DNA from: a virus
Length of the DNA: 57,380 nucleotides
Reading direction: 5' to 3' (one strand)
Virus genome (UHGV): UHGV-0150885
The position numbers and the translations under genes are program-made. The notes under the pieces were generated by a model. It was not told the DNA's origin. It ran no database searches and saw nothing but the letters and a program-made list of their open reading frames with translations. Position 1 is the first letter of the stretch. Every line of letters begins with the position of its first letter. This document shows, one piece after another, positions 1 through 57,380 of the stretch.

Positions 1-11
1 GATGTCTTAGG

Positions 12-45
12 GTCTCGTGGGCTCGGAGATGTGTATAAGAGACAG
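12..45. other. Illumina Nextera adapter (Tn5 mosaic end) - technical contaminant at contig end
   Basis: Exact match to GTCTCGTGGGCTCGG + AGATGTGTATAAGAGACAG (Nextera read-2 adapter with 19-bp ME). Confidence 0.9.
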
Positions 46-262
46 ATGTAATAATTTGTTATTAGATGAAAAAACACTTTTTTATTAATCAGTTATGGGC
101 AATTGAGGATGAAAAAAATTCTATTTACGTCACCCCTGATGAAATTTCTATAAGTATAGACGGCGATAACTTAAAGTTGCCATATTAGGAATATGGGAAA
201 GAACACGGTGCGCCGATTTTTTGCACTAAATAATTTACATTTTATGTTCAATAATTGATACT

Positions 263-470
263 AACATGTTGGATATTAAAGGTGAAATTATCACAACTGA
301 TGCGATGGGTTGCCAGAAAGATATTGCAGAGAAGATACAAAAACAGGGAGGTAATTATTTATTTGCTGTAAAAGGACATAAGGAGCGGATTAATAAAGCC
401 TTTGAGTGAAACTTCCGCTGAAAATTCAGATTAACCGCGTTCCATGCAAACAATTTTCAAATATTCATCA
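263..470 (+). pseudogene. ISAs1-family (H-repeat) transposase internal fragment, truncated at both ends and frameshifted
   Basis: Translation [38 protein letters not shown] matches conserved core of H-repeat/ISAs1 transposases; continues out of frame (KLPLKIQIN). Confidence 0.7.
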
Positions 471-486
471 ATAAATAAGGAGTTCC

Positions 487-953
487 ATGTTTATACGACC
501 AGTCAAACCTTCAGATGTTGAACCATTAATGGATATGCTGCTTGACAGGGATCAATTTGATCAAGATGGCCTTCATCATGTACAAAAAACACTAACACAT
601 TATTTCTCAGGTCAATCTGCCGATTTATGGTTTAGTGCAGAACACTTGGGACTGGCAGGGATTGCCTACTGTGCTTCTGAAATGATGACAAATGATGTCT
701 GAAATTTATTAATGCTCTGGATCAGTCCTTCCCATCAGCGCCAGGGAGTGAGACATCTGCTGATTAACGAAATAGAAAAGAGCTCACAATTAAACAGGCA
801 AGACTACTATTAGTAGAGACCGCCAGCCATATCGATTTTAGTGCCGCCCGCGCATTTTATACAAAACAGGGCTTTATCAATGAGGCGATAATACGCAATT
901 ACTATGATGTTGGTGAGGATAAATTAATCTTCACTAAAAATATGCAATCGTGA
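487..953 (+). pseudogene. GNAT-family N-acetyltransferase disrupted by at least two frameshifts
   Basis: 71-aa ORF then GNAT motif (WISPSHQRQGVRHLL) and C-terminal RAFYTKQGF in two other frames. Confidence 0.6.
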
Positions 954-1180
954 GATAAAATATGCTTTAACTCATATGGAAACATTGCTTAAACAACTTG
1001 GTTGCTGCATATGATTCTTTAGCCCGCGGTAACTCGCTTACCACTGGTAACAAACGTGCCAGCACCTAAATGATGCAACGTATTGAGCTTATCATCATCA
1101 AACTGCCAGCGGCCTTCGACAAATACCCGTGCGTCTGCCGCTGCTGATACCACTTCGCCAAAAAGGATCTCGCCTTGTTT

Positions 1181-1210
1181 ATTCGCGTTCATTCGCGTTC
1201 ATCCCTGTTC
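1181..1210. repeat. Tandem 10-bp direct repeats (ATTCGCGTTC x2 plus degenerate third) upstream of int; candidate arm/att-associated sites
   Basis: attcgcgttc attcgcgttc atccctgttc read directly. Confidence 0.5.
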
Positions 1211-1339
1211 ACTAATCCCTATCAAAAACAACAGCTTAGATTATTTTTTAGCCGTAGTGTGTCTTCTTACGTACATTGCTGTTAATATCCGTTTAACGAA
1301 AAGTGTGTACCAAAACGTGACCAAAACGAAGGGGGAAAC

Positions 1340-2533
1340 ATGTTGTCTGATACGAAATTACGAGCCATCGCCGGGAAGGCGTACACCGGGCCGGATGAAC
1401 TGGCGGACGCTGGCGGACTATCAGCCAGGGTAAGTGCGAAGGGGAAAATTACATTCCAGTACCGCTATCGTTTCAATGGTAAACCAGTGCGCTTGAAGCT
1501 GGGCGACTATGGCATCATGTCGCTAAAAGAAGCCCGCGCGGCGGTGGCAGAATGCAAGGAGATACTCGCGGAGGGGAAGAATCCGGCAACAGTATTGAAG
1601 CAGCGGATAGAAGGGGAGAAGGAGAAGAAGACGATCAGTGATGTGATTGATGATTATCTCTCAATGACCAACGTCAAAAAACTTGTTAACTACAGGGATA
1701 TTAAAAGTTTTCTACAACGCTATGTAGTGAAAGACTACGGTTTTTATATCGTTGACGATATAACGACGCGTCAATGGATGGATATATTTTCGAAGATAAC
1801 GGAGGCGGGCTACCCCGTACAGGCCGGAATAGTGTTAAAGCGAATGAAGATCGTAATTGATAACGCCATCAGGCGAGATATGGTTACAAGCCAGTCAATA
1901 AAAAATGTTCGCGTTATTGATATTGGAAACACGCCCGGCGTCGGTGAGCGGTATTTATCAACGGATGAAATTGTGGAGTTCTGGCGTGCCGTGGAAAGGT
2001 CGAGGATCTACAGCCTGCATAAGTACGCGCTTAAATTGCTGTTACTTACTGGTTGCCGTGTCATTGAATTGAGGGATGCAAAGAGATCGCATTTTGATTT
2101 AGACAATGGTGTGTGGACGGTCCCGGCTGAAATATCAAAAACCCGGCGACTGATTAGAAGGGGATTATCTGATTACGCCGTCTCTTTATTGCGTGAAATT
2201 ATGGCGGCGCATGATAAAGAGCACCTGTTACCCCCTGCGAGATCACAGGAAGATAAGCCAGCGTGTAAAACCGTAATCAAGAAAGCGGCGCTATCCGTTT
2301 ACAGCATAATGAATTGTGAGGCATGGTCATGTCATGACTTGCGCCGGACATGCCGCACTCATTTAGCAGCTATAGGAGTAGCACCGCACATAGCGGAGAA
2401 AGTATTAGGCCACGCCCTATCAGGCGTGTTAGCCGTTTATGATAAATATGACTACATTGATGAGCAAAAAGAAGCGATGAATAAGTGGGCTGATTATGTT
2501 TTATCCCTGGTTGAGATTAAGCCGCGCTCATGA
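1340..2533 (+). CDS. int: P4-type tyrosine integrase
   Basis: 397 aa; N-terminal arm-binding-like domain (LSDTKLRAIAGKAY...GKPVRLKLGDYGIMSLKEAR); C-terminal HDLRRT...H..Y catalytic motifs. Confidence 0.9.
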   Translation: MLSDTKLRAIAGKAYTGPDELADAGGLSARVSAKGKITFQYRYRFNGKPVRLKLGDYGIMSLKEARAAVAECKEILAEGKNPATVLKQRIEGEKEKKTISDVIDDYLSMTNVKKLVNYRDIKSFLQRYVVKDYGFYIVDDITTRQWMDIFSKITEAGYPVQAGIVLKRMKIVIDNAIRRDMVTSQSIKNVRVIDIGNTPGVGERYLSTDEIVEFWRAVERSRIYSLHKYALKLLLLTGCRVIELRDAKRSHFDLDNGVWTVPAEISKTRRLIRRGLSDYAVSLLREIMAAHDKEHLLPPARSQEDKPACKTVIKKAALSVYSIMNCEAWSCHDLRRTCRTHLAAIGVAPHIAEKVLGHALSGVLAVYDKYDYIDEQKEAMNKWADYVLSLVEIKPRS

Positions 2534-2736
2534 AAAAACCGCATAACGTCCTGATAGCGGTAAAGGTGGTTACATCCGGGGAAGGGGAGAGCAGCGGGCG
2601 CGGGGAATGGTGTTCCGCTGTTCTTCCACGCTTTACGCCACTTGTAAAACGTTCCCCGGCTAATGCCACCTAACATCTTACAGATATTTTCCGTCGTGAT
2701 TAGTATCGTCGTTTCCTTATCGCTGATCATATTCAT
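2494..2736 (-). CDS. xis: Excisionase/AlpA-like DNA-binding protein
   Basis: Start MNMISDK with GGGGA SD; motif ICKMLGGISRGTFYKWRK typical of AlpA/Xis HTH; adjacent and convergent to int. Confidence 0.6.
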   Translation of the reverse strand: MNMISDKETTILITTENICKMLGGISRGTFYKWRKAWKNSGTPFPAPAALPFPGCNHLYRYQDVMRFFHERGLISTRDKT

Positions 2737-3389
2737 TTCCCCGTGTATTCGACGTGTCCGATACATCCATCAATAATAGCTTGCGCCATGTTGCGATAAT
2801 CGTGTGAAAACTCATTGTCGCGGTTAAAATTAATTTCTTTTGCTGCGTCTTCACCGATAACCTTAGTGGCAAGTGCAAACGCAATTTCAGCCAGTATTTT
2901 TTCTTTCGGATCTACATACAACTTATGAGCGAAAGGCTTCCATTCCCCGGCTTGTTCAAAATCAGGCGCATCCATTTCTACAAAAAGAGCAAGGCGATCA
3001 CTTATATACTTGTATTTCAGAATAACATATTTCCGACCATCGACAGGATCTAGAAGCTCAAGCCATACTCCGCATGGCGGCTTTTCTCCTGCCATCCATT
3101 CCGTAACTTCTGGCGTATCGCAATCATGCCGCTCATCTTCGATTAATTCGTCAATGATTTCACTTTCTTTATTCATGCCATCATCATCTTTATTAGATAA
3201 ATTGGCATATTTATCAAACTTCCAGCTTGCCGCCATAACAGAATAAGTGCCGCGAGTATCAGCGCGGACACCAACTAAATAGCATGATCCAAAATTATAT
3301 TCTTCCCTGCATGTCGATACTTCGAACGATGGGTAGCATTCAGGGTTAGTGCGATGGCTAATTATACCGATTACTTTTGATTTATTCAT
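2733..3389 (-). CDS. Hypothetical protein (218 aa, acidic)
   Basis: ORF track; start chosen at ATG with GAGGA SD; no recognisable domain. Confidence 0.5.
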   Translation of the reverse strand: MNKSKVIGIISHRTNPECYPSFEVSTCREEYNFGSCYLVGVRADTRGTYSVMAASWKFDKYANLSNKDDDGMNKESEIIDELIEDERHDCDTPEVTEWMAGEKPPCGVWLELLDPVDGRKYVILKYKYISDRLALFVEMDAPDFEQAGEWKPFAHKLYVDPKEKILAEIAFALATKVIGEDAAKEINFNRDNEFSHDYRNMAQAIIDGCIGHVEYTGK

Positions 3390-3403
3390 TTGCTTATCCT
3401 CAG

Positions 3404-3580
3404 TCACGCCACGGTTACATTGTCAACCTTGATATAATATTCAGGGTTGTTTTCTATTTCAGATTTAAACTTAGAAAAACATTCACGCCATTCATTTGCT
3501 GGTCTACTAAAATAATAAACTGTATGGTTTTCTATTTTGTACAGGATACCAGTAACCTTAGCTTTGTAATAACTAACCAT
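3404..3580 (-). CDS. Small hypothetical protein (~57 aa)
   Basis: ATG overlapping ninB stop (TAATG); MVSYYKAKVTGILYKIENHTVYYFSRPANEWRECFSKF... Confidence 0.3.
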   Translation of the reverse strand: MVSYYKAKVTGILYKIENHTVYYFSRPANEWRECFSKFKSEIENNPEYYIKVDNVTVA

Positions 3581-4011
3581 TATTGCCCCCAGCGTTTTAT
3601 AAATTCCTCGTTTAATTTCGTATCACCTGACCACTGAACGCCATGCTCCGCGCCGAACGAATAAATCAATTCGATTAGTTCGCTGAATTCTGATTTACTC
3701 ATTCGACTGGTGGATGTTCCCAATACAACGAAGCCGGATTTATCCAGATTGGGGACGACGCCATATTTCTTAAGCCCGGCAGTAAATACTGCTTTCCAGT
3801 CTTCCGGCGACAGCTTCTTGCCGTACCAGTTAACCTGATCGCTAACATCGGTTAGTAGCGCCCATAACAACGCATTTTGACTCAGTGAGCGGGTTTTCTC
3901 CTGAATGGTAATTATCAGCGGGCTTTTGCTATCAGGCTGGATCTCCCTTATCTGCCTGATAGCATTTTCTTTCACGGCGTCGTTAACTATCTCAAATCTA
4001 ATTTGCCTCAT
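3580..4011 (-). CDS. ninB: NinB/Orf recombination protein
   Basis: 143 aa; near-colinear with lambda NinB (ITIQEKTRSLSQNALLWALLTDVSDQVNWYGKKLSPEDWK vs lambda VVTIQERNRSLDQNRKLWACLGDVSRQVEWHGRWLD). Confidence 0.85.
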   Translation of the reverse strand: MRQIRFEIVNDAVKENAIRQIREIQPDSKSPLIITIQEKTRSLSQNALLWALLTDVSDQVNWYGKKLSPEDWKAVFTAGLKKYGVVPNLDKSGFVVLGTSTSRMSKSEFSELIELIYSFGAEHGVQWSGDTKLNEEFIKRWGQ

Positions 4012-4205
4012 AATACACCGTTGCTATTTTTCCATTGTGCGCGCGCGTACATAATCGCCTGCAAAGAAATTAGCCGCGAGCTTGTCATAAAAGCGCCTTT
4101 TAAATATTCCATATCAACCGTAACAGGCATATCAGGATCACCGCGGCGCTTGTATTCCGCAATAGTGCTTAAATCCTCCACGGTCAATTCTAAATCCTTG
4201 TTCAT
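4008..4205 (-). CDS. Hypothetical protein (65 aa)
   Basis: ORF track; start overlaps downstream gene (operon coupling). Confidence 0.4.
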   Translation of the reverse strand: MNKDLELTVEDLSTIAEYKRRGDPDMPVTVDMEYLKGAFMTSSRLISLQAIMYARAQWKNSNGVL

Positions 4206-4214
4206 AACTCCCCC

Positions 4215-4421
4215 TTACACAATCCGCATTGTGTTTCTTAATTCCCCACGCAGCGCCCGCAACGCCTCACGAATTGGAACGAAAGCCCAGCTAAATCTTA
4301 CGTGTCTGTATTTGCGCATTAGCGGAGGTGTATAAACCATTGCGCCACAAGAATTGCATGGAAAACGGAAATGTGATTCATCAATGAATGTTTCAACTGA
4401 ATAAAAGATTACCCGTCTCAT
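4215..4421 (-). CDS. Hypothetical Cys-containing small protein (68 aa)
   Basis: ORF track; CNSCGAMVYTPP motif; coupled to neighbours. Confidence 0.4.
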   Translation of the reverse strand: MRRVIFYSVETFIDESHFRFPCNSCGAMVYTPPLMRKYRHVRFSWAFVPIREALRALRGELRNTMRIV

Positions 4422-4945
4422 AATTCTAACCCCGTTTCACCGTTAAGTTTTTCGATTTCAAATGCTGGTTTATCCGGTAACAAGCCGTTATTTTTCCGGT
4501 ATTCGTTCAGGCGGCTGTTAAATTCAAATACGATAGGACTTGAACAACCATAGAAGCGAGCTGATCTAAAAAAATATTTCCCGTCAAATTTATTGACAGT
4601 TAATAAATTTTCACTACCTAACATCTTTAAAACCCGACAGATTTTTCTCTGTTTTATTTCGAGTTTTAATTTCTTCTTAACATCCTCAGCAGAAAAATAA
4701 TCGCTACTATTCAGAAATAAAGGCATGATTTTTTTTATTGCCATTTCGCGCACTGACTTCAAGCAATATGATAACCGTGGTCCTCCCATTTCCACAGGAA
4801 TAATAGCGCCGTCAGAAACCATATCACGCAAACTGTTAACAATCTCGATTTCAGGACCTGGAATAGATTTAATGATTGTTGCTTCACCCGCGACAGTAGC
4901 ATCCTGTAAAAAATTCGCTATTTGTGTTTTATAAGTGGTTTTCAT
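4418..4945 (-). CDS. Hypothetical protein (~175 aa) in AT-rich segment
   Basis: Start MKTTYKTQ with GAGG SD; local A+T richness suggests acquired moron. Confidence 0.5.
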   Translation of the reverse strand: MKTTYKTQIANFLQDATVAGEATIIKSIPGPEIEIVNSLRDMVSDGAIIPVEMGGPRLSYCLKSVREMAIKKIMPLFLNSSDYFSAEDVKKKLKLEIKQRKICRVLKMLGSENLLTVNKFDGKYFFRSARFYGCSSPIVFEFNSRLNEYRKNNGLLPDKPAFEIEKLNGETGLEL

Positions 4946-5024
4946 TGTTTTTAGCCTCGATTTAAGCGCGAAAACAGCCACCAGAAAGCGGTCAGCTTTC
5001 CGGTAAGCCGTTTACTCAAGTTAA

Positions 5025-6446
5025 TTAAAAGGATGAGTTATTCTGGTTGTTTCGTGGGGAGAATCGGCTTGCCGCCGGACGTTGTTGCATTGACTGGATG
5101 CAAGCGGACGCCGCGCGGGCCTGGTCACATGGTAAGATATTGCCGTTGTCGTCAAACCGCTGGTAAACAGTGCCCGTTTTCCCGTGACGGTTTTTTGAAA
5201 CGATGATCTCCATATATTCGCGGGCAACAGATTGTTCGTTGTAGTAGCCATCACGGTAGACCATGATGATCCGGTCCGCATCTTGCTCCAGATTACCGGA
5301 ATCACGCAGATCAGAATTGTTCGGGCGCTTGTTCGGTCGTTCCTCAACGCGGCGGGATAATTGCGCCAGCGCCGCCACTGGTACGCGCAATTCCTTCGCC
5401 ATCATTTTCAATGACCGCGACAATTGCCCTACGGCAAGATCATGACGTTCGGCCTTAGCCAGCTTCATTAACCCGATGTAGTCAATCATTACCATTCCCA
5501 GGTTGGGATGGTCCTGTTTCATACGTTCGGTGGTGGCGCGTATTTCCTCGACCGTTAACTGCGATGCGTCAACAATCCATACGTCGAGATCGGCGAGGGC
5601 GCTCATACCCTGGGCGACGTGCGCCCACCCCTCATCGTCAAGTTTTACCGGATTACGCAAACAATCCGTTGATAAATTCCCCGCACCAGCGATGGCCCGC
5701 TCAGTTATTTGATCGAGCGACATTTCAAGCGTAAAGAGCAAAACACCGACACGATTTCCTTCGCCGCCAGGGTAAGGTCTCTCAGCCGCCGCGCGGGCAA
5801 TTGCCAACGCTAACGCCGATTTACCAGATCCCGGACGTCCGGCGATGAGCACTAAATCAGTGGCGTTAATGCCGCCTAACATTTCGTCGAGTGGGTCAAT
5901 CCCTGTTTTGATGTTGTCGGAGTTTACGCCGCATTCCATGCGCTTACTTAGCACTTCCGTGTATTCCTGCACCGCGTCGCGCAACAGCACCGGGAGGATT
6001 TCGCCTTTCGTTACTTTTAATTTTGAATACCGGGAATCAAAATCTTTCATCGTTTCCCTGACAACTTCAAGCGTACCCGTTTCCAGTTTGTAGCGAATAT
6101 CTTCTATCAGGTCCAACATTTGCCGCCGCTGGTGTTCTTCCTGCAATAATTCGGCATACCCTTTCAGGTTGGCAGCCGAAGGACACGATCGCGCCGTTTG
6201 CATCAGCGGTATGAAGTTTTCGTTACCGATTTCATCGCCAACCAATAACGCATCGATGAGATTTCTGTTTCTGGCTTGCGCCCGGATAATTTCGAACGCC
6301 CGTCTGTATAGCGGAATAGTGAAAACTTCTGGATCGAGTGTAGCAAGAACATCTTGCGCGTTAGGGGTAAGCCCGCCTAACAGAAGTCCACCAATAACCG
6401 CCGATTCCCTTTCTTGCCGCAATGAGTTTACTTGCTCAGTTATCAT
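5025..6446 (-). CDS. dnaB: Replicative DNA helicase, DnaB family
   Basis: 473 aa; Walker A GRPGSGKSALAL, DnaB N-terminal and RecA-like core motifs; strong GGAGG SD. Confidence 0.9.
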   Translation of the reverse strand: MITEQVNSLRQERESAVIGGLLLGGLTPNAQDVLATLDPEVFTIPLYRRAFEIIRAQARNRNLIDALLVGDEIGNENFIPLMQTARSCPSAANLKGYAELLQEEHQRRQMLDLIEDIRYKLETGTLEVVRETMKDFDSRYSKLKVTKGEILPVLLRDAVQEYTEVLSKRMECGVNSDNIKTGIDPLDEMLGGINATDLVLIAGRPGSGKSALALAIARAAAERPYPGGEGNRVGVLLFTLEMSLDQITERAIAGAGNLSTDCLRNPVKLDDEGWAHVAQGMSALADLDVWIVDASQLTVEEIRATTERMKQDHPNLGMVMIDYIGLMKLAKAERHDLAVGQLSRSLKMMAKELRVPVAALAQLSRRVEERPNKRPNNSDLRDSGNLEQDADRIIMVYRDGYYNEQSVAREYMEIIVSKNRHGKTGTVYQRFDDNGNILPCDQARAASACIQSMQQRPAASRFSPRNNQNNSSF

Positions 6447-6464
6447 TATGGCGTCGCCTCCGGT

Positions 6465-7583
6465 TTACAAAATGGAATATTCAGGGTAATAAACAAAGCG
6501 CCCGATTTCCCCATAATCCGGGCTGTAAATTATCACCGCCGCCAGCCGCCGCGACCGCCAACCGCCATTCGTTGAATAAGCGTCTTTACCCGCTAACGTG
6601 CCGTGGTGCTCAACGATCCCTAATGATGTTTCTACGACAGATTGATGATGCAGATGCCCCGTGTGAGCGTAAACCGCCGCCGACTTGCCGAAGTCCTCCC
6701 GCCAGTCAGAAACACAGGCAGCTAACAAATTTTCGGGTTTTTTGATGGTGTGCCCGTGATGATAAGCAAGGAATGTTTTACCGTACTGCGTGTGGTGGAC
6801 GATAGCAGGTGATACATCAACCGTTACGCGCGGTTCATCCTCGTAAAAAGCCGCCAGCGCCGCACGTAGCCAGATCATCCCCGACTGATCGTGATTGCCG
6901 GATAACACTTGTATCTCGACGTCCTTATGGTTTAACAACATTTTCCCCACCGCACGCCGGACCGACCGGATCGCCACATAAACAAGTTTTGCGTAGCGGC
7001 TATCCTGATCAAGAATATGCCCGCTTGTCGGTGTAACCGGGATCATCCCGTCAGAGTGAAGTAGATCGCCTCCGAGAAGCAAAACAGCCTTCTCAGACGT
7101 TGGTGCAGCGCCTACCGCGTAGTCGAAGAAGTCATTTAGCACGCGTTCGGCGATCCCGGTGTCGTAGCTTTCTCCGCATTCAGCTTTATGTGCAAGCGCC
7201 CCGATATGCAGATCGAATACCGGATAAAGGGCCAGGCTTTTTTGGAAATCAATTTCCGGCACTGGCACTACCTCCGCGCGTGGTATTTCTTCCGTGAATG
7301 CGTCGCAAGCCGCTTGCGTTAGCCTTTCCATTTCCTCACGGTCACGGGCCGTTTTAATCCAGCGCATGATTACATTGCCATCCTTATCAACGAGCAATGA
7401 TTCACCGTTAACACCGAAGCCAGGAGCGCGGCGCGTGGATATTAAACCGCGCTTAGCCAGCCGTGCGCCCAGGCGTTCGACGTTGCGTTTTGCCATTCCA
7501 TATTCTTCGGCTATTTGCTTGTAAGTCTTCCCCTTGTTGTACTCAGCGATCAGTTGCTCATCGCTGATCTTTCTCTGTGACAT
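6465..7583 (-). CDS. HTH domain + calcineurin-like metallophosphoesterase protein
   Basis: 372 aa; N-term YKQIAEEYGMAKRNVERL HTH; DLHIG, GGDLLHSDG, LSGNHD, GHLHH phosphoesterase motifs. Confidence 0.7.
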   Translation of the reverse strand: MSQRKISDEQLIAEYNKGKTYKQIAEEYGMAKRNVERLGARLAKRGLISTRRAPGFGVNGESLLVDKDGNVIMRWIKTARDREEMERLTQAACDAFTEEIPRAEVVPVPEIDFQKSLALYPVFDLHIGALAHKAECGESYDTGIAERVLNDFFDYAVGAAPTSEKAVLLLGGDLLHSDGMIPVTPTSGHILDQDSRYAKLVYVAIRSVRRAVGKMLLNHKDVEIQVLSGNHDQSGMIWLRAALAAFYEDEPRVTVDVSPAIVHHTQYGKTFLAYHHGHTIKKPENLLAACVSDWREDFGKSAAVYAHTGHLHHQSVVETSLGIVEHHGTLAGKDAYSTNGGWRSRRLAAVIIYSPDYGEIGRFVYYPEYSIL

Positions 7584-7616
7584 AACGTTATTTCCTCCGG
7601 TTTACGGAATGTATAC

Positions 7617-8387
7617 TCATTCAGAAAAAATAATATTCAATAACTCTTTAAATCTTGATTCATAAAAATGCGGCTGTGTTTCTCTCTGATTAGATGGGTT
7701 GGTTATATTTTTTCCGTATCGCAGACCATACACAGTTACATTCCAGAATCTTTTTTCTCCGCATTTTGCTTTACGATACTTGCGATCGACAATGCCTTTG
7801 CGTTCAAGGATTGGGTAAACTTCACGCGCAGTCATGCCAACGTTATTTTCTTCTAACAATGCTGTCAGTGATTTGGTCACGCGGCTTGATCCGTCCACAG
7901 CATCAGAAGGAGCGTCAATAGCGTAATGCGGAAGGATAGGAGGAATATTATATTCCTTCTCAATCTTCTGTAGCATACCTAACTTACCTGAATTACTCAT
8001 ATTCAGCATTCGGCCCGCCGTTTCAGCAAAAGCAAGAACATTACTGATCTGTGTGTTACCGTAATTTGGAACAGCATTTTGCCGGACTGCGTTTTCAAGT
8101 TCCTGCCAGCGGTCAACGATCCGCGCCGTAAGTTCAGGGCAAAGCTGTGCGACCACAATAATACTATCTCGCTTGCCTTCCTCCCCTTCAAAAACGTAAG
8201 CGTCCACGCCACGAATCAATCCTAAGTTATTGATTTTTCCGAAAACCTCAATTTGAGGAAGTCGGATAATCCCATTATTAGCAAGCGTCTCGATAGTGCG
8301 TTTTACGTTATCATGACGCTTACCAACCAACTCTGAAATTTCAATACTATTCATTTTAACGTTATCAAAAACCATTAATTCAGACAT
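7617..8387 (-). CDS. Rha-family phage regulatory protein/antirepressor
   Basis: Start MSELMVF with GGAG SD; N-terminal Rha/Bro-N-like domain (VFDNVKMNSIEISELVGKRHDNVKR). Confidence 0.7.
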   Translation of the reverse strand: MSELMVFDNVKMNSIEISELVGKRHDNVKRTIETLANNGIIRLPQIEVFGKINNLGLIRGVDAYVFEGEEGKRDSIIVVAQLCPELTARIVDRWQELENAVRQNAVPNYGNTQISNVLAFAETAGRMLNMSNSGKLGMLQKIEKEYNIPPILPHYAIDAPSDAVDGSSRVTKSLTALLEENNVGMTAREVYPILERKGIVDRKYRKAKCGEKRFWNVTVYGLRYGKNITNPSNQRETQPHFYESRFKELLNIIFSE

Positions 8388-8519
8388 TGTAATTTCTCCG
8401 TAAAACGCGCTACAACGCAAAAATCCCACCGCGTAACCCGTTTGCACAGGTTGCAGTGTCTTATTGCGTCAGAAACGCTATCAGGTGGCTAATTTTCGAT
8501 TTACAGACTGGTAGGTAGG

Positions 8520-8621
8520 TTATGGATTGACTAGAAGGAACAAACCGCCGAACAAGGCGACGTTAACAGCGATTGCCGCAGCGATGGCAAAAGCCAGGGC
8601 GAAAACGTGTTTACCGTCCAT
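8520..8621 (-). CDS. Tiny hydrophobic peptide (33 aa)
   Basis: MDGKHVFALAFAIAAAIAVNVALFGGLFLLVNP; AGAGAGG-like SD; below ORF-track cutoff. Confidence 0.25.
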   Translation of the reverse strand: MDGKHVFALAFAIAAAIAVNVALFGGLFLLVNP

Positions 8622-8745
8622 TTTAAAATCCTCTCTGTAACGCTCTCTGACGAGCTAATCGCAAAAAGGTAAGCAAGTGTAGCACCCAATGCGATTTAGC
8701 TCGCTGGTGAGCTTGTTTTGTGGGTAATTTTGGATTTTTGGTAAT

Positions 8746-9858
8746 TCATGATGGTATATGTTGGAAGTTACGCGTCTTGCGGAGCGTTTCCGGCTTCAAC
8801 AGAAAATCTATATCAGCCAGCCAGCCGCTTTCATTCTCACCGAAATAGAAGTTCGGCGCATCAGCTTTAAATTTCTGGAAGTAAGCAATAAAGCTGTCAA
8901 CGCTTTTGTCTTTCAGGTAGTCAGATAGCGAATGGATCTTACGTTCAATATCCCGATCCAGTTCGGCAGGTGGTAACAGGCCGTCAAACGTGCTGTTAAA
9001 TGCTTCCACCACGTCGGCAGCGTTTACAGTAGCTGACAGCTTGCGCCATTGTTCAGCATCAGCCAGATACCCATCAAACTTAGTTACCCGGCAAATGTTA
9101 ACAGGCTTAGGCACTCCACCACGGCTACGCCATTGCGTCAAAGCCCACTCAATTACTAATGTGATCTCATCCTCCGTGTATGCCTTACGTGTTTTTGTTT
9201 CTGTCAGTAGTTCGATGAATGGCTTAGTATCACGACATTTGCATCCTGCCTTTTCGTTGTAGAAAGCCAGGCAACGCAATGCAGATTCGCTTATCTGAAA
9301 GTCACCGTCCTGATTGACTTCTTTTCTTTTTATATTTTTCTTTTCTTCTTCTGTTTCTATTTCTTCTTCTACTTCTACTTCTAATCCATGGTTGTGCCAT
9401 GGTTGTGCCATGGCTGCATCATGGTTGTGCCATGGTTTTTCTTTTTCTGTATCTGGTGAATTATTTACTTCCACTAAAGGATTATCTAACTTTTTATTTT
9501 TTTTGACGTTTAGCCTTTTAATTGCCTCTCTAAATTCGCTTTTTGACGAAGCCATTGATTGATCAAGTCTTTTTGCTAACGACAGGCATCTTACAACGCC
9601 ATGTGAGCAGTCGAACAAGCCAACTTCGATGAAGTATCTCATCATTTCTTCTACACGTTTCGGACTTGATCCTACGTTCCGGGCAATGATTCTTGCATCG
9701 TGTTTTAGTTCGAATGTCAGATTATGTTGATCTACTTCGTAGGCTATTAACTCGATGCAATACCAATAAAGCCCGTATCCTTCCAGGCCATAATCAAGCA
9801 AAACGTTTTGAAGTTTTTCATCGCGGTTCGCATCGCTATCATGCTTAAACCACTTCAT
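8746..9858 (-). CDS. Replication initiation/replisome organiser protein (O-like)
   Basis: 370 aa; N-terminal WFKHDSDANRDEKLQNVLLDYGLEGYGLYWYCIEL replisome-organiser-like domain; iterons inside; upstream of helicase. Confidence 0.65.
   Translation of the reverse strand: MKWFKHDSDANRDEKLQNVLLDYGLEGYGLYWYCIELIAYEVDQHNLTFELKHDARIIARNVGSSPKRVEEMMRYFIEVGLFDCSHGVVRCLSLAKRLDQSMASSKSEFREAIKRLNVKKNKKLDNPLVEVNNSPDTEKEKPWHNHDAAMAQPWHNHGLEVEVEEEIETEEEKKNIKRKEVNQDGDFQISESALRCLAFYNEKAGCKCRDTKPFIELLTETKTRKAYTEDEITLVIEWALTQWRSRGGVPKPVNICRVTKFDGYLADAEQWRKLSATVNAADVVEAFNSTFDGLLPPAELDRDIERKIHSLSDYLKDKSVDSFIAYFQKFKADAPNFYFGENESGWLADIDFLLKPETLRKTRNFQHIPS
9387..9435. repeat. Iteron-like 11-bp tandem repeats (CATGGTTGTGC x4.5) with adjacent pyrimidine-rich tract; candidate origin inside initiator gene
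   Basis: catggttgtgc catggttgtgc catggctgcat catggttgtgc catgg; encodes MAQPWHNH repeats. Confidence 0.6.
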
Positions 9859-9860
9859 TT

Positions 9861-10115
9861 CTATTCCTCCGGCAGCATTACCAGGTAAACGTCATTTACC
9901 GGGTAAGGGTTACAAATAAATCCTTTGTGTGTTAATCCGTTGATAGCAAGTATCACCGTACTTACAGGAATTTCACACATTTTTGCGATTTCTTGGTGTG
10001 ATACCCTGGCGTGGCGGCGATTATCTGCCTTTTCAGCCAGAGCCATTAAGACAAGTTTTTGAATCGGGCTGTTAAGTTCCACTTTCCAAGCCTCATTCAT
10101 CATGTGCATACTCAT
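9861..10115 (-). CDS. HTH DNA-binding protein (Cro/CII-like regulator or O N-terminal-like)
   Basis: 84 aa; VSHQEIAKMCEIPVSTVILAINGL HTH; AGGAG SD; first gene of leftward operon. Confidence 0.55.
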   Translation of the reverse strand: MSMHMMNEAWKVELNSPIQKLVLMALAEKADNRRHARVSHQEIAKMCEIPVSTVILAINGLTHKGFICNPYPVNDVYLVMLPEE

Positions 10116-10223
10116 TGTGTTTCTCCTATGGTTAAAATGAACGCGCGGGCGGGTATCCCATTAGCATTAGGTAGCAGTGATTGACCGCTCAACAGATCCC
10201 GCCGTTGCGTGATATTTGTTTTT

Positions 10224-10255
10224 CGCTTCGCAGCGACACCAGGTTTTTAAAGAGC
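10224..10255 (-). promoter_or_regulatory. nutR-like site (boxA GCTCTTTAAAAA + boxB hairpin CGCTGCGAAGCG) on leftward transcript
   Basis: Reverse complement reads GCTCTTTAAAAACC...CGC-TGCGAA-GCG; same boxA as two + strand nut sites. Confidence 0.4.
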
Positions 10256-10335
10256 TTTTAAGGTATGCGCCTTTTTGTGCTATTCCCTCATCTTTTTTCT
10301 TGCGTCTTTGCAAGTCCGGCTTTACCTTGTCTGCA

Positions 10336-10363
10336 AGTTTACAGAATGGTGTTTTTCGGTCAA
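10336..10363 (-). promoter_or_regulatory. Candidate PR promoter (TTGACC -16- TAAACT) for leftward early operon
   Basis: Hexamers on - strand between cI start and first leftward gene. Confidence 0.4.
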
Positions 10364-10422
10364 GGCTTGAAAAATACATTTTGTGACTTGCATCAAACTT
10401 TTTAGGGCGATAGGGTAGCGAT

Positions 10423-11070
10423 ATGAAAACAAAATGGTATGACTTAGCAAAACAACTCATGCGGGCGCAAGGCATGAGCCAGGATTCATTGGCGGATCTC
10501 ATGGGGATCACAAAAGGCGGCTTATCTCACTGGCTGAATGGTCGCCGCGAGCCAAATCTTGAAGATATTGCGCGGATTATGCGGGCGCTTGGTCGTCGGC
10601 AGTTTACGGTCACTCATGACGGGATGGTTATCGATGATTCAGTTTCAAATACGTTGCCGGGAGCGCCGCCGCTCGACGTGGGACGTTATCCGGTTATTGA
10701 CTGGAAAGACGCAGGAAACTACATGGAAGAAGCAAAACGCGCATTACTACCACACGTTAACACGAGCGTGATTTGTTCGGATGATAGTTATTGGCTGGTC
10801 GCAAAAGGTGAGTCAATGAACGCACCGCAGGGATTAAGTATCCCGGCAGGGACGATGATACTTGTCGATCCGCACGCGCCAGCTATTGACGGCAAACTGG
10901 TTATAGCCCAACTGGAGGAAGGGCAAACGCCGACGTTTAAACAGTTAATCATTGATGGAGGTCAAAGGCTTTTACGTTCGCTTAATCCGCTGTACCCACC
11001 AATCCCGCTAAACCCTGAATCAAAAATTATTGGCGTGGTGGTGGATGCAAAGATCGTAAACCTGCCATAA
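10423..11070 (+). CDS. cI: CI-like repressor, HTH-XRE + LexA-like peptidase S24 domain
   Basis: 215 aa; N-term HTH (QDSLADLMGITKGGLSHWLNG); C-term S24 motifs (KGESM ... TFKQL). Confidence 0.85.
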   Translation: MKTKWYDLAKQLMRAQGMSQDSLADLMGITKGGLSHWLNGRREPNLEDIARIMRALGRRQFTVTHDGMVIDDSVSNTLPGAPPLDVGRYPVIDWKDAGNYMEEAKRALLPHVNTSVICSDDSYWLVAKGESMNAPQGLSIPAGTMILVDPHAPAIDGKLVIAQLEEGQTPTFKQLIIDGGQRLLRSLNPLYPPIPLNPESKIIGVVVDAKIVNLP

Positions 11071-11075
11071 ACATT

Positions 11076-11100
11076 AGCCGCCGGATGGCGGCTTTTCTTT
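11076..11100 (+). terminator. Rho-independent terminator after cI
   Basis: AGCCGCC-GGAT-GGCGGCT hairpin followed by TTTCTTT. Confidence 0.6.
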
Positions 11101-11180
11101 GCCCGGAAAGCACCAAAACGTAAACCGAAAACAGTTTTTATTGTTTGAATATCAATGAGATAGAAAATATTTTAAAAAAG

Positions 11181-11222
11181 TATACAAAATGGATTGACTC
11201 AACATATCACGGGGCGTATATT
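11181..11222 (+). promoter_or_regulatory. Candidate PL promoter: TATACAAAATGG box, -35 TTGACT, 17 bp, -10 TATATT
   Basis: Near-consensus sigma70 hexamers with 17-bp spacer upstream of nutL and N-like gene. Confidence 0.5.
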
Positions 11223-11267
11223 GCGAGTCAAAGGAGGGAAGGCAGTAGAAAAAAGGAAGTTTGAAAA

Positions 11268-11302
11268 TGCTCTTTAACAATCCGGTTGCACTGAAATGTG
11301 CA
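11268..11302 (+). promoter_or_regulatory. nutL-like site: boxA TGCTCTTTAACAA + boxB hairpin TGCAC-TGAAAT-GTGCA
   Basis: rrn-type boxA followed 7 nt later by 5-bp stem/6-nt loop hairpin, 30 bp upstream of N-like gene. Confidence 0.55.
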
Positions 11303-11332
11303 GACATAAATTTCAACTAAGGAAATAAGATT

Positions 11333-11623
11333 ATGAATGCGAAAATTACTTACGGTAACTGTGAGAGCAAACTTAACGCCCGCGCCCGCCGACGGATGAA
11401 ACGGGCAGCAGAGCAAGATGAAGGCCCGCACATACAGAAGGTTGATAGAGTGGAAAAAGCTATTCGCTTTGCAAATGAGGAAAAATGCGAACCAAATAGC
11501 GTTAAAGGACGTCGCAAGGGAGCAACAAAATGGTATCAGGAAAATGAAAGCGGCAACTACTTTCACGCAACGCAGCCGCGCCAGCTTGGGGAAAAACCCC
11601 TCGATAAAGTCCGATACCATTAA
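11333..11623 (+). CDS. N-like transcription antitermination protein
   Basis: 96 aa; N-terminal arginine-rich motif NARARRRMKRAAEQ like lambda/P22 N ARM; first gene after PL and nut. Confidence 0.6.
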   Translation: MNAKITYGNCESKLNARARRRMKRAAEQDEGPHIQKVDRVEKAIRFANEEKCEPNSVKGRRKGATKWYQENESGNYFHATQPRQLGEKPLDKVRYH

Positions 11624-11653
11624 TACATAACGTAAACAACAGGAGGTGACATT

Positions 11654-11776
11654 ATGGTTATCCAGGCGCTTCAATTCAAACTGGCGGTAGCGGAAATGCT
11701 TCACGATGCCGAAATGTGGAGCGCCGCGAATAAAGCCTTGTATGTGGTATTAACAGCGAAGGAGATTAAAGGGTGA
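11654..11776 (+). CDS. Small hypothetical protein (40 aa)
   Basis: Strong SD AGGAGGT 7 nt upstream; stop overlaps erf start (GTGA). Confidence 0.4.
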   Translation: MVIQALQFKLAVAEMLHDAEMWSAANKALYVVLTAKEIKG

Positions 11777-12414
11777 AAACAGAGCTACACAAGAAACTGT
11801 GGACGATTCAGCAGACGCTTAACGCGCCTAAGAATCAGCGTAATAACTTCGGGGGTTATAGCTATCGTTCAGCGGAGGATATTCTGGAAGCGGTTAAACC
11901 GCTACTTCAAAATGTCACACTAACGCTGAATGATGAAATTATCCTGATTGGTGAGCGTTATTACGTTAAAGCCACTGCGACATTAAGCGACGGCGAGGAC
12001 GCAATAGCGGTAACTGCTTACGCAAGGGAGGAAGAAAACAAGCGCGGTATGGATGCAAGCCAGCTAACAGGAGCAACATCAAGTTACGCGCGGAAATATG
12101 CCTTGAACGGTTTATTCTGCATAGACGACGCGAAAGACGCTGATACTGATGCTTATGCTAAACAGACAAATCAACAGCCACGCCAGCAGAAAAACCCGCC
12201 AAAACAACAACCGCAGCAGCAGAAAGCGCCACCAAATCCTGATGAAGTGTTAGCACGTTTCTGTGATGCGGCAGCGAAAGCGCCGGACGCGAACAAATTG
12301 CGCGAGATCTTCGGCAAGTGCTGGAAGCTACTGCCTAAAGATTCAGAACAACAACAAAAAGCGAAAGACGTTTATGACATTCGCTTAAAAGAGCTTAACG
12401 GGGAGATTAATTAA
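11773..12414 (+). CDS. erf: Erf-family single-strand annealing protein
   Basis: 213 aa; colinear with P22 Erf (NAPKNQ..YRSAEDILEAVKPLL, ERYYVKATAT, TGATSSYARKYALNGLF). Confidence 0.85.
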   Translation: MKTELHKKLWTIQQTLNAPKNQRNNFGGYSYRSAEDILEAVKPLLQNVTLTLNDEIILIGERYYVKATATLSDGEDAIAVTAYAREEENKRGMDASQLTGATSSYARKYALNGLFCIDDAKDADTDAYAKQTNQQPRQQKNPPKQQPQQQKAPPNPDEVLARFCDAAAKAPDANKLREIFGKCWKLLPKDSEQQQKAKDVYDIRLKELNGEIN

Positions 12415-12833
12415 TGAGTTTAAATTCAATCACGCTGGGCGGAAATATCGGAAACGACATGGAAATTCGCTACACGCAAAACGGAAAAGCGATTGGTAGT
12501 TTCTCGTTAGCTGTAACGAATGGCTACGGCGATAATAAGCGGACAATGTGGATCACTTGCCTGGTATTTGGTGAGCGTGCGGAAAAATTAGCGCCGCATA
12601 TCCGCAAGGGCGGAAAGATAGTGGTAAGCGGTCGCCTGGATGTTCGGCAATATGACCGGAACGACGGCACGAAGGGAACGGCTGTAGAAGTAGCGGTCAG
12701 TGAATTCGAATTCATGAACGTTAACCAGCAGGGCCAGCAGCAAGGCCAGCAGCAGAAAGCGCCGCCGCAGCAGCAGAATAATAACGGGAACAATCCTCCG
12801 CCGATGGACTTCGACGACGATATTCCTTTTTAG
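12414..12833 (+). CDS. ssb: Single-stranded DNA-binding protein
   Basis: 139 aa; OB-fold SSB motifs, Gln/Pro-rich tail ending DFDDDIPF. Confidence 0.85.
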   Translation: MSLNSITLGGNIGNDMEIRYTQNGKAIGSFSLAVTNGYGDNKRTMWITCLVFGERAEKLAPHIRKGGKIVVSGRLDVRQYDRNDGTKGTAVEVAVSEFEFMNVNQQGQQQGQQQKAPPQQQNNNGNNPPPMDFDDDIPF

Positions 12834-12849
12834 AATCAATAGGTTAGCG

Positions 12850-13128
12850 ATGGGTGATTATTTAAAACCGCCACCGCCGCCACGAACAAAAGAGCAAGTA
12901 TTAAAAGAAGCCCGCGATCAAATCGATCGGGGGCTTTTTTTATGTGGCACGGCAGCGGAACGAATGGCGAAAAGATTTAGTGACCTGTACGCAAAGCAAA
13001 TCTGGTTTGACAACTGGCAAGCGAGTTTTTACCCGCTGCAAAGAAAACCGGATATGCAGTGGCCTGAATATGTCGATCCACGTATGCGCAAATATCGCGG
13101 GCGTATGGGCCAGGTTATTAACGATTAA
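12850..13128 (+). CDS. Hypothetical protein (92 aa)
   Basis: ORF track; same-strand operon context. Confidence 0.5.
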   Translation: MGDYLKPPPPPRTKEQVLKEARDQIDRGLFLCGTAAERMAKRFSDLYAKQIWFDNWQASFYPLQRKPDMQWPEYVDPRMRKYRGRMGQVIND

Positions 13129-13140
13129 TGAGGTATCGAA

Positions 13141-13394
13141 TCATGACAGCTACAACATTAAGCGAAAATAACGGCAGAGGTTTTCAGAGGACTGCGGAAA
13201 GTCTTGATGATAGTGACGTCTTTATTGATTTCGGCGGCGGTAACTATGAATTCGAAACGTCTGCGGGGTGGGTGGATAAATGGCCTTTCCCTACTCGCCA
13301 GGAATTAAGTAACCGTAAATCATTTGGCGAAGACGCCGAACGTCTGGCGAATAATAAATGGCTTGATAAATTCATTGCGGAGGGTGGCAAATGA
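13141..13394 (+). CDS. Hypothetical protein (~84 aa)
   Basis: Start MTATTLSEN with GAGGTA SD. Confidence 0.5.
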
Positions 13395-13504
13395 ATCTCG
13401 CAAAAATTGCCGCATTGCTCGCGGCGGTAGCAGTGGCGGTGCTGTATCTCAGTGTTTCGCTTTATATCACGGTGGCGATCATCAAACTGATTACTAATAT
13501 GTGA
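13391..13504 (+). CDS. Tiny hydrophobic peptide (37 aa)
   Basis: MNLAKIAALLAAVAVAVLYLSVSLYITVAIIKLITNM; ATGA start/stop overlap with upstream gene. Confidence 0.4.
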   Translation: MNLAKIAALLAAVAVAVLYLSVSLYITVAIIKLITNM

Positions 13505-13512
13505 GGCCAATT

Positions 13513-13632
13513 ATGAAAGTCGGTAAGGATATTGTAAGGGTTGCGTTTTGCGTTATTTGCTTCCTGTTTACGGTTGTGTTTTGCGGCGCACTGGCGGCGG
13601 TGATTAGCTTTATTGGTAAGGGGTTAATGTGA
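13513..13632 (+). CDS. Tiny hydrophobic peptide (39 aa)
   Basis: MKVGKDIVRVAFCVICFLFTVVFCGALAAVISFIGKGLM; stop overlaps next ORF start. Confidence 0.4.
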   Translation: MKVGKDIVRVAFCVICFLFTVVFCGALAAVISFIGKGLM

Positions 13633-13904
13633 TGATGATTTGGGATGCAAAGGCGGGTGATCTCGTTGTTTTGCCTGCATATCGTAGTGATCCTGGCCTG
13701 GTCGTGCTGAATAAAACATGTAGCGATCTTGAACGACCGTTACTTGTTCAATATTTAGATGGCACGCTGATCGAGCCGCGCTACTTCGATAGTATCGTAC
13801 TAACGGCCCGCAATGTTCGTGTTAAGCCGTTCCGGGCTTATGTTGAAAACCACTGGCGGCGGTTGTTCGCTGGTCTAAATGGGATGTTCGGCGTATGGCT
13901 ATAA
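13629..13904 (+). CDS. Hypothetical protein (91 aa)
   Basis: ORF track; coupled to neighbours. Confidence 0.5.
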   Translation: MMMIWDAKAGDLVVLPAYRSDPGLVVLNKTCSDLERPLLVQYLDGTLIEPRYFDSIVLTARNVRVKPFRAYVENHWRRLFAGLNGMFGVWL

Positions 13905-14077
13905 AATTGGTGAAGGTTAAAGACCTGAAAGGCGGTGAGAAGATCCGCGCGTGGTGGGGATATGAATTTATTGCTACTGCCTTTTATTTCGGGCCAGGGG
14001 GTCAGGTAACAATATTCGATGAAGATTACGACGAGGTAGGCCAATGGCATCTTGAACAATATGTCGAGGTGTTATAA
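13895..14077 (+). CDS. Hypothetical protein (60 aa)
   Basis: ORF track. Confidence 0.45.
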   Translation: MAIKLVKVKDLKGGEKIRAWWGYEFIATAFYFGPGGQVTIFDEDYDEVGQWHLEQYVEVL

Positions 14078-14410
14078 ATGAAAATTAAATTCCACAAAGC
14101 GTATGACGCTAACACAAACAAGCTATCTCTATTCATTGAATTCGAACGCCGGATCGTGTGTGTGCCGTGGGCGCGTCGCTTCAATGATGCTGGCGGGCGG
14201 CGACAATTTGCGGTAGATATGCTGTTACGTGGCTGTGGCCTTATGCGTCCGCTATCTGATTTAAAACGAATGATGCCGGGATCGTTCGGTCAGATTGACG
14301 AAATGGAAATAAGCCCGGAAGAACTGAAACGGGAGCGTGATTTATTCCTTTCAAGCGAAGGAAACCCGTTCAATCCAGAAACTGAAATGAAATGGCATCA
14401 TCCACTATAA
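14078..14410 (+). CDS. Hypothetical protein (110 aa)
   Basis: ORF track. Confidence 0.5.
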   Translation: MKIKFHKAYDANTNKLSLFIEFERRIVCVPWARRFNDAGGRRQFAVDMLLRGCGLMRPLSDLKRMMPGSFGQIDEMEISPEELKRERDLFLSSEGNPFNPETEMKWHHPL

Positions 14411-14421
14411 GGATAAATATT

Positions 14422-15042
14422 ATGAACAATATCAAAACAGCTTATTCACTCGGCAGCGACGGCATGTTAATCACTCGCTACGCGGAGGACGCAAGTTTTC
14501 ATGAAGTGGAAACGAAGGATTATCACGAAGTATTAAAAGATATGAACGCTGGCGCGTATGACGCCGATTTAAACCTGGCGCTACAGATTGTTGATATTAT
14601 GATGGATGCATCAATCCGCGATTACGTTGATTTAAGCCTGGAAGAAAAAACAGATATTGCGCGTTATGTGTTCTGCCTTTCTTTTGTAAAACGCATGGAG
14701 GAAGAATTCGGACGCGTACCAGTACCGGAGGAAGTTGATCCGCTCGCGTTCGGAAGTGCTGTTATTTTCCCGTTAAGTAAGGATCAGTTCGGTAGTGCTT
14801 CACTGCATTGTATGCGCGAACTGATGAAAGGCATCTTTGAGGTTAAGATGTTACAGAAATTTGTTGAGGAAGGACACGAAGAAGTGAACGTTAAGGCGTT
14901 TATTCCGGTGCTTTACGGAAATTTCGTTGGCGATGATATGCGAGCTAATGAATTAGGCGTACAGGCGGCTATCGCTGTGCTTAATGATGCACGGAAAAAC
15001 GCACAGCCTATTCATGAGCCGGAAAAACGCGTACTTCATTAA
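14422..15042 (+). CDS. Hypothetical protein (~206 aa)
   Basis: ORF track; start MNNIKTAY. Confidence 0.55.
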   Translation: MNNIKTAYSLGSDGMLITRYAEDASFHEVETKDYHEVLKDMNAGAYDADLNLALQIVDIMMDASIRDYVDLSLEEKTDIARYVFCLSFVKRMEEEFGRVPVPEEVDPLAFGSAVIFPLSKDQFGSASLHCMRELMKGIFEVKMLQKFVEEGHEEVNVKAFIPVLYGNFVGDDMRANELGVQAAIAVLNDARKNAQPIHEPEKRVLH

Positions 15043-15141
15043 CAGCGTGATTGCGATCACATAAATATACATTTTGTCTTGTCCTGCTGTATCCGTTTTG
15101 TAAACTTAAATCGAAAGGTATACAGAACGGAGGGCGGGAAA

Positions 15142-15324
15142 ATGACAAACTTTGAACGTAACCACAAAAGCAAACTAAACCCGCACTTCATCATTGAGCG
15201 CACGTTAGGCGGACTATTCGCGATTCTGGTCCCGGCGGCGGCTGTAATGCTCGTTTACATGATCATTGACCTGATTATCAAAGCCTTCAACAACGGGATC
15301 TGTATGTACGCGGTTTGCTATTAG
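15142..15324 (+). CDS. Small membrane protein (60 aa)
   Basis: Start MTNFERN with GGAGGG SD; one TM helix (LGGLFAILVPAAAVMLVYMII). Confidence 0.45.
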   Translation: MTNFERNHKSKLNPHFIIERTLGGLFAILVPAAAVMLVYMIIDLIIKAFNNGICMYAVCY

Positions 15325-15328
15325 CGGG

Positions 15329-15553
15329 GTGGATATGGAAAACCAAATCATGCTGCATTGCGTAGAGGGTGGCGTAGGTCCGGGCGCTTACGTCGCCGGG
15401 CGGAAATATCCGGCAAACGAAGTGTTAAGCCACGAACAATGGCGGGAGGACGCTTATCACGTAACTGTATGGGGCGCGGAAGTCCAGGGTGTCGAGATGA
15501 TTGGTATCGAGCAATATCTTGGAAAATTCGATTATGGCTTACTGGAGGCGTGA
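15329..15553 (+). CDS. Hypothetical protein (74 aa)
   Basis: ORF track. Confidence 0.45.
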   Translation: MDMENQIMLHCVEGGVGPGAYVAGRKYPANEVLSHEQWREDAYHVTVWGAEVQGVEMIGIEQYLGKFDYGLLEA

Positions 15554-15555
15554 TT

Positions 15556-15654
15556 ATGTGGCTGATTGATTTAATCCTGGGTTGTTGGTTGTTCGCCCTG
15601 GTTGGCTTTGTTTGTTATTTCGCCTGGGAAGAAGGAAAACACAATGGACGCTGA
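15556..15654 (+). CDS. Tiny hydrophobic peptide (32 aa)
   Basis: MWLIDLILGCWLFALVGFVCYFAWEEGKHNGR; GGAGG SD. Confidence 0.35.
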   Translation: MWLIDLILGCWLFALVGFVCYFAWEEGKHNGR

Positions 15655-15733
15655 ATTGATGTTTATGGCTTGTTGCTGGGGGATCGTAATGGTCGGTTTG
15701 TTTCTCCGCTGGGTGATTGAAAAATATTTGTGA
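15644..15733 (+). CDS. Tiny hydrophobic peptide (29 aa)
   Basis: MDAELMFMACCWGIVMVGLFLRWVIEKYL; overlaps previous ORF end. Confidence 0.35.
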   Translation: MDAELMFMACCWGIVMVGLFLRWVIEKYL

Positions 15734-15741
15734 GGCTGAAT

Positions 15742-15936
15742 ATGAAAAAGGTTGGTGGCTATACATTACCGGACAACGCCAAATTAGCCGGGATTGGTTT
15801 TAGTGGCTGTTATTACTACAACAATATAGGCGATGTTTATTGCGTGCGCTTTGTCGATGGTGTACAGCATTTTCGCAGGCTACCAGATGTTGAATTGAGC
15901 AAACTTATCCGGGAGGTATCGTTACATGCGGTTTAA
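15742..15936 (+). CDS. Hypothetical protein (64 aa)
   Basis: ORF track; start MKKVGG with GAGG SD. Confidence 0.45.
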   Translation: MKKVGGYTLPDNAKLAGIGFSGCYYYNNIGDVYCVRFVDGVQHFRRLPDVELSKLIREVSLHAV

Positions 15937-16129
15937 ACATTACAGAGAATGGAAAATTCCAGAAGCAGCAACAAAGGCCGCACCTGGTAATTTTTCGGGC
16001 GTTTATTTTTACATGGATGGCAAATGGTATTTCGGCAGCAGGCCGGATCACTATTATCAGGAAATGTGTATGCCTCATGTGTGGGATATTAAAGAGCGCG
16101 TGAAAGGCGGGGTGATTGAGGACGTTTAA
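15926..16129 (+). CDS. Hypothetical protein (67 aa)
   Basis: ORF track. Confidence 0.45.
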   Translation: MRFKHYREWKIPEAATKAAPGNFSGVYFYMDGKWYFGSRPDHYYQEMCMPHVWDIKERVKGGVIEDV

Positions 16130-16366
16130 ATGTTAAGAGAACTGTTTCATTTCTTGGGGGCGTGGCTTTTAGCCGCGCTTTTTGTTTTCCTGGGGTGCAC
16201 TGTCATTATTGCTGTTTTGATTGTCGGTGCAATGTTTATCACATGGTCGCTTCCTGATATTCGACCGTGGGCGGAATTGTTTTTTGGTGTACGCGTGCTA
16301 ATCGCTTTTAGTGTTTTCATGGGTTTTTGTTGGGCTGCCGCACCTGATTGGGATGATCCGTGGTGA
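16130..16366 (+). CDS. Small membrane protein (78 aa, 2 TM helices)
   Basis: ORF track; hydrophobic throughout. Confidence 0.45.
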   Translation: MLRELFHFLGAWLLAALFVFLGCTVIIAVLIVGAMFITWSLPDIRPWAELFFGVRVLIAFSVFMGFCWAAAPDWDDPW

Positions 16367-16370
16367 TTAT

Positions 16371-16604
16371 ATGGCTTTATTCAACCTGTCAGAGCCGCAA
16401 TTTAACGCCGTTAAAACTGCTGCCCGCGCGGCGCTTTCTGCCTGCAAAGCGGAGGTAGAAAGAAACGGCTATAGCGATAAAGCCACGCGGCTGATACTCG
16501 ATAGGCATTATCGCAAGGTCGCCCCGCTAATCAGTATTGAGCGGTTTGTGTGGTTGGTGGGGTATTTAAACAACCGCTGGGGGACGGAACAGGATTATTT
16601 TTAA
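16371..16604 (+). CDS. Hypothetical protein (~77 aa)
   Basis: ORF track; start MALFNLSEPQ. Confidence 0.45.
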   Translation: MALFNLSEPQFNAVKTAARAALSACKAEVERNGYSDKATRLILDRHYRKVAPLISIERFVWLVGYLNNRWGTEQDYF

Positions 16605-16613
16605 GGGGGTATA

Positions 16614-17147
16614 ATGAAAAATGATTACGGCGGCAGCCACACGCCGAAGGAAATTAAGGATCTCTGGCAAACGCCGAAGCCCGTATTTAGAGGAATGGAT
16701 CGGGAATTCGAATTCGTCGCCGATGTGGCGGCAAACAAGGCAAACGCATTAGTTCCGCGATATATAACCGAAGAAATGAACACACTACATTATCCGTGGG
16801 GAGCGGTGGCGATGCCTGGTGAGTATGTCTGGATGAATCCACCATATTCTAATCCGGGGCCATTCGTTGATAAGGCGGCACTTGAGCACCATCAAAATCA
16901 TATCGGATGTGTAATGTTATTGCCCGCTGATATTTCTGTTAACTGGTTTATGAACGGCCTGGAAACGGCAAACGAATGTCGCTTGATCACGCGCGGGCGG
17001 CTGGCGTTTATTAATGCTGCGACTGGTAAGCCAGCGAGCGGGAACAATAAGGGTAGCTTGTTCTTGATCTGGCATCCACGATGCAGGCATGAATGTATTT
17101 TCACGCAGATAACACGTAAAGAGCTATATGCAAGAGGTGCAGAATAA
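16614..17147 (+). CDS. dam: Phage DNA N6-adenine methyltransferase (Dam-like)
   Basis: 177 aa; catalytic NPPY motif (WMNPPYS) and overall phage Dam-family layout. Confidence 0.8.
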   Translation: MKNDYGGSHTPKEIKDLWQTPKPVFRGMDREFEFVADVAANKANALVPRYITEEMNTLHYPWGAVAMPGEYVWMNPPYSNPGPFVDKAALEHHQNHIGCVMLLPADISVNWFMNGLETANECRLITRGRLAFINAATGKPASGNNKGSLFLIWHPRCRHECIFTQITRKELYARGAE

Positions 17148-17638
17148 TGACTAAGGCAGCAGATTTATTAAGACTCGCAGCGGAAACCATAGAGCAAAGA
17201 GGTAAGCAAAACGGCTACGACAAAAAAGAGGAAAAATCAGCGCCAAAAATAGCCACTATTTACAACGCTAAGAAGGGAGCCGATTTAACCCCGCTTGATG
17301 TATGGGATCTACTGATTTGCCTCAAAGAAGCGCGTTTAGGGGCCATTTTAAGCAACGGAACAGATCCGACAGACACGTTGATTGATTTGATTAGCTATAA
17401 CGCGCTAAAAGCAGAGCAAATATTAACGGATCGGGAGGAAGAACAAAGTAAGAAACAGGCTGTTTTTGATATGCCGTTAAATTGCGGCTGTAAAAAAACC
17501 TCGATACCAGGCGACCTGATCGCTAGTGGCGAAGTAATAATGAATGGTAGCCTCCAGCTTGGTAACGGCTGGCGGTTTAATAAAGAGGCTTTATTGTATT
17601 CACCGAAGGATCATAAAAATGAAAAGGGTGACAATTGA
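17147..17638 (+). CDS. Hypothetical protein; N-terminal domain resembles MazG-like/dNTP pyrophosphohydrolase-associated phage domain
   Basis: 163 aa; ETIEQRGKQNGYD...LTPLDVWDLLICLKEARL pattern; assignment from memory only. Confidence 0.5.
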   Translation: MTKAADLLRLAAETIEQRGKQNGYDKKEEKSAPKIATIYNAKKGADLTPLDVWDLLICLKEARLGAILSNGTDPTDTLIDLISYNALKAEQILTDREEEQSKKQAVFDMPLNCGCKKTSIPGDLIASGEVIMNGSLQLGNGWRFNKEALLYSPKDHKNEKGDN

Positions 17639-18122
17639 CAGGTTATTAGCCTGCGTTTATGTCGCCGTTTTTGTGATCATCAATCTTATTGTTAACCATT
17701 GCGGCCCGTGGGTAATTCCAGTCACCACGGTAGCCGCTGTGTGTGTCAATATGATGATCCGTGACTTCCTGTTATATGACGGCGGCCTGAAATGGTCGGC
17801 TACAACATGCGCTATAGCTGGCGCGATCACGGTGCTGATAAATTACGACGCCGGAATGGTGGCGATCGCGTCGTTTGTCGCGGTTGTTTCCGGTGCGCTT
17901 ATTTCTGGCGGCGTTTACCGGGTTTTACCTGGTGATTTCGATTCTAAACGCTGGCCTGCAAATATAGCGTCCGCCATTGGTGATGCGTTAATTTTTCCTA
18001 CGCTATCGTTTGTGGCATTTATGCCGGAAATATCAGCTATGCAATTCATCTCAAAAATGGCAGCGGTAACGGTGATTACTATCATCATGCGCCGCTATTT
18101 TACGTTTGAGGGCAGGAAATGA
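17619..18122 (+). CDS. Integral membrane protein (~167 aa, 4-5 TM helices)
   Basis: Start MKRVTIDR; multiple hydrophobic helices. Confidence 0.5.
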   Translation: MKRVTIDRLLACVYVAVFVIINLIVNHCGPWVIPVTTVAAVCVNMMIRDFLLYDGGLKWSATTCAIAGAITVLINYDAGMVAIASFVAVVSGALISGGVYRVLPGDFDSKRWPANIASAIGDALIFPTLSFVAFMPEISAMQFISKMAAVTVITIIMRRYFTFEGRK

Positions 18123-18883
18123 AAGGGCTTAGAAATTGGGTTGTGTGGTCGCTGTACGACGGCAGCGGGTACGCCGTTAAGGATTGGGCGGAAGCTGGAT
18201 ATAAGTGCTATTGCTTCAACTATGACGGCGCTAATCACGGCGATTACGAAGGCGTAAAAATCATTCATCCGAATATCGAATACGTTAACGTATGGATTGA
18301 CAGCCATTTCCTGGTAATGTTCTCCCCTGAATTGTCTGTTTATCCAGATCCTGACATTATCCTGGGCTTTCCTCCGTGCGACGATCTCGCGGTATCCGGC
18401 GCTCGCTGGTTTGCTGATAAGCGGAAGAAAGATCCTTACTTTCAGCAGAAAGCAGCGTACAACGCAAAGTTAGTAGAAATGCTGGCGAGTATGTATAACG
18501 TCCCGTGGATGGTGGAAAATCCGGTAGGCGCACTGTCAACGTTATGGCGTAAACCGGATTTTATCTTTAATCCGTGCGCTTACGGTGGCTACCTGCCGGA
18601 AGATGATAAACATCCTGCTTTCCCGGAATACATCGCCGACCGCGACGCCTACACGAAGAAAACATGTATCTGGTGTGGGAATGGATTTAAACAGCCGCTA
18701 TTCCGGCCTGTACCGATGCCGGATGAATGGGAAGATAGTAAGCAGCACGCGAAGTTGGGCGGAAAGTCGAAGCGCACTAAGATGATCCGCTCACTAACGC
18801 CGCGCGGCTTTGCCCGTGCTGTATTCCTGGCTAACGACCGGGCAATCACTCGCACTACGCTTAACCGTGTTTTACCGGATTGA
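18119..18883 (+). CDS. C5-cytosine methyltransferase-like protein, compact, with atypical PCD motif
   Basis: 254 aa; motif I-like LYDGSGYAVKDWAEAGY, motif IV-like GFPPCDDLAVSGA (PCQ to PCD), motif VI-like MVENPVGAL. Confidence 0.6.
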   Translation: MKGLRNWVVWSLYDGSGYAVKDWAEAGYKCYCFNYDGANHGDYEGVKIIHPNIEYVNVWIDSHFLVMFSPELSVYPDPDIILGFPPCDDLAVSGARWFADKRKKDPYFQQKAAYNAKLVEMLASMYNVPWMVENPVGALSTLWRKPDFIFNPCAYGGYLPEDDKHPAFPEYIADRDAYTKKTCIWCGNGFKQPLFRPVPMPDEWEDSKQHAKLGGKSKRTKMIRSLTPRGFARAVFLANDRAITRTTLNRVLPD

Positions 18884-18885
18884 TG

Positions 18886-18964
18886 TTTACAAAATGGCGT
18901 CATTGTGTGATGAGCGTCACATAATGGCGCTTTTCATCTTGTCCGGGCGTATCCATTTTGTATA
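18886..18964. promoter_or_regulatory. Regulatory region: inverted TTTACAAAATGG / CCATTTTGTATA boxes flanking a perfect CRP-consensus-like palindrome TGTGATGAGCGTCACA
   Basis: Palindrome at 18906-18921; boxes at 18886-18897 and 18953-18964. Confidence 0.4.
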
Positions 18965-18979
18965 CTGCAATCAAACGAA

Positions 18980-19013
18980 ATGCTCTTTAAAAACCTGGCC
19001 CCGCTGAAATGCG
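18980..19013 (+). promoter_or_regulatory. Second + strand nut-like site: boxA TGCTCTTTAAAAA + boxB hairpin CCGC-TGAAAT-GCGG
   Basis: Same boxA and identical loop TGAAAT as nutL; upstream of ninG-rusA-Q block. Confidence 0.5.
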
Positions 19014-19046
19014 GAAATATATCACCTGACAGAAGGAGAATAAATC

Positions 19047-19223
19047 ATGAACGATGATAGGTACGCGTGGCATGACGACTACGAGCGCGAATGCGTAATG
19101 CGGGCAATGTGCAATTTATGTAACCCCGACAAAGGAGATTGTAACGAGTGCAACAAATGCGTAGATCATTGGCTAAGGGCCGGAGCCGCCGCAAAGCCGA
19201 ACGAAATCGAATATCGAAAATAA
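19047..19223 (+). CDS. Small cysteine-rich protein (58 aa), NinF-like position
   Basis: GAAGGAG SD; CxxC pairs (CNLCNP..CNECNKC); immediately upstream of ninG. Confidence 0.45.
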   Translation: MNDDRYAWHDDYERECVMRAMCNLCNPDKGDCNECNKCVDHWLRAGAAAKPNEIEYRK

Positions 19224-19237
19224 TTGGGGTGGACTTT

Positions 19238-19843
19238 ATGCAAAACCCTAAAAAACCCATAAGACGCCGTTGCAAGTGCTGCGGCGTTTTTTTTGAGCCT
19301 AAATATCACAACCAGACGTGGTGCAGTGACGAATGCCTGGAAGAATTGAAATTTGACCAGCTATGCCGCGACCGTGAGAAGGCTATGAAGGCTATGGAAC
19401 GGAAGAAACGCCGTGATAGCCAGCGGGAAGAACGCAACCGGAAGCGTAAACAGTTAAATCCGCGTAGTTATTGGATCAAACAAGTTCAAAATGTATTCAA
19501 TGCCTATATCCGCGAACGTGATGCGCGGTTGCCGTGTATATCCTGCGGGACTTACTACGGTGAGCAATGCGGGTGGGATGCAGGCCACTACAGAACGGTT
19601 GCCGCCGCCGGACACCTTCGCTTTAACGAGGATAATTGCCATAAACAATGCAGGCACTGCAACCAGACATTAGACGGAAACATAGGAGGGTATCGCCCGG
19701 CACTGATTCGAAAAATTGGCCTCGCTAGGGTGGTAGCACTGGAGAACAACAACGATACGCATAAATGGACGATCGCAGAATGTAAGGAGTTAATAAACAT
19801 CTATCAGGCGAAATTGGACGCCTTAAGGAGAAAGGCAGCATGA
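19238..19843 (+). CDS. ninG: NinG/Rap recombination protein
   Basis: Colinear with lambda NinG (RRRCK..C..F.P....WCS.EC, PRSYWIKQ, LPCISCGT, WDAGHYRT, LRFNE, HKQC..CNQ, RWTI.ECK). Confidence 0.85.
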   Translation: MQNPKKPIRRRCKCCGVFFEPKYHNQTWCSDECLEELKFDQLCRDREKAMKAMERKKRRDSQREERNRKRKQLNPRSYWIKQVQNVFNAYIRERDARLPCISCGTYYGEQCGWDAGHYRTVAAAGHLRFNEDNCHKQCRHCNQTLDGNIGGYRPALIRKIGLARVVALENNNDTHKWTIAECKELINIYQAKLDALRRKAA

Positions 19844-20247
19844 ATGAATATACTTTTAGCCTGCCTTACCCGCCATCCAATAACCGCTATTACAGGCATT
19901 CGCGCGGTTTTCACTATATCAGCAAAGTGGGGAAGGAGTACCGGGAGCAAGTAAAAGACATTATCGAGCTATTGAATTTAAATATTAACCTATCTTGCCG
20001 ACTGGCAATCGCCATTTATGCCGCGCCGCCGGATAACCGGACCAGGGATCTCGATAATCTCCCTAAATGCCTTTTTGATAGCCTTACTTATGCCGGATTC
20101 TGGAAAGATGATGGACAAATCGACGCAATAAAAATTGTACGCTGCCGGAAGGTAAAAGGCGGGCGATTGTTTATTAAGGTACGCGAACGCGGCGACCTGC
20201 TACCGGATATTGACGAATACGCGACTAATATGTGGGGTGAGCAATGA
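19840..20247 (+). CDS. rusA: RusA Holliday-junction resolvase
   Basis: 135 aa; PPSNNRYYRH, RDLDNL.K...D.LT.AGFW.DD motifs match RusA. Confidence 0.9.
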   Translation: MNEYTFSLPYPPSNNRYYRHSRGFHYISKVGKEYREQVKDIIELLNLNINLSCRLAIAIYAAPPDNRTRDLDNLPKCLFDSLTYAGFWKDDGQIDAIKIVRCRKVKGGRLFIKVRERGDLLPDIDEYATNMWGEQ

Positions 20248-20426
20248 AAAACGAAATTAAAGATCTGCAAATAGATATTCAGCGTGAGGAACATGATTTA
20301 GAAACAATCCGACAAATCCAGGCTTTTCATATGCGCGAATTGCTTGCGCTAAAAGAGCTTGAGCGAAAGATGGTGCAATCCATTTCTGACCGTAAACACC
20401 TGGCGGCGCGTTACGGGGGTAAATAA
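20244..20426 (+). CDS. Hypothetical coiled-coil protein (60 aa)
   Basis: ORF track; coupled between rusA and Q. Confidence 0.45.
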   Translation: MKNEIKDLQIDIQREEHDLETIRQIQAFHMRELLALKELERKMVQSISDRKHLAARYGGK

Positions 20427-21148
20427 TGAATTTAGAATCCATTCTAAAATTCCACTTTCCTAAATCACCGCGATTGTCAGACGAAAGCCGGGGAACATCC
20501 CCGGATGCGCTTAATACGACGGATGCACTTACCGCCGCTGGTATGGCGCAATCGCGCGTAGAGCTTGGCTATAGCGCTTTTTTAGGGAAGATGGAACTAT
20601 CGCAAGCCGAAAAACACAAGGCCGTAGTATTGCTTACAGAGCGTTTAAGGGCTATGGCAAAAGATTACGAATACGTCATGGAGTTAAACGAGGATCAGCG
20701 CAATGGACTTATTATTCTTGTTGCCGTTTTCGCGTTTAGGGATTATTGCCAAAGCGCCGCTACGGAAAAAACTTGTATGGAGTGCGGCGGATATAAATTT
20801 ACGTTTGACGACTACGGGGAAAAACACCTTTGCAAAAAATGCAAGGGGCATGGGAAAGTTCGCAACCATTGTAAACAATGCAAAGGGCGCGGCGAGATAC
20901 CGGATAAAGCAGCCAGCAACGCGGCGGAAATGCCAGTTTTCAAAACGTGCCAGCACTGCGGCGGGCGTGGGTACTCACGTTTCCCGGTAGATCTTGTTCG
21001 GCAGGCGGTTAATCAGCTTGTTTTTCCGGTAAGCCGATCAACGTGGTGGAAAAAATATCGGGTTTTCTATGAGGACGCCATAGCGGAGCTATTCAAAGAG
21101 GAAGCCCGCGCGGAAAGCGAAATCAAGCGAGTGACACGGGGTGAATAA
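20426..21148 (+). CDS. Q: Late-gene antiterminator Q (phage 82/21 type)
   Basis: 240 aa; N-terminus LESILKFHFPKSPRLSDESRG like Q82 (LESVAKFHSPKSPMMSDSPRA); Cys-rich zinc-finger region. Confidence 0.85.
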   Translation: MNLESILKFHFPKSPRLSDESRGTSPDALNTTDALTAAGMAQSRVELGYSAFLGKMELSQAEKHKAVVLLTERLRAMAKDYEYVMELNEDQRNGLIILVAVFAFRDYCQSAATEKTCMECGGYKFTFDDYGEKHLCKKCKGHGKVRNHCKQCKGRGEIPDKAASNAAEMPVFKTCQHCGGRGYSRFPVDLVRQAVNQLVFPVSRSTWWKKYRVFYEDAIAELFKEEARAESEIKRVTRGE

Positions 21149-21348
21149 TGGATAAGCTGGAAATAAACGATCAGTTCGCTGTTATCTTGTTCGAAGATAA
21201 AACAGGCGGCGCATGGTGTAAGAAAGTCACTGGTACAGAAGCGCATTTAATTTTGAAAATAGCAAGCGCGTTACACGACGGCGAGTTACCTGCCATCCCT
21301 GTTAAGCCAGTCCATATTTACAAACGGGGTGACGATGATGAAGCCTAA
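21148..21348 (+). CDS. Hypothetical protein (66 aa)
   Basis: ORF track; first gene of tightly packed array downstream of Q. Confidence 0.45.
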   Translation: MDKLEINDQFAVILFEDKTGGAWCKKVTGTEAHLILKIASALHDGELPAIPVKPVHIYKRGDDDEA

Positions 21349-21607
21349 ATTAAAAGAACATCTTTTTGCAAAACTTGTTAATGACCTGACGTTATCAGCG
21401 CGGTTGTGTGGTGATACACAACAATTACGGGCGTGGATAGCAAGGGATTTGAAAAAATATATTGAGCCTGGCGGGCCGGGTGACGAAATGACGATGGACA
21501 AGGCCATCAAGCGCCGGACTGCTGAATGGTCAGTAAGTAATACCGGATTAACCGGATATATTGAAGGCTATAACGACTGTTTACAGGATCATAGCGATGG
21601 CAAGTAA
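21329..21607 (+). CDS. Hypothetical protein (92 aa)
   Basis: ORF track. Confidence 0.45.
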   Translation: MTMMKPKLKEHLFAKLVNDLTLSARLCGDTQQLRAWIARDLKKYIEPGGPGDEMTMDKAIKRRTAEWSVSNTGLTGYIEGYNDCLQDHSDGK

Positions 21608-21911
21608 AGATCTACATTTAAACCTGAAAGGAGAATACTTTTACGCCATCCGGGCGGGAAAGAAGGTGGAGGAATACCGGCTTTATAATGACTATTGGCG
21701 CAAGCGCCTGGAGGGGCGGGAATATGAACGCCTGATTATTAAGCTGGGGTATCCAGCCAGCCACGAAGCGCACCGGATCATAAACCTTCCTTATTTTGGG
21801 TATGAAGTGAAAATTATCACACATCCATTATTCGGCCCTGATCCGGTGAAAGTATTCGCAATTAAATGTGATGTGAATTGGATGTTAAGGTGGGGGAGCG
21901 ATGAAAAGTAA
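21597..21911 (+). CDS. Hypothetical protein, possible ASCH/PUA-like fold
   Basis: Start MASKDLHL; LKGEYFYAIRAGKKVEEYR resembles ASCH N-terminal strand pattern (weak). Confidence 0.4.
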   Translation: MASKDLHLNLKGEYFYAIRAGKKVEEYRLYNDYWRKRLEGREYERLIIKLGYPASHEAHRIINLPYFGYEVKIITHPLFGPDPVKVFAIKCDVNWMLRWGSDEK

Positions 21912-22113
21912 CCGTAAACGCCTGGTAAGGGCGTATGACAAAGCGTTAAAGGCTTTTGATGATCTGCGACACAATAAGCGCCAGCGCCGCAAGTGGGCGC
22001 GATTTTTTGTTAGTGAATGGCATGATGATGATTTCTTCCTGGAAGCGCGGCATATGACGCAGGAAGACGCCGACGCATTAGCTGATGATAACATTTACTA
22101 TATGATGTGGTGA
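21901..22113 (+). CDS. Hypothetical protein (70 aa)
   Basis: ORF track. Confidence 0.45.
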   Translation: MKSNRKRLVRAYDKALKAFDDLRHNKRQRRKWARFFVSEWHDDDFFLEARHMTQEDADALADDNIYYMMW

Positions 22114-22117
22114 TAAT

Positions 22118-22483
22118 ATGCAAATAATCATTGATTACCTTTGCCATGTATTCAATACAATTTTTGGCTTTTATCAACAACCATTTCTTAAAGAATGGGA
22201 TTCGATGCTAAACGATATTCTCGATAAAGGATTAATAATGGAGGTTGACGAGCTTACAATCAAATTTAATTATGAGGGTGAAATTTATCTAATTTGGGTC
22301 GGGAATAGATGGTATGCATACGGTCATATTTATTCAATTGGCGATAAATACATTAAAAGGGGTCAAGAATTCCGACCACGCTTCCGCACAATGCGCCGCC
22401 TGCATAACCTGCATATGAATCTCTTTGAAGACCAGGAAGCACGGGAATTATTTAAAATTTACGGAGGTAAATCATGGAGCTAA
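22118..22483 (+). CDS. Hypothetical protein (121 aa)
   Basis: ORF track. Confidence 0.45.
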   Translation: MQIIIDYLCHVFNTIFGFYQQPFLKEWDSMLNDILDKGLIMEVDELTIKFNYEGEIYLIWVGNRWYAYGHIYSIGDKYIKRGQEFRPRFRTMRRLHNLHMNLFEDQEARELFKIYGGKSWS

Positions 22484-22704
22484 AGATCTGGCGTGCTATC
22501 GACGTAGTTGACAATGAGTTAAGTATGTTTGCCACTGATGGAAAGCGCGTAGTGATCGCTACATGGACGCATAACCATGATGATATTGTTTTTCGTCGCA
22601 AAGCTGCGGAGTGGCTTTTCTCTGACGATGGCTACACGATGAACATCGCCCAGCTTGCCAGAATGAAAGATGAAATATTAACCGACAGCTACACAACTGC
22701 ATAG
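22474..22704 (+). CDS. Hypothetical protein (76 aa)
   Basis: ORF track. Confidence 0.45.
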   Translation: MELKIWRAIDVVDNELSMFATDGKRVVIATWTHNHDDIVFRRKAAEWLFSDDGYTMNIAQLARMKDEILTDSYTTA

Positions 22705-22708
22705 CGGG

Positions 22709-22948
22709 GTGAATATGCGTATCTATGAGCACAAGCGGGATAAAACCCGCTTTTTTGTTCGTGCTGGCGTGGCGTACCAGTATCACGACTGCGGGTATAT
22801 TGAGGCGCTTGCTTACGACCTGGATTTCGAGCAAGAAAAGGAGTGGTTTGATTTCAAGATTTACCGGAAGCGCAAACCGACGCACGACGAGCGCCACGCT
22901 ATCCGTGATTTTTTAATCAGCATTGACCGCTGGGAGGCAGAGGAATGA
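22709..22948 (+). CDS. Hypothetical protein (79 aa)
   Basis: ORF track. Confidence 0.45.
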   Translation: MNMRIYEHKRDKTRFFVRAGVAYQYHDCGYIEALAYDLDFEQEKEWFDFKIYRKRKPTHDERHAIRDFLISIDRWEAEE

Positions 22949-23238
22949 AAACGAAGAAAGCAGCAGATAAGAAAGCGTTGGTTATCGCCACAACGGATGT
23001 ATCGTTATTCACGAAGGGTGAAGAAATAGATCTTAAATTGCTTTTTGGTATGTTTGAACCACACGAAAAGCCGTGGTTTGTTCATGAAGATAAACAGGGA
23101 AATATGCGTGTCGTAGTGCCGGACAAAAACAGCGACATATTTTTTGCTATTCCAGATCCGTTACATGACGGTGAAATGTTGGCGGTATTGTTGATCGCTG
23201 ATGCTGTTACTTATAAGGGTAAAAAATATGAAAGTTAA
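22945..23238 (+). CDS. Hypothetical protein (97 aa)
   Basis: ORF track; overlapping stop/start. Confidence 0.45.
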   Translation: MKTKKAADKKALVIATTDVSLFTKGEEIDLKLLFGMFEPHEKPWFVHEDKQGNMRVVVPDKNSDIFFAIPDPLHDGEMLAVLLIADAVTYKGKKYES

Positions 23239-23455
23239 ATTCCTGCATGACCACGGATACCCATCATTAAAACGCGTAGTAGGGGAAGTGGTAGACGTAG
23301 TTCATTCTGATGATGTGACCTGCGTCATTATGGGTAAAGACCTCATCGCTCATGGTGCTGATGATCACTACATTAACCCGGCGTGGTCGTATACATTCAG
23401 CCTGGGGGATTTCGTAGGTGATAAGGGGCGCGGCCTGCAAGTAGTCGAGGGTTAA
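23228..23455 (+). CDS. Hypothetical protein (~75 aa)
   Basis: ORF track; start MKVKFLHD. Confidence 0.45.
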   Translation: MKVKFLHDHGYPSLKRVVGEVVDVVHSDDVTCVIMGKDLIAHGADDHYINPAWSYTFSLGDFVGDKGRGLQVVEG

Positions 23456-23459
23456 TATC

Positions 23460-23675
23460 ATGGACGTTTACGAGGATTTATACCTACAGACGAATACCCA
23501 CACCTTTTATTTTCTGAAAAACGGCGTCGTATGCCGCAGTGACGACGGGGTGATAATGAAGGAGTGGTTATTCAAGCGTAAAGACCTACTTGATGATCTG
23601 GTTTTTGCCGGGATATTCCGTAAACGTCCGGCTAACCTGGAAGAAGAAATGTTGATCGACGAGGTATTGAAATGA
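23460..23675 (+). CDS. Hypothetical protein (71 aa)
   Basis: ORF track. Confidence 0.45.
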   Translation: MDVYEDLYLQTNTHTFYFLKNGVVCRSDDGVIMKEWLFKRKDLLDDLVFAGIFRKRPANLEEEMLIDEVLK

Positions 23676-23923
23676 AAATGAAAGTGAATTATTTCAGAGC
23701 GAAAGATAAAGCAACAGGAAAGCGTGTGGCTATCCTGGTTAATGAAGCAAATTATATGTTTGTTCTCCAGCCGTGGTGCATGGCTGACTATAACGATGAT
23801 TATCGTCGTCACGCTGCGCGCGGCGCGGTCGGGATGAAAGGTTGGCAACCGCGCGACATGCTTAATTATTGCGACTGGAATCTGATAGCAAAATACACGG
23901 TCGATTATAAGGGAATATTCTGA
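23672..23923 (+). CDS. Hypothetical protein (83 aa)
   Basis: ORF track. Confidence 0.45.
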   Translation: MKMKVNYFRAKDKATGKRVAILVNEANYMFVLQPWCMADYNDDYRRHAARGAVGMKGWQPRDMLNYCDWNLIAKYTVDYKGIF

Positions 23924-24207
23924 TGGAAAGCTATTTTGATCGGATGTTTTGCCGCACAACTTGTAACGAATATAAATTTACCACGGGGCAGGCGTACACA
24001 ATTCACAGATTGCGCAATGCGACTACTGACCCGATGGTATTCGTTGCGAGTGATAACGAAGGGGTAATGTATCAGGTATTCTACTGCGGCGATCTTGATT
24101 ATGCACTGGTGAAAAACATTACCGGACAATGGTTAGCGCAATTTTCCAGATACCCGGCTGATGTTGATGTAAAAAATTATTTAAAGGTGGCTGATAATGC
24201 AGGTTAA
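23923..24207 (+). CDS. Small protein, member of tandem paralogue family (94 aa)
   Basis: Shares F-x-x-G-x-x-Y ... D-x-x-G-x-[WY]-x-[FY] pattern with next four ORFs. Confidence 0.5.
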   Translation: MESYFDRMFCRTTCNEYKFTTGQAYTIHRLRNATTDPMVFVASDNEGVMYQVFYCGDLDYALVKNITGQWLAQFSRYPADVDVKNYLKVADNAG

Positions 24208-24409
24208 ATGTTCATACTCAAGCAATGACAGCGTTTTCACGATTGGGCGAATTTATGACGTTCACATCGTTTATGGCAATGAAAATCACACAATGAATAA
24301 CTGCCTCGCCTTAATTGATAACCATGATGAGATCTGGATGTTCAGGCCAAGCTATCAGGGCGGCGAAATATCCGGCGTGGGTTTTGTTGCCAGCTTCGAA
24401 CGTTATTAA
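24197..24409 (+). CDS. Small protein, tandem paralogue family (70 aa)
   Basis: FTIGRIYDVHIVYG...IDNHDEIWMF. Confidence 0.5.
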   Translation: MQVKCSYSSNDSVFTIGRIYDVHIVYGNENHTMNNCLALIDNHDEIWMFRPSYQGGEISGVGFVASFERY

Positions 24410-24419
24410 AGGGGTAACC

Positions 24420-24671
24420 ATGAAACATTTATATTTTGAGGTAGTACAGACGCGCGATCGCGACATATTCGAAGAAGGAAAGATTTATTGCGGCGTTCAA
24501 ATCCACGGTGCACCGGGCGGTGAGGCGATGGCGATAACTGGCGATGATGATAAGGTTTATTTTGCTTATGTCACACGCTTTCCACACACTGACAAGGTTT
24601 ATTATCGCATCGTGCATGACTTCCAGGGCGTAGCTGTATTTTGTGACCGCGAAGGCAGTAAACCGGAATAG
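24420..24671 (+). CDS. Small protein, tandem paralogue family (~83 aa)
   Basis: FEEGKIYCGVQIHG...ITGDDDKVYFAY; AAAGGGG SD. Confidence 0.5.
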   Translation: MKHLYFEVVQTRDRDIFEEGKIYCGVQIHGAPGGEAMAITGDDDKVYFAYVTRFPHTDKVYYRIVHDFQGVAVFCDREGSKPE

Positions 24672-24680
24672 GTGGTTGTT

Positions 24681-24920
24681 ATGAGTCGGAATCACAGGTA
24701 TCAATGCACGTATTCACGATGCAGCGCGTTTTTTAAGAATGGCAAGATCTACGAAGTCAGCGCGGCATTGGTTGACGCGAAGGATCAGGAATATATCCAC
24801 GCCATTACTGACGACCAGGGCCAGCTATGGCGCTTTTATAAGATGGGGTGTGGCACGGCGCTTGTTTATGCGCGTACTGGTGGCGGCGCTTTTGCTGCAT
24901 TTTCGTATGTGGGGGTATGA
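24681..24920 (+). CDS. Small protein, tandem paralogue family (~79 aa)
   Basis: FKNGKIYEVSAALV...ITDDQGQLWRFY. Confidence 0.5.
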   Translation: MSRNHRYQCTYSRCSAFFKNGKIYEVSAALVDAKDQEYIHAITDDQGQLWRFYKMGCGTALVYARTGGGAFAAFSYVGV

Positions 24921-24922
24921 TA

Positions 24923-25141
24923 ATGACTATTTTAACGTGTCACGGATCTGATCTTGATTGTTTCGAGGACGGTTGCCAGTACGAAGCGGAAAAGCCAGGC
25001 GGATTACCGAAAAATCCGTTTTTAGTCGTCACAGATGCTTACGGTCACTTATGGTATGCAGCGCCCAGCAAGGCGCGTGGCTGGTGGCTGATTCAGAATG
25101 ACGATCGCGCGGTTGTAGTGGCCTTTAAGCAGGATGAATAA
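24923..25141 (+). CDS. Small protein, tandem paralogue family (~72 aa)
   Basis: FEDGCQYEAEKPG...VTDAYGHLWYA. Confidence 0.5.
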   Translation: MTILTCHGSDLDCFEDGCQYEAEKPGGLPKNPFLVVTDAYGHLWYAAPSKARGWWLIQNDDRAVVVAFKQDE

Positions 25142-25163
25142 AAGCGTGATCTACCCCGCAAAG

Positions 25164-25206
25164 TTTACAAAATGGCATTGTTCCGGCAGTGCCGTTTTGT
25201 TATATA
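25164..25206 (+). promoter_or_regulatory. Candidate late promoter PR' (TTTACAAAATGG box, -35 TTGTTC, 17 bp, -10 TATATA)
   Basis: Promoter-like hexamers about 175 bp upstream of tR'-like terminator and lysis genes. Confidence 0.45.
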
Positions 25207-25380
25207 TAAGTCAAGGAAAGACGGAAGGGGAGATAAGAAAATGAAACGCGAATATGTAAACACCATCAAAGGCATCGAAGCGGACCTGGCGCAAGGTTGG
25301 TGATTTGTAGCTATAAGCCGTGTTTGTATAGGTTAAACAAACGGATTAAAATATTTCCTAACAATGCGAAATTGTATTCA

Positions 25381-25405
25381 CCCGGCCCCGCGCCGGGTTT
25401 TTGCT
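25381..25405 (+). terminator. Rho-independent terminator (tR'-like) just upstream of holin
   Basis: CCCGGC-CCCGC-GCCGGG hairpin followed by TTTTTGCTTTG. Confidence 0.65.
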
Positions 25406-25420
25406 TTGTTGGGGGAATAA

Positions 25421-25633
25421 ATGATCGCCACGTTAATTACGCGAACAAGGGAGGCCGCAAGCTATGTAGCTGGTATTCTGACAACCATAATTGGCGGTTT
25501 ATCCCTGAATGACATAGCCGTGATAGTTGGTATCGGGTGCACGATAGGCACTTTCGCGGTTAACTGGTATTACAAGCGACAGGAGAATAAGCGGGAGCAG
25601 GAAAGGCACAACCTGGAGATGAAAAAATTATGA
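25421..25633 (+). CDS. Holin (two-TM, pinholin-like)
   Basis: 70 aa; two hydrophobic helices, charged C-tail; ATGA overlap with endolysin. Confidence 0.7.
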
Positions 25634-34169: not shown

Positions 34170-35219
34170 ATGTACTTTACTAAAGAAAATTTAGCCGCTA
34201 ATAGCCGCCTTCAAGCGCATTGGGCTGAACTGTGGGCGCAACGTAATATCTTCAACGTTCAGCATAACGCCATGATTGCAGCTAACAAAGCAAACATGAC
34301 CACTGAAATGTTGGCATGTAACGCCGTCGGCGGCTTCGAGAAAGAATTCTGGAAAGAAATCGATAACCAGATCATCGAACTGAACACCGAAGAAATCGGT
34401 ATCGAGATCGTCAACGACCTGATGGCTGTACAAACCGTACTGCCTATCGGTAAAACGCTGAAAATGTACAGCGTGGCTGGCGATATTAACGATGAGGTCG
34501 TAATGTCTATGGACGGTCAAGTTCCGCATGGCTTCGACCACACCGAATACGGTAGCGATGGCGACCCGATCCCGATGTTCGCAGCGGGTTACGGTGTTAA
34601 CTGGCGTCATGCCGCTGGCCTGAATACCGTAGGCATTGACCTTGCACTGGATAGCCAGCGCCTGAAACTGAAAAAATTCAACAAAGCACGCGTCGATTTT
34701 TATCTGAACGGCAATGAACGCATGGTTGTTGATGGTCATAAAGCAATGGGCCTGAAAAACCACAAAAACACTCAACAGCTTACTTTGACCATTGACCTGA
34801 CTACCGCAGGCTTTGAAGAGATTATCGATTTCTTCACCGTTGGTGAATTCGGTGTACTGGCCCGCAACAACTTCGTTGCTAAATACGATCGTCTGTGGGT
34901 ATCCCCGGAAATCATGGCTAACCTGGCACGTCCGCACATCGTTAACGGTGCTATCGTTGGTAGTGTTCTGGATATTATCAAACCGTTTGCCCCGGTTGGT
35001 GAAATTACTCAGACCTTCGCCCTGAAAGGCAACGAAATTCTCGGCTATCAACGCCGTAAAGATGTAGTTACCCCACTGATCGGTATGACTACTGGTGTAG
35101 TACCGCTGCCGCGTATGATGCCGACCGACAACTATAACTTCCGCATCATGTCAGCAGAAGGTTTACAAATCACTTCCGACATGCTGGGCCGTTCCGGTGT
35201 CGTTTACGGTCACGAATAA
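34170..35219 (+). CDS. Major capsid protein
   Basis: 349 aa; position after scaffold-like gene; followed by strong terminator; good SD. Confidence 0.65.
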   Translation: MYFTKENLAANSRLQAHWAELWAQRNIFNVQHNAMIAANKANMTTEMLACNAVGGFEKEFWKEIDNQIIELNTEEIGIEIVNDLMAVQTVLPIGKTLKMYSVAGDINDEVVMSMDGQVPHGFDHTEYGSDGDPIPMFAAGYGVNWRHAAGLNTVGIDLALDSQRLKLKKFNKARVDFYLNGNERMVVDGHKAMGLKNHKNTQQLTLTIDLTTAGFEEIIDFFTVGEFGVLARNNFVAKYDRLWVSPEIMANLARPHIVNGAIVGSVLDIIKPFAPVGEITQTFALKGNEILGYQRRKDVVTPLIGMTTGVVPLPRMMPTDNYNFRIMSAEGLQITSDMLGRSGVVYGHE

Positions 35220-35239
35220 TCTATCTGTTTCCTGTAACT

Positions 35240-35267
35240 CCCCGGCGCGATGCCGGGGATTTTTTTT
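35240..35267 (+). terminator. Strong Rho-independent terminator after major capsid gene
   Basis: CCCCGGC-GCGAT-GCCGGGG hairpin followed by T8. Confidence 0.7.
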
Positions 35268-35285
35268 GTATGTGGAGCAAACAAA

Positions 35286-35672
35286 ATGGTCACTACAGAA
35301 CAGGCGCGGGAATATCTTGAAAGCCAGGGTATTGACCTGCCAGACATTATCTTGTCTTTGATGGTGGAGCAGGCTAACAGCGTTAATGAATGCCTTGATG
35401 CCAATTATCCGGCCTCCACTGCAACATTGATCCAACTTTACCTGATTGGCCTGTTAGGACTCACGCAGGCGAATAAATACGTTTCCTCACACACAGGCCC
35501 GAACGGCGCAAGCCAGTCTTACCGCTACGTTGATTTCAATAAAAAATGGAAGGCAGCTTGCTCGTTGCTTCGCTCAATTGACAAACATAATTGCACAGCC
35601 GAACTAATCCCGGCAGATCCCGAAGCTACCGCGCACGCCGGACTATGGATTGGTAAAAGCGGGAGGATGTAA
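35286..35672 (+). CDS. Head-tail connector/completion protein (putative)
   Basis: 128 aa; position in head-tail joining block. Confidence 0.45.
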   Translation: MVTTEQAREYLESQGIDLPDIILSLMVEQANSVNECLDANYPASTATLIQLYLIGLLGLTQANKYVSSHTGPNGASQSYRYVDFNKKWKAACSLLRSIDKHNCTAELIPADPEATAHAGLWIGKSGRM

Positions 35673-35674
35673 CC

Positions 35675-35860
35675 ATGTGGAATGACCTAACGTTACCGAA
35701 TCCGGTATTACCGAAGCTGTTTACCCGCGTATGGGTGAAGACTGACACCGGGCGACAGGTGGCGGCCTACCTCAATGATGCTGGTCAGTGGGTAATTCTT
35801 TGCCCGCGCGTGGCGAAAACCCATCCAAAAATTGTTAAGTGGAGCTATGGTTATGAGTAA
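35675..35860 (+). CDS. Hypothetical structural-module protein (61 aa)
   Basis: ORF track. Confidence 0.4.
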   Translation: MWNDLTLPNPVLPKLFTRVWVKTDTGRQVAAYLNDAGQWVILCPRVAKTHPKIVKWSYGYE

Positions 35861-36221
35861 GATCGCGCGATTCAGCTACAAGGCATTAGCCACCATTTAC
35901 CCCGTGACGCATGACGACTGGACAAACTCCGATGTATACGGTGAGCCGTACCTGGTTAACTGTGCATGGGAGCGCACCGACGGCACAGCGACTGACTCAA
36001 ACGGCAACGAGGTTAGCAATACGATAACCGTGTTTACCGAACTGCTTTACAATATGCAGCCAGTACAGCGCCCGGAAAAAGGCTGGATGATTGCCACTGG
36101 CGACACTACTGATATTCTCGATCCGCTGGCGGCTGGGGCCAATATTATTACCGGAATTGTTGAATGGGACATGAGCATGTTTAACGACACACCGGATTAT
36201 AAAATTGTGACAGGGGGTTAA
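35853..36221 (+). CDS. Head-tail adaptor-like protein (putative)
   Basis: Start MSKIARF with GGAG SD; head-tail joining block. Confidence 0.45.
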   Translation: MSKIARFSYKALATIYPVTHDDWTNSDVYGEPYLVNCAWERTDGTATDSNGNEVSNTITVFTELLYNMQPVQRPEKGWMIATGDTTDILDPLAAGANIITGIVEWDMSMFNDTPDYKIVTGG

Positions 36222-36223
36222 TT

Positions 36224-36688
36224 ATGCCGATTAAGGGAGTGAAGCGCGTAAGGGAGCGATTGAAGCAGGAATTAAAGGAAATAACCGACAAGAAGACGCA
36301 TGAGGTTTTATGGCGTGTCGGTATGCTGGCTGGTGGCTTTGCTGCGAATATGACGCCAGTCGATACGGGTTTTTTAATCAACAGCCAGTTCCAATATATA
36401 GGCAAGACGGCGGAAGGCTTGCAATTGCGCCTGGGGTATACGGCCCGCTACGCCGAATGGGTGCATGATATGCCGGGCACATTAAAAGGCCAGCCGCGCG
36501 AAGATTTCGGTAAAACAAATAACCTTTCAGATTTCGGACCGAAACAGGTAATTAGTTTCGGCGGCGGTACTGGCAAGGATAAATATTGGGACCCAAACGC
36601 GGAGCCTGGATTTTTGCGTAAGGCATTCGAAGATCCTAACCACGCTGATGATATTTATAAAGAGATTGTAGAAGGTTACAAAGTATGA
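36224..36688 (+). CDS. HK97 gp10-like head-tail joining protein (putative)
   Basis: 154 aa; LAGGFAANMTPVDTGFLINS resembles gp10-family TG.L..S motif. Confidence 0.5.
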   Translation: MPIKGVKRVRERLKQELKEITDKKTHEVLWRVGMLAGGFAANMTPVDTGFLINSQFQYIGKTAEGLQLRLGYTARYAEWVHDMPGTLKGQPREDFGKTNNLSDFGPKQVISFGGGTGKDKYWDPNAEPGFLRKAFEDPNHADDIYKEIVEGYKV

Positions 36689-37071
36689 AGCGCAGCGAAG
36701 TCTACGACAATGTAAGGGATTGGATACAATCCCACGGATACGATGAGGGCTATATTTTGCAGGCCCGTTTCTGGAATGAGCGAAGTAATTCGAATAATGA
36801 CAGATACATCGTAATCCAACAGAACGGCGGCGCACCGGGAGAGGAAGCCATTACCCGCGACTATTTTCGCATACTGGTTATTTCTGCGCGTAATGACGCA
36901 AATATCAGTGAAGTGGAAGACCTGGCGGACGCCATCCGGCAAAGTATGTTAAGTGAATTTAAAACTGATAAAATTACACTCATGAAGCCAACAGGCGCTA
37001 TTCCGGTGATGCAGACAAGGGAAGGGCGCTTTATTTTCACAGTAGCTTTTCAGACCATCATATCTAGATAA
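36685..37071 (+). CDS. Tail completion/terminator-like protein (putative)
   Basis: 128 aa; immediately upstream of major tail protein. Confidence 0.45.
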   Translation: MKRSEVYDNVRDWIQSHGYDEGYILQARFWNERSNSNNDRYIVIQQNGGAPGEEAITRDYFRILVISARNDANISEVEDLADAIRQSMLSEFKTDKITLMKPTGAIPVMQTREGRFIFTVAFQTIISR

Positions 37072-37084
37072 GAGGTAAAATAAC

Positions 37085-37597
37085 ATGTCTCAAACTTGCG
37101 AAAAAGGCACATTTACAGGCCGCGACGTCGCGGTATTCTTCGCTATTGCTTGCCCGAATGCGAAGCCAGCCGATGAGGAATACCAGGCATTAGGCATGAT
37201 GCGCGGTAAAACGCTTTCCGTTGAATGGGAAACTGCCGACGCCACCGCTGATAAATCAGCAGATTACACAAAGGAATCAATGGTAACTTACAAATCTGTT
37301 ACCTTCTCCGGTGATGGCGTATCCCGTACCGAAGAAATCCATAACCAGAAGGCACTAAAACGTCACGTAATGACGCCAGGCGAGGCCACTGGTAATCAGC
37401 CGTATGTGTGGTTGAAAATTGTTTCCCCGCTTGATGTGACCGAAGGCCCATTTCTTTGCACCAGCTTTGAAGAGGAAAATCCTCACGATGATGTTTCTAC
37501 CTGGTCTATTGAATGTTCAAGCGCCGGACAAGTAGGCGTTGATGATCTTCCGGTAGAAGAAGACGCCGGAACAGAAGAAGAACAGCAAACCGAATAA
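37085..37597 (+). CDS. Major tail (tube) protein (putative)
   Basis: 170 aa; strong SD; followed by terminator; position before chaperone/tape measure. Confidence 0.55.
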   Translation: MSQTCEKGTFTGRDVAVFFAIACPNAKPADEEYQALGMMRGKTLSVEWETADATADKSADYTKESMVTYKSVTFSGDGVSRTEEIHNQKALKRHVMTPGEATGNQPYVWLKIVSPLDVTEGPFLCTSFEEENPHDDVSTWSIECSSAGQVGVDDLPVEEDAGTEEEQQTE

Positions 37598-37605
37598 CAT
37601 TTGAT

Positions 37606-37629
37606 GGGGCCATCCGGCCCCTTTCTTTT
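37606..37629 (+). terminator. Rho-independent terminator after major tail gene
   Basis: GGGGCC-ATCC-GGCCCC hairpin + TTTCTTTT. Confidence 0.6.
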
Positions 37630-37632
37630 AGG

Positions 37633-38319
37633 GTGATAATTATGATTCATGTTCGTACCGGACAATTTGCGGCGGTGGTGGATAATAAACGCTACGTGTT
37701 TAACCCCTGCTTCGCTGCAATGGCGAAAATTGGCGGCGATCGTGAGCTTGTCCAGTTATTCGCAACCATTCACGGTAGCAAGTATCCCTCCCGCCTGCCT
37801 AACGATCCAGACCTCCGTAATCGCATTCTGGCGCGGTGTTATGGTGAGATAGTGCAATCGTCCATCCATATCCTGAAATGTTGCTCTGACGACGATATAA
37901 CAGACCTGGTGGGCGAATGTCGATTTACTCCTGCGGGCAAGCTACGACAGAAACCCGGATTAATGCCAACCGAAGATATTATCACGCTGGCACAGCATTG
38001 CATGTACCACGGTCTAATCGGTGACGGGCCGGAAGAAGACGCCGGAGAGATCCCGGAAGGGGAATATAAGCCAGCCTTTAACGTGCTGGAATTCGTTTAT
38101 TCTGCCGTTGCTCACCTGGGATTATCTGAATCGGAAGCATGGGCCATGACCATGACCGGATATAGGGCCGCTGTACGCGCTAAAATGCCGCCAGACGCGA
38201 AAAACGAGAAAGCTAAACCAAACGTTCAGATAAATAAACAGGTTTATGACGAGCGAATGGAGGCCGCTAGAAAGGCACTGGAAAGAATGAAAAATCGCAG
38301 GCAGAAAAAAGCCCGGTAG
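37633..38319 (+). CDS. Tail assembly chaperone-like protein (putative)
   Basis: 228 aa; located between major tail and tape measure; Lys-rich C-terminus. Confidence 0.4.
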   Translation: MIIMIHVRTGQFAAVVDNKRYVFNPCFAAMAKIGGDRELVQLFATIHGSKYPSRLPNDPDLRNRILARCYGEIVQSSIHILKCCSDDDITDLVGECRFTPAGKLRQKPGLMPTEDIITLAQHCMYHGLIGDGPEEDAGEIPEGEYKPAFNVLEFVYSAVAHLGLSESEAWAMTMTGYRAAVRAKMPPDAKNEKAKPNVQINKQVYDERMEAARKALERMKNRRQKKAR

Positions 38320-38336
38320 ATCCGGGCGTTTTGTTT
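38305..38336. terminator. Bidirectional Rho-independent terminator between convergent genes
   Basis: A6-GCCCGG-TAGAT-CCGGGC-GTTTTGTTT. Confidence 0.6.
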
Positions 38337-38337
38337 A

Positions 38338-38691
38338 TTAGGCCGCGCCAGCGTTGATTCTGTTATGGATTGCGTGCCCCTTTATTTCTCCATGTCTGAA
38401 CACTTCCGCGACTTCGGGATCTTTATTTTCCGCTTTCAATGCTTCGTATTTTTCGTGTATTTTTCTTGCTTTAACTATTTCCTTGTCAAGAAATGGTATT
38501 AAGGCTTTTTGTTTACACGCCATGTCAAAAATAATTTCTTTATACCCCGTACCGTCACCGTGTCTTATGTCGTACAGGTGCGCGGCGTGAGCGCATTCAT
38601 AAATAGCCTTATCCATTTTATCGTCGGCGTGGGCGTTAAATGCAAAACCAACCAGCGCCACCATCATTACTACTTTCGCTAACCGTTTCAT
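38338..38691 (-). CDS. Secreted/periplasmic moron protein with signal peptide
   Basis: 117 aa; MKRLAKVVMMVALVGFAFNAHA signal peptide; reverse orientation inside tail operon. Confidence 0.55.
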   Translation of the reverse strand: MKRLAKVVMMVALVGFAFNAHADDKMDKAIYECAHAAHLYDIRHGDGTGYKEIIFDMACKQKALIPFLDKEIVKARKIHEKYEALKAENKDPEVAEVFRHGEIKGHAIHNRINAGAA

Positions 38692-38702
38692 AAAACACCC
38701 CG

Positions 38703-38927
38703 TTAAATATCAGCAATTTTTACAATGTTTTTGTCTTTAATGATTCTATTGCCGACTTGAAACCCTTTAACTAATCTCAACCAGGCTTCCTTTTGTGCTG
38801 GGTGATCAATGTGCTCCCATTCCTTGTTATTGTTTCTCCCGGCGTACACTTCGCCGTCGATGATTTTAAATTGTTCGCCTTTGTGGAAGCCACCAATTTT
38901 TTCATAGATACCATCATAACGTTTCAT
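38703..38927 (-). CDS. Moron protein (74 aa), hypothetical
   Basis: Same 5' translation-initiation sequence (GGGGTGTTTTATGAAACG) as downstream gene. Confidence 0.5.
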   Translation of the reverse strand: MKRYDGIYEKIGGFHKGEQFKIIDGEVYAGRNNNKEWEHIDHPAQKEAWLRLVKGFQVGNRIIKDKNIVKIADI

Positions 38928-38979
38928 AAAACACCCCCACTTAATTGTTTTGTTTAACTATCTTTTCCTTTGACTTCCT

Positions 38980-39021
38980 TATACAAAATGGAGTCGGTAA
39001 AGTAAAGCCATTTTGTATAAA
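38980..39021. promoter_or_regulatory. Palindromic divergent promoter unit: TATACAAAATGG -16- CCATTTTGTATA, with TATAAA/TATAAG -10 hexamers in both orientations
   Basis: Perfect 12-bp inverted repeat; each box sits 24 nt upstream of a -10-like hexamer on its strand. Confidence 0.45.
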
Positions 39022-39058
39022 ATAGAGGCACAGATCACATTTTGTATGAGGTTAAATC

Positions 39059-41401
39059 ATGGCTACCAGTTTAGGTACAATTTATTACGAGATCGACGCC
39101 AAAACAGGGCAACTCCTTGTCGTACAGCGACAGGCCGATCAGACATTCGACAGTATCGAGCGCGGCGCAAAACGTGCTGACCGCCAGGTTAATACACTGA
39201 AAACATCAATCAAAGCACTGACCAGGGTTATCCACCTGTTAGTCGCAGCGGAGGCCGTGCGCCAGTTTATTGACATGGCAGAGCAGGCAAAACAGCTACG
39301 CATAAAAATCAAAATGCTGACAGGTGACGCAGAAAGCGCAAACCGGGTTTTTGATGGCCTTAAATCTATCGCTCACCAGACCGGGCAAAGTATTAAAGAT
39401 ACAACCGACCTATGGCAAGGTTTAGCCATCTCATTAAAAAATACATCTGCCACCGAAGGGCAGATCCTTAATCTGGTAGGCACGCTTCAAAAAATGGGGG
39501 CGTTAGGCGGGGCATCAGCCGAACAAATGTCTAACTCCATGCGCCAATTCCGGCAGGCGGTTGACGGCGGCGTACTGCGTGCGGAAGAATTTAACAGTTT
39601 ACTGGAAAACACCCCAACCATCGTACAAACAATGGCAAAACAAATGGGGTTATCAATGGGCCAGTTCCGCGCCGAAATGCTGGAAGGTAAGATCACCGCT
39701 GAAAGAATGGTCAACGCTATCCAGGCGGCAACGAAAGAAACAAACGAGCAATTTGAACAACTCCCGCGCACGTCCGGCGTTGCGTTCAATTCGCTAAAAA
39801 TCGAAGTCATGGGACTGGTTGAAAAACTCGATGATCTATTAGGCGTGTCAGACAGAGTGGTCACTATCCTGGATAATACTGCCACTGGTGGACGATGGCT
39901 GGGCGAAAAAGTGAGTTTTGCAGCTAACTGCTTTAATACATTGAAGCGCGCTGGAGGTGAGTTTATCGACATGTTTGATGATGTTGCGGTTAAGGCTAAG
40001 GAGGTTGCCGACAAGATCATCGAAATGGTGACGCCAATTAAGGCAATGATGGATGCTTATAAGTGGGCGAAGGAATTGGTCGGAAAAAGCAAGGATGAAT
40101 ATAACAGCGATCCGTTCAAGAAATACGGTAAACGCTTAGGTTGGGCGATGTTAGCATGGGAAGACCATCAAGGAATGCTTAAACGCACAGAAGAAGCGCA
40201 GAAGGAAGAACAAGCCTCAAATAATGATGGCAGTATCACCGGATTTGACAAACCAGTTGGCAAGCCGAAAAAACAGAAGAAAGCGAAAAAATCAGACTAT
40301 GACCGCTTAGGCGATCAGGGTATCAGTGTTTCCGACCAGTACAACAAAGACGCCGCCGCCATGCGCAAAGCATTAAAGAGCGGCATGGCCATTGATGCTG
40401 CCTTCGCCCAGGGCAAAATCACGCTCCTTGAATACAAAGGCGCTATGAAGGGCATAAGAGAAGAAAGGGATCGCACGCTGGCTGGACTTGAAGCCGAAGC
40501 CTTGCAAGATAAATGGGATAACATGATTAATCCTATGGATAAACTCAAAGGGCAAGTAGATCCCATTCAGCAGGCGCAAAATGAATGGGCCATCCGTAAG
40601 CAAATGTTGTTAGATCTGAACGCCTCAGAGGCACAAATCCGGGCTGAACAACTCCAGCATGAGCAAACCATCGCCAACCTGAAGTGGGAACAATGGCAGG
40701 CGCAAAGCGATACTAACGCCCTAATAGGCGATTGCGTCAGCGGCTTAAAAGGCGGCATGAGCAACGCTATCACCGGATTATTGAACGGTACGCAATCCCT
40801 CAGTGAGATGTTTGCTAACCTGGGAAGCAATATACTCGGTACGGTGGGTAACAGGCTTGCCGACATTGCCGGGAACTGGATAGCCGATCAAATCATGATG
40901 GAAAGTCAGAGTAAGGCAACGCAAGCCAGCACCACGGCTGGCGCGGTAGCGGCGCAAGGTCAGATTGCAGCGGCAGCGGCCCCGGCGGCAGCGGCGACAG
41001 CGGCGTCAACTGGCGGTAGCTGGGCGGCGGCTGGCGCGGCGGCACTATCCGCGATCATGTCACTGGCGACGTCGATTTTCGGCGGCGGGCGCTACAACGG
41101 CGGCGCGGTTAACGGTGGCAATCTTTACAGGGTTGGTGAGCACGGTATACCAGAACTGTTTACTACCACTGGCGGGAAACAGTACATGATCCCCGGTGAA
41201 GGTGGGCGTGTTACACCAGGCCGCGACCTGGGCGGCAGCGGTGGCATCAACATGCCTGTCAGTATCACAGTTCAAACGACAAACGGTTTTAGTGATGATG
41301 ATAGCCGCAGACTTGAAGACACAATGAAGCGCGTAGCTATGAGTGTAGTCAGAGAACAAAGCACGCGTCCTGGCGGCATATTGCAACCACGCCGCAAATA
41401 A
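39059..41401 (+). CDS. H: Tail tape measure protein
   Basis: 780 aa; long helical protein with Gly/Ala-rich C-terminal segment; position before gpM. Confidence 0.85.
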   Translation: MATSLGTIYYEIDAKTGQLLVVQRQADQTFDSIERGAKRADRQVNTLKTSIKALTRVIHLLVAAEAVRQFIDMAEQAKQLRIKIKMLTGDAESANRVFDGLKSIAHQTGQSIKDTTDLWQGLAISLKNTSATEGQILNLVGTLQKMGALGGASAEQMSNSMRQFRQAVDGGVLRAEEFNSLLENTPTIVQTMAKQMGLSMGQFRAEMLEGKITAERMVNAIQAATKETNEQFEQLPRTSGVAFNSLKIEVMGLVEKLDDLLGVSDRVVTILDNTATGGRWLGEKVSFAANCFNTLKRAGGEFIDMFDDVAVKAKEVADKIIEMVTPIKAMMDAYKWAKELVGKSKDEYNSDPFKKYGKRLGWAMLAWEDHQGMLKRTEEAQKEEQASNNDGSITGFDKPVGKPKKQKKAKKSDYDRLGDQGISVSDQYNKDAAAMRKALKSGMAIDAAFAQGKITLLEYKGAMKGIREERDRTLAGLEAEALQDKWDNMINPMDKLKGQVDPIQQAQNEWAIRKQMLLDLNASEAQIRAEQLQHEQTIANLKWEQWQAQSDTNALIGDCVSGLKGGMSNAITGLLNGTQSLSEMFANLGSNILGTVGNRLADIAGNWIADQIMMESQSKATQASTTAGAVAAQGQIAAAAAPAAAATAASTGGSWAAAGAAALSAIMSLATSIFGGGRYNGGAVNGGNLYRVGEHGIPELFTTTGGKQYMIPGEGGRVTPGRDLGGSGGINMPVSITVQTTNGFSDDDSRRLEDTMKRVAMSVVREQSTRPGGILQPRRK

Positions 41402-41405
41402 ACAA

Positions 41406-41436
41406 AACCCCGGTACAATGCCGGGGTTATCTTTTA
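41406..41436. terminator. Bidirectional terminator after tape measure gene
   Basis: CCCCGG-TACAATG-CCGGGG hairpin + TTATCTTTTATT. Confidence 0.6.
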
Positions 41437-41616
41437 TTCAACTTCGTCGTTTTTAAATTCGTTGTTTACATAAAGCTGTAATGCTTTTATTAGTTCGGCG
41501 GCTTGCTTTTTGTCTATTACGATAAGTTCGCAGTCGCTTTCAAGCCATAATCTTTCGTCATACTCAATGCTAAGAGTGATTCGCCTACATTCTTCCGTTT
41601 CATTAATAATCATCAT
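41434..41616 (-). CDS. Moron protein (60 aa), hypothetical
   Basis: ORF track; last gene of reverse-oriented 3-gene cassette. Confidence 0.45.
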   Translation of the reverse strand: MMIINETEECRRITLSIEYDERLWLESDCELIVIDKKQAAELIKALQLYVNNEFKNDEVE

Positions 41617-41723
41617 TTACCCCTATAATCGACCATTCCGCGCGACATATCCCCTTCCGAAAATCACCTGCCAAATATTCCAGATCTCCCGCCATGTAAA
41701 TTTATCATCTTCCATATCCCACC

Positions 41724-41978
41724 TCACTTATGGCAACCGCGCACGCCGCATAATTCATTGTATTTGTGGTGTTCAACAATTAACCAAACCTTTAAGTCCT
41801 GACTGTAAAGCCGCCAGTCGGGGTTAATATCCATTTTGTAGCCGTATCCATCGCGTAATTTTTTGGGGTAGGCTTCTTTTCTCAGGAAAGCGTTTAATAA
41901 AGCCTTACCTTTTTTGATGATCCGGTCCTGTGCGTTTTTCTGTGCTTTCAGGTTTTTATCAATCGCTACCAGTTTCAT
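41724..41978 (-). CDS. Moron protein (84 aa), basic, hypothetical
   Basis: ORF track. Confidence 0.5.
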   Translation of the reverse strand: MKLVAIDKNLKAQKNAQDRIIKKGKALLNAFLRKEAYPKKLRDGYGYKMDINPDWRLYSQDLKVWLIVEHHKYNELCGVRGCHK

Positions 41979-41997
41979 AGCCCACCCCCATCATCCT

Positions 41998-42165
41998 TAG
42001 TTGACCGCTTTCAGGTAGAAATCCCGATATTCGTTTGCTTTCACGTTCATGTAGAACTGGCCCATTTTGAACGCATCATCGAAGCCTTTAACAATCGCTA
42101 CTTCTACTTGTTCGAATGCGTCGTTAAGCATTACGACTGCGTAGTGTTTATCGTTGCCTTTCATC
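41998..42165 (-). CDS. Moron protein (55 aa), hypothetical
   Basis: MKGNDKHYAVVMLNDAFEQVEVAIVKGFDDAFKMGQFYMNVKANEYRDFYLKAVN; strong SD AAGGAGG. Confidence 0.45.
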
Positions 42166-42205
42166 TTGGGCCTCCTTTGTTGGTACTGCTTTCTTCTTGC
42201 TTTCT

Positions 42206-42247
42206 ATATACATCTTGTTGCGTCCTGTGTGAAGCCATTTTGTAAAC
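42206..42247 (-). promoter_or_regulatory. Candidate promoter for reverse cassette 2 (TTTACAAAATGG box, 24 nt, -10 TATATA)
   Basis: Same box-to--10 spacing as the other promoter-family members. Confidence 0.45.
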
Positions 42248-42332
42248 TGGTTATAATTCTTGTGATGAATATCTCATTTTTCGCGTAGCAACGCGTAAAG
42301 ATGTACACAAAATGTAACTTATAGGGGGAAGT

Positions 42333-42686
42333 ATGCCGGAAGTGTTTACCTGGACGCCGCAGCGAAGCTACAGCGTAACCAGGGAGCCAAACGTATCGGT
42401 CGTCAAGCTGGGTGATGGTTATGAGCAACGCCAGGTTAAGGGGATTAATCCCTTGCTCGACGACTACAGCGTGGTTTTTAAAGGTTCGAGCGCCGGATGT
42501 GGTGACGCTGGCAATCCAGCGGTCCAGGCAGAGGCGTTTTTACGGGCGCGCGGCGCGGTCGAGGCGTTTTACTGGACACCATCAATGGATGGGGAGCAAA
42601 GGCTTTTTGTCTGCCGAAAATGGAACATGACGAAAGACGGCCCTGTATACACGCTAACCGCGACATTTGAACAAGTTATCAATTAA
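42333..42686 (+). CDS. M: Minor tail protein M
   Basis: 117 aa; colinear with lambda gpM (VKLGDGYEQRQ, FYWTP, ATFEQVIN vs lambda RFGDGYSQRA, FLWTPP, AEFEQVVN). Confidence 0.85.
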   Translation: MPEVFTWTPQRSYSVTREPNVSVVKLGDGYEQRQVKGINPLLDDYSVVFKGSSAGCGDAGNPAVQAEAFLRARGAVEAFYWTPSMDGEQRLFVCRKWNMTKDGPVYTLTATFEQVIN

Positions 42687-42695
42687 GGGGGCAAC

Positions 42696-42881
42696 ATGTA
42701 CGGGATGTGCGTTAAGACGGGCGATGAATCATTTACGCTATTCGAAGACTATCAGATCGATAACCTCACGGTAGTGAGTGACAAGGGCGACACCTGGTAT
42801 CTGCATGACTACGGCGACGGGTATGTGGGATGCAGATCATACGAAGGGAAGGAGTATTTATTTCTGATTGAGGGCGTTTAA
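42696..42881 (+). CDS. Hypothetical protein (61 aa)
   Basis: ORF track; SD AAGGGGG; inserted between M and L. Confidence 0.45.
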   Translation: MYGMCVKTGDESFTLFEDYQIDNLTVVSDKGDTWYLHDYGDGYVGCRSYEGKEYLFLIEGV

Positions 42882-42882
42882 T

Positions 42883-42969
42883 ATGCTGATTGATGGTTTA
42901 GTAATGGTATTCATTATCGCGGTAGGTATGGCTATTTTTTACGAAATCGATAGCCGGAACGACAAATAA
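42883..42969 (+). CDS. Tiny hydrophobic peptide (28 aa)
   Basis: MLIDGLVMVFIIAVGMAIFYEIDSRNDK. Confidence 0.35.
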   Translation: MLIDGLVMVFIIAVGMAIFYEIDSRNDK

Positions 42970-42976
42970 AATAACA

Positions 42977-42998
42977 CCCCGCCGGAGCGGGGTTTTTC
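42977..42998 (+). terminator. Rho-independent terminator
   Basis: CCCCGC-CGGA-GCGGGG + TTTTTCG. Confidence 0.6.
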
Positions 42999-43002
42999 GT
43001 GT

Positions 43003-43140
43003 TAGAAGTTCATGTGCATCAATCCCATTGGGTGAGCGTGTGCCATATTCTCAGCTATTGCGCACCAGTCCAAATCCGCAGCGTGTACGCCAAATACTAT
43101 CAATCCCATTGCTATTAGTGCTAAAACTTCGATTTTCATG
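43003..43140 (-). CDS. Small secreted peptide with signal sequence (45 aa)
   Basis: MKIEVLALIAMGLIVFGVHAADLDW... Confidence 0.35.
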
Positions 43141-43150
43141 ATTCACTCCG

Positions 43151-43231
43151 TTAATTCAGAAAGGCATAAACAATGGCGATTGCGCCAGCCACTACCAGAA
43201 CATTTTCAATTACTTCGTCCACTCTATTCAT
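43151..43231 (-). CDS. Tiny hydrophobic peptide (26 aa)
   Basis: MNRVDEVIENVLVVAGAIAIVYAFLN. Confidence 0.25.
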   Translation of the reverse strand: MNRVDEVIENVLVVAGAIAIVYAFLN

Positions 43232-43435
43232 TTAAGGCAACTCCACTTCGTTGAATGTAACAAGCACCCCTTGATTTTCTTTGTTAATGATTATGAAAGA
43301 ATTAATTGAGGGTAAGTATTTTTCTACTCGGTAAACATCGCCAATATCTAAGCTAAAATATTCTGTTAGCTCCTTATTGTTCCCCTTAGTAAAACCAGTA
43401 AACCTGACTGTTTCTTGCCCGTCGTACTTTAACAT
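43232..43435 (-). CDS. Moron protein (67 aa), hypothetical
   Basis: ORF track. Confidence 0.45.
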   Translation of the reverse strand: MLKYDGQETVRFTGFTKGNNKELTEYFSLDIGDVYRVEKYLPSINSFIIINKENQGVLVTFNEVELP

Positions 43436-43443
43436 ATGCGGTC

Positions 43444-43692
43444 CTACAGGTTATCACGCAGATAATTAACGCCCTTGTCAGTGACGAATGAATGATTAAC
43501 CTGGTTTTCATCCGTCATGATGATGAATAACTTTTCCTGCAAATATTTCGCTTTCGGGTACAGCGTTAAACAGACCTGGTACAAAATCCCGCGCTCAATC
43601 AGCAAATCAATAAATTCGTGCTCATGATAACCGATAAGGCGGGCGGCTTGTTTCAACGTGTATACATAGTCTCCGTGATTACGCCGCGCCAT
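43444..43692 (-). CDS. Moron protein (82 aa), possible DNA-binding
   Basis: ORF track; YTLKQAARLIGYHEHEFIDLLIERGIL HTH-like segment. Confidence 0.5.
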   Translation of the reverse strand: MARRNHGDYVYTLKQAARLIGYHEHEFIDLLIERGILYQVCLTLYPKAKYLQEKLFIIMTDENQVNHSFVTDKGVNYLRDNL

Positions 43693-43701
43693 ACTGCCAC
43701 C

Positions 43702-44052
43702 TTATTTATTGAAAGCGCCCAGGTTATCGATGCAGAAATCTTTTGCCGCTTTTTCGTATTCCTGTTTTGCTTTCGGGTCGTCTGCCGGGAAACCGTGCGC
43801 GTGTATTTCCGGGCAAGATTGATCCATAGAATCCGCAAGGTTTTCTTTAAAACAAGCATTGTTATCAATATCGTATTTCATATCTTCCACCTTTTCCGCT
43901 ATTTGTACTGGAGTGACCACATAGTCGCGGGCATTAGACCAACATCGCAGCAGTTCTCGCCCTTCCGTATGTGCTTTAACGTCTGTGTCATATAAACCTA
44001 TACATTCCCAATTGCACCGATCCGTAAACACTTCGAGCTTATATTTTTGCAT
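43702..44052 (-). CDS. Moron protein (~116 aa), Cys-containing, hypothetical
   Basis: ORF track, start chosen at MQKYKLEV; N-terminal extent uncertain. Confidence 0.45.
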   Translation of the reverse strand: MQKYKLEVFTDRCNWECIGLYDTDVKAHTEGRELLRCWSNARDYVVTPVQIAEKVEDMKYDIDNNACFKENLADSMDQSCPEIHAHGFPADDPKAKQEYEKAAKDFCIDNLGAFNK

Positions 44053-44270
44053 CCTACTGATCCCCGTTTTTAATCGGTTTAATCCGGTAGCCCAGGACGC
44101 GATCATCTTTTTCTGACAGGTCGAGAGCTGTTTCCAATGCGTCGCTGGGATTATCGAATTCAGCCTCAACATCACGCCCGCTACTCATAAACAAGGTTAG
44201 CCGCCATAGCTTATCGTTCATCCCGTACCCCTTTTATGCCGTTTTGTTAACTTCCCCTTCGTTTGAGTAA

Positions 44271-44309
44271 AATATACATATTGTAAAAATCGCGATCAAT
44301 CCATTTTGG
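44271..44309 (-). promoter_or_regulatory. Candidate promoter for reverse cassette 3 (CCAAAATGG box, -35 ATTGATC, 17 bp, -10 TATATT)
   Basis: Nearly identical architecture to candidate PL. Confidence 0.45.
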
Positions 44310-44353
44310 CGCGATTTAGCGTGACGCAGATCACAAAATCGAAAGGTGAGAAA

Positions 44354-45058
44354 ATGCGCAATATACCTACAGAGATGATTATTGATTCCGTCGATGCGGG
44401 AGTCGGCGCAATCATTGACTTGTTCGAACTGGACCTTACGCCCCTGGGAGGCGAGGTTATCCGCTTCCATTCCGGCGCGAACGGCTATTACGGCCCGGTT
44501 ATCTGGAAGGGCGTAGCTTACAACAGCTACCCGATCGAGGCGACAGGCTTCGAAATGAAAAACGAGGGTGTTTATTCACGGCCCCAAATGGCTGTAGCCA
44601 ACATTGAAGGGCTTATTACCGGAATGAACACCGATTACAACGACCTTCGGGGGATGAAGGTAACGCGCCGCCAGGTGGAGGTAAAATATCTGGATGCCAT
44701 TAACTTCCCTAATGGCAATCCCGATGCAGATCCATCTATTGAAGCGGTATCGGTTTACGTCATTGAAGCTATGAGCGAAGAAACCGCCGACCAGGTGCAA
44801 TATGAACTGGCAACGCCAATTGATGAAGATAAAGCCATTATCCCTGGCCGCACCATTCTTGCGGACGTTTGCCAGTGGCAATACAAAGGTGATGGATGTG
44901 GTTACGCTGGCGGGCCAGTTGCAACAGACAAAGACGTTCCGACTAATGATCCAACATTAGATCGGTGCAGCCACCGCTTGAGCGGTTGCCGTTTACGTTT
45001 CCCGCGCCCGGCGGCACTGCCAATCTCCTGTTTTCCGGGGTCCAGTAAGGTAGGTTAA
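44354..45058 (+). CDS. L: Minor tail protein L
   Basis: Colinear with lambda gpL (IDLTPLGGEV, PIEATGFEM, VTRRQV..YLDAINF, CQWQYKGDGCGYAG, CSHRLSGCRLRF). Confidence 0.9.
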   Translation: MRNIPTEMIIDSVDAGVGAIIDLFELDLTPLGGEVIRFHSGANGYYGPVIWKGVAYNSYPIEATGFEMKNEGVYSRPQMAVANIEGLITGMNTDYNDLRGMKVTRRQVEVKYLDAINFPNGNPDADPSIEAVSVYVIEAMSEETADQVQYELATPIDEDKAIIPGRTILADVCQWQYKGDGCGYAGGPVATDKDVPTNDPTLDRCSHRLSGCRLRFPRPAALPISCFPGSSKVG

Positions 45059-45060
45059 TC

Positions 45061-45792
45061 ATGGCGATGGAAGACAAAATGTTGCGTTATGCCGCCGCAC
45101 ACCCGCTTGAGGAAGTATGCGGACTGGTGATAGATGATGAATATTTTTTTTCGTGCGCTAACGTGTCTGAAACGCCGTACAACAGCTTTAAGATTTCGCC
45201 GGACGATTACATCAAAGCGGACGAATTGGGCGTTATAACCGCCGTTTTCCACTCCCACGTTGATGATATTCCGGTATTGTCGGCACGGGATCGACAACAG
45301 CAAGTTATTTCCGGGCTACCCTGGTTTTTGTGTTCCGGCGGCAGGATTAAAAGATTTCGCCCGGTGGCGCACCTGTTAGGCCGTAAGTTTGTGCACGGCG
45401 TAACGGATTGTTACACGCTTTTCCGGGATGCCTATCACCTTTGTGGTGTGGATCTACCGGACTTCGAGCGCCTTGATGGCTGGTGGTTGCGCGGTGAAAA
45501 CCTGTATTTAAAAAACTTGCCGCTAAACGGGTTTTTCCAGGTTGACGCGCAAAACATCCAGCCGGGTGATGTGATTATCAGGCAACCATTTAAAGGCGCG
45601 GACCCATGTCACGCGATGGTTTACCTGGGTGATAACACGGTTTTGCATCATGACCATGCCGGACTATTGAGCCGCCGCGAGCAAATGCGGCCCGCATATG
45701 TTCGACAAACGCATTCAATATGGAGATCTGATAAATGCTCAAATTTAGATTTACGGGCAATCTTCGAAGATATTTCAGCAAGGTGTGTTTAA
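45061..45792 (+). CDS. K: Tail assembly protein K (JAB/MPN + NlpC/P60-like)
   Basis: 243 aa; AAHPLEEVCGLV and HSHVD motifs as in lambda gpK. Confidence 0.85.
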   Translation: MAMEDKMLRYAAAHPLEEVCGLVIDDEYFFSCANVSETPYNSFKISPDDYIKADELGVITAVFHSHVDDIPVLSARDRQQQVISGLPWFLCSGGRIKRFRPVAHLLGRKFVHGVTDCYTLFRDAYHLCGVDLPDFERLDGWWLRGENLYLKNLPLNGFFQVDAQNIQPGDVIIRQPFKGADPCHAMVYLGDNTVLHHDHAGLLSRREQMRPAYVRQTHSIWRSDKCSNLDLRAIFEDISARCV

Positions 45793-46265
45793 ACGTCAAT
45801 ACACCTGCGCAGGGGCTTCGCTTATTGACCGCGCAGAATCAGGAATTTAAACGGGCGTTTTTAAGTACGCCATTACGGTTACGGATTGCCGGAAAGGATT
45901 ACGACGCGAAAACCGCGCCAGCCGCCGTTAATAATGAATATCCCGACGGAACAACAATTATTGTTGCGCCAGTGGTAGAAGGTGGTATTGCAGGGATTGG
46001 GGTGGTTGGCTGGCTGTTAATTGGCCTTTCCGTTGCGAGTATTGCGTTTTCAATTTTTATGGCCCGAAACATGAAAGTGAAAACATCAGCAGAAAGTGCG
46101 CAGGATAACAGCATTACAAACAACAGTTACACCAGTGTAGAAAACAGAGTAGGGCAAGGCCGACCCGTACCAATTTTACTTGGCGAAATGAAAATCGGGT
46201 CGAACGTTGGATCGTTGGGTATTGATACAACCAACAATAAAGACGCCTTAGACGTTGTAAGTTAA
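45735..46265 (+). CDS. I: Tail assembly protein I
   Basis: 176 aa; ubiquitin-like N-domain and Gly/Ala-rich hydrophobic C-terminal region as in lambda gpI; overlaps K end. Confidence 0.8.
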   Translation: MLKFRFTGNLRRYFSKVCLNVNTPAQGLRLLTAQNQEFKRAFLSTPLRLRIAGKDYDAKTAPAAVNNEYPDGTTIIVAPVVEGGIAGIGVVGWLLIGLSVASIAFSIFMARNMKVKTSAESAQDNSITNNSYTSVENRVGQGRPVPILLGEMKIGSNVGSLGIDTTNNKDALDVVS

Positions 46266-46277
46266 TAGGGGGTTATT

Positions 46278-49200
46278 ATGGGCGGCGGCGGTGGTAAAGC
46301 AAAAACACCAACATTAATAAACGACAATTTATTTCATAAGCAATTTTACCGGGTTCTGGATATATTGAGTGAAGGGCCGATTTACGGTCCGGTCAATACC
46401 GCTGCCCCGTTAAACTGCGTAATGCTTAATGACACACCTGTTACGGATGCCGTGGGTAATACCAGTATCCCAGGCGTTAGCGTCGCCTGGCGTCCGGGTA
46501 CTGCCGACCAGTCACCGATCAACGGCTTCAACGCCATTGAATCTACGGTAATGGTTAACGCGCAGGTGAAATATGACACGCCACTGGTAAGGACGGTATC
46601 AGATCCGAACGTGACGCGCGTCCGGTTGAATATTGGCGTGGATTCACTGGTGGAAAGTGACAGCGAATCAAACCAGCATGAAACATCAGTTTTTATGGCG
46701 ATTGATGTAAAACCATCATCATCATCAATCTGGTCGGCGATTAAGGCCGTGCAAATCGGTCCGGGTAAGATTAGCGGTGAATATCTGGAATCACACATCA
46801 TTGATGCGCCGGACGAAAAACCGTTCGATATTCGCGTTCGCCGCATAACACCTGACAGCACGGGCGATCTATTGCAGAATGATACCCGCTGGAATAGCTA
46901 CAGTGAAATTATCGACGATAACTTGTCTTATCCTCACACCGCTGTAGCGGGCGCGGTGATTGATCATGACCAGTATACCGACACGCCGACACGCACTTAT
47001 CACATGCGTGGCCTGATTGTTGATGTACCGGATAACTACGATCCGGAAACGCGCACTTATTCCGGTTTATGGCTGGGCGGGATGAAACAGGTGTACACCA
47101 ATAACCCAGCGTGGATCTTCCGGTATCTGGTTAAAAACGAGCGTTTTGGCCTTGCCCGCCATGCTGGTTATATTGACGTTGACGACGGCGCATTATACAC
47201 GCTTTCCCAATACTGCGATCAGTTGGTTGACGATGGTTATGGCGGCCTTGAGCCGCGCGTGACGCTTAATGCATACATTACGGAGCAAATGAGCGCCCGC
47301 GACTTACTGGACAACATTGCCGGAATGTTCCGGGGGATTGCGTTATGGGACGGTCAAACACTTACTGTAATGCTCGATGCACCGCAAGATCCGATTGCAA
47401 CCATCACAAACGCAAACGTCGTTGATGGTGCATTCACCCGTTCAAGCATTGCGCGTGCGGAATGTTACAACGCCGTGATTGTATCCTGGACTGATCCGGA
47501 AAACGGCTGGGAGCAATCAAAAGAGTATGTAGCGGATGATGAGCTAATCGCCCGCGATGGTTACAATGAAACCACACTGGAGGCGTTCGGCTGTACATCA
47601 CGCGGGCAAGCGTACCGCGCGGGCAAATGGCTGATAGAAACAGCAAAACGCGAGCCGTCGAAATTCACGTTTAAAATGGCCCGTGACGCGATTCACTTTA
47701 CACCAGGGGATATTATCGAGATTCTCGATAATAACCGTGCTGGCGCGCGTTTAGGCGGTCGTATCGTGGCGAATAACGGGAACGTGATAACGGTTGATAA
47801 GGTTGATAGCGAGTACATTACGGCAGGCGACACCATCAGCTTGCTCGATAGCGATGGTAAATTTAAAAAACACCAGATCACCGGAGTGAATGGAAACGAG
47901 ATCACCTTAGCGGCGGCCCCGGCATGGATTCGGAACGGTACTGTATTTGCTGTATCAACCGAAGCGGCAAAACCCGTTTTATGTCGAATCACTAGCGTAG
48001 CCGAAACCGAAAATAACAGCGTATACACCATTGAGGCCGCGCAGCACGATCCGAACAAGCAAGCGGTTGTCGATGAGGGCGCAATCTTTGAGGTTAACAG
48101 CGACACGCTGAATCACTTCCGTGTACCGAACATCGAAAACCTGAAAGTGATAAACATTGGATCGGAAACAGTTCAATGCCGCGCCACCTGGGAAACTCAA
48201 ACCACTACCCGCGCATTAACCTTTGAGATCCGCATTTATGACACCGACGGGCGCGTGGTGGCGAGCTACGAAACGCAAAATTACCGGTATGACTTTTTCG
48301 GCCTTGAGTGCGGTAATTATTCGCTTGGTATTCGTGGGCGCAATGACACCGGGATGAAGGGAGCGGAAACACTGGTAGATCTTATTGTTGGTGCGCCTGC
48401 CGCGCCGACTGGTGTTAATTGGGTGCCAGGTGTTTTTCAGGCGACTGTTTACCCGATCAGCAACAGCACGCTAACGACTGATACTACTTACGAATTCTAT
48501 TACGCTGGAGAAAACCAGATTACTGACTTCTCACTGGTAACAACATCAGCGCAATTTTCCGGGCGCGGCTATCAGTGGACTTTTGGCGGGATGGCAACGG
48601 GCCACACGTATTACGTTTACGTGCGCACAAAAAACGCTTTCGGCGTATCTGACTTTATCGAAGCCAGTGGTAAGCCGTCCGAAAACTTCGAAGAAATCAC
48701 GGATGCCGTGCTGAATGAAGTTATGGAGGGTGAGCAATTTCAGGACATGATTAAAGAAACCATCGACGAGGTAACAGGCGGCTTGATGGGCGATGTGGAA
48801 GAACTGAAACAAACCACGGTAGATATTGACCAGGCTGTTACCGATCTGAAAGAATCGACCGCAGACCTGGAAGAACGCGTGAAAAACAATGAGGATGGAA
48901 TTGGAGAACATGAAAGCCAGATCAACGAAATCAGCGTCGAGTTAACTGAACAGGAAAATGAACTAATCCAGACACGCGCCAGCCTGCAAAACGCAGCTAT
49001 TGCGCTTATGAATAACTCACTGGCTAACACCAGCACGCGCACCACGTTGACGGCACAGTATAAAAACCAGAAAGCAGAAACGAAGGCGGAGATTGAGCGC
49101 ATCGACACTGTGATCGCTACAGAGAAAGAAGCGACCGCGCAGGCGCTTACGACACTCGAAAGCAAGGTCAATGACGAAATCAGCGCCAACGTAACCGAAC

Positions 49201-50255
49201 TGCAACAAACCATTGCAACGCTTGAAAGTTCGACAAGCCAGTCGATCGAAAAATTAGAAAGCCAGGTCAACGAAGATATTCAGGCAAGCATAACGGAGAT
49301 TAACCAGACGATCACCGATCTGGAATCATCCACATCTGAATCTATTAGCAACCTTGAGGCTAAAGTAGATGGTGATATATCGTCAGCAATAAGCAACATG
49401 GAGCAAGCACTCGCTACCCACGAAAAAGCCAACGCTACGCAGTTTAATAGCCTGCAAAGTCAGATTGATGAGAATGAGGCTGCAATCACTGAAACTAATC
49501 AGACGATCGCAACCAATGAACAAGCAACCGCGCAGAAGCTGGAGCAACTACAGGCGCAAATAGACGACGATGTGGCGGCAGCTATTACCGAAATGCAATC
49601 CGCGCTTGCCACCCATGAACAAGCTAATGCTACTCAGTTTGCGGAAATTAGCGCATCGCTGGAAGCAAACGAGGCGTCGATCACGGAGTGGAGCGAAGCG
49701 TTTACAACCTATAAGGAATCGACCGCCACGCAGATTGAAAGTATTACGGCGTCAATCGAGGGGCAATCGGTATCAATTGAGGAAAATAAAACCGCCATCG
49801 CTGGCCTTGAAACCGACATGTCGGCAACGTGGAGCGTTAAGATCGCCGCAGACAACAACGGCATGAAATATTTTTCCGGGATCTCGCTTGGCTTGACTGG
49901 CAGCGGTACGAGTACGCAATCGCAATGTATTTTCCTTGCTGACCGCTTTGTATTAATGACAGCGGCAAACGGCACATATACAACGCCTTTCTATGTCACA
50001 AATGGTGCAATGTATGTGCGCGAAGCGTTTATTAAAGACGCCTCAATCACTAACGCGAAAATTGGATCTTACATCCAGTCAAATAACTATGTTTCCGGTA
50101 GTACTGGCTGGAAGCTGGATAAATCCGGTACATTCGAAAACTACGGATCAGTAAGCGGTGAAGGAGCGATGAAATGGACGAACACAACAATCTCTGTCAG
50201 AGATGGAAATAGCGTGTTACGCGTCCAGATTGGGCGAATTACCGGATCATGGTAA
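46278..50255 (+). CDS. J: Host specificity protein J (central tail fibre) with coiled-coil repeat insertion
   Basis: 1325 aa; long colinear blocks with lambda J (FGCTSRGQAYRAGKWLIETAK, RVRRITPDSTGDLLQNDTRWNSYSEIID). Confidence 0.95.
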   Translation: MGGGGGKAKTPTLINDNLFHKQFYRVLDILSEGPIYGPVNTAAPLNCVMLNDTPVTDAVGNTSIPGVSVAWRPGTADQSPINGFNAIESTVMVNAQVKYDTPLVRTVSDPNVTRVRLNIGVDSLVESDSESNQHETSVFMAIDVKPSSSSIWSAIKAVQIGPGKISGEYLESHIIDAPDEKPFDIRVRRITPDSTGDLLQNDTRWNSYSEIIDDNLSYPHTAVAGAVIDHDQYTDTPTRTYHMRGLIVDVPDNYDPETRTYSGLWLGGMKQVYTNNPAWIFRYLVKNERFGLARHAGYIDVDDGALYTLSQYCDQLVDDGYGGLEPRVTLNAYITEQMSARDLLDNIAGMFRGIALWDGQTLTVMLDAPQDPIATITNANVVDGAFTRSSIARAECYNAVIVSWTDPENGWEQSKEYVADDELIARDGYNETTLEAFGCTSRGQAYRAGKWLIETAKREPSKFTFKMARDAIHFTPGDIIEILDNNRAGARLGGRIVANNGNVITVDKVDSEYITAGDTISLLDSDGKFKKHQITGVNGNEITLAAAPAWIRNGTVFAVSTEAAKPVLCRITSVAETENNSVYTIEAAQHDPNKQAVVDEGAIFEVNSDTLNHFRVPNIENLKVINIGSETVQCRATWETQTTTRALTFEIRIYDTDGRVVASYETQNYRYDFFGLECGNYSLGIRGRNDTGMKGAETLVDLIVGAPAAPTGVNWVPGVFQATVYPISNSTLTTDTTYEFYYAGENQITDFSLVTTSAQFSGRGYQWTFGGMATGHTYYVYVRTKNAFGVSDFIEASGKPSENFEEITDAVLNEVMEGEQFQDMIKETIDEVTGGLMGDVEELKQTTVDIDQAVTDLKESTADLEERVKNNEDGIGEHESQINEISVELTEQENELIQTRASLQNAAIALMNNSLANTSTRTTLTAQYKNQKAETKAEIERIDTVIATEKEATAQALTTLESKVNDEISANVTELQQTIATLESSTSQSIEKLESQVNEDIQASITEINQTITDLESSTSESISNLEAKVDGDISSAISNMEQALATHEKANATQFNSLQSQIDENEAAITETNQTIATNEQATAQKLEQLQAQIDDDVAAAITEMQSALATHEQANATQFAEISASLEANEASITEWSEAFTTYKESTATQIESITASIEGQSVSIEENKTAIAGLETDMSATWSVKIAADNNGMKYFSGISLGLTGSGTSTQSQCIFLADRFVLMTAANGTYTTPFYVTNGAMYVREAFIKDASITNAKIGSYIQSNNYVSGSTGWKLDKSGTFENYGSVSGEGAMKWTNTTISVRDGNSVLRVQIGRITGSW

Positions 50256-50262
50256 AATCAAG

Positions 50263-50292
50263 GGGCCGACTTGTTCGGCCTCAGTTTTATTA
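50263..50292 (+). terminator. Rho-independent terminator after J
   Basis: GGGGCCGA-CTTGT-TCGGCCTC hairpin + AGTTTTATT. Confidence 0.6.
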
Positions 50293-50305
50293 AGGAGGTG
50301 AAATT

Positions 50306-50617
50306 ATGGCTACTTTCGGCATAGCGACCTGGGACGCCAACGGCAATCCTAATAACTATGGAATCAAACCTTCCGTCGTGGTTGGCTATATTTCCTTGTC
50401 TTCCGGGCAAGTATCCGGCACATATTCTTTTACCGTTCCAACCGGGTGCAAATTATCTTATGGCGTGGCGCTTGATTATGGTACAACATCGTCAACGCGC
50501 AGAAAGATTAGTATTTCCGGCGGCACTGTTTCCATTTCCTCAGCAGGGGATACGGTAGGGGCTGATATATGGCCCGCATCACAATGTGACCTGATTATTT
50601 TTACGGAGATTGCATAA
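50306..50617 (+). CDS. Hypothetical tail-region protein (103 aa), MATFG family
   Basis: ORF track; N-terminus MATFGIATWDANGN paralogous to next gene. Confidence 0.5.
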   Translation: MATFGIATWDANGNPNNYGIKPSVVVGYISLSSGQVSGTYSFTVPTGCKLSYGVALDYGTTSSTRRKISISGGTVSISSAGDTVGADIWPASQCDLIIFTEIA

Positions 50618-51216
50618 TGGCTACTTTTGGCGCTTATTTACGCCTGGATAATGGCAATATTTTTGTGACGCCGGATTCTACCCCGATGTGTTTATATTCG
50701 CGGGTGGCCTTAAATTCCAGCCAGCAACAAACGATCGCTGTACCCGACGGCAAGCCTGTAATGGTATTCATCAAAAACACCGACGACACCGCCACGGGGC
50801 TTGCTTATCGCGCATCATCATCTACGGTAGTGATCCCGCCTGGTAACGGGTATGCGTATATATTCAGCATCTTCCCGCCATCGCTGCCGAGATGGGGGAT
50901 GGCTATCTGGAACGCTTCCGGGGAATTGGTACTGACCAATGAATCAAAAATATTAACCGACCTTGTTACAGTAGGCACGGCGGGATCGAGCGGGGGGATT
51001 TATATCGATCAAACATTATCAGGATCTTATGCGGTAGTGCCTCAGATATTAGGGGCCGTTGTAGGTATGGGTTCTGCAACAATATATACAGAGGCATACT
51101 ACAACGGCAGCACTACACGAATTCGCGGAAAACAGGTTGGTAGCTTGCAGCAGGCTTACAGCTACATTAACCACGGGAACGCTATCACCGCCATTAAAAC
51201 CGACGCCTATGATTAA
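50617..51216 (+). CDS. Hypothetical tail-region protein (199 aa), MATFG family
   Basis: ORF track; N-terminus MATFGAYLRLDNGN. Confidence 0.5.
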   Translation: MATFGAYLRLDNGNIFVTPDSTPMCLYSRVALNSSQQQTIAVPDGKPVMVFIKNTDDTATGLAYRASSSTVVIPPGNGYAYIFSIFPPSLPRWGMAIWNASGELVLTNESKILTDLVTVGTAGSSGGIYIDQTLSGSYAVVPQILGAVVGMGSATIYTEAYYNGSTTRIRGKQVGSLQQAYSYINHGNAITAIKTDAYD

Positions 51217-51452
51217 TTCAGTTCCGGGCAATCCGTTTTCTTGAAGTGGTCAACGCTCACCCATTGGAAATTGAACGGATACCCGGCCTTAACCATTTTG
51301 TGACCGCCAACATCTGCAACGCCAAAGACTGCAACCGCATATTCATTACCGCCAGTTTGATAGATTGCTGTACATTCACGTTTTGGCATATCAGCACAAC
51401 CAACCAGACCAGCAACCATTGCAGCGATAGCGATATTTTTTAAACCTTTCAT
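51213..51452 (-). CDS. Small lipoprotein, Cor-like candidate
   Basis: MKGLKNIAIAAMVAGLVGC lipobox; GGAGGG SD; reverse-oriented between J and tail-fibre genes. Confidence 0.6.
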   Translation of the reverse strand: MKGLKNIAIAAMVAGLVGCADMPKRECTAIYQTGGNEYAVAVFGVADVGGHKMVKAGYPFNFQWVSVDHFKKTDCPELN

Positions 51453-51611
51453 TGTCTTACCCTCCGTTGTTTCGTTGGTTGTAGTATCCATAAACCGCAT
51501 TTTTACAACATTGATGTAAATCAACAAACACATTTTGTATAAACCAGAAATGTAACATAGATCACAAAATGGTAGAATTATTCCGTTAATTAACATAATG
51601 GAGTCATTGCA

Positions 51612-57380: not shown

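What the first reader, a model, noticed from the sequence alone, without database searches (positions are those of the whole stretch)
18886..18964. Perfect CRP-consensus-like palindrome flanked by inverted promoter boxes upstream of the second nut site
TGTGATGAGCGTCACA (18906-18921) matches both CRP half-sites TGTGA-N6-TCACA. It is bracketed by TTTACAAAATGG (18886) and CCATTTTGTATA (18953). The position, just before the boxA/boxB element and ninG-rusA-Q, suggests host cAMP-CRP input or a phage repressor operator controlling late-early expression.
Basis: seen in the sequence. Interest (0 to 1): 0.45.

Follow-up and report, generated by a model that had tools for sequence, protein, structure and literature searches.

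The report
Promoter control region upstream of nutR2
The CRP-like palindrome and its flanking boxes are real and strongly conserved, and they form the control region of a previously undescribed internal promoter just upstream of the third N-utilisation site of an mEpimmI-type coliphage; they are one copy of a regulatory module repeated across the phage, not a one-off site.

Summary
TGTGATGAGCGTCACA (18906-18921) is the only perfect CRP core in the window (0.06 expected), and the flanking boxes are 11/12 complementary. The window is an mEpimmI-group phage, and the downstream boxA/boxB is the published nutR2. In 35 distinct relatives the half-sites, arms and boxes are 95-100% conserved. The central 4 nt (69%) and the neighbouring coding sequence (85%) are less so. 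The right box is a 14-mer, CCATTTTGTATACT, supplying an invariant -10 (TATACT) 16 nt after a conserved TTGTCC. CCATTTTGTA is the most over-represented 10-mer in the phage, and its copies mark pL, pR and most intergenic promoter regions. YGTGAY-N4-RTCACA recurs 7 times (1.5 expected). At four promoters (this one, 15046, pL, 38991) its centre lies 25.5-26.5 bp upstream of the -35, which is the lac class I CRP spacing. The palindrome plus its arms also forms a -20 to -24 kcal/mol hairpin, annotated in mEp021 as predicted terminator t4. Covariation is uninformative and the paralogous copies lack the hairpin. Best reading: a terminator-like hairpin, a CRP-type activator site, a weak sigma-70 promoter and nutR2 form a third early transcription unit leading to Q. 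CRP as the binding protein is inferred, not shown.

The parts
18884..18897 (-). Left box. This is a minus-strand copy of the phage-wide 14-mer (CCATTTTGTAAACA).
   Evidence: Conservation is 99% in 35 relatives. Many relatives read the full consensus CCATTTTGTAAACT here.
18896..18931 (+). 16-pair RNA hairpin, the predicted intrinsic terminator t4 (TERM_4 in mEp021). It starts 13 nt after the methyltransferase stop codon and is followed by UUUUCAUCUU.
   Evidence: -24.1 kcal/mol, z -4.66; median -19.7 kcal/mol in 35 relatives. There are no compensatory changes, and one pair is broken in 17 of 27 distinct sequences.
18903..18924 (.). 22-bp CRP-type site TTGTGTGATGAGCGTCACATAA. The core TGTGA-N6-TCACA is at 18906-18921 and the centre is 18913.5.
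   Evidence: GTGAT and TCACA are invariant, the first T is T or C, and the central 4 nt are hypervariable in 35 relatives.
18931..18938 (+). T-tract (TTTTCATC). It would be the U-tail of the hairpin in RNA. In DNA it is the A/T stretch between the palindrome and the -35, where alpha-CTD sits in class I complexes.
   Evidence: a T-tract is aligned in all three paralogous modules. The UP-like tract is described in PMC4132738.
18939..18944 (+). -35-like hexamer TTGTCC. The block CTTGTY is conserved.
   Evidence: TTGTCC-16-TATACT, 9/12 matches; 91% conserved, with variable positions on both sides.
18953..18966 (+). Right box, the 14-mer CCATTTTGTATACT. It contains the -10 hexamer TATACT (18961-18966). 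The predicted transcript start is about 18973.
   Evidence: -10 is 100% invariant and 18950-18960 is 99% conserved. The start site is inferred, not mapped.
18981..19014 (+). nutR2: boxA TGCTCTTTAAAAA (18981-18993) and boxB hairpin CCCCGCTGAAATGCGG (18999-19014). boxA begins at about +9 of the predicted transcript.
   Evidence: Identified as nutR2 in PMC11893012.
19268..19294 (+). Intrinsic terminator (GC stem plus T8) inside the 5' end of ninG, between this promoter and Q. It is the likely element that makes read-through depend on Gp17 acting at nutR2.
   Evidence: Annotated by ARNold in 5 relatives. Its role as a gate is inferred.
15046..15106 (+). Paralogous module B: CGTGATTGCGATCACA (15046-15061), TTGTCC (15079-15084) and CCGTTTTGTAAACT (15093-15106). 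Its spacing is identical to the finding's. It has no hairpin and no U-tract.
   Evidence: -4.9 kcal/mol, z +0.99; footprint in 17 relatives.
10336..10397 (-). Paralogous pL module: palindrome 10382-10397 (TTTGATGCAAGTCACA on the minus strand), -35 TTGACC (10363-10358) and 14-mer CCATTCTGTAAACT (10349-10336). nutL boxA follows at 10255-10244.
38978..39039 (-). Fourth promoter with the same geometry: a leftward 14-mer CCATTTTGTATAAG (38991-38978) and, upstream of it, TGTGATCTGTGCCTCT (39039-39024). The palindrome centre is 48.5 bp from the -10.
   Evidence: (score 7-8 of 10 at the same offset in the window, mEp021 and mEp013).

Best explanation
The segment is the control region of a third early transcription unit of an mEpimmI-type phage. 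Reading rightward it contains five elements:

1. A long hairpin (18896-18931, predicted terminator t4) that would stop or attenuate unmodified transcripts arriving from pR through the methyltransferase gene.
2. Within the DNA of that hairpin, a 16-bp dyad YGTGAT-N4-RTCACA. It is a binding site for a dimeric activator, most probably host cAMP-CRP. Its centre is 25.5 bp upstream of the -35, about -60 from the predicted start, which is a class I position.
3. A short T-tract.
4. A weak sigma-70 promoter, TTGTCC-16-TATACT. Its -10 is embedded in a phage-wide 14-mer (CCATTTTGTAWACT) that marks nearly all promoters of this phage.
5. nutR2, starting about 9 nt into the transcript.

Transcripts starting here would load Gp17 (the N-like protein) at nutR2. 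They would then read through the terminator inside ninG to reach rusA and Q.

Shown here: the elements exist, are conserved with a promoter-like and operator-like footprint, and recur as a paralogous module at pL, 15046 and 38991.

Inferred: promoter activity, the start site, CRP as the binding protein, termination at t4, and the gating role of nutR2.
For: Identity of the phage and of nutR2.

Promoter:
- TTGTCC-16-TATACT is called by the scan.
- In 35 distinct relatives the -10 is 100% invariant and CTTGTY is 91% conserved. The 5 nt between them are 70% and the adjacent coding sequence is 85%.
- The module aligns end to end with the pL module and with module B.
- nutR2 and nutL share GCTCTTTAAAAACCTGG, so each of the three nut sites follows a 14-mer promoter.

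Protein-site signature of the palindrome:
- Half-sites are 95-96% conserved and the central spacer is 69%.
- In module B, which has no hairpin, GTGA and TCACA are conserved while the preceding base varies C/T/A and the left flank varies.

Enrichment and location:
- There are 7 copies with up to 1 mismatch against 1.5 expected.
- In mEp021, 5 of 7 copies are intergenic, P = 5e-4.

CRP-type geometry:
- The centre-to-(-35) distance is 25.5 bp at the finding and at B, and 26.5 bp at pL and at 38991. A score of 7 or more at a given position has probability 0.0036.
- Class I activation occurs near -61.5 and -71.5, and UP-like tracts commonly follow the CRP site (PMC4132738).
- The lac figure of 25.5 bp is my own calculation from the lac promoter sequence as I know it.

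Core match: 10 of 10 core positions match, and this is the only perfect core in the window against 0.06 expected.
Against: - No binding or transcript data exist, so the start site is unknown. With a start 7 nt after the -10 the site is centred at -59.5. That is 2 bp from the canonical -61.5 when counted from the -10.
- Three other palindromes (42261, 44320, 51551) lie downstream of, or over, rightward 14-mer promoters. Relative to candidate leftward promoters they sit at mixed phases (+10, +3 and about +5 bp relative to the finding's spacing). A single class I scheme does not fit all copies.
- One half-site of several copies continues into the phage-specific 9-mer (CCATTTTGTGAT). A phage protein that reads that 9-mer could also read the palindrome.
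- The arms outside the 22-bp CRP site (18896-18902 and 18925-18931) are 98-99% conserved. CRP does not explain this. It points to the hairpin, or to another protein, as an additional constraint.
- Simple promoter matches are not enriched in this phage overall: 23 found against 30 expected. The promoter call therefore rests on conservation and paralogy, not on the consensus match.
Confidence: 0.45

Rival explanations
1. The palindrome is an operator for a phage-encoded regulator (the CI-like Rep, the MarR-like first gene of the pL operon, or another protein), not for CRP. The 14-mer boxes would be further sites for the same or a partner protein. Together they would form a dispersed operator system that keeps all phage promoters under immunity or developmental control, comparable to the C1 operators of P1 or the stoperators of mycobacteriophage L5.
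For: - Both motif families are phage-wide and intergenic. CCATTTTGTA occurs 9 times against 0.21 expected, z = 19. In mEp021, 10 of 11 exact 9-mers are intergenic, P = 8e-9.
- The families are conserved at homologous positions in mEp021 and mEp013.
- Five of 12 palindrome half-sites continue into the 9-mer (CCATTnTGTGA), from my reading.
- Three palindromes overlap or follow rightward promoters, which are repressor-like positions.
- Rep operators have not been defined in the literature.
- Any promoter upstream of Q must be silent in a lysogen.
Against: - pR, which an immunity repressor must control, has no GTGAT-N4-ATCAC palindrome. The lone ATCAC in its spacer is not conserved.
- At the finding, at B and at pL the palindrome lies about 60 bp upstream and does not touch the core promoter.
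- pL must fire before any phage protein is made.
- Rep is a lambda CI homologue. In lambda operators ATCAC lies at the outer end of each half-site and reads toward the dyad centre. Here it lies next to the central spacer and reads outward. This is from my knowledge of the lambda operators.
- Silence in the lysogen can be obtained without an operator, through the ninG terminator together with the absence of Gp17.
- All known relatives share about 96% similar Rep, so no repressor-site covariation test is possible.
Confidence: 0.25
2. The palindrome is only the upper stem and loop of an intrinsic terminator (t4) ending the pR-to-methyltransferase transcript. Its resemblance to a CRP site would be incidental and no protein would bind it.
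For: - It is annotated as TERM_4 (score 79) in mEp021 and listed as predicted t4 in PMC11893012.
- The stem has 16 pairs, -24.1 kcal/mol, z -4.66.
- It is stable in 34 of 35 relatives and is followed by 3-5 U in most.
- It starts 13 nt after a stop codon.
- The arms outside the CRP core are 98-99% conserved, and a variable loop fits a hairpin.
- It is the top-ranked terminator-like hit in 10-26 kb by stem length.
Against: - No pair changes on both sides. Four single-sided changes keep pairing. Three pairs vary only by losing pairing, and a fourth (U5-G32) loses pairing in one sequence. The common T-to-C change leaves a C.A mismatch in 17 of 27 distinct sequences.
- The U-tract is short and variable. 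It is UAUUC in mEp021 itself.
- ARNold did not call it in five relatives.
- The same palindrome core, at the same distance from a paralogous promoter, occurs at 15046 with no stable hairpin and no U-tract. It also occurs at pL and at 38991.
- Termination at t4 does not exclude protein binding, so this rival only fails as a sole explanation.
Confidence: 0.15
3. The elements are chance matches, or are conserved only because this intergenic block is a recombination junction between gene modules, with no regulatory role.
For: - The block separates two alleles of the methyltransferase 3' end from two alleles of ninF and boxB.
- Promoter-like matches are not enriched overall.
Against: - Conservation is position-specific, not uniform. 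The spacers vary while the hexamers and half-sites do not.
- The motifs are strongly enriched and intergenic.
- The architecture is repeated with the same spacing at four loci.
Confidence: 0.03

Closest known systems
Class I CRP-dependent promoter (lac P1 type)
   Same: - A TGTGA-N6-TCACA dyad centred about 60 bp upstream of the start, 25.5 bp from the first base of a weak -35.
- An A/T tract between the site and the -35.
- A variable central spacer, and weaker conservation of the base before GTGA.
   Different: - CRP binding and crp dependence are untested.
- The -35/-10 spacer is 16 nt against 18 in lac, so the site is 47.5 bp from the -10 and not 49.5.
- The site lies inside a terminator-like hairpin.
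- It is one of a family of sites in a phage, some of which are in repressor-like positions.
Lambda pL-nutL and pR-nutR early units (N antitermination)
   Same: - A promoter followed closely by boxA/boxB.
- An N-like protein (Gp17) and Nus dependence are documented for mEp021.
- Terminators lie between the promoter and Q.
   Different: - There are three nut sites instead of two.
- The third is served by its own internal promoter within the rightward operon (inferred).
- nutR2 would start only about 9 nt into the transcript.
- No CI-type tripartite operator is seen at this promoter.
Predicted terminator t4 / TERM_4 of mEp021 (GenBank MH706966; Negrete-Mendez et al. 2025)
   Same: It is the same homologous sequence, position and hairpin.
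   Different: The published annotation is a prediction only. In the sources I could read, it mentions neither the CRP-like dyad, nor the downstream promoter, nor the repeated 14-mer.
Dispersed phage operators (P1 C1 operators; mycobacteriophage L5 stoperators) and T4 PeSL promoter-stem-loop cassettes
   Same: - A short asymmetric motif repeated about 16 times in intergenic, promoter-proximal positions of one phage genome, in both orientations.
- At the finding, a stem-loop directly followed by a promoter at a mosaic junction, as in PeSL cassettes.
   Different: - The binding protein is unknown.
- The motif has fixed registers relative to the -10 (0 nt) and the -35 (1 nt). That looks more like part of the promoter than a free-standing operator.
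- Most copies lack a stem-loop.
- These comparisons come from my own knowledge and were not tested here.

Membership tests
CRP (CAP) binding site, class I | Match to the 22-bp consensus AAATGTGATCTAGATCACATTT, above all TGTGA-N6-TCACA | tested here: met
   10 of 10 core positions match at 18906-18921. It is the only perfect core in the window, against 0.06 expected. Most relatives read CGTGAT-N4-ATCACA, 9 of 10.
CRP (CAP) binding site, class I | Centre near -61.5, -71.5, -82.5 or -92.5 relative to the transcript start (PMC4132738) | tested here: inconclusive
   The centre is 25.5 bp from the -35, as in lac by my own calculation. It is 47.5 bp from the -10, which gives about -59.5 to -61.5 depending on the unmapped start.
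CRP (CAP) binding site, class I | Binding of cAMP-CRP, and crp/cya-dependent promoter activity | not testable with these tools
   This needs a gel shift or footprint, plus reporter assays in crp and cya mutants.
Sigma-70 promoter | -35 and -10 hexamers at 16-18 nt spacing, conserved while the spacer varies | tested here: met
   TTGTCC-16-TATACT matches 9 of 12. The -10 is 100% conserved, the -35 block 91% and the spacer 70% in 35 relatives. It is paralogous to pL.
Sigma-70 promoter | A mapped transcript start | not testable with these tools
   No transcript data were available.
Rho-independent terminator | A stable GC-containing stem-loop at the end of a transcription unit | tested here: met
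   16 pairs, -24.1 kcal/mol, z -4.66, starting 13 nt after the stop codon. The median is -19.7 kcal/mol in relatives.
Rho-independent terminator | A U-tract immediately after the stem | tested here: inconclusive
   The window has UUUUCAUCUU. Relatives have 2-4 U in the first 5 nt after the stem, and mEp021 has AUUCA. ARNold did not call it in five phages.
Rho-independent terminator | Base pairing maintained in evolution (compensatory changes) | tested here: inconclusive
   No pair changes on both sides, 9 pairs are invariant, and one pair is unpaired in 17 of 27 distinct sequences.
CI-type immunity operator (lambda-like) | Dyad-symmetric sites present in several copies over the core of both early promoters pL and pR | tested here: not met
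   pR has no such palindrome. At pL, at B and at the finding it lies about 60 bp upstream of the start and does not overlap the -35 or -10.
N-utilisation (nut) site, context of the finding | boxA plus a boxB hairpin in the transcript, with a cognate N-like protein | tested here: met
   boxA and boxB lie at 18981-19014 and are homologous to nutL and nutR1. The site is published as nutR2, acted on by Gp17.

The most novel reading that the evidence does not exclude
mEpimmI phages wire host cAMP-CRP directly into their developmental programme. CRP-type sites sit at class I positions upstream of pL, of two internal early promoters (one of which drives nutR2-ninG-rusA-Q) and of leftward promoters inside the tail region. 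Some of these sites also overlap opposing rightward promoters. Carbon status would then set early and late gene expression and the lysis-lysogeny balance. At nutR2 a single 36-nt sequence would act both as a terminator in RNA and as an activator site in DNA. A phage-specific 14-mer tags every promoter.
Probability: 0.25. Interest if true: 0.6.

Novelty: new member of a known kind. Interest (0 to 1): 0.42.

Why it matters
mEpimmI phages are reported to be as common as lambdoid phages in human faecal isolates. Their promoters and operators have not been defined, and their use of three nut sites instead of two is presented in the literature as an unexplained peculiarity.

This analysis gives a concrete, testable explanation. 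There are three early promoters, each tagged by the same 14-mer and each followed by its own nut site. The third feeds the Q gene.

It also names a candidate host input (cAMP-CRP) at four promoters, including pL. And it provides the motif set needed to map the regulatory circuit of the group. If CRP is confirmed, the phage would link its decision to express Q to the carbon state of the host.

Tried and rejected
- I tested whether the annotated "terminator" under the first BLAST hits was this element. In the five ARNold-annotated mEp phages it is not: that feature is a different hairpin inside ninG. Only mEp021 annotates the palindrome hairpin.
- I looked for covariation in the hairpin. There is none either way.
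- I looked for the palindrome at pR, to test the Rep-operator idea. It is absent.
- By eye, I compared the 14-mer and the palindrome with the binding sites, as I remember them, of LexA, Fur, FNR, IHF, Fis, DnaA, TyrR, ArcA, HipB and sigma-54 or sigma-28 promoters. None fits. CTG-N8-CAG at pL is 2 bp short of a LexA box, and the DnaA-like TGTGGATCA lies in the variable spacer. These are recollections, not tests.
- The T-run before the -10 (TTTTG) is one base out of register with the extended -10 consensus TRTGn.
- I checked whether TTTACA (18886) could pair with a -10 about 17 nt downstream. It cannot.
- The Valencia-Toxqui 2023 paper on mEp021 antitermination could not be read. I therefore cannot exclude that it mentions a promoter near nutR2.
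- A literature search for CRP sites in lambdoid phage regulation gave no relevant precedent.
- The second most over-represented 9-mer (CCGAACAAG) is mostly a coding repeat.
- The hit at 21806 (AGTGAAAATTATCACA) has no counterpart in the lists for mEp021 or mEp013, and I treat it as chance.

Full report
**1. The observation**

TGTGATGAGCGTCACA is at 18906-18921. TTTACAAAATGG is at 18886-18897. CCATTTTGTATA is at 18953-18964 and is the reverse complement of the first box at 11 of 12 positions.

The repeat finder extends the arms to 20 nt at 85% complementarity. The perfect core TGTGA-N6-TCACA occurs once in 57,380 bases, against 0.06 expected from base composition. With up to one mismatch there are 7 matches against 1.51 expected, and no shuffle out of 100 reaches 7.

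Three details differ from the description. The boxes are not centred on the palindrome. They lie 69 nt apart, so they cannot be the two hexamers of one promoter. The dyad is also longer than stated: with its flanks it forms a 16-pair stem at 18896-18931.

**2. Where this is**

The segment lies between a DNA methyltransferase gene (18119-18883) and ninF, ninG, rusA, a 60-aa ORF and a Q-like antiterminator gene.

The closest annotated relatives are Escherichia phages mEp010, mEp013, mEp044, mEp515, mEp554, mEp021 and MagusPhagus. These form the mEpimmI group of Nus-dependent, non-lambdoid temperate coliphages (PMC11893012).

That paper, citing Valencia-Toxqui et al. 2023, reports three things:
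- an N-like protein, Gp17, acts on three nut sites;
- nutR2 lies downstream of the cytosine methyltransferase gene;
- terminators t3 and t4 are only predicted.

In the text I could read, the paper names no promoters, operators, palindromes or CRP sites. The 2023 paper could not be read.

**3. Conservation**

I anchored a scan of IMG/VR on nutR2, not on the palindrome, so the sample is unbiased with respect to the palindrome. It returned 38 contigs. Together with the annotated phages these give 35 distinct sequences.

| Segment | Fraction of sequences sharing the majority base |
|---|---|
| Left box | 0.99 |
| Arms | 0.98 and 0.99 |
| Half-sites | 0.95 and 0.96 |
| Central 4 nt | 0.69 |
| T-rich tail | 0.80 |
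| CTTGTY block | 0.91 |
| 5 nt after CTTGTY | 0.70 |
| 18950-18960 | 0.99 |
| TATACT | 1.00 |
| 3' end of the methyltransferase gene | 0.85 |

Conserved blocks separated by variable spacers are what one expects of a protein-binding dyad followed by a promoter. The promoter scan calls TTGTCC-16-TATACT at 18939-18966.

**4. The boxes belong to a phage-wide family**

An unbiased k-mer test shows that CCATTTTGTA is the most over-represented 10-mer in the window: 9 copies against 0.21 expected, z = 19. It is also among the most over-represented in mEp021 and mEp013.

The full unit is a 14-mer, CCATTTTGTAWACT, whose last six bases look like a -10. Copies lie at pL (10349-10336, minus strand), abutting the -35 of pR (11179-11192, inverted), at 15093, 18884-18897 (inverted), 18953, 25162/25192, 38978/39008, 42235, 44239 and 51530/51572.

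In mEp021, whose genes are annotated, 10 of 11 exact 9-mers lie in the 12.4% of the genome that is intergenic, P = 8e-9.

Two inverted pairs have the same 16-nt gap (25162-25205 and 38978-39021). That gap equals 1 nt, a -35 position and 9 nt.

At pR, and at a leftward promoter called by the scan (44299-44271), the 9-mer ACAAAATGG or CCAAAATGG sits one base upstream of the -35. There it resembles the proximal UP subsite AAAAAARNR quoted in PMC4132738. What reads the 14-mer is not known.

**5. The palindrome also belongs to a family with a repeated geometry**

The other matches with up to one mismatch are at 10382 (pL/pRM region), 15046, 42261, 44320, 51551 and 21806. All but 21806 have counterparts at homologous positions in mEp021 and mEp013. 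Across those copies GTGA and TCAC are mostly kept while the central bases differ.

The module at 15046-15106 has exactly the finding's architecture and spacing: the dyad, 17 nt, TTGTCC, 16 nt and the -10 inside a 14-mer. The pL module aligns with both along its whole length.

A systematic scan upstream of every 14-mer found a fourth case. TGTGATCTGTGCCTCT lies upstream of the leftward promoter at 38991, at the same offset as at pL, in all three genomes. The chance of a score of 7 or more at a given position is 0.0036.

The dyad centre lies 25.5 bp from the first base of the -35 at the finding and at 15046. It lies 26.5 bp away at pL and at 38991. By my own calculation from the lac promoter, the lac CRP site is 25.5 bp from its -35. 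Class I activation is reported for sites centred near -61.5, -71.5, -82.5 and -92.5, and UP-like tracts commonly lie just downstream of the site (PMC4132738). All three aligned modules have a T-tract at that place.

The footprint of module B in 17 distinct relatives shows GTGA and TCACA conserved. The preceding base varies (C, T or A), the left flank varies and the centre varies. From my own knowledge, this matches the pattern of CRP base contacts.

**6. The terminator reading**

The GenBank record of mEp021 annotates "terminator TERM_4, score 79" on exactly this hairpin.

In favour:
- The RNA folds at -24.1 kcal/mol, z = -4.66.
- It is stable in 34 of 35 relatives, with a median of -19.7 kcal/mol, and is usually followed by UUUUC.
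- The arms outside the 22-bp CRP-type site are 98-99% conserved, which CRP would not explain.

Against:
- No pair shows a change on both sides, and the common T-to-C change leaves a C.A mismatch in 17 of 27 distinct sequences.
- The U-tract is short and is poorest in mEp021 itself.
- ARNold did not call the hairpin in five relatives.
- The paralogous dyads at 15046, pL and 38991 have no such hairpin: -4.9 kcal/mol, z = +0.99 at 15046.

I conclude that a terminator function at this copy is plausible and compatible with a DNA-site function. It cannot be the sole explanation of the dyad.

**7. The phage-repressor reading**

The repressor gene of the window (10423-11070) is a clear lambda CI homologue: 3bdn, E = 1.5e-20. 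An immunity operator must control pR. pR is TTGACT-17-TATATT at 11194-11222 and is the best promoter match in the region.

pR has only the inverted 14-mer abutting its -35 and no GTGAT-N4-ATCAC dyad. The single ATCAC in its spacer is not conserved. At the finding, at B and at pL the dyad does not touch the core promoter.

The dyads at 42261 and 51551 overlap or directly follow rightward 14-mer promoters, and 44320 lies further downstream of one. Several half-sites also continue into the 9-mer. A phage-encoded binder therefore cannot be excluded.

All known relatives share nearly the same repressor. No test of co-variation between repressor and site is possible.

**8. Proposed mechanism**

Shown:
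- A conserved promoter-like element lies immediately upstream of nutR2, with boxA about 9 nt after the predicted start.
- It is paralogous to the pL-nutL control region, and nutR2 and nutL share GCTCTTTAAAAACCTGG.
- A conserved dyad sits at a class I-like distance.
- A hairpin could terminate incoming transcripts.
- A strong terminator lies inside the start of ninG (19268-19294), between this promoter and Q.

Inferred:
- The promoter fires, and an activator on the dyad, most probably cAMP-CRP, helps it.
- Its transcripts acquire Gp17 at nutR2 and only then pass the ninG terminator to express Q.
- In a lysogen, without Gp17, such transcripts stop before Q, so the promoter needs no repressor site of its own.

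This would explain why the phage group needs a third nut site: each of three early promoters has its own.

**9. Comparison, novelty and score**

The element works like a class I CRP promoter joined to a lambda-type promoter-nut unit. Membership of the CRP regulon is unproven. The hairpin is already annotated as a predicted terminator. In the sources I could read, the dyad as a protein site, the promoter and the two dispersed motif families have not been described.

I rate it a new member of known kinds. Interest is moderate (0.42), because it makes the three-nut-site puzzle and the regulatory map of a common gut phage group directly testable.

Noticed in passing
window 19268-19294: A strong intrinsic terminator (GC stem plus eight T) lies inside the first codons of ninG, between nutR2 and the Q gene. 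It is annotated by ARNold in five relatives. It would make Q expression depend on antitermination.
   Followed up: partly
window 25162-25205 and 38978-39021: Two inverted pairs of the 14-mer share an identical 16-nt gap (ACAAAATGG-N16-CCRTTTTGT), forming symmetric back-to-back promoter-like units. The first pair is followed about 175 nt later by a strong terminator (25380-25398), resembling a pR'-tR' late arrangement. The 14-mers of the first pair are not found at the corresponding place in mEp021 or mEp013.
   Followed up: partly
window 11179-11222 and 44271-44309: The 9-mer ACAAAATGG (or CCAAAATGG) sits exactly one base upstream of the -35 at pR and at a leftward promoter in the tail region. 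It resembles the proximal UP-element subsite AAAAAARNR.
   Followed up: partly
window 39024-39039, 42261-42276, 44320-44335, 51551-51566: In the divergent intergenic regions of the tail gene cluster, a CRP-like dyad lies upstream of a candidate leftward promoter. At three of the four loci it also lies over or just after the start of the rightward tail-gene promoter; at 44320 it is about 47 nt downstream of that start. One bound protein could therefore favour the leftward genes over the tail genes.
   Followed up: partly
window 10358-10425: The repressor gene may be transcribed as a leaderless or near-leaderless mRNA. TTGCAT-17-TAGGGT ends 4 nt before the ATG at 10423, and the pL-upstream dyad covers that -35. 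This was seen by eye only.
   Followed up: no
window 18831-19060 and loci L008-L048: The conserved intergenic block is a mosaic junction. Two distinct alleles of the methyltransferase 3' end, and two alleles of boxB plus ninF, occur on either side of it among 35 relatives.
   Followed up: partly
window 52159-52398: The over-represented 9-mer CCGAACAAG comes partly from a tandem coding repeat (three of eight copies) in the 1325-aa ORF 51612-55589. That ORF and the other 1325-aa ORF (46278-50255) show no BLASTP similarity to each other.
   Followed up: yes
window 38311-38327, 41406-41428, 42976-42993: GC-rich hairpins flanked by T-runs on both strands (bidirectional terminator-like) separate the rightward tail genes from inserted leftward gene clusters.
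   Followed up: no

Follow-up and report, generated by a model that had tools for sequence, protein, structure and literature searches.

A Q antiterminator gene most likely separated by about 4 kb from the promoter-terminator unit on which it acts in an E. coli prophage and its relatives

Background

In the textbook picture of the lambdoid phages, a Q cassette has the gene for the regulator right beside the site where the regulator acts, and older genetic work is said to have found that the Q protein of phage lambda acts preferentially in cis. Stx-converting and other lambdoid prophages can carry kilobases of accessory genes between Q and the holin gene, but these lie downstream of PR' and tR' and are hence Q-dependent late genes. 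The Q cassette has been described with the Q gene immediately followed by the PR' transcription unit, and distinct roles have been ascribed to the segments of lambda Q, namely the exit-channel torus (residues 1-44), the zinc-ribbon arm and the HTH body (PMC9388147). The telomere phages N15, PY54 and phiKO2 have their q gene in a cro-q operon (PMC4488713). The mEpimmI phages, which include the close relatives of the prophage considered here, have been the subject of a paper that gives Q no treatment. We analysed a stretch of 57,380 nucleotides of viral DNA (UHGV-0150885, hereafter the window) that carries such a prophage, and compared the placement of its Q gene and late promoter unit with those of other members of the Q-lambda family. 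All features described below are on the plus strand unless noted otherwise.

The Q gene and its product

On sequence comparison, the 240-residue product of 20426-21148 is a genuine homologue of lambda Q, and the first-pass annotation of this gene as a Q antiterminator is borne out by matches to Pfam PF03589 (Antiterm; E=1e-28, 99.8 bits against a cut-off of 26.7), to phrog_127 (E=2e-77) and to the solved Q-lambda chain 7ubm_Q (E=6e-37), the last with a gap-free N-terminal alignment over residues 1-113. Homology to Q-lambda spans both the torus-forming N-terminus and the C-terminal body, and the torus segment, zinc-ribbon arm and HTH body can all be recognised by alignment. Residues M1, L3, E4, K8, K13, G39, M40 and Q42, together with the zinc cysteines C149, C152, C175 and C178, are invariant in an alignment of the window Q with the family (eight members). 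The zinc-ribbon arm is enlarged, with four CxxC pairs and a sub-threshold match to DnaJ_CXXCXGXG. The gene is intact, is kept in all of more than 50 relatives, and ends in a stop codon that overlaps the ATG of the next gene, leaving zero intergenic space.

The distance from Q to the late unit

As a comparison set we used 67 diverse Q-lambda-family loci from IMG/VR (Q 35-41% identical). The promoter/pause/terminator unit starts 13-80 nt past the Q stop in every one of them; 50 of these units were located by a detector of the -10/pause/terminator plan (13-65 nt past the stop) and inspection of the sequence confirmed the 17 others, while a looser regular expression, confined to the first 160 nt, found the pause element of 58 loci at 37-78 nt, the remaining nine being read directly. 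The -35 hexamers of all 67 promoters are of the TTGACT, TTTACA or TTGCAA type. Eight phages with the unit directly past Q (lambda, P22, SEN22, S149, Brookers, mEp237, Ehr49 and a Klebsiella phage) share a common plan, consisting of a -10, 4-7 nt, the element (T/C)AA(C/T)(G/A)NT and a terminator 30-70 nt from the start. A Citrobacter Q that is 40% identical to the window Q has the ordinary adjacent layout.

The window departs from this adjacency, much as had been claimed on first inspection: 4198 bp and 16 small genes separate the Q stop from the -10 of the proposed PR', and neither reading of the sequence nor the detector run on the whole window revealed a promoter/terminator unit directly 3' of Q. 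The related prophages, in which a check of the spacing had been suggested, are built in the same way. Among the 51 mEpimmI phages with both ends present, Q lies 1.9-6.7 kb from the late unit, and each of the 51 relatives whose sequence extends to the unit has it as a single, invariant copy immediately 5' of the holin gene. Conservation alone is weak evidence in these close relatives (Q 85-100% identical), because the whole region is ~85-95% identical. More distant relatives (Q 46-77% identical) have Q at least 2.8 to 6.5 kb from the late unit. A sister clade (Q 50% identical) has the unit 3.1 kb past Q and keeps its plan with a different sequence, i.e., AAACAA..., a consensus TATAAT, TCCCT, CAATAAT and then a different hairpin. 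The most likely reading is that in this E. coli prophage, and in the whole phage group, Q lies about 4 kb from the promoter-terminator unit on which it acts.

The late promoter, pause element and terminator

When run on the whole 57 kb window, the detector gave a single hit, at 25347 (shuffled sequences give 0.13), and a 22-mer spanning the -10/pause plan found there is unique in the window (0 expected). The single hit speaks against a second Q target near Q; the first-pass annotation had allowed for a second target elsewhere. Conservation and the sequence plan together point to a late promoter PR' at 25324-25352, with a -35-like TTGTAT (25324-25329), a 17-nt spacer and the -10 hexamer TAAAAT (25347-25352). 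The -10-like TAACAAT at 25359-25365, predicted to serve as a sigma-dependent pause element, follows 6 nt past the -10, giving the order TAAAAT-ATTTCC-TAACAAT (25347-25365) with a predicted start at about 25359-25361. The TAACAAT element is invariant in all relatives. The stretch 25324-25365 is likely the late promoter with its pause and would be the most likely target of Q.

The sequence AAACAAa.aGATTAAAAT hardly differs among 34 sequence variants (at a few of its positions the conservation is at least 80%), its AAACAA block recurs in the sister clade, and upstream of it the sequences split into unrelated types; no co-variation of Q alleles with the upstream type was found. The spacer holds a conserved AAACAAAC block (25335-25342), and it is only a guess that this may be the Q-binding element. 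The -35 is weak, matching at three of six positions in the window, and is not conserved among relatives: no -35-like sequence is present in 12 of 51 relatives, nor in the T2 variants or the sister clade. No TG extension precedes the -10, and a scan for consensus sigma-70 promoters does not list the site.

The terminator tR' (25380-25408), which a terminator scan also reports, reads ACCCGGC-CCCGC-GCCGGGT followed by TTTTGCTTTG. Its 7-bp stem, with six GC pairs, occupies 25380-25398 ahead of the T run, and the RNA fold has an energy of -20.5 kcal/mol (z=-3.4). It begins ~20 nt further on from the pause-element region, for a leader of ~45 nt, at which length transcripts without Q modification would probably end. 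Its homologue in mEp021, terminator t5, is entered in PMC11893012 as shown by experiment. Only 15 nt separate tR' from the start of the lysis cassette (25421-26579), which comprises the first late genes: a holin (25421-25633; PF16080, E=1e-18), an endolysin (25630-26121; PF00959, E=2e-43) and an Rz spanin (26097-26579; PF03245, E=3e-24).

The genes between Q and the lysis cassette

The 16 small genes, of 66-121 codons each, form an array at 21148-25141 whose reading frames overlap or sit no more than 10 nt apart from the end of Q onward. The 13 frames that were scanned belong to PHROG families of unknown function, with no Pfam match among them. Parts of the array (22474-22948 and 23228-23923) are found in all 47 relatives compared and another part (23900-25300) in just 4-21 of the 47, and some relatives have Lar-like, PNKP-like or PAPS-reductase-like genes in the same slot. 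A 20-codon frame at 25241-25303 sits where ~1.8 kb of the relatives' array genes is missing, as is seen from the alignment of window positions 25100-25245 and 25286-25422 to sites ~1.8 kb apart in four relatives (L014, L038, L048 and L010). Purified virions of mEp021 were found to contain gp41, a homologue of the product of 23460-23675.

The sister clade has homologues of at least five array genes, in the same order and at 33-47% identity. Since these intervening genes are conserved across both clades, the separation of Q from the late unit is old and stable, and the earlier suggestion that the array was inserted between Q and its target finds no support as a recent event, the gene order being shared with relatives whose Q is just 50% identical. 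The array is most likely the distal part of the N-dependent early right operon. We also considered a late-operon moron of the kind known from Stx phages and rejected it; between the end of the terminator and the holin gene there are just 15 nt, and the whole array is upstream of the promoter unit.

A model for the late switch

We think it quite probable that the window contains a late switch of the usual Q-lambda type, and that its two halves, the Q gene and the PR'/pause/tR' unit at 25324-25408, have been pulled apart. The analysis shows directly the family membership of Q, the layout, its conservation and the match to the promoters of the family. From homology and the sequence plan of the late unit we infer its promoter activity, pausing, Q-binding site and Q dependence, and the switch might work as follows. 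Transcription from the early right promoter would be made termination-resistant by an N-like protein at nut sites, and would then cross ninG, rusA, Q and all 16 small genes unbroken; a boxA/boxB-like site is seen at 18981-19016. RNA polymerase starting from the separate promoter would pause with sigma-70 bound to TAACAAT and, lacking Q, would stop at tR'. Q made 4.2 kb upstream would act in trans, binding beside the paused polymerase, probably at the AAACAAAC block, and once loaded onto the polymerase would allow read-through into the holin, endolysin, spanin, terminase and virion genes.

Alternative explanations

The first-pass annotation had placed the Q-responsive late promoter at 25164-25206 (referred to here as Module A), with a ~200-nt leader running to a terminator at 25381-25405. 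The terminator of that unit stands, as a strong intrinsic one was found at 25380-25408; the promoter lies ~180 bases too far upstream of the likely PR', and the leader is probably the much shorter one given above. The hexamers TTTACA (25164-25169) and TATATA (25201-25206) are separated by 31 bp, the sigma-70 scan does not list the site, and TTTACA belongs to the flank of a strong, terminator-like hairpin followed by a U-rich tract (25167-25200; 15 bp, -22.6 kcal/mol, z=-4.2 on the plus strand and -1.2 on the opposite strand). Across 13 variants the stem stays constant and the loop differs, and the element is annotated in mid-array as a rho-independent terminator (ARNold) in mEp010, mEp044 and mEp554. 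A real promoter may nonetheless be present in Module A, since a possible sigma-70 site can be read at 25178-25206 (TTGTTC, 17 nt, TATATA preceded by TGT). Upstream of it lies the 13-mer TTTACAAAATGGC, with five copies in the window (0.24 expected), two of which precede minus-strand small genes in promoter regions 30-31 nt from TATA(T/A)A, as in Module A; any transcript begun in Module A of the window has to pass through the pause element and the terminator, 170 bp further on. Such a promoter would be Q-independent, and the sequence 3' of TATATA holds no pause element. Of the 53 related loci compared, 14 (mEp021 included) lack Module A, and in other relatives it mostly lies 1.5-2.5 kb upstream of the terminator with genes between, its closeness in the window being due to the missing ~1.8 kb gene block. 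Module A is a separate hairpin terminator with a possible Q-independent promoter, heading a further block of array genes in relatives, and its service as the late promoter is decidedly improbable.

A late promoter within or just past the 3' end of Q would restore the usual adjacency, make the array genes late and turn the 25380 terminator into an internal attenuator read through by Q-modified polymerase, and the virion-borne gp41 would be in keeping with it. We hold this to be highly improbable: the overlap of Q with the next gene leaves no room there, the detector finds no -10/pause/terminator unit in 20426-25140, promoter-like matches are no more numerous than chance would give (15, with 17.2 expected), and the conserved pause-type unit sits at the 25347 position in every relative. 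In E. coli, sigma-dependent pauses are known that lie far from any promoter, which would suit a switch with no dedicated late promoter, in which polymerase coming from the early operon or from Module A regains or keeps sigma at TAAAAT/TAACAAT and is engaged there by Q. The missing conserved -35 in both clades and the location of the unit, right where a ~14 kb co-directional transcription unit ends, fit this too, but it seems very unlikely given the good -10 hexamers (TAAAAT in the window, consensus TATAAT in the sister clade), a -10-to-pause spacing exactly as in the promoter-proximal units of the 67 loci, the inefficiency of sigma retention over kilobases and the expectation that N-modified polymerase would pass the terminator anyway. 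A further notion, that the late promoter of this clade is truly without a -35, is unlikely. Initiation, and not antitermination alone, would then call for Q or for another factor bound at the conserved AAACAA block; or else Q would load onto sigma-bound polymerase coming in from the 14-kb early operon, in which case early and late genes would be one continuous transcription unit with a single switch site. Least probable of all is that the 25380 terminator just ends the early operon, with N-type read-through or some other factor activating the late genes and Q having a different target or none. The N system of the phage is unusual in having three nut sites (PMC11893012), and N-modified polymerase reaches this terminator; however, Q is intact, none of the more than 50 relatives has lost it, its residues in the exit-channel torus segments are conserved, and the invariant TAACAAT would be left without a role.

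Comparison with known systems

If the late switch is indeed split as we propose, a phage group that is common in the human gut keeps Q 2-7 kb from its target, so that adjacency is not required, and the block between the two is part conserved and part hypervariable. The layout predicts that the array genes are expressed early and independently of Q, and the Lar-like, PNKP-like and PAPS-reductase-like genes found in the slot would fit roles in early counter-defence or host takeover. For annotation, it follows that the search for late promoters should be guided by the -10/pause/terminator signature and not by nearness to Q.

With lambda the window shares a homologous Q, a -10 followed after 6 nt by a -10-like pause element (TAAATT-TGACTC-AACGAT in lambda, TAAATT-N6-AACGAT on the same plan in P22, TAAAAT-ATTTCC-TAACAAT here) and an intrinsic terminator before the lysis genes. 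The two differ in that lambda Q is ~80 bp from its promoter, against 4.2 kb, and in the 194-nt leader of lambda, against ~45 nt; furthermore, the window unit has neither a conserved -35 nor a TTGACT-like element at the pause site, its spacer (the candidate Q-binding site) is of unrelated sequence, and the arm of its Q carries two extra CxxC pairs. The short terminated leader is shared with P22 (gene 23/P-late/t-late), where the terminator starts 30 nt past the annotated start, so a short leader is normal in the Q-lambda family. The SEN22-type phages likewise have a Q with an enlarged arm and a closely similar unit (TAATAT-CATTTC-TAACAGT-AGAAAT, compared with TAAAAT-ATTTCC-TAACAAT-GCGAAAT), but in P22- and SEN22-type phages the unit lies 40-70 nt past the Q stop with a clear TTTACA or TTGACT -35, and their Q proteins are just 33-37% identical to that of the window (tblastn). 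Unlike the accessory genes of Stx-converting prophages, the array is upstream of PR'/tR' and should be early and Q-independent. N15, PY54 and phiKO2, likened to the window by gene placement alone, also have a putative Q gene away from the late genes, which implies trans action, but their genome plan is different and Q is beside cro in the immunity region. Apart from one oddity, a late promoter with no conserved -35, the window is a layout variant of the known Q system.

The Q gene

The gene at 20426-21148 (+) encodes a Q antiterminator, as the first-pass annotation had proposed; its 240-aa product scores E=1e-28 against PF03589 (Pfam, Antitermination protein Q) and E=6e-37 against 7ubm_Q, a Q-lambda chain of solved structure, and it also matches phrog_127. 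Residues 1-113 are collinear with Q-lambda without gaps, a stretch that contains the N-terminal segment that in Q-lambda refolds into an RNA-exit-channel torus (PMC9388147), and the C-terminal HTH body aligns too. Between the two lies an insertion of ~33 residues with two extra CxxC pairs, comparable to arm insertions in many members of the family, of which lambda is the minimal form. The NinG and RusA genes lie upstream, and the Q stop codon shares bases with the ATG of the next gene (...GAATAATGG...). Two Q alleles, of 240 and 242 aa, occur in the group; they are >90% identical outside the variable part and almost wholly unlike in that part of the enlarged arm which holds the first zinc knuckle (window 20768-20870, residues ~115-148; …TMEGYKFTFDDYGE--KHL… versus …VPKGHGHLPNPYCKYTSTI…). 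The alleles do not co-vary with the two types of sequence upstream of the promoter, each allele being found with each type.

The proposed late-promoter unit before the holin gene

Late promoters of the Q-lambda family follow a plan consisting of a -10 hexamer, 4-7 nt, the -10-like element (T/C)AA(C/T)(G/A)NT and a terminator 30-70 nt from the start, which we read in lambda, P22 (from the annotated promoter, qut-like site, start and terminator), SEN22, S149, Brookers, mEp237, Erwinia phage 49 and a Klebsiella phage. Lambda has TAAATT TGACTC AACGAT GGG, SEN22 has TAATAT CATTTC TAACAGT AGAAAT, and the window has TAAAAT ATTTCC TAACAAT GCGAAAT, with the -10 of the proposed late promoter (PR') at 25347-25352, the putative pause element at 25359-25365 and the terminator tR', a 7-bp GC-rich hairpin with a T run, at 25380-25408; the proposed late-promoter fragment (25300-25420) also includes the element AAACAAAC. 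A detector built on this plan (-10, N4-7, AACNNT, terminator within 130 nt) gave one match on the two strands of the 57-kb window, at 25347 (0.13 in shuffles), and a 22-mer of the unit is unique in the window; no second Q target was seen near Q. In a diverse set of 67 IMG/VR loci (Q 35-41% identical), 50 have a detector match 13-65 nt past the Q stop and the remaining 17 carry the unit too, with CAATGAT-type elements or hairpins that fall outside the detector criteria. A looser regular expression, applied to the first 160 nt past the stop, located the pause element in 58 of the 67, 37-78 nt from the stop, the other nine having been read directly.

The unit belongs to a module (Module B, 25315-25408) that is present as a single copy, directly 5' of the holin, in every relative that reaches that far. 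Its core is near-invariant across 34 distinct variants (AAACAAa.aGATTAAAATAtT.cCTAACAATGCGAAA, then the hairpin and TTTTTG), and its left flank consists of unrelated sequence types among relatives. Module B is likely to be the Q target, judging from these sequence comparisons, and the distance of ~4 kb between Q and its target, the small-gene array and the terminator described in the first-pass annotation all hold (Q stop to -10, 4198 bp).

The -35 region of this unit is poor (TTGTAT, 3/6) and not conserved, with unrelated sequence (ATAATCGCGCAT...) at that position in 12 of 51 relatives; the sister clade, whose Q is 50% identical, likewise has no -35, while all 67 comparison promoters have one, and a promoter scan did not list the Module B site. 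The conserved AAACAA block is a candidate Q-binding element. A poor -35 together with a Q-binding element that is only a candidate leaves room for a less conventional reading, in which initiation would need a phage factor or Q would load onto polymerase arriving from upstream; we consider this improbable and prefer a Q-responsive promoter of the family plan within Module B.

A boxB-like hairpin in the leader RNA (ACAAT-GCGAA-ATTGT) was rejected because T-to-C/G and G-to-A variants that disrupt its stem are uncompensated in many relatives. A second Q-type unit after Rz (TAAAAT-TCTGG-AAACGGT), which the detector matches ~1.4 kb downstream in most relatives and not in the window, was discounted because AACGGT lies inside a hairpin stem and motif-only matches are common (14 per strand). 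The window region after Rz (26738-26850), which is conserved in relatives, holds TATAAAATTCTGGAAACGGT, a loose fit to the -10/N6/AACGGT plan, and then two hairpins with long loops and T runs; it is probably a chance likeness plus ordinary terminators, and less probably a second site for Q loading, 5' of the terminase genes. Scans found no tRNAs in the window and no Rfam families at E<=1 in 19000-28500.

The upstream module and its repeated element

The late promoter had originally been placed at 25164-25206, a position that we do not retain. It falls within Module A (about 25145-25215), where the hexamers TTTACA and TATATA are 31 bp apart, TTTACA flanks a 15-bp RNA hairpin (25167-25200; -22.6 kcal/mol, z=-4.2; opposite strand, z=-1.2) with a U-rich tract on its 3' side, and no -10-like pause element lies downstream of TATATA. 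In the annotation of three relatives the element is a rho-independent terminator. Its position is also variable: about three quarters of the relatives carry Module A 1.5-2.5 kb 5' of the holin-proximal module, with genes intervening, and it is missing from mEp021 and 13 others. Since 25100-25245 and 25286-25422 of the window align to sites ~1.8 kb apart in relatives, the closeness of Modules A and B here is secondary. A 20-codon ORF at 25241-25303 looks like the remnant of a fusion. Its start matches the relatives' first gene after Module A, its end matches the 3' terminus of the array's last gene, and ~1.8 kb is missing between the two.

Module A may contain a real promoter, TTGTTC-17-TGt-TATATA. 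The 13-mer TTTACAAAATGGC (<=1 mismatch) has five copies in the window against 0.24 expected, at 6464-6476 (+), 18886-18898 (+), 25164-25176 (+), 39007-39019 (-) and 42234-42246 (-). The 18886 copy flanks the hairpin of terminator t4, and the copies at 39007(-) and 42234(-) precede minus-strand small genes in the tail region. At 25164, 39007(-) and 42234(-) a -35-like hexamer follows the 13-mer, TATA(T/A)A stands 30-31 nt past TTTACA, and a purine-rich leader and then a small gene lie downstream; the 13-mer may be an upstream element common to promoters of the Q-independent, moron type. Its likeness to the SEN22-type -35 region TTTACAAAGTGGC raised the idea of a late-promoter relic, which was rejected because its occurrence at t4 and in two minus-strand promoter regions marks it as a recurrent phage element. 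In some relatives a perfect CRP-consensus palindrome, TGTGATCTnTATCACA, lies 5' of Module A (L007 6075-6095, L006 6877-6897), centred by our count at about -60.5 from the putative Module A start; its window counterpart (25145-25163) is degenerate, CGTGATCTACCCCGCA.

The small-gene array and its probable early operon

From Q to 25141 run 16 small plus-strand ORFs that overlap or lie <=10 nt apart, and a 279-bp gap separates the array from the holin (25421), after which come endolysin and Rz spanin. No function was returned by a PHROG scan of all 16 ORFs or by a Pfam scan of 13 of them. The intergenic spaces are too short for promoters or terminators and the region has no more promoter-like matches than chance would give (15 observed, 17.2 expected), from which we infer that Q and the array are co-transcribed. 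The segments 22474-22948 and 23228-23923 are universal in 47 relatives, and 23900-25300 is variable (4-21 of 47).

The last five ORFs (23923-25141), the most variable part (4-21/47 relatives), resemble distant paralogues with a common pattern, C...F..G..Y... and then D..G..W; ORFs 24197 and 24681 both match phrog_31142 and, in a search of a tiny database, match each other at E=3e-4. The core gene 23460-23675 is a homologue (92% identity) of mEp021 gp41, a protein with a virion-structural annotation that was detected by mass spectrometry in purified virions (PMC11893012), an odd finding for a gene sited upstream of the late promoter. In distant relatives the slot between Q and the promoter holds a Lar restriction-alleviation gene (L145 9188-9415), a HAD/PNKP-like phosphatase gene (L141 11533-12072) and a PAPS-reductase-like gene (L146 14058-14813), functions of the kinds expected of early counter-defence genes.

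A boxA/boxB-like site (TGCTCTTTAA ... CCGCTGAAATGCGG) lies 3' of the t4 hairpin and 5' of ninF-ninG-rusA-Q, in agreement with the position of nutR2 in PMC11893012. Within 18896-19016, t4 (a 16-bp hairpin terminator, 18896-18931) is followed by the boxA-like sequence and by a boxB-like stem-loop with an A-rich loop, which places the nut site downstream of the terminator that it would help to overcome.

Relatives and the age of the separation

At ~85% identity the region matches the E. coli phages MagusPhagus, mEp010, mEp013, mEp044, mEp554, mEp021 and mEp515, among them the mEpimmI group of PMC11893012; that study characterises an N-like system of early antitermination that uses three nut sites and reports experimental demonstration of the holin-proximal terminator t5, Q and the late promoter being outside its analysis. 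Q is 85-100% identical in a further 46 IMG/VR loci, of which one is identical to the window, and the Q gene is present in 35 complete E. coli genomes. The distance from Q stop to -10 ranges from 1927 bp (mEp021) to 6725 bp, with a median of ~5.7 kb in the 33 loci measured, as against a unit directly after Q in the 67 other loci, in keeping with the difference in spacing from most lambdoid phages first remarked upon.

A protein search recovered Q relatives at 77%, 50% and 46% identity, on contigs that keep the order NinG, RusA, 61-aa gene, Q, with the Q stop overlapping the next ATG. Where these distant contigs reach the holin, small genes span 3.1-6.5 kb from Q; the 46% contig stops 2.8 kb past Q with the array still running. 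In the 50% clade the pre-holin gap reads AAACAATATCGGG TATAAT TCCCT CAATAAT GGC, 17 nt, then AAGGCTGG-AATTGTT-CCGGCCTT TATTTTTTT, and this same plan in other sequence and with another hairpin is a real phylogenetic footprint rather than shared recent ancestry. Around a 40%-identical Q of Citrobacter the layout is ordinary, the lysis genes lying 530 bp past Q. Five array genes have same-order homologues in the 50% clade at 33-47% identity, and these together with the universal core mean that the array is not a recent insertion in this prophage. The first-pass annotation located the array correctly between Q and its target, a placement that is ancient in the clade; the array is a part-core, part-hypervariable block that has occupied this place since before the two clades split.

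Proposed mechanism

On the basis of homology and layout, Q and the array would be co-transcribed as the distal end of an N-dependent early operon, and Q would act in trans, on polymerase that had started at about 25360 and paused at 25359-25365. Unmodified transcripts would terminate at about 45 nt, in place of the long leader formerly envisaged, and Q-loaded polymerase would continue into the lysis and virion genes.

Comparison with known systems

The working plan is that of the lambda/P22 Q cassette, and Q belongs to the same protein family. In Stx-type prophages the accessory genes are late genes on the 3' side of PR'/tR', whereas the array of the window is upstream of the proposed late promoter. 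The adjacency of the Q gene and PR' in the lambda-type cassette (PMC9388147) is absent here, and the telomere phages (PMC4488713) are alike only in that Q is remote from the late genes. The genomes are publicly available, some of them with Q annotated; a literature search found no paper on the present layout. The arrangement represents a known system in a new layout, and the separation of Q from its target is an ancient trait of the clade.

Follow-up and report, generated by a model that had tools for sequence, protein, structure and literature searches.

The 57,380-nt window, the whole stretch of DNA analysed here, is a complete, metagenome-derived genome of an mEp021-like (mEpimmI) temperate coliphage. 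The explanation we favor for the 4-kb block between its Q antiterminator and holin genes, to which as a whole we give somewhat better than even credence, is that of a variable accessory-gene region ending in five ancient paralogues, g12–g16, which would share the fold of the phage protein Gp54 and act by binding other proteins. The genome had 84–89% nucleotide identity to MagusPhagus, mEp010, mEp013, and E. coli prophages, and the mEp021-like group has been described (PMC11893012). The genes flanking the block were:

20426..21148, + strand: Q antiterminator gene, lambda-Q homologue (Pfam PF03589 Antiterm, E 1e-28)
25421..25633, + strand: HP1-type holin, first gene of the lysis cassette (PF16080, E 1e-18)
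25630-26121: lysozyme, after the holin (PF00959)
26097-26579: lysis protein, after the lysozyme (PF03245)

The PF03589 match confirmed the earlier placement of Q upstream of the block. Across its entire length the Q protein shared 33.6% identity with lambda Q; identity to P22 gp23 was 32.8%. NinG and RusA genes lay just upstream of Q.

The interval from Q to the holin contained exactly 16 + strand genes, with products of 66–121 aa. Ribosome-binding sites, purifying selection, and independent gene calls show that all sixteen are real. A G-rich Shine-Dalgarno-like motif preceded all 16 starts, and the JGI gene caller returned the same 16 products from the source contig, with the g16 start two codons later, bearing out the sequence-only reading of sixteen tightly packed + strand ORFs. 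Ten of the 15 junctions were overlaps of 1–14 nt and five were gaps of 4–10 nt. All genes but g14 could be compared without gaps, and in these 15 the orthologue dN/dS was 0.01–0.23 wherever a pair was measurable (two pairs had saturated dS). Block proteins had no significant match in PADLOC, Pfam, or NCBIfam, and none of the 16 matched the nin gene families. Their PHROGs matches were to families of unknown function, except that g05 weakly matched a ‘membrane protein’ of the moron category (E 1.9e-4). The first eleven genes were:

g01, 21148..21348, + strand: 66 aa, acidic; phrog_35000; dN/dS 0.15–0.23; ribosome-binding site GGGGTGA
g02, 21335..21607, + strand: 90 aa; phrog_29262, E 2e-55; dN/dS 0.06–0.10
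g03, 21597..21911, + strand: 104 aa; phrog_625, E 8e-35
g04, 21901..22113, + strand: 70 aa, basic; phrog_8758; dN/dS 0.09–0.14
g05, 22118..22483, + strand: 121 aa; phrog_16975, E 3e-54; dN/dS 0.04–0.17
g06, 22474..22704, + strand: 76 aa, core; phrog_38280; dN/dS 0.01–0.11
g07, 22715..22948, + strand: 77 aa, core; phrog_30442
g08, 22945..23238, + strand: 97 aa, flexible; phrog_33175
g09, 23228..23455, + strand: 75 aa, core; phrog_5009; dN/dS 0.02–0.08
g10, 23460..23675, + strand: 71 aa, core; orthologue of mEp021 gene 41
g11, 23672..23923, + strand: 83 aa, basic, core; phrog_38609; dN/dS 0.06–0.09

The conserved core consisted of g06, g07, g09, g10, and g11, plus g08 in most relatives, and the remaining block genes are cassettes gained and lost between related phages. 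The first core gene, g06, was found in 6/6 loci examined and directly follows Q in mEp021, which is without the flexible g01. By its sequence g03 is possibly ASCH-like, with a sub-threshold match to Pfam ASCH (E 0.13) and orthologues that PGAP names ‘RNA-binding protein’ or ‘ASCH domain-containing protein’. Within g07 was a conserved terminator-like hairpin (22733–22752) followed by a T-run, invariant in relatives except mEp010, where a compensatory synonymous swap had turned G-C into C-G. A very distant relationship of g08 to the g12–g16 family is possible but not established (aligned to the family profile by hhalign over 48 columns, with P 0.0025 and a probability of 12%). The g10 product was 91.5% identical (tblastn) to L003 6716–6925, which is mEp021_41, annotated in the mEp021 record as a virion structural protein. 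The mEp021 gp41 was detected by virion mass spectrometry, is conserved in 48/48 genomes, and is RegA-like by PLMSearch (PMC11893012).

The last five genes made up the paralogue array:

g12, 23923..24207, + strand: 94 aa, subfamily F; leave-one-out E 0.014
g13, 24197..24409, + strand: 70 aa, subfamily E; leave-one-out E 4e-5; phrog_31142
g14, 24420..24671, + strand: 83 aa, subfamily C; leave-one-out E 2e-4
g15, 24681..24920, + strand: 79 aa, subfamily A; leave-one-out E 2e-6; phrog_31142
g16, 24917..25141, + strand: 74 aa (72 aa if the start is at 24923), subfamily B; joined by jackhmmer

Leave-one-out HMMs, profile–profile statistics, and a shared fold show that g12–g16 are true but ancient paralogues of one small domain, so the five tandem paralogues first proposed from sequence patterns withstood statistical scrutiny. 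When omitted from the HMM, g12, g13, g14, and g15 each ranked first among the 339 window ORFs; g16 was not recovered among them. Subfamily profiles matched one another by hhalign (g12–g13, P 1.9e-4; g13–g15, P 1.7e-5; g14–g15, P 3.1e-5), and g13 and g15 both matched phrog_31142. Direct profile comparison of g16 with the family was weak (P 0.06–0.09), and jackhmmer joined it through intermediate sequences. The proposed motif F-x-x-G-x-x-Y occurred at residues 14–19 in all five paralogues and in only 2/334 other window ORFs. The second proposed motif, [TD]-D-x-x-G-x-[WY]-x-[FY], matched none of the five as written, and the corrected register D-x-x-[GDE]-x-x-[WY]-x-[FYVA] matched four. A chance motif, or ORFs that are not genes, could be argued from the weak pairwise BLASTP similarity among the five and from the D-x-x-G-x-x-W hairpin that also occurs in beta-propeller blades, but the profile and jackhmmer links, the same fold from independent alignments, purifying selection, ribosome-binding sites, and independent gene calls refute this reading and leave it negligible probability.

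The family comprised at least eight subfamilies in arrays of 3–5 copies, whose order was fixed across 32 genomes (patterns DAB, ECAB, DCAB, GDAB, FECAB, DECAB, and GDCAB). Subfamily B (g16) was always last and subfamily F (g12) was rarest, in 5/32 genomes. Subfamily A (g15) was present in 31/32 and truncated in the other, most of these genomes having been chosen because they carry it. The family was seen only in the mEp021-like group: when 1.84 billion representative proteins were searched with a profile, the only matches were relatives from E. coli phages and beta-propeller repeat proteins matching one hairpin motif, none of the GTDB species-representative genomes carried the family, and all 23 family loci in IMG/VR were on contigs of ≤57 kb, most of them 50–57 kb. 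Related phages had anywhere between 0 and 5 copies, with none in mEp021, which supports accessory status for g12–g16. The diversifying selection suggested by the sequence-only reading gave way to purifying selection, with orthologue dN/dS of 0.04–0.21 in g12, g13, g15, and g16. Even the most variable stretch of g13, residues 26–40, which surround a variable loop defined by column entropy (residues 28–37), reached only 0.47. Likewise, the paralogy in the proposed tandem amplification and divergence held and recent amplification did not: copies had ~20% amino-acid identity, no nucleotide repeats were found among g12–g16, and array order was fixed in the 32 genomes. The array looks old, reshuffled by cassette loss and gain and not by ongoing duplication.

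Structure prediction, which had been proposed for the paralogues, gave models with a Gp54-like barrel. The best PDB match, common to g15 and to g16 when the latter was aligned and modelled independently, was Gp54 of phage Bas11 (PDB 9AXB; Pfam PF25180 ‘Phage antiviral trigger protein Gp54’). For g16, one of five AF2 models was confident (pLDDT 81.5 vs 55–59). The predicted fold of g12–g16 is a six-stranded beta-barrel with a long beta1–beta2 loop, a rare fold solved for Gp54. SH3-like small barrels, the next-best structural neighbours, and the PliC/PhiA lysozyme-inhibitor barrels scored far below Gp54. SH3 domains have five strands in place of the predicted six, and PliC and PhiA are periplasmic, while the window proteins had no signal peptide by eye. 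Beta-propeller blades (PQQ-like ‘Cake’ designs, NHL, Reg_prop) shared the F-x-x-G ... D-G-x-h-[WY] hairpin through summed weak repeat matches of ~4.5 bits each covering part of the domain, whereas g12–g16 are single-domain barrels, and the likeness is at the motif level only. Foldseek against BFVD found many uncharacterised proteins (TM 0.6–0.8, mostly 63–87 aa) from T1-like and other enterobacterial siphophages, one of them labelled ‘putative minor capsid protein’. Despite the similar predicted fold, no sequence relationship to PF25180 was detected (hhalign probability 0.1%, no Pfam match up to E 10, pairwise z-scores < 1), and Gp54 and g12–g16 may have converged on a small barrel. Gp54 is also described as a single gene of virulent T1-like Drexlerviridae, in contrast to the 3–5 divergent tandem paralogues of these temperate phages.

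Beyond the array, the interval before the holin contained four elements:

25167..25200, + strand: element A, a 15-bp hairpin with a U/A-rich tract (fold -19.8 kcal/mol, z -5.3)
25241..25303, + strand: 20-codon remnant of the gene that opens a second small-gene block, truncated at a deletion or recombination junction
25324..25365, + strand: candidate late promoter, with -35 TTGTAT (25324–25329), a 17-nt spacer, and -10 TAAAAT (25347–25352)
25380..25405, + strand: strong intrinsic terminator, a seven-pair stem with 6 G-C pairs and a T-run, 16 nt upstream of the holin start codon

Directly after the array, element A most likely ends the block as an intrinsic terminator. In relatives the stem was kept while the loop varied, with one U.G to U-A change, and the mEp010 and mEp044 records carry it as an ARNold-predicted terminator. 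It was absent from mEp021. A promoter-like TTGTTC-17-TGtTATATA overlapped the hairpin. In relatives, element A and the holin are separated by ~2 kb with 8–10 genes, so the block and its surroundings may be transcribed differently there. Window positions 25100–25245 matched relatives’ DNA after the g16-like gene and ~25315–25422 matched the DNA just upstream of their holin, an arrangement identical in three independent datasets. At 25360–25365 the candidate late promoter has AACAAT where lambda pR', read directly, has the pause-inducing AACGAT, and its spacing resembles that of pR'. The stretch from ~25336 onward was almost invariant in 7 genomes, compared with an adjacent holin third-codon-position identity of only 0.47, and the -35 was not conserved in three relatives. 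The terminator stem at 25380–25405 was invariant in 7 genomes, and its orthologue is annotated as TERM_5 in the mEp021 record. If t5 is TERM_5, as we assume from the numbering, it is among the experimentally demonstrated terminators (PMC11893012).

Because the block starts at the Q stop codon, which overlaps the g01 start (ATGA) and leaves no intergenic space, it would be the distal end of the early-right operon and most likely co-transcribed with Q. In agreement with this arrangement, the only promoter-like and terminator elements ahead of the holin that are conserved lie downstream of the block, and no sigma-70-like site was found inside Q, nor any stretch of suppressed synonymous change in Q or g06. 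The group conserves the N-like antiterminator Gp17 along with its nut sites (PMC11893012, section 3.5), and Gp17 would extend the operon through the block to the hairpin at 25167–25200. The candidate Q-dependent late promoter and terminator (25324–25405) and the lysis genes would follow. Delayed-early expression of the block is plausible. The nin region of lambda and P22 is likewise a run of small genes that overlap, are for the most part dispensable, differ from one relative to the next, and are transcribed with Q under N-type antitermination, as proposed here, but it lies upstream of Q and the block downstream. In lambda, pR' is 78 bp after the Q stop, where the block begins here. Stx-converting lambdoid phages carry cargo in the same Q–holin interval, downstream of pR'/tR', and it is Q-dependent and late, whereas here no space separates Q from the block, and conserved promoter-like and terminator elements occur only at the distal end.

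What the paralogues do was weighed against Gp54, which is non-essential and binds the sensor domain of CapRelSJ46 directly (1:1, Kd 800 nM), and for which possible inhibition of another defence has been suggested (PMC11578894). A dedicated anti-defence battery, in which each copy inhibits or decoys a different immunity protein (e.g. CapRel-type sensors with zinc-finger-like domains), would make the variable array composition a reflection of an arms race. The Gp54-like predicted fold, the accessory and modular family, the early-operon location, and the g13 variable loop all point this way. We nevertheless consider it rather unlikely, as there was no positive selection (dN/dS 0.04–0.23 overall, g13 loop ≤0.47) and no match to known defence or anti-defence families in PADLOC, Pfam, NCBIfam, or PHROGs, the array order is fixed and old without rapid turnover, and Gp54 is known as a defence trigger and not an inhibitor.

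Small nucleic-acid-binding barrels (SH3-, Sm-, or KOW-like) that regulate the transcription, translation, or DNA metabolism of the phage as it switches from early to late would agree with the SH3-like structural neighbours, the adjoining Q and recombination genes, and the RegA-like, i.e. RNA-binding, g10 orthologue (PMC11893012). This reading is improbable given that all but one of the paralogues are acidic (net charge -2 to -5), that conservation falls on hydrophobic residues and glycine and not on basic residues, and that mEp021 is viable without the whole family. A role in the virion, or as assembly accessory proteins produced ahead of morphogenesis, is very improbable. The gp41 found in purified virions comes from the same block (PMC11893012) and one BFVD neighbour carries the capsid label, but g12–g16 are not located within the structural module and, unlike the core capsid and tail genes, occur in anywhere between 0 and 5 copies (PMC11893012). 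The virion proteome analysed was that of mEp021, which has none of them.

In the accessory, protein-binding explanation that we favor, g12–g16 would encode cytoplasmic proteins of about 70–95 aa. The exception in charge is g15, with a mildly basic pI of 8.9; the other four are acidic (pI 4.7–5.5), as is Gp54 (pI 5.2). The invariant residues F, G, Y, and F are hydrophobic or glycine, as expected for structural and not catalytic positions, which makes protein binding the most likely mode of action. Since the predicted fold matches that of a dispensable binder of a host immunity protein, a host- or defence-directed role is a reasonable hypothesis and, by this analogy, our best guess. The family would be dispensable for the basic lytic cycle, with each subfamily binding its own partner among host or host-defence proteins while the phage grows lytically.

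The interval downstream of Q in this mEp021-like temperate coliphage genome carries sixteen small genes, g01–g16, the last five of which (g12–g16) make up a tandem array. The features considered here are as follows:

20426-21148: Q, lambda-type antiterminator gene
21148-25141, + strand: sixteen small genes, g01–g16
23923-25141, + strand: the last five of these, g12–g16
25167-25200: element A, a 15-bp hairpin (-19.8 kcal/mol, z -5.3) with a U/A-rich tract downstream
25241-25303: 20-codon remnant marking the junction of a missing second block
25324-25365: candidate late promoter
25380-25405: terminator
25421-25633: HP1-type holin gene, followed by genes for a lysozyme and a PF03245 lysis protein

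Q was identified as a lambda-type antiterminator gene by a PF03589 match (E 1e-28) and by similarity to lambda Q over its whole length (33.6% identity, residues 1-238). Residues 136-183 of its product also resembled the DnaJ CXXCXGXG zinc-finger domain, below threshold (E 1e-5). There is zero intergenic space between Q and g01, with the Q stop codon overlapping the g01 start. The same stop/start overlap occurred in every relative examined whatever cassette came next, and because it is kept with any following cassette, the recombination junction would lie exactly at the end of Q.

The 3,994-bp block shared 84–89% nucleotide identity with Escherichia phages MagusPhagus, mEp010, mEp013, mEp044, and mEp554 and with 35 E. 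coli prophages. They are members of the mEpimmI group, which is typified by mEp021 and consists of Nus-dependent, non-lambdoid temperate coliphages (PMC11893012). The window corresponds to JGI metagenome contig 3300045988 Ga0495776_146573, and its 4,274-bp block was present at 100% identity in two further public datasets, which rules out an assembly artefact. ORF listing and start-site inspection gave 16 + strand genes of 66-121 aa, all with a G-rich Shine-Dalgarno-like motif upstream of the start; 10 of the 15 junctions were overlaps of 1-14 nt and the remainder gaps of 4-10 nt. The JGI gene caller returned the same 16 products, and orthologue dN/dS was 0.01-0.23 for measurable pairs in the 15 genes alignable without gaps (Nei-Gojobori, six related loci). 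The ribosome-binding motifs, independent gene calls, and orthologue dN/dS thus bear out the sixteen small same-strand genes after Q that the sequence-only reading had described.

None of the 16 proteins had a significant Pfam, NCBIfam, PADLOC, or PDB sequence match, and PHROGs placed them in families of unknown function except for g05, which weakly matched a moron-category 'membrane protein' family (E 1.9e-4). No Rfam family or tRNA was detected in the block. A sub-threshold Pfam match and the PGAP names of its orthologues suggest that g03 may be ASCH-like. Genes g06, g07, g09, g10, and g11 were present in all six compared loci, mEp021 included, and the other block genes were flexible. Gene g10 is the orthologue of mEp021 gene 41, whose product gp41 was found in purified virions by mass spectrometry and is conserved in 48/48 group genomes (PMC11893012). 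The mEp021 gp41 gene lies far from the structural module, though the protein is reported in virions. In relatives the g10 ORF (23460-23675 in the window) is 11 codons longer and overlaps g11, and synonymous variation was suppressed at 23619-23654.

BLASTP similarity among the five array proteins was weak (best E 1e-4, against a tiny database), and paralogy was therefore tested four ways. Leave-one-out HMMs searched against 339 six-frame ORFs of the window ranked the omitted protein first for g12 (E 0.014), g13 (4e-5), g14 (2e-4), and g15 (2e-6), and missed g16. Jackhmmer on ORFs pooled from the window and six relatives linked all five, g14 marginally, and recruited no ORF from outside the Q-to-holin block; the sole extra match was a weak one to a g08 orthologue (E 0.004). 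Subfamily alignments built from database homologues were related by hhalign for g12-g13 (P 1.9e-4), g13-g15 (P 1.7e-5), and g14-g15 (P 3.1e-5), and g16 aligned weakly with the other subfamilies (P 0.06-0.09). Finally, F-x-x-G-x-x-Y occurred at residues 14-19 in all five proteins and in 2 of the 334 other ORFs, and a chance origin of the shared motif is barely conceivable. These statistically supported sequence relationships identify g12–g16 as a single paralogous family. The weakest member by sequence is g16, the membership of which rests on transitive links and on its modelled fold. The sequence-only reading was thus right about the five paralogues, on the leave-one-out, jackhmmer, and hhalign results, and about this first motif; its second motif, as written, had no match, and in the right register, D-x-x-[GDE]-x-x-[WY]-x-[FYVA], four of the five proteins match. 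Orthologues of g08 (22945-23238) matched the family profile weakly but consistently (hhalign P 0.0025 across 48 columns, HMM E 0.1-0.5), and the fold may also have g08 as a very remote member.

Structures were modelled for g15 and g16, and both had the same top PDB match, the Bas11 phage protein Gp54 (PDB 9AXB). The AlphaFold2 model of g15, built from a 25-sequence family alignment, had a pLDDT of 81.9 and a pTM of 0.72 and contained six strands, with a long loop separating the first two. The predicted fold is that of 9AXB, a six-stranded small beta-barrel with a prominent beta1-beta2 loop. AlphaFold2 training predates the release of 9AXB in November 2024, so the fold could not have been learned from that entry. 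Foldseek against BFVD returned many matches (TM 0.6-0.8) among uncharacterised proteins of T1-like and other enterobacterial siphophages, most of them 63-87 aa long, and from these matches to predicted structures the Gp54-like fold appears widespread in small phage proteins.

Sequence homology to Gp54 was considered and rejected. Hmmscan at E up to 10 found no match of g12–g16 to the Gp54 family, PF25180 (gathering score 27 bits; Gp54 itself scores 116 bits), hhalign of the family alignment against a 12-sequence Gp54 alignment gave a probability of 0.13%, and neither hhalign with a single sequence nor shuffled Smith-Waterman comparison (z < 1) supported it. Judged by these profile searches, the window family is placed outside PF25180. 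The family motifs F-x-x-G (before beta2) and G-x-x-W (beta4) coincide with Gp54 F21/G24 and G40/W43, and G24 and W43 are escape-mutant residues and CapRel contacts; we treat this coincidence as a lead only.

The 66-aa Gp54 of Bas11 is dispensable under laboratory conditions and has no assigned function. It binds CapRelSJ46, a fused toxin-antitoxin, 1:1 at its antitoxin/sensor domain (Kd 800 nM) and activates CapRelSJ46, with the Gp54 barrel partly unfolding during activation (PMC11578894). Its close homologues in Bas5, Bas8, Bas10, and SECphi27 do not activate CapRelSJ46 (PMC11578894). The fold has been described as very rare, and no function was assigned to Gp54 in the later literature searched. 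Bas11 gp54, too, is one of a series of small genes with no assigned function, gp50-gp55 (L010 38737-40367, minus strand). Elsewhere in Bas11 the paralogue-family HMM gave non-significant matches only (E 0.015-0.16).

Word-indexed searching across 5.8 billion proteins gave 60 matches to the family, and all of those with a named source were from E. coli or Escherichia phages. When 1.84 billion representatives were scanned in full with HMMER, the gain was a single g16 variant, together with beta-propeller repeat proteins. These long proteins (NHL, Reg_prop, SGL) were rejected as homologues, as single repeats contributed ~4.5 bits each, covered part of the domain, and looked significant only when summed; the matches were confined to the D-x-x-G-x-x-W hairpin. 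The 'Cake' designer propellers from the PDB profile search were rejected as the same kind of summed weak repeat match. No GTDB species-representative genome encoded the g15 subfamily, and its 23 loci in IMG/VR were all on contigs of ≤57 kb, most of them 50-57 kb.

Iterated HMM searches resolved at least eight subfamilies in 32 genomes, labelled A (g15), B (g16), C (g14), E (g13), and F (g12), with D, G, and H not in the window. Seven of them form a single tandem array directly before the same intergenic element, in the fixed order [F or G][D][E][C] A B. The arrays seen in the 32 genomes were DAB, ECAB, DCAB, GDAB, FECAB, DECAB, and GDCAB, and in one genome A was truncated and B missing. No family member was found in mEp021. 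The divergent eighth subfamily, H, lies outside the main array, upstream of Q near a RusA gene, in three relatives:

L009 (mEp044), 2814-3110: subfamily H
L027, from position 800: subfamily H
L036, from position 549: subfamily H

The family is thus modular and restricted to one lineage. Nucleotide repeats of the kind that would signal recent duplication were not found among the paralogues, so the duplications are old, and recent tandem amplification does not hold. The present diversity of arrays looks like cassette gain and loss by recombination.

Selection on the family is purifying. Orthologue dN/dS was 0.04-0.21 for g12, g13, g15, and g16, by crude Nei-Gojobori counting. In a separate windowed analysis, dN/dS for subfamilies B and D was unreliable, owing to indels in the ungapped extraction, and was left out. 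Alleles of g13 (24197-24409) were >90% conserved outside one loop segment, residues 28-37, which had at least four unrelated-looking versions (NENHTMNNCLA, NGISDVGVALV, NTVSDARETLV, and NEAHRMSGCLA). Across six distinct g13 alleles pN/pS was 0.23 overall, and 0.47 in the variable loop (residues 26-40) versus 0.0-0.13 over the N-terminal 25 residues. Constraint on the loop is weaker than elsewhere in g13, with pN/pS still <1. Diversifying selection, which had been suggested for the paralogues, finds no support in these crude measures, none of which exceeded 1 in the block (0.01-0.23 overall) or in the g13 loop.

The 280-bp gap after g16 is composite, with 25141-25245 corresponding to DNA after the g16-type gene of relatives and ~25315-25421 to DNA just upstream of their holin. 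Relatives carry ~2 kb with 8–10 further small genes between the post-array hairpin and the holin that are missing in the window phage, and the short form of 25141-25421 was 100% identical in three independent datasets. In relatives the stem of element A is kept, with one U.G to U-A change, and the loop is variable; in mEp010 and mEp044 the hairpin is an ARNold terminator call, and we read it as a terminator closing the block. A late promoter at element A (25164-25208) with a Q-binding palindrome in its spacer was downgraded on the 15-bp hairpin, its pattern of conservation, and its absence from mEp021. A promoter-like TTGTTC-17-TGtTATATA overlapping element A could conceivably function.

The second segment of the gap, upstream of the holin, hardly varied among seven genomes over ~75 nt (25336-25410), although the neighbouring holin gene is highly diverged (third-position identity 0.47). 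The segment contains TTGTAT-17-TAAAAT, 7 nt, and AACAAT, followed by the strong terminator. The candidate late promoter in 25324-25405 resembles lambda pR' in spacing, the latter reading TTGACT-17-TAAATT, 6 nt, AACGAT directly from its sequence; the candidate -35 is not conserved in three relatives. Ring, Yarnell and Roberts reportedly showed in 1996 that the lambda AACGAT is the sigma-dependent pause element for Q loading. If 25336-25410 is a promoter, its leader RNA would be only ~45 nt. The terminator at 25380-25405 is the counterpart of mEp021 TERM_5, which we assume from the numbering to be t5, one of the experimentally demonstrated terminators (PMC11893012).

On our best reading, the block would thus lie between Q and the late promoter. 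No sigma-70-like sites were found inside Q, and a promoter embedded in the coding sequence of Q or g06 gained no support, as neither showed suppressed synonymous change. The N-like antiterminator Gp17 and nut sites are conserved in the group (PMC11893012), and Gp17 antitermination would let early-right transcripts reach Q and the block. Within the first codons of g07, a terminator-like hairpin (22733-22752; AAGCGGG-ATAAAA-CCCGCTT plus TTTTTTGT) was invariant in nine relatives except for mEp010, where two synonymous changes swap G-C for C-G. The stem survives this swap, which points to a functional structure, of RNA or DNA, within the block. A terminator-like site in g04 (21984-22000) was rejected, its T-run not being conserved.

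The invariant residues of the paralogues are F, G, Y, and F, and we infer that no catalytic-looking residues are conserved. No hydrophobic segments were apparent in the five proteins. We somewhat favour a reading in which they are small cytoplasmic protein binders, produced with Q in the delayed-early phase, each subfamily having its own host or defence target; they would be dispensable for the basic cycle, because mEp021 does without them. Four of the five are acidic (pI 4.7-5.5), as is Gp54 (pI 5.2), and a role as nucleic-acid binders seems improbable; that they are virion or assembly proteins is very improbable.

A connection with defence is plausible. The discoverers of Gp54 speculated that it may inhibit another defence (PMC11578894), and the curated defence families of PADLOC matched 0 of the 16 proteins; we consider it unlikely that the paralogues are a dedicated anti-defence battery. 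It is likewise unlikely that the array encodes Gp54-fold adaptors engaging immune sensors, whether CapRel proteins or other sensors whose domains are zinc-finger-like, with every one of the at least eight subfamilies blocking or decoying a different sensor and temperate mEpimmI phages mixing zero to five cassettes according to the defence repertoire of their E. coli hosts. Were this so, the rare six-stranded barrel would be a general immune-evasion scaffold that some defences have learned to detect. The sequence-only interpretation is borne out in part: paralogy, accessory nature, and a plausible link to defence stand, and neither diversifying selection nor recent amplification finds support. 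If the paralogues are ordinary dispensable cargo, a cleaner annotation of 16 hypothetical genes would still be gained.

By sequence the g12–g16 family is new; its fold is known but rare, and its tandem arrangement in fixed order is undescribed in the literature searched. The array is a solid, testable lead rather than a surprise. For mEpimmI phages the analysis further outlines how the Q-to-lysis interval is laid out for regulation, a subject outside the published group description. Gp54 of Bas11 is among the few phage proteins shown to be directly recognised by a bacterial immunity protein, and the models suggest that its fold recurs, with no recognisable sequence similarity, in a fixed-order array of 3–5 paralogues in a prevalent temperate gut coliphage group. 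The paralogues are cheap, concrete candidates for asking what purpose Gp54-fold proteins serve in the phage, and whether it is the fold or a given sequence that defences sense.

What the first reader, a model, noticed from the sequence alone, without database searches (positions are those of the whole stretch)
38338..38927. Reverse-oriented two-gene moron with duplicated translation-initiation region, encoding a secreted protein
Two - strand genes between the chaperone-like gene and the tape measure gene start with the same 18-nt initiation sequence GGGGTGTTTTATGAAACG and both begin MKR. One (117 aa) has a cleavable signal peptide MKRLAKVVMMVALVGFAFNAHA and would be periplasmic. The cassette is flanked by a bidirectional terminator and by the palindromic promoter unit at 38980-39021.
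Basis: seen in the sequence. Interest (0 to 1): 0.55.

Follow-up and report, generated by a model that had tools for sequence, protein, structure and literature searches.

The report
Swappable reverse moron in tail operon
Two small genes lie backwards between the tail-chaperone-like gene and the tape-measure gene of a temperate E. coli phage, and one of them encodes a secreted protein; this is an ordinary "moron" cargo slot, and its one unusual feature is that related phages swap different cell-envelope proteins into it using the same start-site and signal-peptide sequence.

Summary
Two minus-strand ORFs, 74 aa (38703-38927) and 117 aa (38338-38691), each start with the exact 18-mer GGGGTGTTTTATGAAACG. 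A bidirectional terminator (38311-38327) and a 13-nt inverted repeat (38979-38991 / 39008-39020) flank them.

The window is a complete contig of an mEpimmI-group temperate coliphage. It carries an integrase, an S24 repressor, an N-like gene with nut sites, and Q.

In 55 related loci (42 distinct) the same slot between the DUF6246 gene and the tape-measure gene always holds reverse-strand cargo. The cargo differs between loci, but every slot encodes at least one envelope-targeted protein. The slot boundaries are conserved. This is the position of HK97 gene 15, the first moron described.

The 18-nt repeat is a shared cassette junction, not a decaying duplication:
- The two proteins are unrelated.
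- The 74-aa gene is under purifying selection.
- The start site and signal peptide of the 117-aa gene match unrelated VasI-like lipoprotein genes better than they match its own family.

The 117-aa protein is modelled as a four-helix bundle behind a signal peptide. It belongs to a tiny family found only in this slot. Its function is unknown; superinfection exclusion is the best guess.

The promoter is a paralogue of the phage's early promoter and carries a dispersed 12-mer, so expression from the prophage is unproven.

The parts
38338..38691 (-). Second cassette gene, 117 aa. Residues 1-22 form a Sec-type signal peptide (codons 38626-38691). The 95-aa mature protein (38341-38625) has two invariant cysteines, C33 and C59.
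   Evidence: ORF. Identical protein found on 9 contigs, including one longer than 1 Mb. Family of 13 clusters at 90% identity and 5 representatives at 50% identity. AF2 model is a four-helix bundle with pLDDT 84.7. Invariant cysteines.
38703..38927 (-). First cassette gene, 74 aa. Basic (pI 9.3), with no signal peptide and no transmembrane segment.
   Evidence: ORF. Homologues at 88% and 78% identity; the L006 one is the first gene of the same slot and L010 is a short contig with no DUF6246 hit. dN/dS 0.04 against L006. AF2 pLDDT 64.6, small beta-plus-helix fold.
38684..38701 (-). Copy 2 of the 18-nt initiation sequence GGGGTGTTTTATGAAACG: SD GGGGTG, a 4-nt spacer, ATG and 5 further nt. It lies 1 nt after the TAA stop of the 74-aa gene.
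38920..38937 (-). Copy 1 of the 18-nt initiation sequence, at the start of the 74-aa gene.
38978..39006 (-). Putative sigma70 promoter of the cassette. -35 TTTACT (39006-39001), 17-nt spacer, -10 TATAAG (38983-38978), followed by the conserved leader AGTCAAAGG (38975-38967).
   Evidence: Read from the sequence. Aligns without gaps to the promoter module upstream of nutR1 and the N-like gene. The consensus scan missed it because position 6 of the -10 is G.
38979..39020 (.). Inverted repeat TTATACAAAATGG-N16-CCATTTTGTATAA. Each arm carries the dispersed 12-mer TWTACAAAATGG. The arms are invariant in nearly all relatives, whereas the loop varies.
39033..39048 (-). Third, partial copy of the motif (CATACAAAATGT) fused to the invariant TGTGATC, which contains a GATC site. 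It lies just upstream of the tape-measure SD.
38311..38327 (.). Bidirectional intrinsic terminator shared by the DUF6246 gene (plus strand) and the cassette (minus strand). It forms the conserved right boundary of the slot.
37633..38319 (+). Flanking gene: DUF6246 protein at the tail-assembly-chaperone position.
39059..41401 (+). Flanking gene: tape measure protein, 780 aa.

Best explanation
This is a moron-type accessory cassette in a dedicated, recombination-prone cargo slot of an mEpimmI-group temperate coliphage.

Layout. The slot lies between the DUF6246 (chaperone-position) gene and the tape-measure gene, and it is transcribed against the Q-dependent late operon. A sigma70-like promoter inside the conserved palindromic unit (-35 39006-39001, -10 38983-38978) would drive a short bicistronic mRNA. 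That mRNA encodes a 74-aa cytoplasmic protein and a 117-aa pre-protein, and it ends at the bidirectional terminator.

The 117-aa product. It would be exported by Sec, cleaved after AHA22, and released into the periplasm as a 95-aa four-helix bundle, probably with one disulfide (C33-C59).

The 18-nt repeat. It is the slot's cassette junction: the stop codon of the upstream gene, SD GGGGTG, a short spacer, then ATGAAA. Cassettes are joined and exchanged at this junction, and further into the signal-peptide coding region, by recombination between related phages. The window's arrangement is what a crossover within AACGGGGTG would give between two parents. One parent is L006-like (leader, 74-aa gene, TAACGGGGTG). 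The other is L005-like (CGGGGTGTTTTATGAAACGG followed by a signal peptide).

Shown and inferred. The anatomy, slot variability, mosaic breakpoints, purifying selection and fold model are shown. Promoter activity, export, the disulfide and the recombination history are inferred.

Function. The most likely function is an envelope-level effect on incoming phages, that is superinfection exclusion or blocking of DNA entry. I put this at about 0.35. It rests on three points: every version of the slot encodes an envelope protein; HK97 gp15 occupies the same position; and a reverse cassette elsewhere in the group's tail region, preceded by the same motif arrangement in mEp021 (Lpp021), excludes phages experimentally.
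For: Phage identity. Integrase, S24 repressor, Q, lysozyme and Rz are present. The closest phages are MagusPhagus and mEp554/013/515/021.

Slot variability. 55 slots were examined, 42 of them distinct. All hold reverse cargo, and all encode at least one signal-peptide, lipoprotein or transmembrane product. The left boundary (cargo coordinates 1-106) and the right boundary (731-780) are conserved at 80-94% identity, while the interior is unrelated.

Composition. GC dips to 0.38-0.41 in the slot.

Terminator..

Promoter. The module aligns in register with the promoter that precedes boxA/boxB (nutR1) and the N-like ORF (nut positions confirmed in PMC11893012).

Junction motif. TAA-N-GGGGTG-N4-5-ATGAAA recurs in front of unrelated cargo genes. 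67 of 83 cargo genes start with ATGAAA.

Mosaic 5' end. The first 45 nt of the 117-aa gene match VasI-like lipoprotein genes at 41/45 and 36/45. They match genes of its own family at only 28-32/45 (a 57-nt hit at 94.7% to a 'TagO' gene; PF11319).

Both are real genes. dN/dS is 0.04 for the 74-aa gene. The 117-aa family has invariant residues, and every member located is in this slot.

Fold..

Analogues. HK97 gene 15 lies between the chaperone and tape-measure genes and excludes phages from the prophage (PMC3594210). Lpp021 excludes mEp021 and mEp515 (PMC11893012), and its gene is preceded by the same TGTGATCT...TTATACAAAATG arrangement and a GGGGTG SD.
Against: - No expression or localisation data exist.
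- The promoter is imperfect: -35 matches 4 of 6, and the -10 TATAAG lacks the conserved T at position 6.
- The promoter shares the 12-mer TWTACAAAATGG with the early promoters, which must be silent in a lysogen. It may therefore be repressed there too.
- No relative with an empty slot was found, so 'insertion' is inferred from variability and not from presence versus absence.
- Signal-peptide cleavage was judged by rule, not by a trained predictor.
Confidence: 0.7

Rival explanations
1. The cassette is an early-lytic accessory unit controlled by a phage regulator, and is not a prophage-expressed moron. Its promoter is a paralogue of the early promoters, and the 12-mer or inverted repeat is an operator for the S24 repressor or a Cro-like protein. 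The genes would then be silent in the lysogen and switched on with the early genes after infection or induction.
For: - TWTACAAAATGG occurs 8 times against 0.04 expected.
- It sits at the promoter in front of nutR1 and next to nutR2. A variant pair lies at the leftward promoter in front of nutL.
- Apart from -35/-10-like hexamers, it is the only element I found shared between the nut-linked early-promoter regions and the reverse-cassette regions of the tail operon.
- In slot 1 one arm lies just upstream of the -35 and the other overlaps the -10, which is a classic occlusion geometry.
- The arms are more conserved than the -35 across 37 distinct upstream sequences.
Against: - The 12-mer is not palindromic and occurs singly and at variable spacing, which is atypical for a CI-type dimer.
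- It also resembles a proximal UP-element subsite at -46 to -38 (my reading).
- The same arrangement precedes the Lpp exclusion gene, and exclusion genes are usually useful in the lysogen.
- Operators have not been mapped for this phage group; PMC11893012 does not define them.
Confidence: 0.25
2. The 18-nt identity reflects independent selection for a strong initiation region (G-rich SD, AAA second codon) and not shared ancestry or recombination at cassette junctions.
For: Many cargo genes in the slot use GGTG-type SDs and start with ATGAAA. The Lpp gene in a different slot also uses GGGGTG-N5-ATGAAA.
Against: - Elsewhere the spacer and the third codon vary freely (TTTT, GGTT, AGTT, AAAT, AAAC), so function does not demand 18/18 identity.
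- The L006 homologue of the 74-aa gene differs at one of the 18 positions.
- Similarity in the second copy continues for about 40 nt into the signal-peptide coding sequence shared with unrelated lipoprotein genes. That indicates homology and not convergence.
Confidence: 0.12
3. A recent local tandem duplication of one gene's 5' end, with one copy decaying.
For: The only support is the exact 18-nt direct repeat 236 nt apart.
Against: - The proteins are unrelated (BLASTP E 0.14).
- Identity ends sharply outside the 18 nt.
- The 74-aa gene is conserved in other phages, paired with different second genes, and has dN/dS 0.04.
- The 117-aa gene has 13 homologous clusters.
Confidence: 0.02
4. The 117-aa protein is a periplasmic inhibitor or immunity protein against lysozyme, colicins or T6SS effectors, and not a phage-exclusion factor.
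For: It is small, periplasmic and disulfide-bearing. Alternative cargo in the same slot is VasI/TagO-like, a T6SS-associated family.
Against: - Pfam returned no hit of any kind, so there is none to the Ivy or MliC/PliC families.
- The model is a four-helix bundle. From general knowledge, MliC/PliC are beta-barrels and Ivy is alpha/beta.
- Only the 5' module is shared with the VasI-like genes; the mature domain is not.
- The family is confined to this phage slot.
Confidence: 0.06

Closest known systems
HK97 gene 15 moron (Juhala/Hendrix; Cumby et al. 2012; reviewed in PMC3594210)
   Same: It occupies the same position in a siphovirus tail operon, between the tail assembly chaperone gene and the tape-measure gene. 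It is an accessory element with its own promoter and terminator and a GC content unlike its neighbours. Its product is envelope-located. gp15 is expressed from the prophage and blocks DNA entry.
   Different: There is no sequence similarity. From my recollection of Cumby et al. 2012, gp15 is a single inner-membrane protein with a YebO-like N-terminus. Here there are two genes, one cytoplasmic and one secreted. The orientation here is opposite to the late operon. No function has been tested.
Noncontiguous-operon immune genes in prophages, e.g. phi80 taiEcA (PMC11364771)
   Same: A gene in divergent orientation interrupts the Q-driven late operon. In phi80 the reverse gene is expressed in the lysogen and falls when Q drives late transcription. 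The anatomy here (a Q gene, and reverse cassettes inside the tail operon) allows the same logic.
   Different: Tai acts in the cytoplasm on tail assembly and has a paired counter-defence gene. No homology to Tai or Ati was looked for beyond the Pfam and PADLOC scans. No transcript data exist for this phage.
Lpp exclusion lipoproteins of mEpimmI phages (Lpp021, Lpp010; PMC11893012)
   Same: Same phage group. These are reverse-oriented small envelope-protein genes inside the tail region. In mEp021 the gene is preceded by the same TGTGATCT...TTATACAAAATG arrangement and a GGGGTG SD. Plasmid expression excludes phages.
   Different: They sit in a different slot (after J). They are lipoproteins and not soluble periplasmic proteins, and they are unrelated in sequence.
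ES18 genes 18-20, 'possible morons' downstream of DUF6246 gp17 (record NC_006949)
   Same: Accessory genes lie between a DUF6246 gene and the rest of the tail genes in a distant relative.
   Different: They are in forward orientation, have different genes, and lack the shared promoter module.

Membership tests
Moron (Hendrix definition) | Extra DNA between two genes that are adjacent in related phages | tested here: inconclusive
   Slot content differs among 42 distinct relatives while the boundaries are conserved. No relative with an empty slot was found among the 55 loci.
Moron (Hendrix definition) | Own terminator | tested here: met
   Bidirectional intrinsic terminator at 38311-38327. It is conserved as the right boundary of the slot.
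Moron (Hendrix definition) | Own promoter | tested here: inconclusive
   TTTACT-N17-TATAAG on the minus strand aligns in register with the phage's nutR1-linked promoter. It matches only 9 of 12 positions, the -10 ends in G, and no activity data exist.
Moron (Hendrix definition) | Base composition unlike the neighbouring genes | tested here: met
   GC 0.38-0.41 against 0.47-0.51, with inverted skews.
Moron (Hendrix definition) | Expressed from the repressed prophage | not testable with these tools
   Needs lysogen transcript data. The 12-mer shared with early promoters makes this uncertain.
Sec type-I signal peptide (secreted, not a lipoprotein) | Positively charged n-region, hydrophobic h-region, small residues at -3/-1, no lipobox cysteine | tested here: met
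   MKRLAK / VVMMVALVGFAF / NAHA, with cleavage before DD. Maximum Kyte-Doolittle 11-residue mean is 2.76, and there is no Cys before residue 33. Homologues keep N-A-N/H-A. Assessed by manual rule only.
VasI/TagO family (PF11319 / TIGR03360) | Match to the family profile over the mature domain | tested here: not met
   The 117-aa protein has no Pfam or NCBIfam hit. Only the RBS and signal-peptide DNA is shared with VasI-like cargo genes.
Known superinfection-exclusion or defence protein families | Sequence or fold homology to a characterised member | tested here: not met
Periplasmic lysozyme inhibitors (Ivy, MliC/PliC) | Family profile match and characteristic fold | tested here: not met
   No Pfam hit of any kind. 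The predicted fold is all-helical.

The most novel reading that the evidence does not exclude
The reverse cassettes in the tail operon form a phage-controlled regulon of interchangeable envelope proteins. There are three such slots in this window. Two parts make up this reading.

1. Common regulation. A dispersed asymmetric 12-mer, TWTACAAAATGG, occurs 8 times against 0.04 expected, or 11 times counting variants. It lies at the nut-linked early promoters (a variant pair at the leftward one), upstream of the reverse cassettes in the tail operon, and at three further sites (upstream of the helicase-position gene, at 18886 and at 25164). It would be the binding site of a phage regulator that couples the cassettes to the lysis-lysogeny circuit.

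2. Cargo exchange. Cargo would be swapped through a conserved 5' adaptor (promoter, leader, SD, and the n/h-region of the signal peptide) and a 3' adaptor (the bidirectional terminator). Any mature domain recombined in would automatically be expressed and exported.
Probability: 0.3. Interest if true: 0.6.

Novelty: new member of a known kind. Interest (0 to 1): 0.35.

Why it matters
The finding adds two uncharacterised protein families to the classic chaperone-to-tape-measure moron position. One is a 74-aa cytoplasmic protein. The other is a 117-aa periplasmic four-helix bundle found only in this slot.

In the mEpimmI coliphages, which are reported to be common in the human gut, this position is a dedicated slot for envelope proteins. 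Its cargo is exchanged at conserved junctions that extend into the signal peptide.

If the 117-aa protein blocks phage entry, it would be a new soluble periplasmic exclusion factor, and the neighbouring tape-measure protein would be an obvious candidate target.

The dispersed 12-mer is a concrete and testable lead to the unmapped operators and promoters of this phage group.

Tried and rejected
Searches that found nothing informative:
- Family scans of both proteins (Pfam, PHROGs, NCBIfam, PADLOC) gave nothing significant.
- Profile searches against PDB sequences gave nothing for the 117-aa family. For the 74-aa protein they gave only non-significant Fyn SH3 matches, E 0.26.
- An exhaustive HMMER profile search of 1.84 billion representatives found five family clusters, including the two seeds, plus two weak and probably spurious long proteins.
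- hhalign between the 117-aa family and the 137/138-aa secreted family of the same slot gave probability 0.4%, so they are unrelated despite their similar signal peptides.
- The genome-contig scan with the DUF6246 protein returned no confirmed locus.
- E. coli complete genomes hold the promoter unit and the signal-peptide module but not this cargo.

Ideas rejected:
- Tandem duplication with decay.
- CRP, LexA, TyrR, CpxR, OmpR, IHF and DnaA sites as explanations of the 12-mer. These were compared only from remembered consensus sequences, none fits, and the check is not rigorous.
- An RNA-hairpin role for the palindrome. The arms are invariant, so covariation cannot be tested. The only arm variant (A to G in L012, L029, L031 and L057) is uninformative.

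Full report
**Source of the window.** The window is the whole 57,380-bp contig Ga0495776_146573 from JGI metagenome 3300045988. It is a temperate siphovirus. It carries a tyrosine integrase (1340-2533), an HTH-S24 repressor (10423-11070), an ERF recombinase, a Q antiterminator (20426-21148), a lysozyme and an Rz protein. It also has an arginine-rich N-like ORF (11333-11623) preceded by boxA/boxB. Its nearest sequenced relatives are Escherichia phages MagusPhagus and mEp554/013/515/044/010/021. These belong to the 'mEpimmI' group of Nus-dependent non-lambdoid coliphages described in PMC11893012. A protein identical to the 117-aa product is found on nine contigs, one of them longer than 1 Mb, so the phage also exists as a prophage.

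**Checking the observation.**
- Both minus-strand ORFs are at the stated coordinates.
- The 18-mer GGGGTGTTTTATGAAACG occurs exactly twice, at 38684-38701 and 38920-38937, 236 nt apart. No further copy appears even with 3 mismatches. Shuffles expect 0.06 matches.
- Identity stops sharply at both ends of the 18 nt, and the two proteins are unrelated.
- The bidirectional terminator is at 38311-38327.
- The inverted repeat has 13-nt arms, is 100% complementary, has a 16-nt gap, and spans 38979-39020.
- The N-terminus of the 117-aa protein fits a type-I signal peptide by the classical rules. The AF2 model is poorly ordered over roughly residues 1-20 and confident after that.

**The slot in relatives.** I used the DUF6246 protein to fetch 49 IMG/VR loci and added phage and assembly loci. 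I then located the end of the DUF6246 gene and the start of the tape-measure gene in 55 sequences and extracted what lies between them. There are 42 distinct versions.
- All 42 carry genes on the strand opposite to the tail genes.
- By a crude classifier, all 42 encode at least one protein with a signal peptide, a lipobox or a transmembrane segment.
- The cargo families are:
  - a 29-aa first-gene peptide
  - the 74-aa protein
  - the 117-aa family (116-131 aa)
  - an unrelated 137/138-aa secreted family (hhalign probability 0.4%)
  - 203- and 219-aa VasI/TagO-like lipoproteins (PF11319)
  - a 124-aa lipoprotein with weak, sub-threshold similarity to BamE/OsmE
  - 245/247-aa lipoproteins
  - a 35-aa plus 100-aa membrane pair
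  - several others
- BLASTN of the window's slot against all others shows a conserved left boundary and a conserved right boundary. The left boundary covers the tape-measure start and the palindromic unit (cargo coordinates 1-106, 80-93% identity). The right boundary covers the terminator and the DUF6246 end. The interior is unrelated.
- GC falls to 0.38-0.41 inside the slot against 0.47-0.51 outside.

This matches the description of a moron. [quoted passage not shown] In the distant DUF6246 phage ES18, the genes after gp17 are annotated 'possible moron'.

**The duplicated initiation region.** Across the slot, unrelated genes are preceded by the same kind of junction: the TAA stop of the previous gene, one or two nt, a G-rich SD (GGGGTG, GAGGTG or GTGGTG), 4-5 nt, then ATGAAA. 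67 of 83 cargo genes begin with ATGAAA.
- L006 carries the 74-aa homologue with GGGGTGTTTTATGAATCG in front, which is 17 of 18 matches. It has TAACGGGGTG|AAACATG behind, followed by a 247-aa lipoprotein gene.
- L005 and L055 carry CGGGGTGTTTTATGAAACGG in front of a VasI-like lipoprotein.
- A crossover within AACGGGGTG between two such parents gives exactly the window's arrangement.
- The similarity continues into the coding sequence. The first 45 nt of the 117-aa gene match the VasI-like genes at 41/45 and 36/45, but match genes of its own protein family at only 28-32/45. This also explains the 57-nt, 94.7% hit to a 'TagO' gene in E. coli RM9245.
- The SD, start codon and n/h-region of the signal peptide therefore behave as a shared, exchangeable 5' module.
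- The alternative of a decaying local duplication is excluded. The 74-aa gene has dN/dS 0.04 against L006 with saturated synonymous sites. The 117-aa family has invariant residues across 13 clusters.

**The two proteins.**
- *117-aa family.* It is very small: 13 clusters at 90% identity in 5.8 billion proteins, and five clusters at 50% identity in an exhaustive profile search of 1.84 billion. Every member whose context I examined is in this same slot. AF2 gives a four-helix bundle with pLDDT 84.7 overall and above 90 over most of the mature part. C33, C59, G49, P66, G101, E102 and G105 are invariant. Structure and sequence searches give no informative relative.
- *74-aa protein.* It is basic and has no export signal. 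Only two other clusters are known. It is modelled with low confidence as a small beta-rich domain plus a helix. A local resemblance of residues 3-24 to the SH3 'ALYDY...FHKGE.F.I' region is not significant, E 0.26.
- No function can be assigned by homology to either protein.

**The promoter unit.** On the minus strand the unit reads TATACAAAATGG-C-TTTACT-N17-TATAAG-GA-AGTCAAAGG. This aligns without gaps to three other places in the window.
- *11.2 kb, plus strand.* TATACAAAATGG-A-TTGACT-N17-TATATT-GCG-AGTCAAAGG, followed by TGCTCTTTAACAA (boxA), a boxB-like hairpin and the N-like gene. This is the promoter in front of nutR1, whose position PMC11893012 confirms.
- *25.2 kb, plus strand.*
- *42.2 kb, minus strand.* TTCACA-N17-TATATA, in front of a second reverse cassette (55 aa, ParE-like 84 aa, 60 aa) between the tape-measure gene and the minor-tail gene.

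A related arrangement precedes a third reverse gene, a 79-aa lipoprotein at 51213-51452. In mEp021 it also precedes gp81 = Lpp021, which excludes mEp021 and mEp515 when expressed from a plasmid (PMC11893012).

The 12-mer TWTACAAAATGG occurs 8 times in the window against 0.04 expected. It occurs at matching positions in mEp021. A variant pair lies at the leftward promoter in front of nutL. In the 37 distinct upstream sequences the two arms are almost invariant, while the loop and the -35 vary.

Three conclusions follow:
1. The palindromic unit does contain a promoter for the cassette.
2. That promoter is a paralogue of the phage's early promoters.
3. The arms are under selection beyond what a promoter needs, most simply as a protein-binding site.

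I cannot tell whether the site is an operator or an activator/UP-type site. An operator would silence the cassette in lysogens. No operators have been mapped for this phage group.

**Likely mechanism.**
- *Shown:* the anatomy, variability and mosaicism of the slot; both genes being real; a confident helical model behind an N-terminal signal-like segment.
- *Inferred:* transcription from about 38971 to the terminator, Sec export, cleavage after A22, and a periplasmic disulfide-bonded bundle.
- *Reverse orientation.* The cassette lies inside a Q-dependent operon that must read through the 38311-38327 terminator. This matches the 'noncontiguous operon' layout shown for phi80 taiEcA, where the reverse gene is on in the lysogen and falls when Q drives late transcription (PMC11364771). 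I propose the same logic here as an inference.
- *Function.* Three facts favour an effect on incoming phages at the envelope: the exclusively envelope-directed cargo, the position shared with HK97 gp15, and the regulatory arrangement shared with Lpp021. I hold this at about one in three.

**Novelty and score.** The kind of element is well known, and so is the position. New here are two orphan protein families, the evidence that the slot is reserved for envelope proteins and exchanges cargo at junctions reaching into the signal peptide, and the dispersed 12-mer. I rate it a new member of a known kind, with interest 0.35.

Noticed in passing
window 6464, 11181, 18886, 18953(-), 25164, 38980, 39008(-), 42235(-); variants 10338, 10377(-), 39037(-), 42304, 51530(-): The asymmetric 12-mer TWTACAAAATGG occurs 8 times against 0.04 expected. 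It lies at the nutR1-linked promoter and next to nutR2, with a variant pair at the nutL-linked promoter. It also lies upstream of the gene at the replicative-helicase position and upstream of all three reverse cassettes in the tail operon. Positions are conserved in mEp021. It could be an unmapped operator, an activator site or an UP-like element.
   Followed up: partly
window 41434-42332: A second reverse-oriented cassette lies between the tape-measure gene and the minor-tail gene. It has three minus-strand genes (55 aa, 84 aa ParE-like, 60 aa) behind a promoter module homologous to the one at 38980-39020. It shows the same GC dip.
   Followed up: partly
window 51213-51611: A third reverse gene encodes a 79-aa lipoprotein (MKGLKNIAIAAMVAGLVGC...) between two tail-fibre-region genes. 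It is preceded by TGTGATCT...TTTATACAAAATG. It occupies a position comparable to that of the mEp021 Lpp021 exclusion lipoprotein gene, in the tail-fibre region downstream of J.
   Followed up: partly
window 38977-39053, plus strand: On the late-operon RNA, the left arm (CCUUAUACAAAAUG) can pair with the third motif copy (CAUUUUGUAUGAGG). This would sequester the tape-measure SD (MFE -25.5 kcal/mol, z -2.7). Pairing with the middle copy would leave the SD free. The third copy is not conserved in the more distant relatives.
   Followed up: partly
relatives L002, L004, L014, L025, L032 and others, first gene of the slot: A conserved 28/29-aa ORF (MKNVNYHPNEHERYADFIEEMLKALKNKN) is the first gene of the slot in many relatives. 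It is preceded by a CCGGATTAACCGG hairpin. In the window and L006 the 74-aa gene occupies the first position; in L010 both are present, with the 29-aa ORF preceding the 74-aa homologue. It may be a leader peptide or a small regulator.
   Followed up: no
L005, L055, L014, L018, L019 and others (the same slot in relatives): Phage-borne VasI/TagO-family lipoproteins (PF11319, E 1e-15 to 8e-17), a family annotated as T6SS-associated, are common cargo of this slot.
   Followed up: partly
window 37606-37621: An intrinsic terminator (GGGGCCATCCGGCCCC followed by a T-run) lies between the major tail gene and the DUF6246 gene, inside the late operon. It is conserved in the mEp phages, where it is annotated T12-T15 or TERM_8.
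   Followed up: no
window 46278-50255 and 51612-55589: Two plus-strand ORFs of exactly 1325 aa each lie in the tail-fibre region. Their relationship was not examined.
   Followed up: no
window 38703-38927 (74-aa protein, residues 3-24): The segment has a local resemblance to the SH3 'ALYDY...FHKGE.F.I' motif (Fyn SH3, E 0.26). It is not significant and is only a lead to an SH3-like fold.
   Followed up: partly

Follow-up and report, generated by a model that had tools for sequence, protein, structure and literature searches.

Lambdoid phages carry morons, a concept of Hendrix and colleagues, and examples are lom and bor of lambda, gp15 of HK97, and cor. In lambda, the tail gene M adjoins the tail gene L.

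Studies have shown that the three characterised KilAC domains differ in what they do. For example, CreP is a stand-alone KilAC protein of 103 aa that acts bacteriostatically, makes cells filament and shows weak co-precipitation of FtsZ, and the motifs AKxLxL and TxKG were named for CreP and P1 KilA (bioRxiv 10.1101/2024.01.05.574328). The C-terminal domain of Phi11 Gp07 leads to filamentation in E. coli (PMC5944126), and the KilAC domain of AriS blocks the SOS response (PMC9043618).

In this study, the window is the whole stretch of DNA that was analysed, 57,380 nt of the virus genome UHGV-0150885. It belongs, as a metagenomic member, to the published mEpimmI (mEp021) group of coliphages and is the DNA of a temperate E. 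coli phage. The mEpimmI phages are reportedly as common as lambdoid phages in human gut E. coli isolates (PMC11893012). The paper on this group (Negrete-Mendez et al. 2025, PMC11893012) placed a KilAC-like antirepressor among the near-core genes, and the cassette, its promoter and its function were not discussed there.

Anatomy, promoter and conservation of the island

The features between and including the two tail genes are as follows.

42333..42686, plus strand: M, minor tail protein, 117 aa, left flank (PF05939, 105.5 bits)
42696..42881, plus strand: p61, 61 aa, directly behind M (phrog_3249, E 6e-19)
42883..42969, plus strand: p28, variable 28-aa hydrophobic transmembrane-like ORF (5 loci, dN/dS 0.10)
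42976..42993, both strands: bidirectional intrinsic-terminator-like hairpin (7-bp stem with 6 G-C pairs, T-runs on either strand)
43002..43139, minus strand: r45, 45 aa, last gene of the operon (dN/dS 0.11)
43151..43231, minus strand: r26, optional 26-aa hydrophobic peptide (11 loci)
43232..43435, minus strand: r67, optional, 67 aa (9 loci, dN/dS 0.11)
43444..43692, minus strand: r82, 82-aa stand-alone KilAC/ANT protein (PF03374, 29.9 bits against a gathering cut-off of 25.3)
43702..44052, minus strand: r116, orphan protein of 116 aa
44054..44221, minus strand: r55, 55-aa acidic protein, first gene of the operon (phrog_29559, E 7e-13)
44239..44247, minus strand: second ACAAAATGG-type block, here ACAAAACGG, in the predicted 5' leader of the reverse mRNA
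44271..44309, minus strand: leftward sigma-70-like promoter P44309 (CCAAAATGG, 1 nt, TTGATC, 17 nt, TATATT)
44320..44335, no strand: CRP-like palindrome cGTGA-N6-TCACA, upstream of P44309 and 19 nt before the start codon of L
44354..45058, plus strand: L, tail gene, 234 aa, right flank (PF05100, 234.5 bits)

The distance from M to L in the window was 1667 nt between flanks that were both confirmed by Pfam, in line with the gap of about 1.65 kb given by the first-pass annotation, and it was only 132 nt in one relative (L041). The G+C content of the island was 0.36-0.45, compared with 0.52-0.56 in M and L. Behind M there were one or two small forward genes (p61 and p28, 42696-42969), followed by the hairpin at 42976-42993, as had been annotated before. 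The reverse operon had the order promoter, r55, r116, an optional insert, r82 (KilAC), the optional r26 and r67, and r45. Five reverse ORFs had been counted previously, and those of 45, 26, 67, 82 and 116 aa were placed correctly, but the number was six, and the 55-aa ORF had been overlooked. An independent gene caller called five of the six reverse ORFs and did not call p28. The hairpin was G+C-rich, with folding energies of -14.3 and -15.8 kcal/mol; it closes the reverse operon, and late transcription would have to pass it. mEp021 and mEp044 have annotated terminators at the equivalent position, and an Rfam scan of 41300-44500 gave a terminator hairpin as its sole match, which was weak.

Across the relatives, dN/dS was 0.09-0.21 for all ORFs of the island. 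Stop codons were found within 2 of 42 copies of r55, at least one of them by frameshift, and in none of the other island ORFs. The ORFs are under purifying selection and are therefore not meaningless. Judging from its sequence, the interval is a self-contained accessory operon rather than a structural one, predicted to be transcribed to the left, opposite to the tail genes.

The order promoter, r55, r116 and KilAC was kept in 44 of the 45 related loci, with a variable distal part. The first-pass annotation had named a lack of conservation of these ORFs as a unit in related prophages, together with a lack of lysogen transcription from the minus strand, as what would refute its reading, and the unit proved to be kept. 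It had also described the island as inserted, whereas the core is family-wide across the phage group. The compared loci indicate that the mEpimmI (mEp021-type) temperate coliphages have the island as a fixed element, that it is not private to the window phage, and that the operon is among the most stable non-structural features of these phages. The gp70-gp74 genes of mEp021 and their counterparts in mEp010, 013, 044, 515, 554 and MagusPhagus had the same position between M and L, the same orientation and the same core genes. The KilAC protein of mEp021 was 100% identical to r82 of the window, and the window r116 and r55 had 66-67% and 52-54% identity, respectively, to the mEp021 and mEp044 proteins. 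The window contains r26, r67 and p28, which are absent from mEp021, whereas in mEp021 a gene of 77 aa lies between r116 and KilAC. Such an inserted gene, either a 77-aa ORF or an HNH/AP2 homing endonuclease, was present in 6 loci. The most divergent KilAC relative (73% identity) was also located between L and M. In L041, a near-full-length contig of 53.9 kb, the whole island including p61 was absent and the promoter was retained.

We also asked whether the island had arrived as a transposon or by homing, with repeats on either side. The repeats were short and scattered, none bracketed the island, and the HNH/AP2 homing gene lay inside the island in a single relative, and this candidate was rejected. 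The M-L junction was likewise rejected as a slot for reverse cassettes in distant relatives; in L049, whose L is 39% identical, the gap held one forward Gly-rich ORF of 622 aa, which is not comparable.

Like the lambdoid morons, the island lies in the late region as extra DNA with extra genes between genes that are otherwise adjacent in relatives, has at the sequence level its own predicted promoter and terminator, and has a deviant G+C content, below that of its surroundings. In contrast, lambdoid morons are sporadic single genes, and the island is a multi-gene operon with a core that is fixed group-wide. The operon is an ordinary kind of phage cargo.

The promoter elements were found where they had been described before, with CCAAAATGG at 44309..44301 and TTGATC-17-TATATT within 44299..44271. 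The -35 element, the -10 element and the upstream block of P44309 were nearly invariant among 34 distinct relatives. The promoter had been assigned to a conserved family, and the counts bear this out: ACAAAATGG occurred 14 times against about 0.9 (0.88) expected, none of 100 shuffles reached 14, and the composite pattern (block, 1 nt, -35, 17 nt, TATAWD) occurred 4 times against 0 expected. The second block was also conserved, reading GCCATTTTGTTAAC in every relative, the deletion variant L041 among them. In the CRP-like palindrome, the arms were invariant and the centre varied freely across the relatives; its centre is estimated to lie near -63.5 from the inferred transcription start.

The same promoter design was common to P44309, the PR-like early promoter and the PR'-like late promoter, and for this reason the promoter type does not show that the operon is expressed in the lysogen. 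Both P44309 and the PR-like promoter, which lies before the N-like gene, had the upstream block, TG before the -10 element and a purine-rich start region, whereas P44309 had neither the TATCACG word nor the inverted repeat TTGACTC...GAGTCAA that are found at the PR-like promoter. Sequences considered as repressor operators, namely TGCAAGT in three copies by the leftward promoter and, at the PR-like promoter, TATCACG together with inverted repeats of TTGACTC, did not agree between the two early promoters. Inspection of 44230-44340 by eye revealed no LexA box. The shared design (ACAAAATGG block, -35, 17 nt, -10 and a AGTCAAAGG-like start region) offers a handle on the wiring of accessory genes in this phage group.

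The KilAC protein and the orphan proteins beside it

The first-pass annotation had seen no recognisable domain in the island, and this must be corrected for the 82-aa protein, which scored above the cut-off of Pfam ANT/KilAC. The match covered residues 10-82 of r82 and profile positions 23-105 of 108, and precomputed PF03374 matches are on record for 6 of the 7 relatives in the r82 cluster. Remote homology and structure prediction had been proposed for the 67-, 82- and 116-aa proteins. Profile searches gave KilAC in the 82-aa protein, whereas the 116-aa protein stayed an orphan and the 67-aa protein gave only a weak match to phrog_14327 (E 2e-6). The identity of r82 to other KilAC domains was only 30-38%; for example, it was 35% to residues 149-219 of the 233-aa Ant protein of Cronobacter phage ENT47670. 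A17-R-L-I and T70-D-K-G73 of r82 are the counterparts of the AKxLxL and TxKG motifs, and T71 and G74 were invariant in alignment A2. A PDB sequence search with r82 gave nothing meaningful, and a Foldseek search of the r82 model against BFVD gave no match.

According to the published description, CreP of Acinetobacter baylyi ADP1 resembles r82 in being a KilAC domain alone, of about 80-100 aa, with the TxKG motif and without an N-terminal partner. The two differ in their setting, because CreP belongs to a CRISPR-Cas locus, where a CRISPR-like RNA represses it, whereas r82 lies in a phage operon behind two orphan proteins. In the two-domain proteins P1 KilA, Phi11 Gp07, Listeria AriS and ENT47670 Ant, KilAC is C-terminal, and r82 aligns to this part of ENT47670 Ant. 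The two-domain antirepressors have an N-terminal Bro-N, KilA-N, AntA/B or Rha domain, whereas none of these was found in r82 by Pfam or by the alignment with Ant. By analogy with the studied domains, r82 probably acts on the host, on either division or SOS.

The KilAC gene was the most conserved gene of the island, with 90-100% amino-acid identity in 44 loci, 93-97% nucleotide identity, and a dS of 0.33 compared with 0.75-0.95 in its neighbours. Together with the 3' third of r116, it formed one block of 90-97% nucleotide identity, whereas the 5' part of r116 and r55 had 53-79%. r116 and KilAC co-occurred in 44 of 44 loci. Residues 1-55 of r116 formed a variable N-domain that was confidently folded in prediction, and residues 70-116 formed a conserved C-terminal region containing Cys and His, which had at least 20 invariant residues and yet a pLDDT below 50. 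An exhaustive search of the r116 profile against 1.8 billion representatives returned the same family, fragments, and two repetitive proteins that were judged spurious, and a PDB sequence search with r116 gave nothing meaningful. We also examined r116 and r82 as a split Ant gene, which was rejected, since r116 is unrelated to the N-terminal part of the Ant protein.

r55 adjoins the promoter and stops 1 nt short of the r116 start. It was present in 43-44 loci in two allele classes, with a dN/dS of 0.21. Both r55 and r116 were small, acidic and fast-evolving, and their dN/dS was still about 0.2, with no overall signal of positive selection. Neither had a match in Pfam, NCBIfam or PADLOC or to a known antitoxin or defence family, and a search of all eight island proteins against PADLOC-DB v2 with E up to 1 gave no match to a defence system. 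The PGAP name "transporter" for r55 was not supported by NCBIfam or Pfam.

Type II toxin-antitoxin pairs, such as the ParE-like pair of the neighbouring H-M island, resemble r116 and r82 in having small genes with predicted co-transcription, an upstream protein with a disordered but conserved C-terminal tail, and a conserved downstream protein. In contrast to such pairs, r116 and r82 belong to no known toxin or antitoxin family apart from the analogy of KilAC, which is not among the toxin-antitoxin families listed in Pfam, NCBIfam and PADLOC, and they are split in 6 loci.

Possible roles of the operon

We believe that the island is best explained, as a whole, as an autonomously transcribed accessory operon with a KilAC effector aimed at the host and r116 as its buffer, transcribed from the prophage, and we give this explanation a probability of roughly 40%. 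Leftward transcription would run from P44309 (44309..44271) to the bidirectional terminator (42976-42993). r82 would be the effector, and its target would be a host protein, since studied KilAC domains arrest division or block SOS. The C-terminal tail of r116, predicted to be intrinsically unstructured, may bind and buffer KilAC like an antitoxin, because this conserved tail is co-conserved with the KilAC gene, and the N-domain of r116 together with r55 would be the adaptable part. In the late phase of growth, the operon would be silenced by antiterminated rightward transcription passing over it head-on. Transcription from the prophage seems somewhat more probable than expression confined to the early lytic phase.

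As indirect signs of expression from the prophage, the orientation and insulation suit an independent unit, and P44309 has neither the inverted repeat nor the TATCACG word of the PR-like promoter. Several observations count against the explanation given above. The same design drives the PR-like promoter, which is necessarily repressed in lysogens, and P44309 may also be repressed in the prophage. The low dS of KilAC could stem from recent recombinational spread instead of functional coupling, and for r116 and r55 the searches returned no antitoxin or defence family. A gene between r116 and KilAC, as in 6 loci, would be unusual for a tight toxin-antitoxin pair.

The neighbouring H-M island contains, among its reverse genes, a ParE-like toxin pair behind a promoter of the same design as P44309, and a reverse gene for a Cor-type exclusion lipoprotein lies at 51213-51596. 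Such lipoproteins of the mEpimmI group excluded phages when expressed from plasmids (PMC11893012). With the ParE-like toxin and the Cor-type lipoprotein nearby, a prophage-expressed role of the island that is toxin-antitoxin-like or exclusive of other phages is plausible. These neighbours, the reverse orientation and insulation of the cassette, and the diversifying components beside a conserved effector would also suit a lysogen-expressed module dedicated to anti-phage defence or abortive infection, in line with the defence reading of the first-pass annotation, in which KilAC arrests the cell, the r116 N-domain and r55 sense the phage, and r45 and r26 are membrane accessories; CreP is a lone KilAC that acts as a bacteriostatic toxin (bioRxiv 10.1101/2024.01.05.574328). 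PADLOC matched none of the eight proteins, and the dN/dS of about 0.2 in r116 and r55 gave no overall positive selection, and we regard such a module as unlikely. A more specific proposal is that r55, r116 and KilAC form a previously undescribed prophage system of the toxin-antitoxin or abortive-infection kind, in which the conserved r116 tail holds KilAC, a conserved effector of division arrest, and releases it once an invader or a physiological cue is sensed by r55 or by the hypervariable N-domain of r116, and we consider this quite improbable. An early cassette for host takeover or anti-defence also seems unlikely to us. Its strong promoter of constitutive type would fire right after infection or induction and be silenced in the prophage, through the repressor or some other factor, KilAC would block division or SOS like lambda Kil, and r55 and r116 would counter host defences. 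The resemblance of P44309 to the PR-like promoter in its block, TG and purine-rich start is consistent with this, as are the small, acidic and fast-evolving r55 and r116. However, the same design is found at the PR'-like promoter and before the ParE-like toxin pair, which needs steady expression, and P44309 lacks the PR-specific inverted repeat. A position inside the late operon and facing it is typical of prophage cargo, as in lambdoid morons, and this also argues against early takeover.

A KilAC/ANT domain is a typical mark of an antirepressor, and the mEp021 counterpart of r82 is annotated as one. As an antirepressor or part of one, r82 could inactivate the CI-like repressor and thereby serve as an induction switch independent of SOS, perhaps through the conserved CRP-like site upstream of P44309; the repressor of the mEpimmI group has no RecA-cleavage site, and its lysogens are not induced by UV (PMC11893012). 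We find this switch very doubtful, because r82 lacks an N-domain of the antirepressor type, the estimated centre of the palindrome is off the usual CRP class I spacing, and the region of P44309 showed no LexA box by eye. A function in tail assembly or in the virion, for example as chaperones, is most improbable. The island does lie inside the tail module, and p61 is co-oriented with M and starts 9 nt behind it. Against this, the core and distal genes, six in all, are encoded opposite to the tail genes and have a promoter and a terminator of their own, and the near-full-length L041 lacks the whole island, p61 included. The idea of meaningless small ORFs, which we gave the same low weight, is ruled out by the purifying selection.

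If r82 arrests division or SOS and r116 buffers it, r82 would be the second natural lone-KilAC effector of growth arrest after CreP, a KilAC effector would gain a protein partner, and a role of prophage cargo for the host would be revealed. If the KilAC-based toxin-antitoxin or abortive-infection system were true, the tail module of the mEpimmI phages would, together with the ParE-like and Cor islands, be a three-slot defence rack with one shared promoter design. If the genes are ordinary cargo instead, the finding is routine annotation.

Forward and distal small genes

The p61 gene was found in 44 of 45 loci with a dN/dS of 0.09, and it is annotated as mEp021_70 and mEp044_101. p28 was confined to its 5 loci and would have 33 aa if TTG at 42868 is taken as its start. 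The dN/dS of r26 was 0.09, a value based on only 4 distinct sequences. The r45 protein gave no family match in the profile searches (Pfam, phrog, PADLOC and NCBIfam). It was present in 32 of 44 loci, and its N-terminus resembled a signal peptide or a transmembrane segment, followed by a variable tail of two types.

Organization and conservation of the M–L interval

The first-pass annotation, made from the sequence alone, described a moron island inserted between the tail genes M and L, with two small forward ORFs and a terminator, five reverse ORFs and a promoter at 44271-44309. Family matches identified both flanks, the gap was 1667 nt, and the promoter and the forward part were found as described. 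The five reverse ORFs were also present, but a sixth, r55, had been missed (reverse ORFs are named by their length in amino acids).

Features of the M–L interval
42333-42686, +, M, minor tail protein (PF05939, 105.5 bits)
42696-42881, +, p61, 61-aa ORF (phrog_3249)
42883-42969, +, p28, 28-aa hydrophobic ORF
42976-42993, G+C-rich hairpin with T-runs on both strands
43002-43139, -, r45
43151-43231, -, r26
43232-43435, -, r67
43444-43692, -, r82, KilAC/ANT domain (PF03374)
43702-44052, -, r116
44054-44221, -, r55, first gene behind the promoter, its stop one base before the r116 start
44309..44271, -, promoter P44309: CCAAAATGG, 1 base, TTGATC-17-TATATT
44354-45058, +, L, tail protein (PF05100, 234.5 bits)

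The G+C content of the island was 0.36-0.45, compared with 0.52-0.56 in M and L. The genes r116 and r82 share a reading frame, and a TAA stop and three codons Gly-Gly-Ser lie between them (43693-43704); this may be chance, because a whole gene sits between them in other relatives.

Seven phage records (mEp010, mEp013, mEp021, mEp044, mEp515, mEp554 and MagusPhagus) matched 2.4 kb around the island at 82-89% identity, in patches. These phages are the mEpimmI group, Nus-dependent temperate coliphages published in 2025 (PMC11893012). That paper names a KilAC-like antirepressor among the near-core genes of the group and nowhere discusses the M–L cassette; relatives in GenBank already have annotations for the island genes. 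For comparison, 47 viral contigs retrieved via the L protein and four annotated records were used, and the conservation counts rest on 45 mEpimmI loci. One IMG/VR contig (L005, sample 3300045988) was identical to the window over the region analysed.

The dN/dS of every island ORF was 0.09-0.21 across the 45 related loci, with the estimates for r26 and p28 drawn from only 4-5 distinct sequences. This indicates purifying selection and excludes meaningless ORFs. An independent gene caller, applied to the source contig, predicted r55, r116, r82, r67, r45 and p61. Only two of the 42 r55 copies had a stop codon, which arose by frameshift in at least one.

The core r55, r116 and KilAC was present in 44 of the 45 loci, with its order constant and with M and L always as its flanks, and even the KilAC that had diverged most (73% identity) lay between L and M. 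The outcome that would have counted against the first-pass annotation, a lack of conservation as a unit, was therefore not observed. The island is more conserved than first assumed, a fixture of the whole family rather than an insertion. The distal genes were variable (r45 in 32 loci, r26 in 11, r67 in 9), and an extra gene separated r116 from KilAC in six loci: a 77-aa ORF in five, including mEp021, and in the sixth a homing endonuclease of the HNH/AP2 type. The locus L041 (IMGVR_UViG_3300045988_076424, 53.9 kb) lacks the stretch from p61 to r55, leaving M and L 132 nt apart; because it retains the leftward promoter, now directed into M, and the entire segment upstream of L, this absence is a secondary loss. 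Comparison of the loci shows the M–L interval as an insulated, conserved and predicted leftward accessory operon, whose most constrained putative product is a lone KilAC domain.

The lone KilAC domain and its partners

The claim that the cassette has no recognisable domain did not hold for r82, a stand-alone KilAC/ANT domain (PF03374, 29.9 bits against a cut-off of 25.3). It shared 35% identity with the 233-aa Ant of Cronobacter phage ENT47670 (residues 149-219), and 30-38% with Rha- and Ant-type proteins from phages of Vibrio and Hafnia and from Stx phages, in each case in their C-terminal parts. It contains T70-D-K-G73 and A17-R-L-I, the counterparts of two motifs described for CreP and P1 KilA, TxKG and AKxLxL (bioRxiv 10.1101/2024.01.05.574328). 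CreP, also a stand-alone KilAC, has been shown to be bacteriostatic; it makes A. baylyi and E. coli cells filament, and FtsZ co-precipitates with it weakly (bioRxiv 10.1101/2024.01.05.574328). Filamentation of E. coli was also seen with the KilA-type C-terminal domain of Phi11 Gp07 (PMC5944126), and Listeria AriS uses its KilAC domain to block the SOS response (PMC9043618).

The r116 protein is an orphan with 44 sequence clusters, every cluster with a source name coming from E. coli; an exhaustive profile search with r116 gained no further homologues. Among 43 loci, the mean pairwise nucleotide identity was 93-97% for most of the KilAC gene, with 90-93% in the 3' part of r116. It dropped to 53-79% in r55 and the 5' part of r116, and returned to 88-93% at the promoter. 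The dS of the KilAC gene (0.33, against 0.75-0.95 in its neighbours) agreed with this profile; KilAC and the r116 tail thus behave as a single conserved unit, beside which the r116 N-domain and r55 diversify. Two allele classes of r55 were found, and in one lineage (P0039, L053-L055) a frameshift fuses r55 to r116 as a 171-192-aa ORF. In the most likely reading, r82 would act on a host protein, the unstructured conserved r116 tail would bind and buffer it, and the variable r116 N-domain and r55 would form the adaptable part.

Promoter family and neighbouring reverse islands

The window has 14 copies of the word ACAAAATGG where 0.88 would be expected (about 16-fold over-representation), and the composite promoter pattern occurred four times with none expected, which bears out the proposed conserved promoter family. 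Five promoters aligned in every element: the ACAAAATGG block ends 1 nt ahead of the -35, and a 17-nt spacer, mostly ending in TG, leads to the -10 and an AGTCAA(A)GGA-like start region.

Promoters of the family
11184, P11184, precedes the N-like antiterminator
25167, P25167, PR'-like, precedes the endolysin and spanin genes
39016, -, P39016, reverse island before the tape measure gene
42243, -, P42243, H–M reverse island
44309, -, P44309, M–L reverse island

The ACAAAATGG block could be an UP-like element or a site for a factor; its occurrences also take in 18889/18961. P44309 and P42243 were nearly invariant among relatives. A CRP-like palindrome, cGTGA-N6-TCACA, occupies 44320-44335, with the leftward promoter on one side and the start codon of L on the other. 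In 34 distinct relatives its arms were invariant and its central bases varied freely, the signature of a predicted dimer-binding site. P42243 has a weaker TGAGA-N6-TCACA upstream of it. Words like GATCACAAAAT or GATCACATTTTGT were found at 39030-39045, 44326-44339 and 51560-51572, 10-50 nt upstream of the forward genes (H, L and the 51612 ORF) that come after the reverse islands, and may be module-boundary or re-initiation signals.

Other reverse genes
38338-38691, -, 117-aa ORF with signal peptide, no family match
38703-38927, -, 74-aa ORF, no family match
41406-41428, bidirectional terminator, end of the H–M island
41434-41616, -, 60-aa ORF
41724-41978, -, 84-aa ParE_like toxin (PF24732, 44 bits; PGAP: ParE family toxin)
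41997-42164, -, 55-aa ORF
51213-51596, -, Cor-type exclusion lipoprotein, within the tail-fibre region (NF047972, 53 bits)

The H–M island (41406-42332), between the tape measure gene H (39059-41401) and M, sits behind P42243, which has the same design as P44309; 43-45 of the related loci have its ParE-like gene and small upstream partner. A third reverse island (38338-39021) immediately precedes the tape measure gene, and its promoter region is a 34-bp palindrome, ACAAAATGG-N16-CCATTTTGT (38983-39016), promoter-like on both strands. Plasmid-borne expression of the Cor-type lipoproteins of mEp010 and mEp021 led to phage exclusion (PMC11893012).

Expression and possible roles of the operon

The island is of a familiar kind, an accessory operon of the moron type that includes a KilAC protein. 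We believe that it is somewhat more probably expressed from the prophage than not (about 60:40), in view of the ParE-like toxin pair of the H–M island and the Cor-type gene. Late antiterminated transcription would continue past the terminator and run head-on into the operon. Alternatively, the island could be a cassette for early host takeover or anti-defence that is repressed in lysogens. The promoter design is silent on when P44309 fires because it is common to an early promoter (which must be repressed in lysogens) and a PR'-like promoter. P44309 lacks the inverted repeat TTGACTC...GAGTCAA of P11184 and the lambda-like TATCACG in the P11184 spacer.

A true defence or abortive-infection module is another alternative; a PADLOC search of the island proteins gave no match for any, and r55, r67, r45, r26 and p61 matched only PHROGs of unknown function or nothing. 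A structural role is an alternative as well. An antirepressor-type induction switch is a further alternative and an attractive one, because the mEpimmI repressor has no cleavage site and UV fails to induce these lysogens (PMC11893012).

The immunity region of the window (10116-11335) holds the following gene.
10423-11070, same strand as the N-like gene, CI-like repressor (HTH_3 and Peptidase_S24)

A BoxA-like GCTCTTTAA flanks it at 10247-10255 (reverse complement) and 11269, and TGCAAGT occurs three times at 10309-10392.
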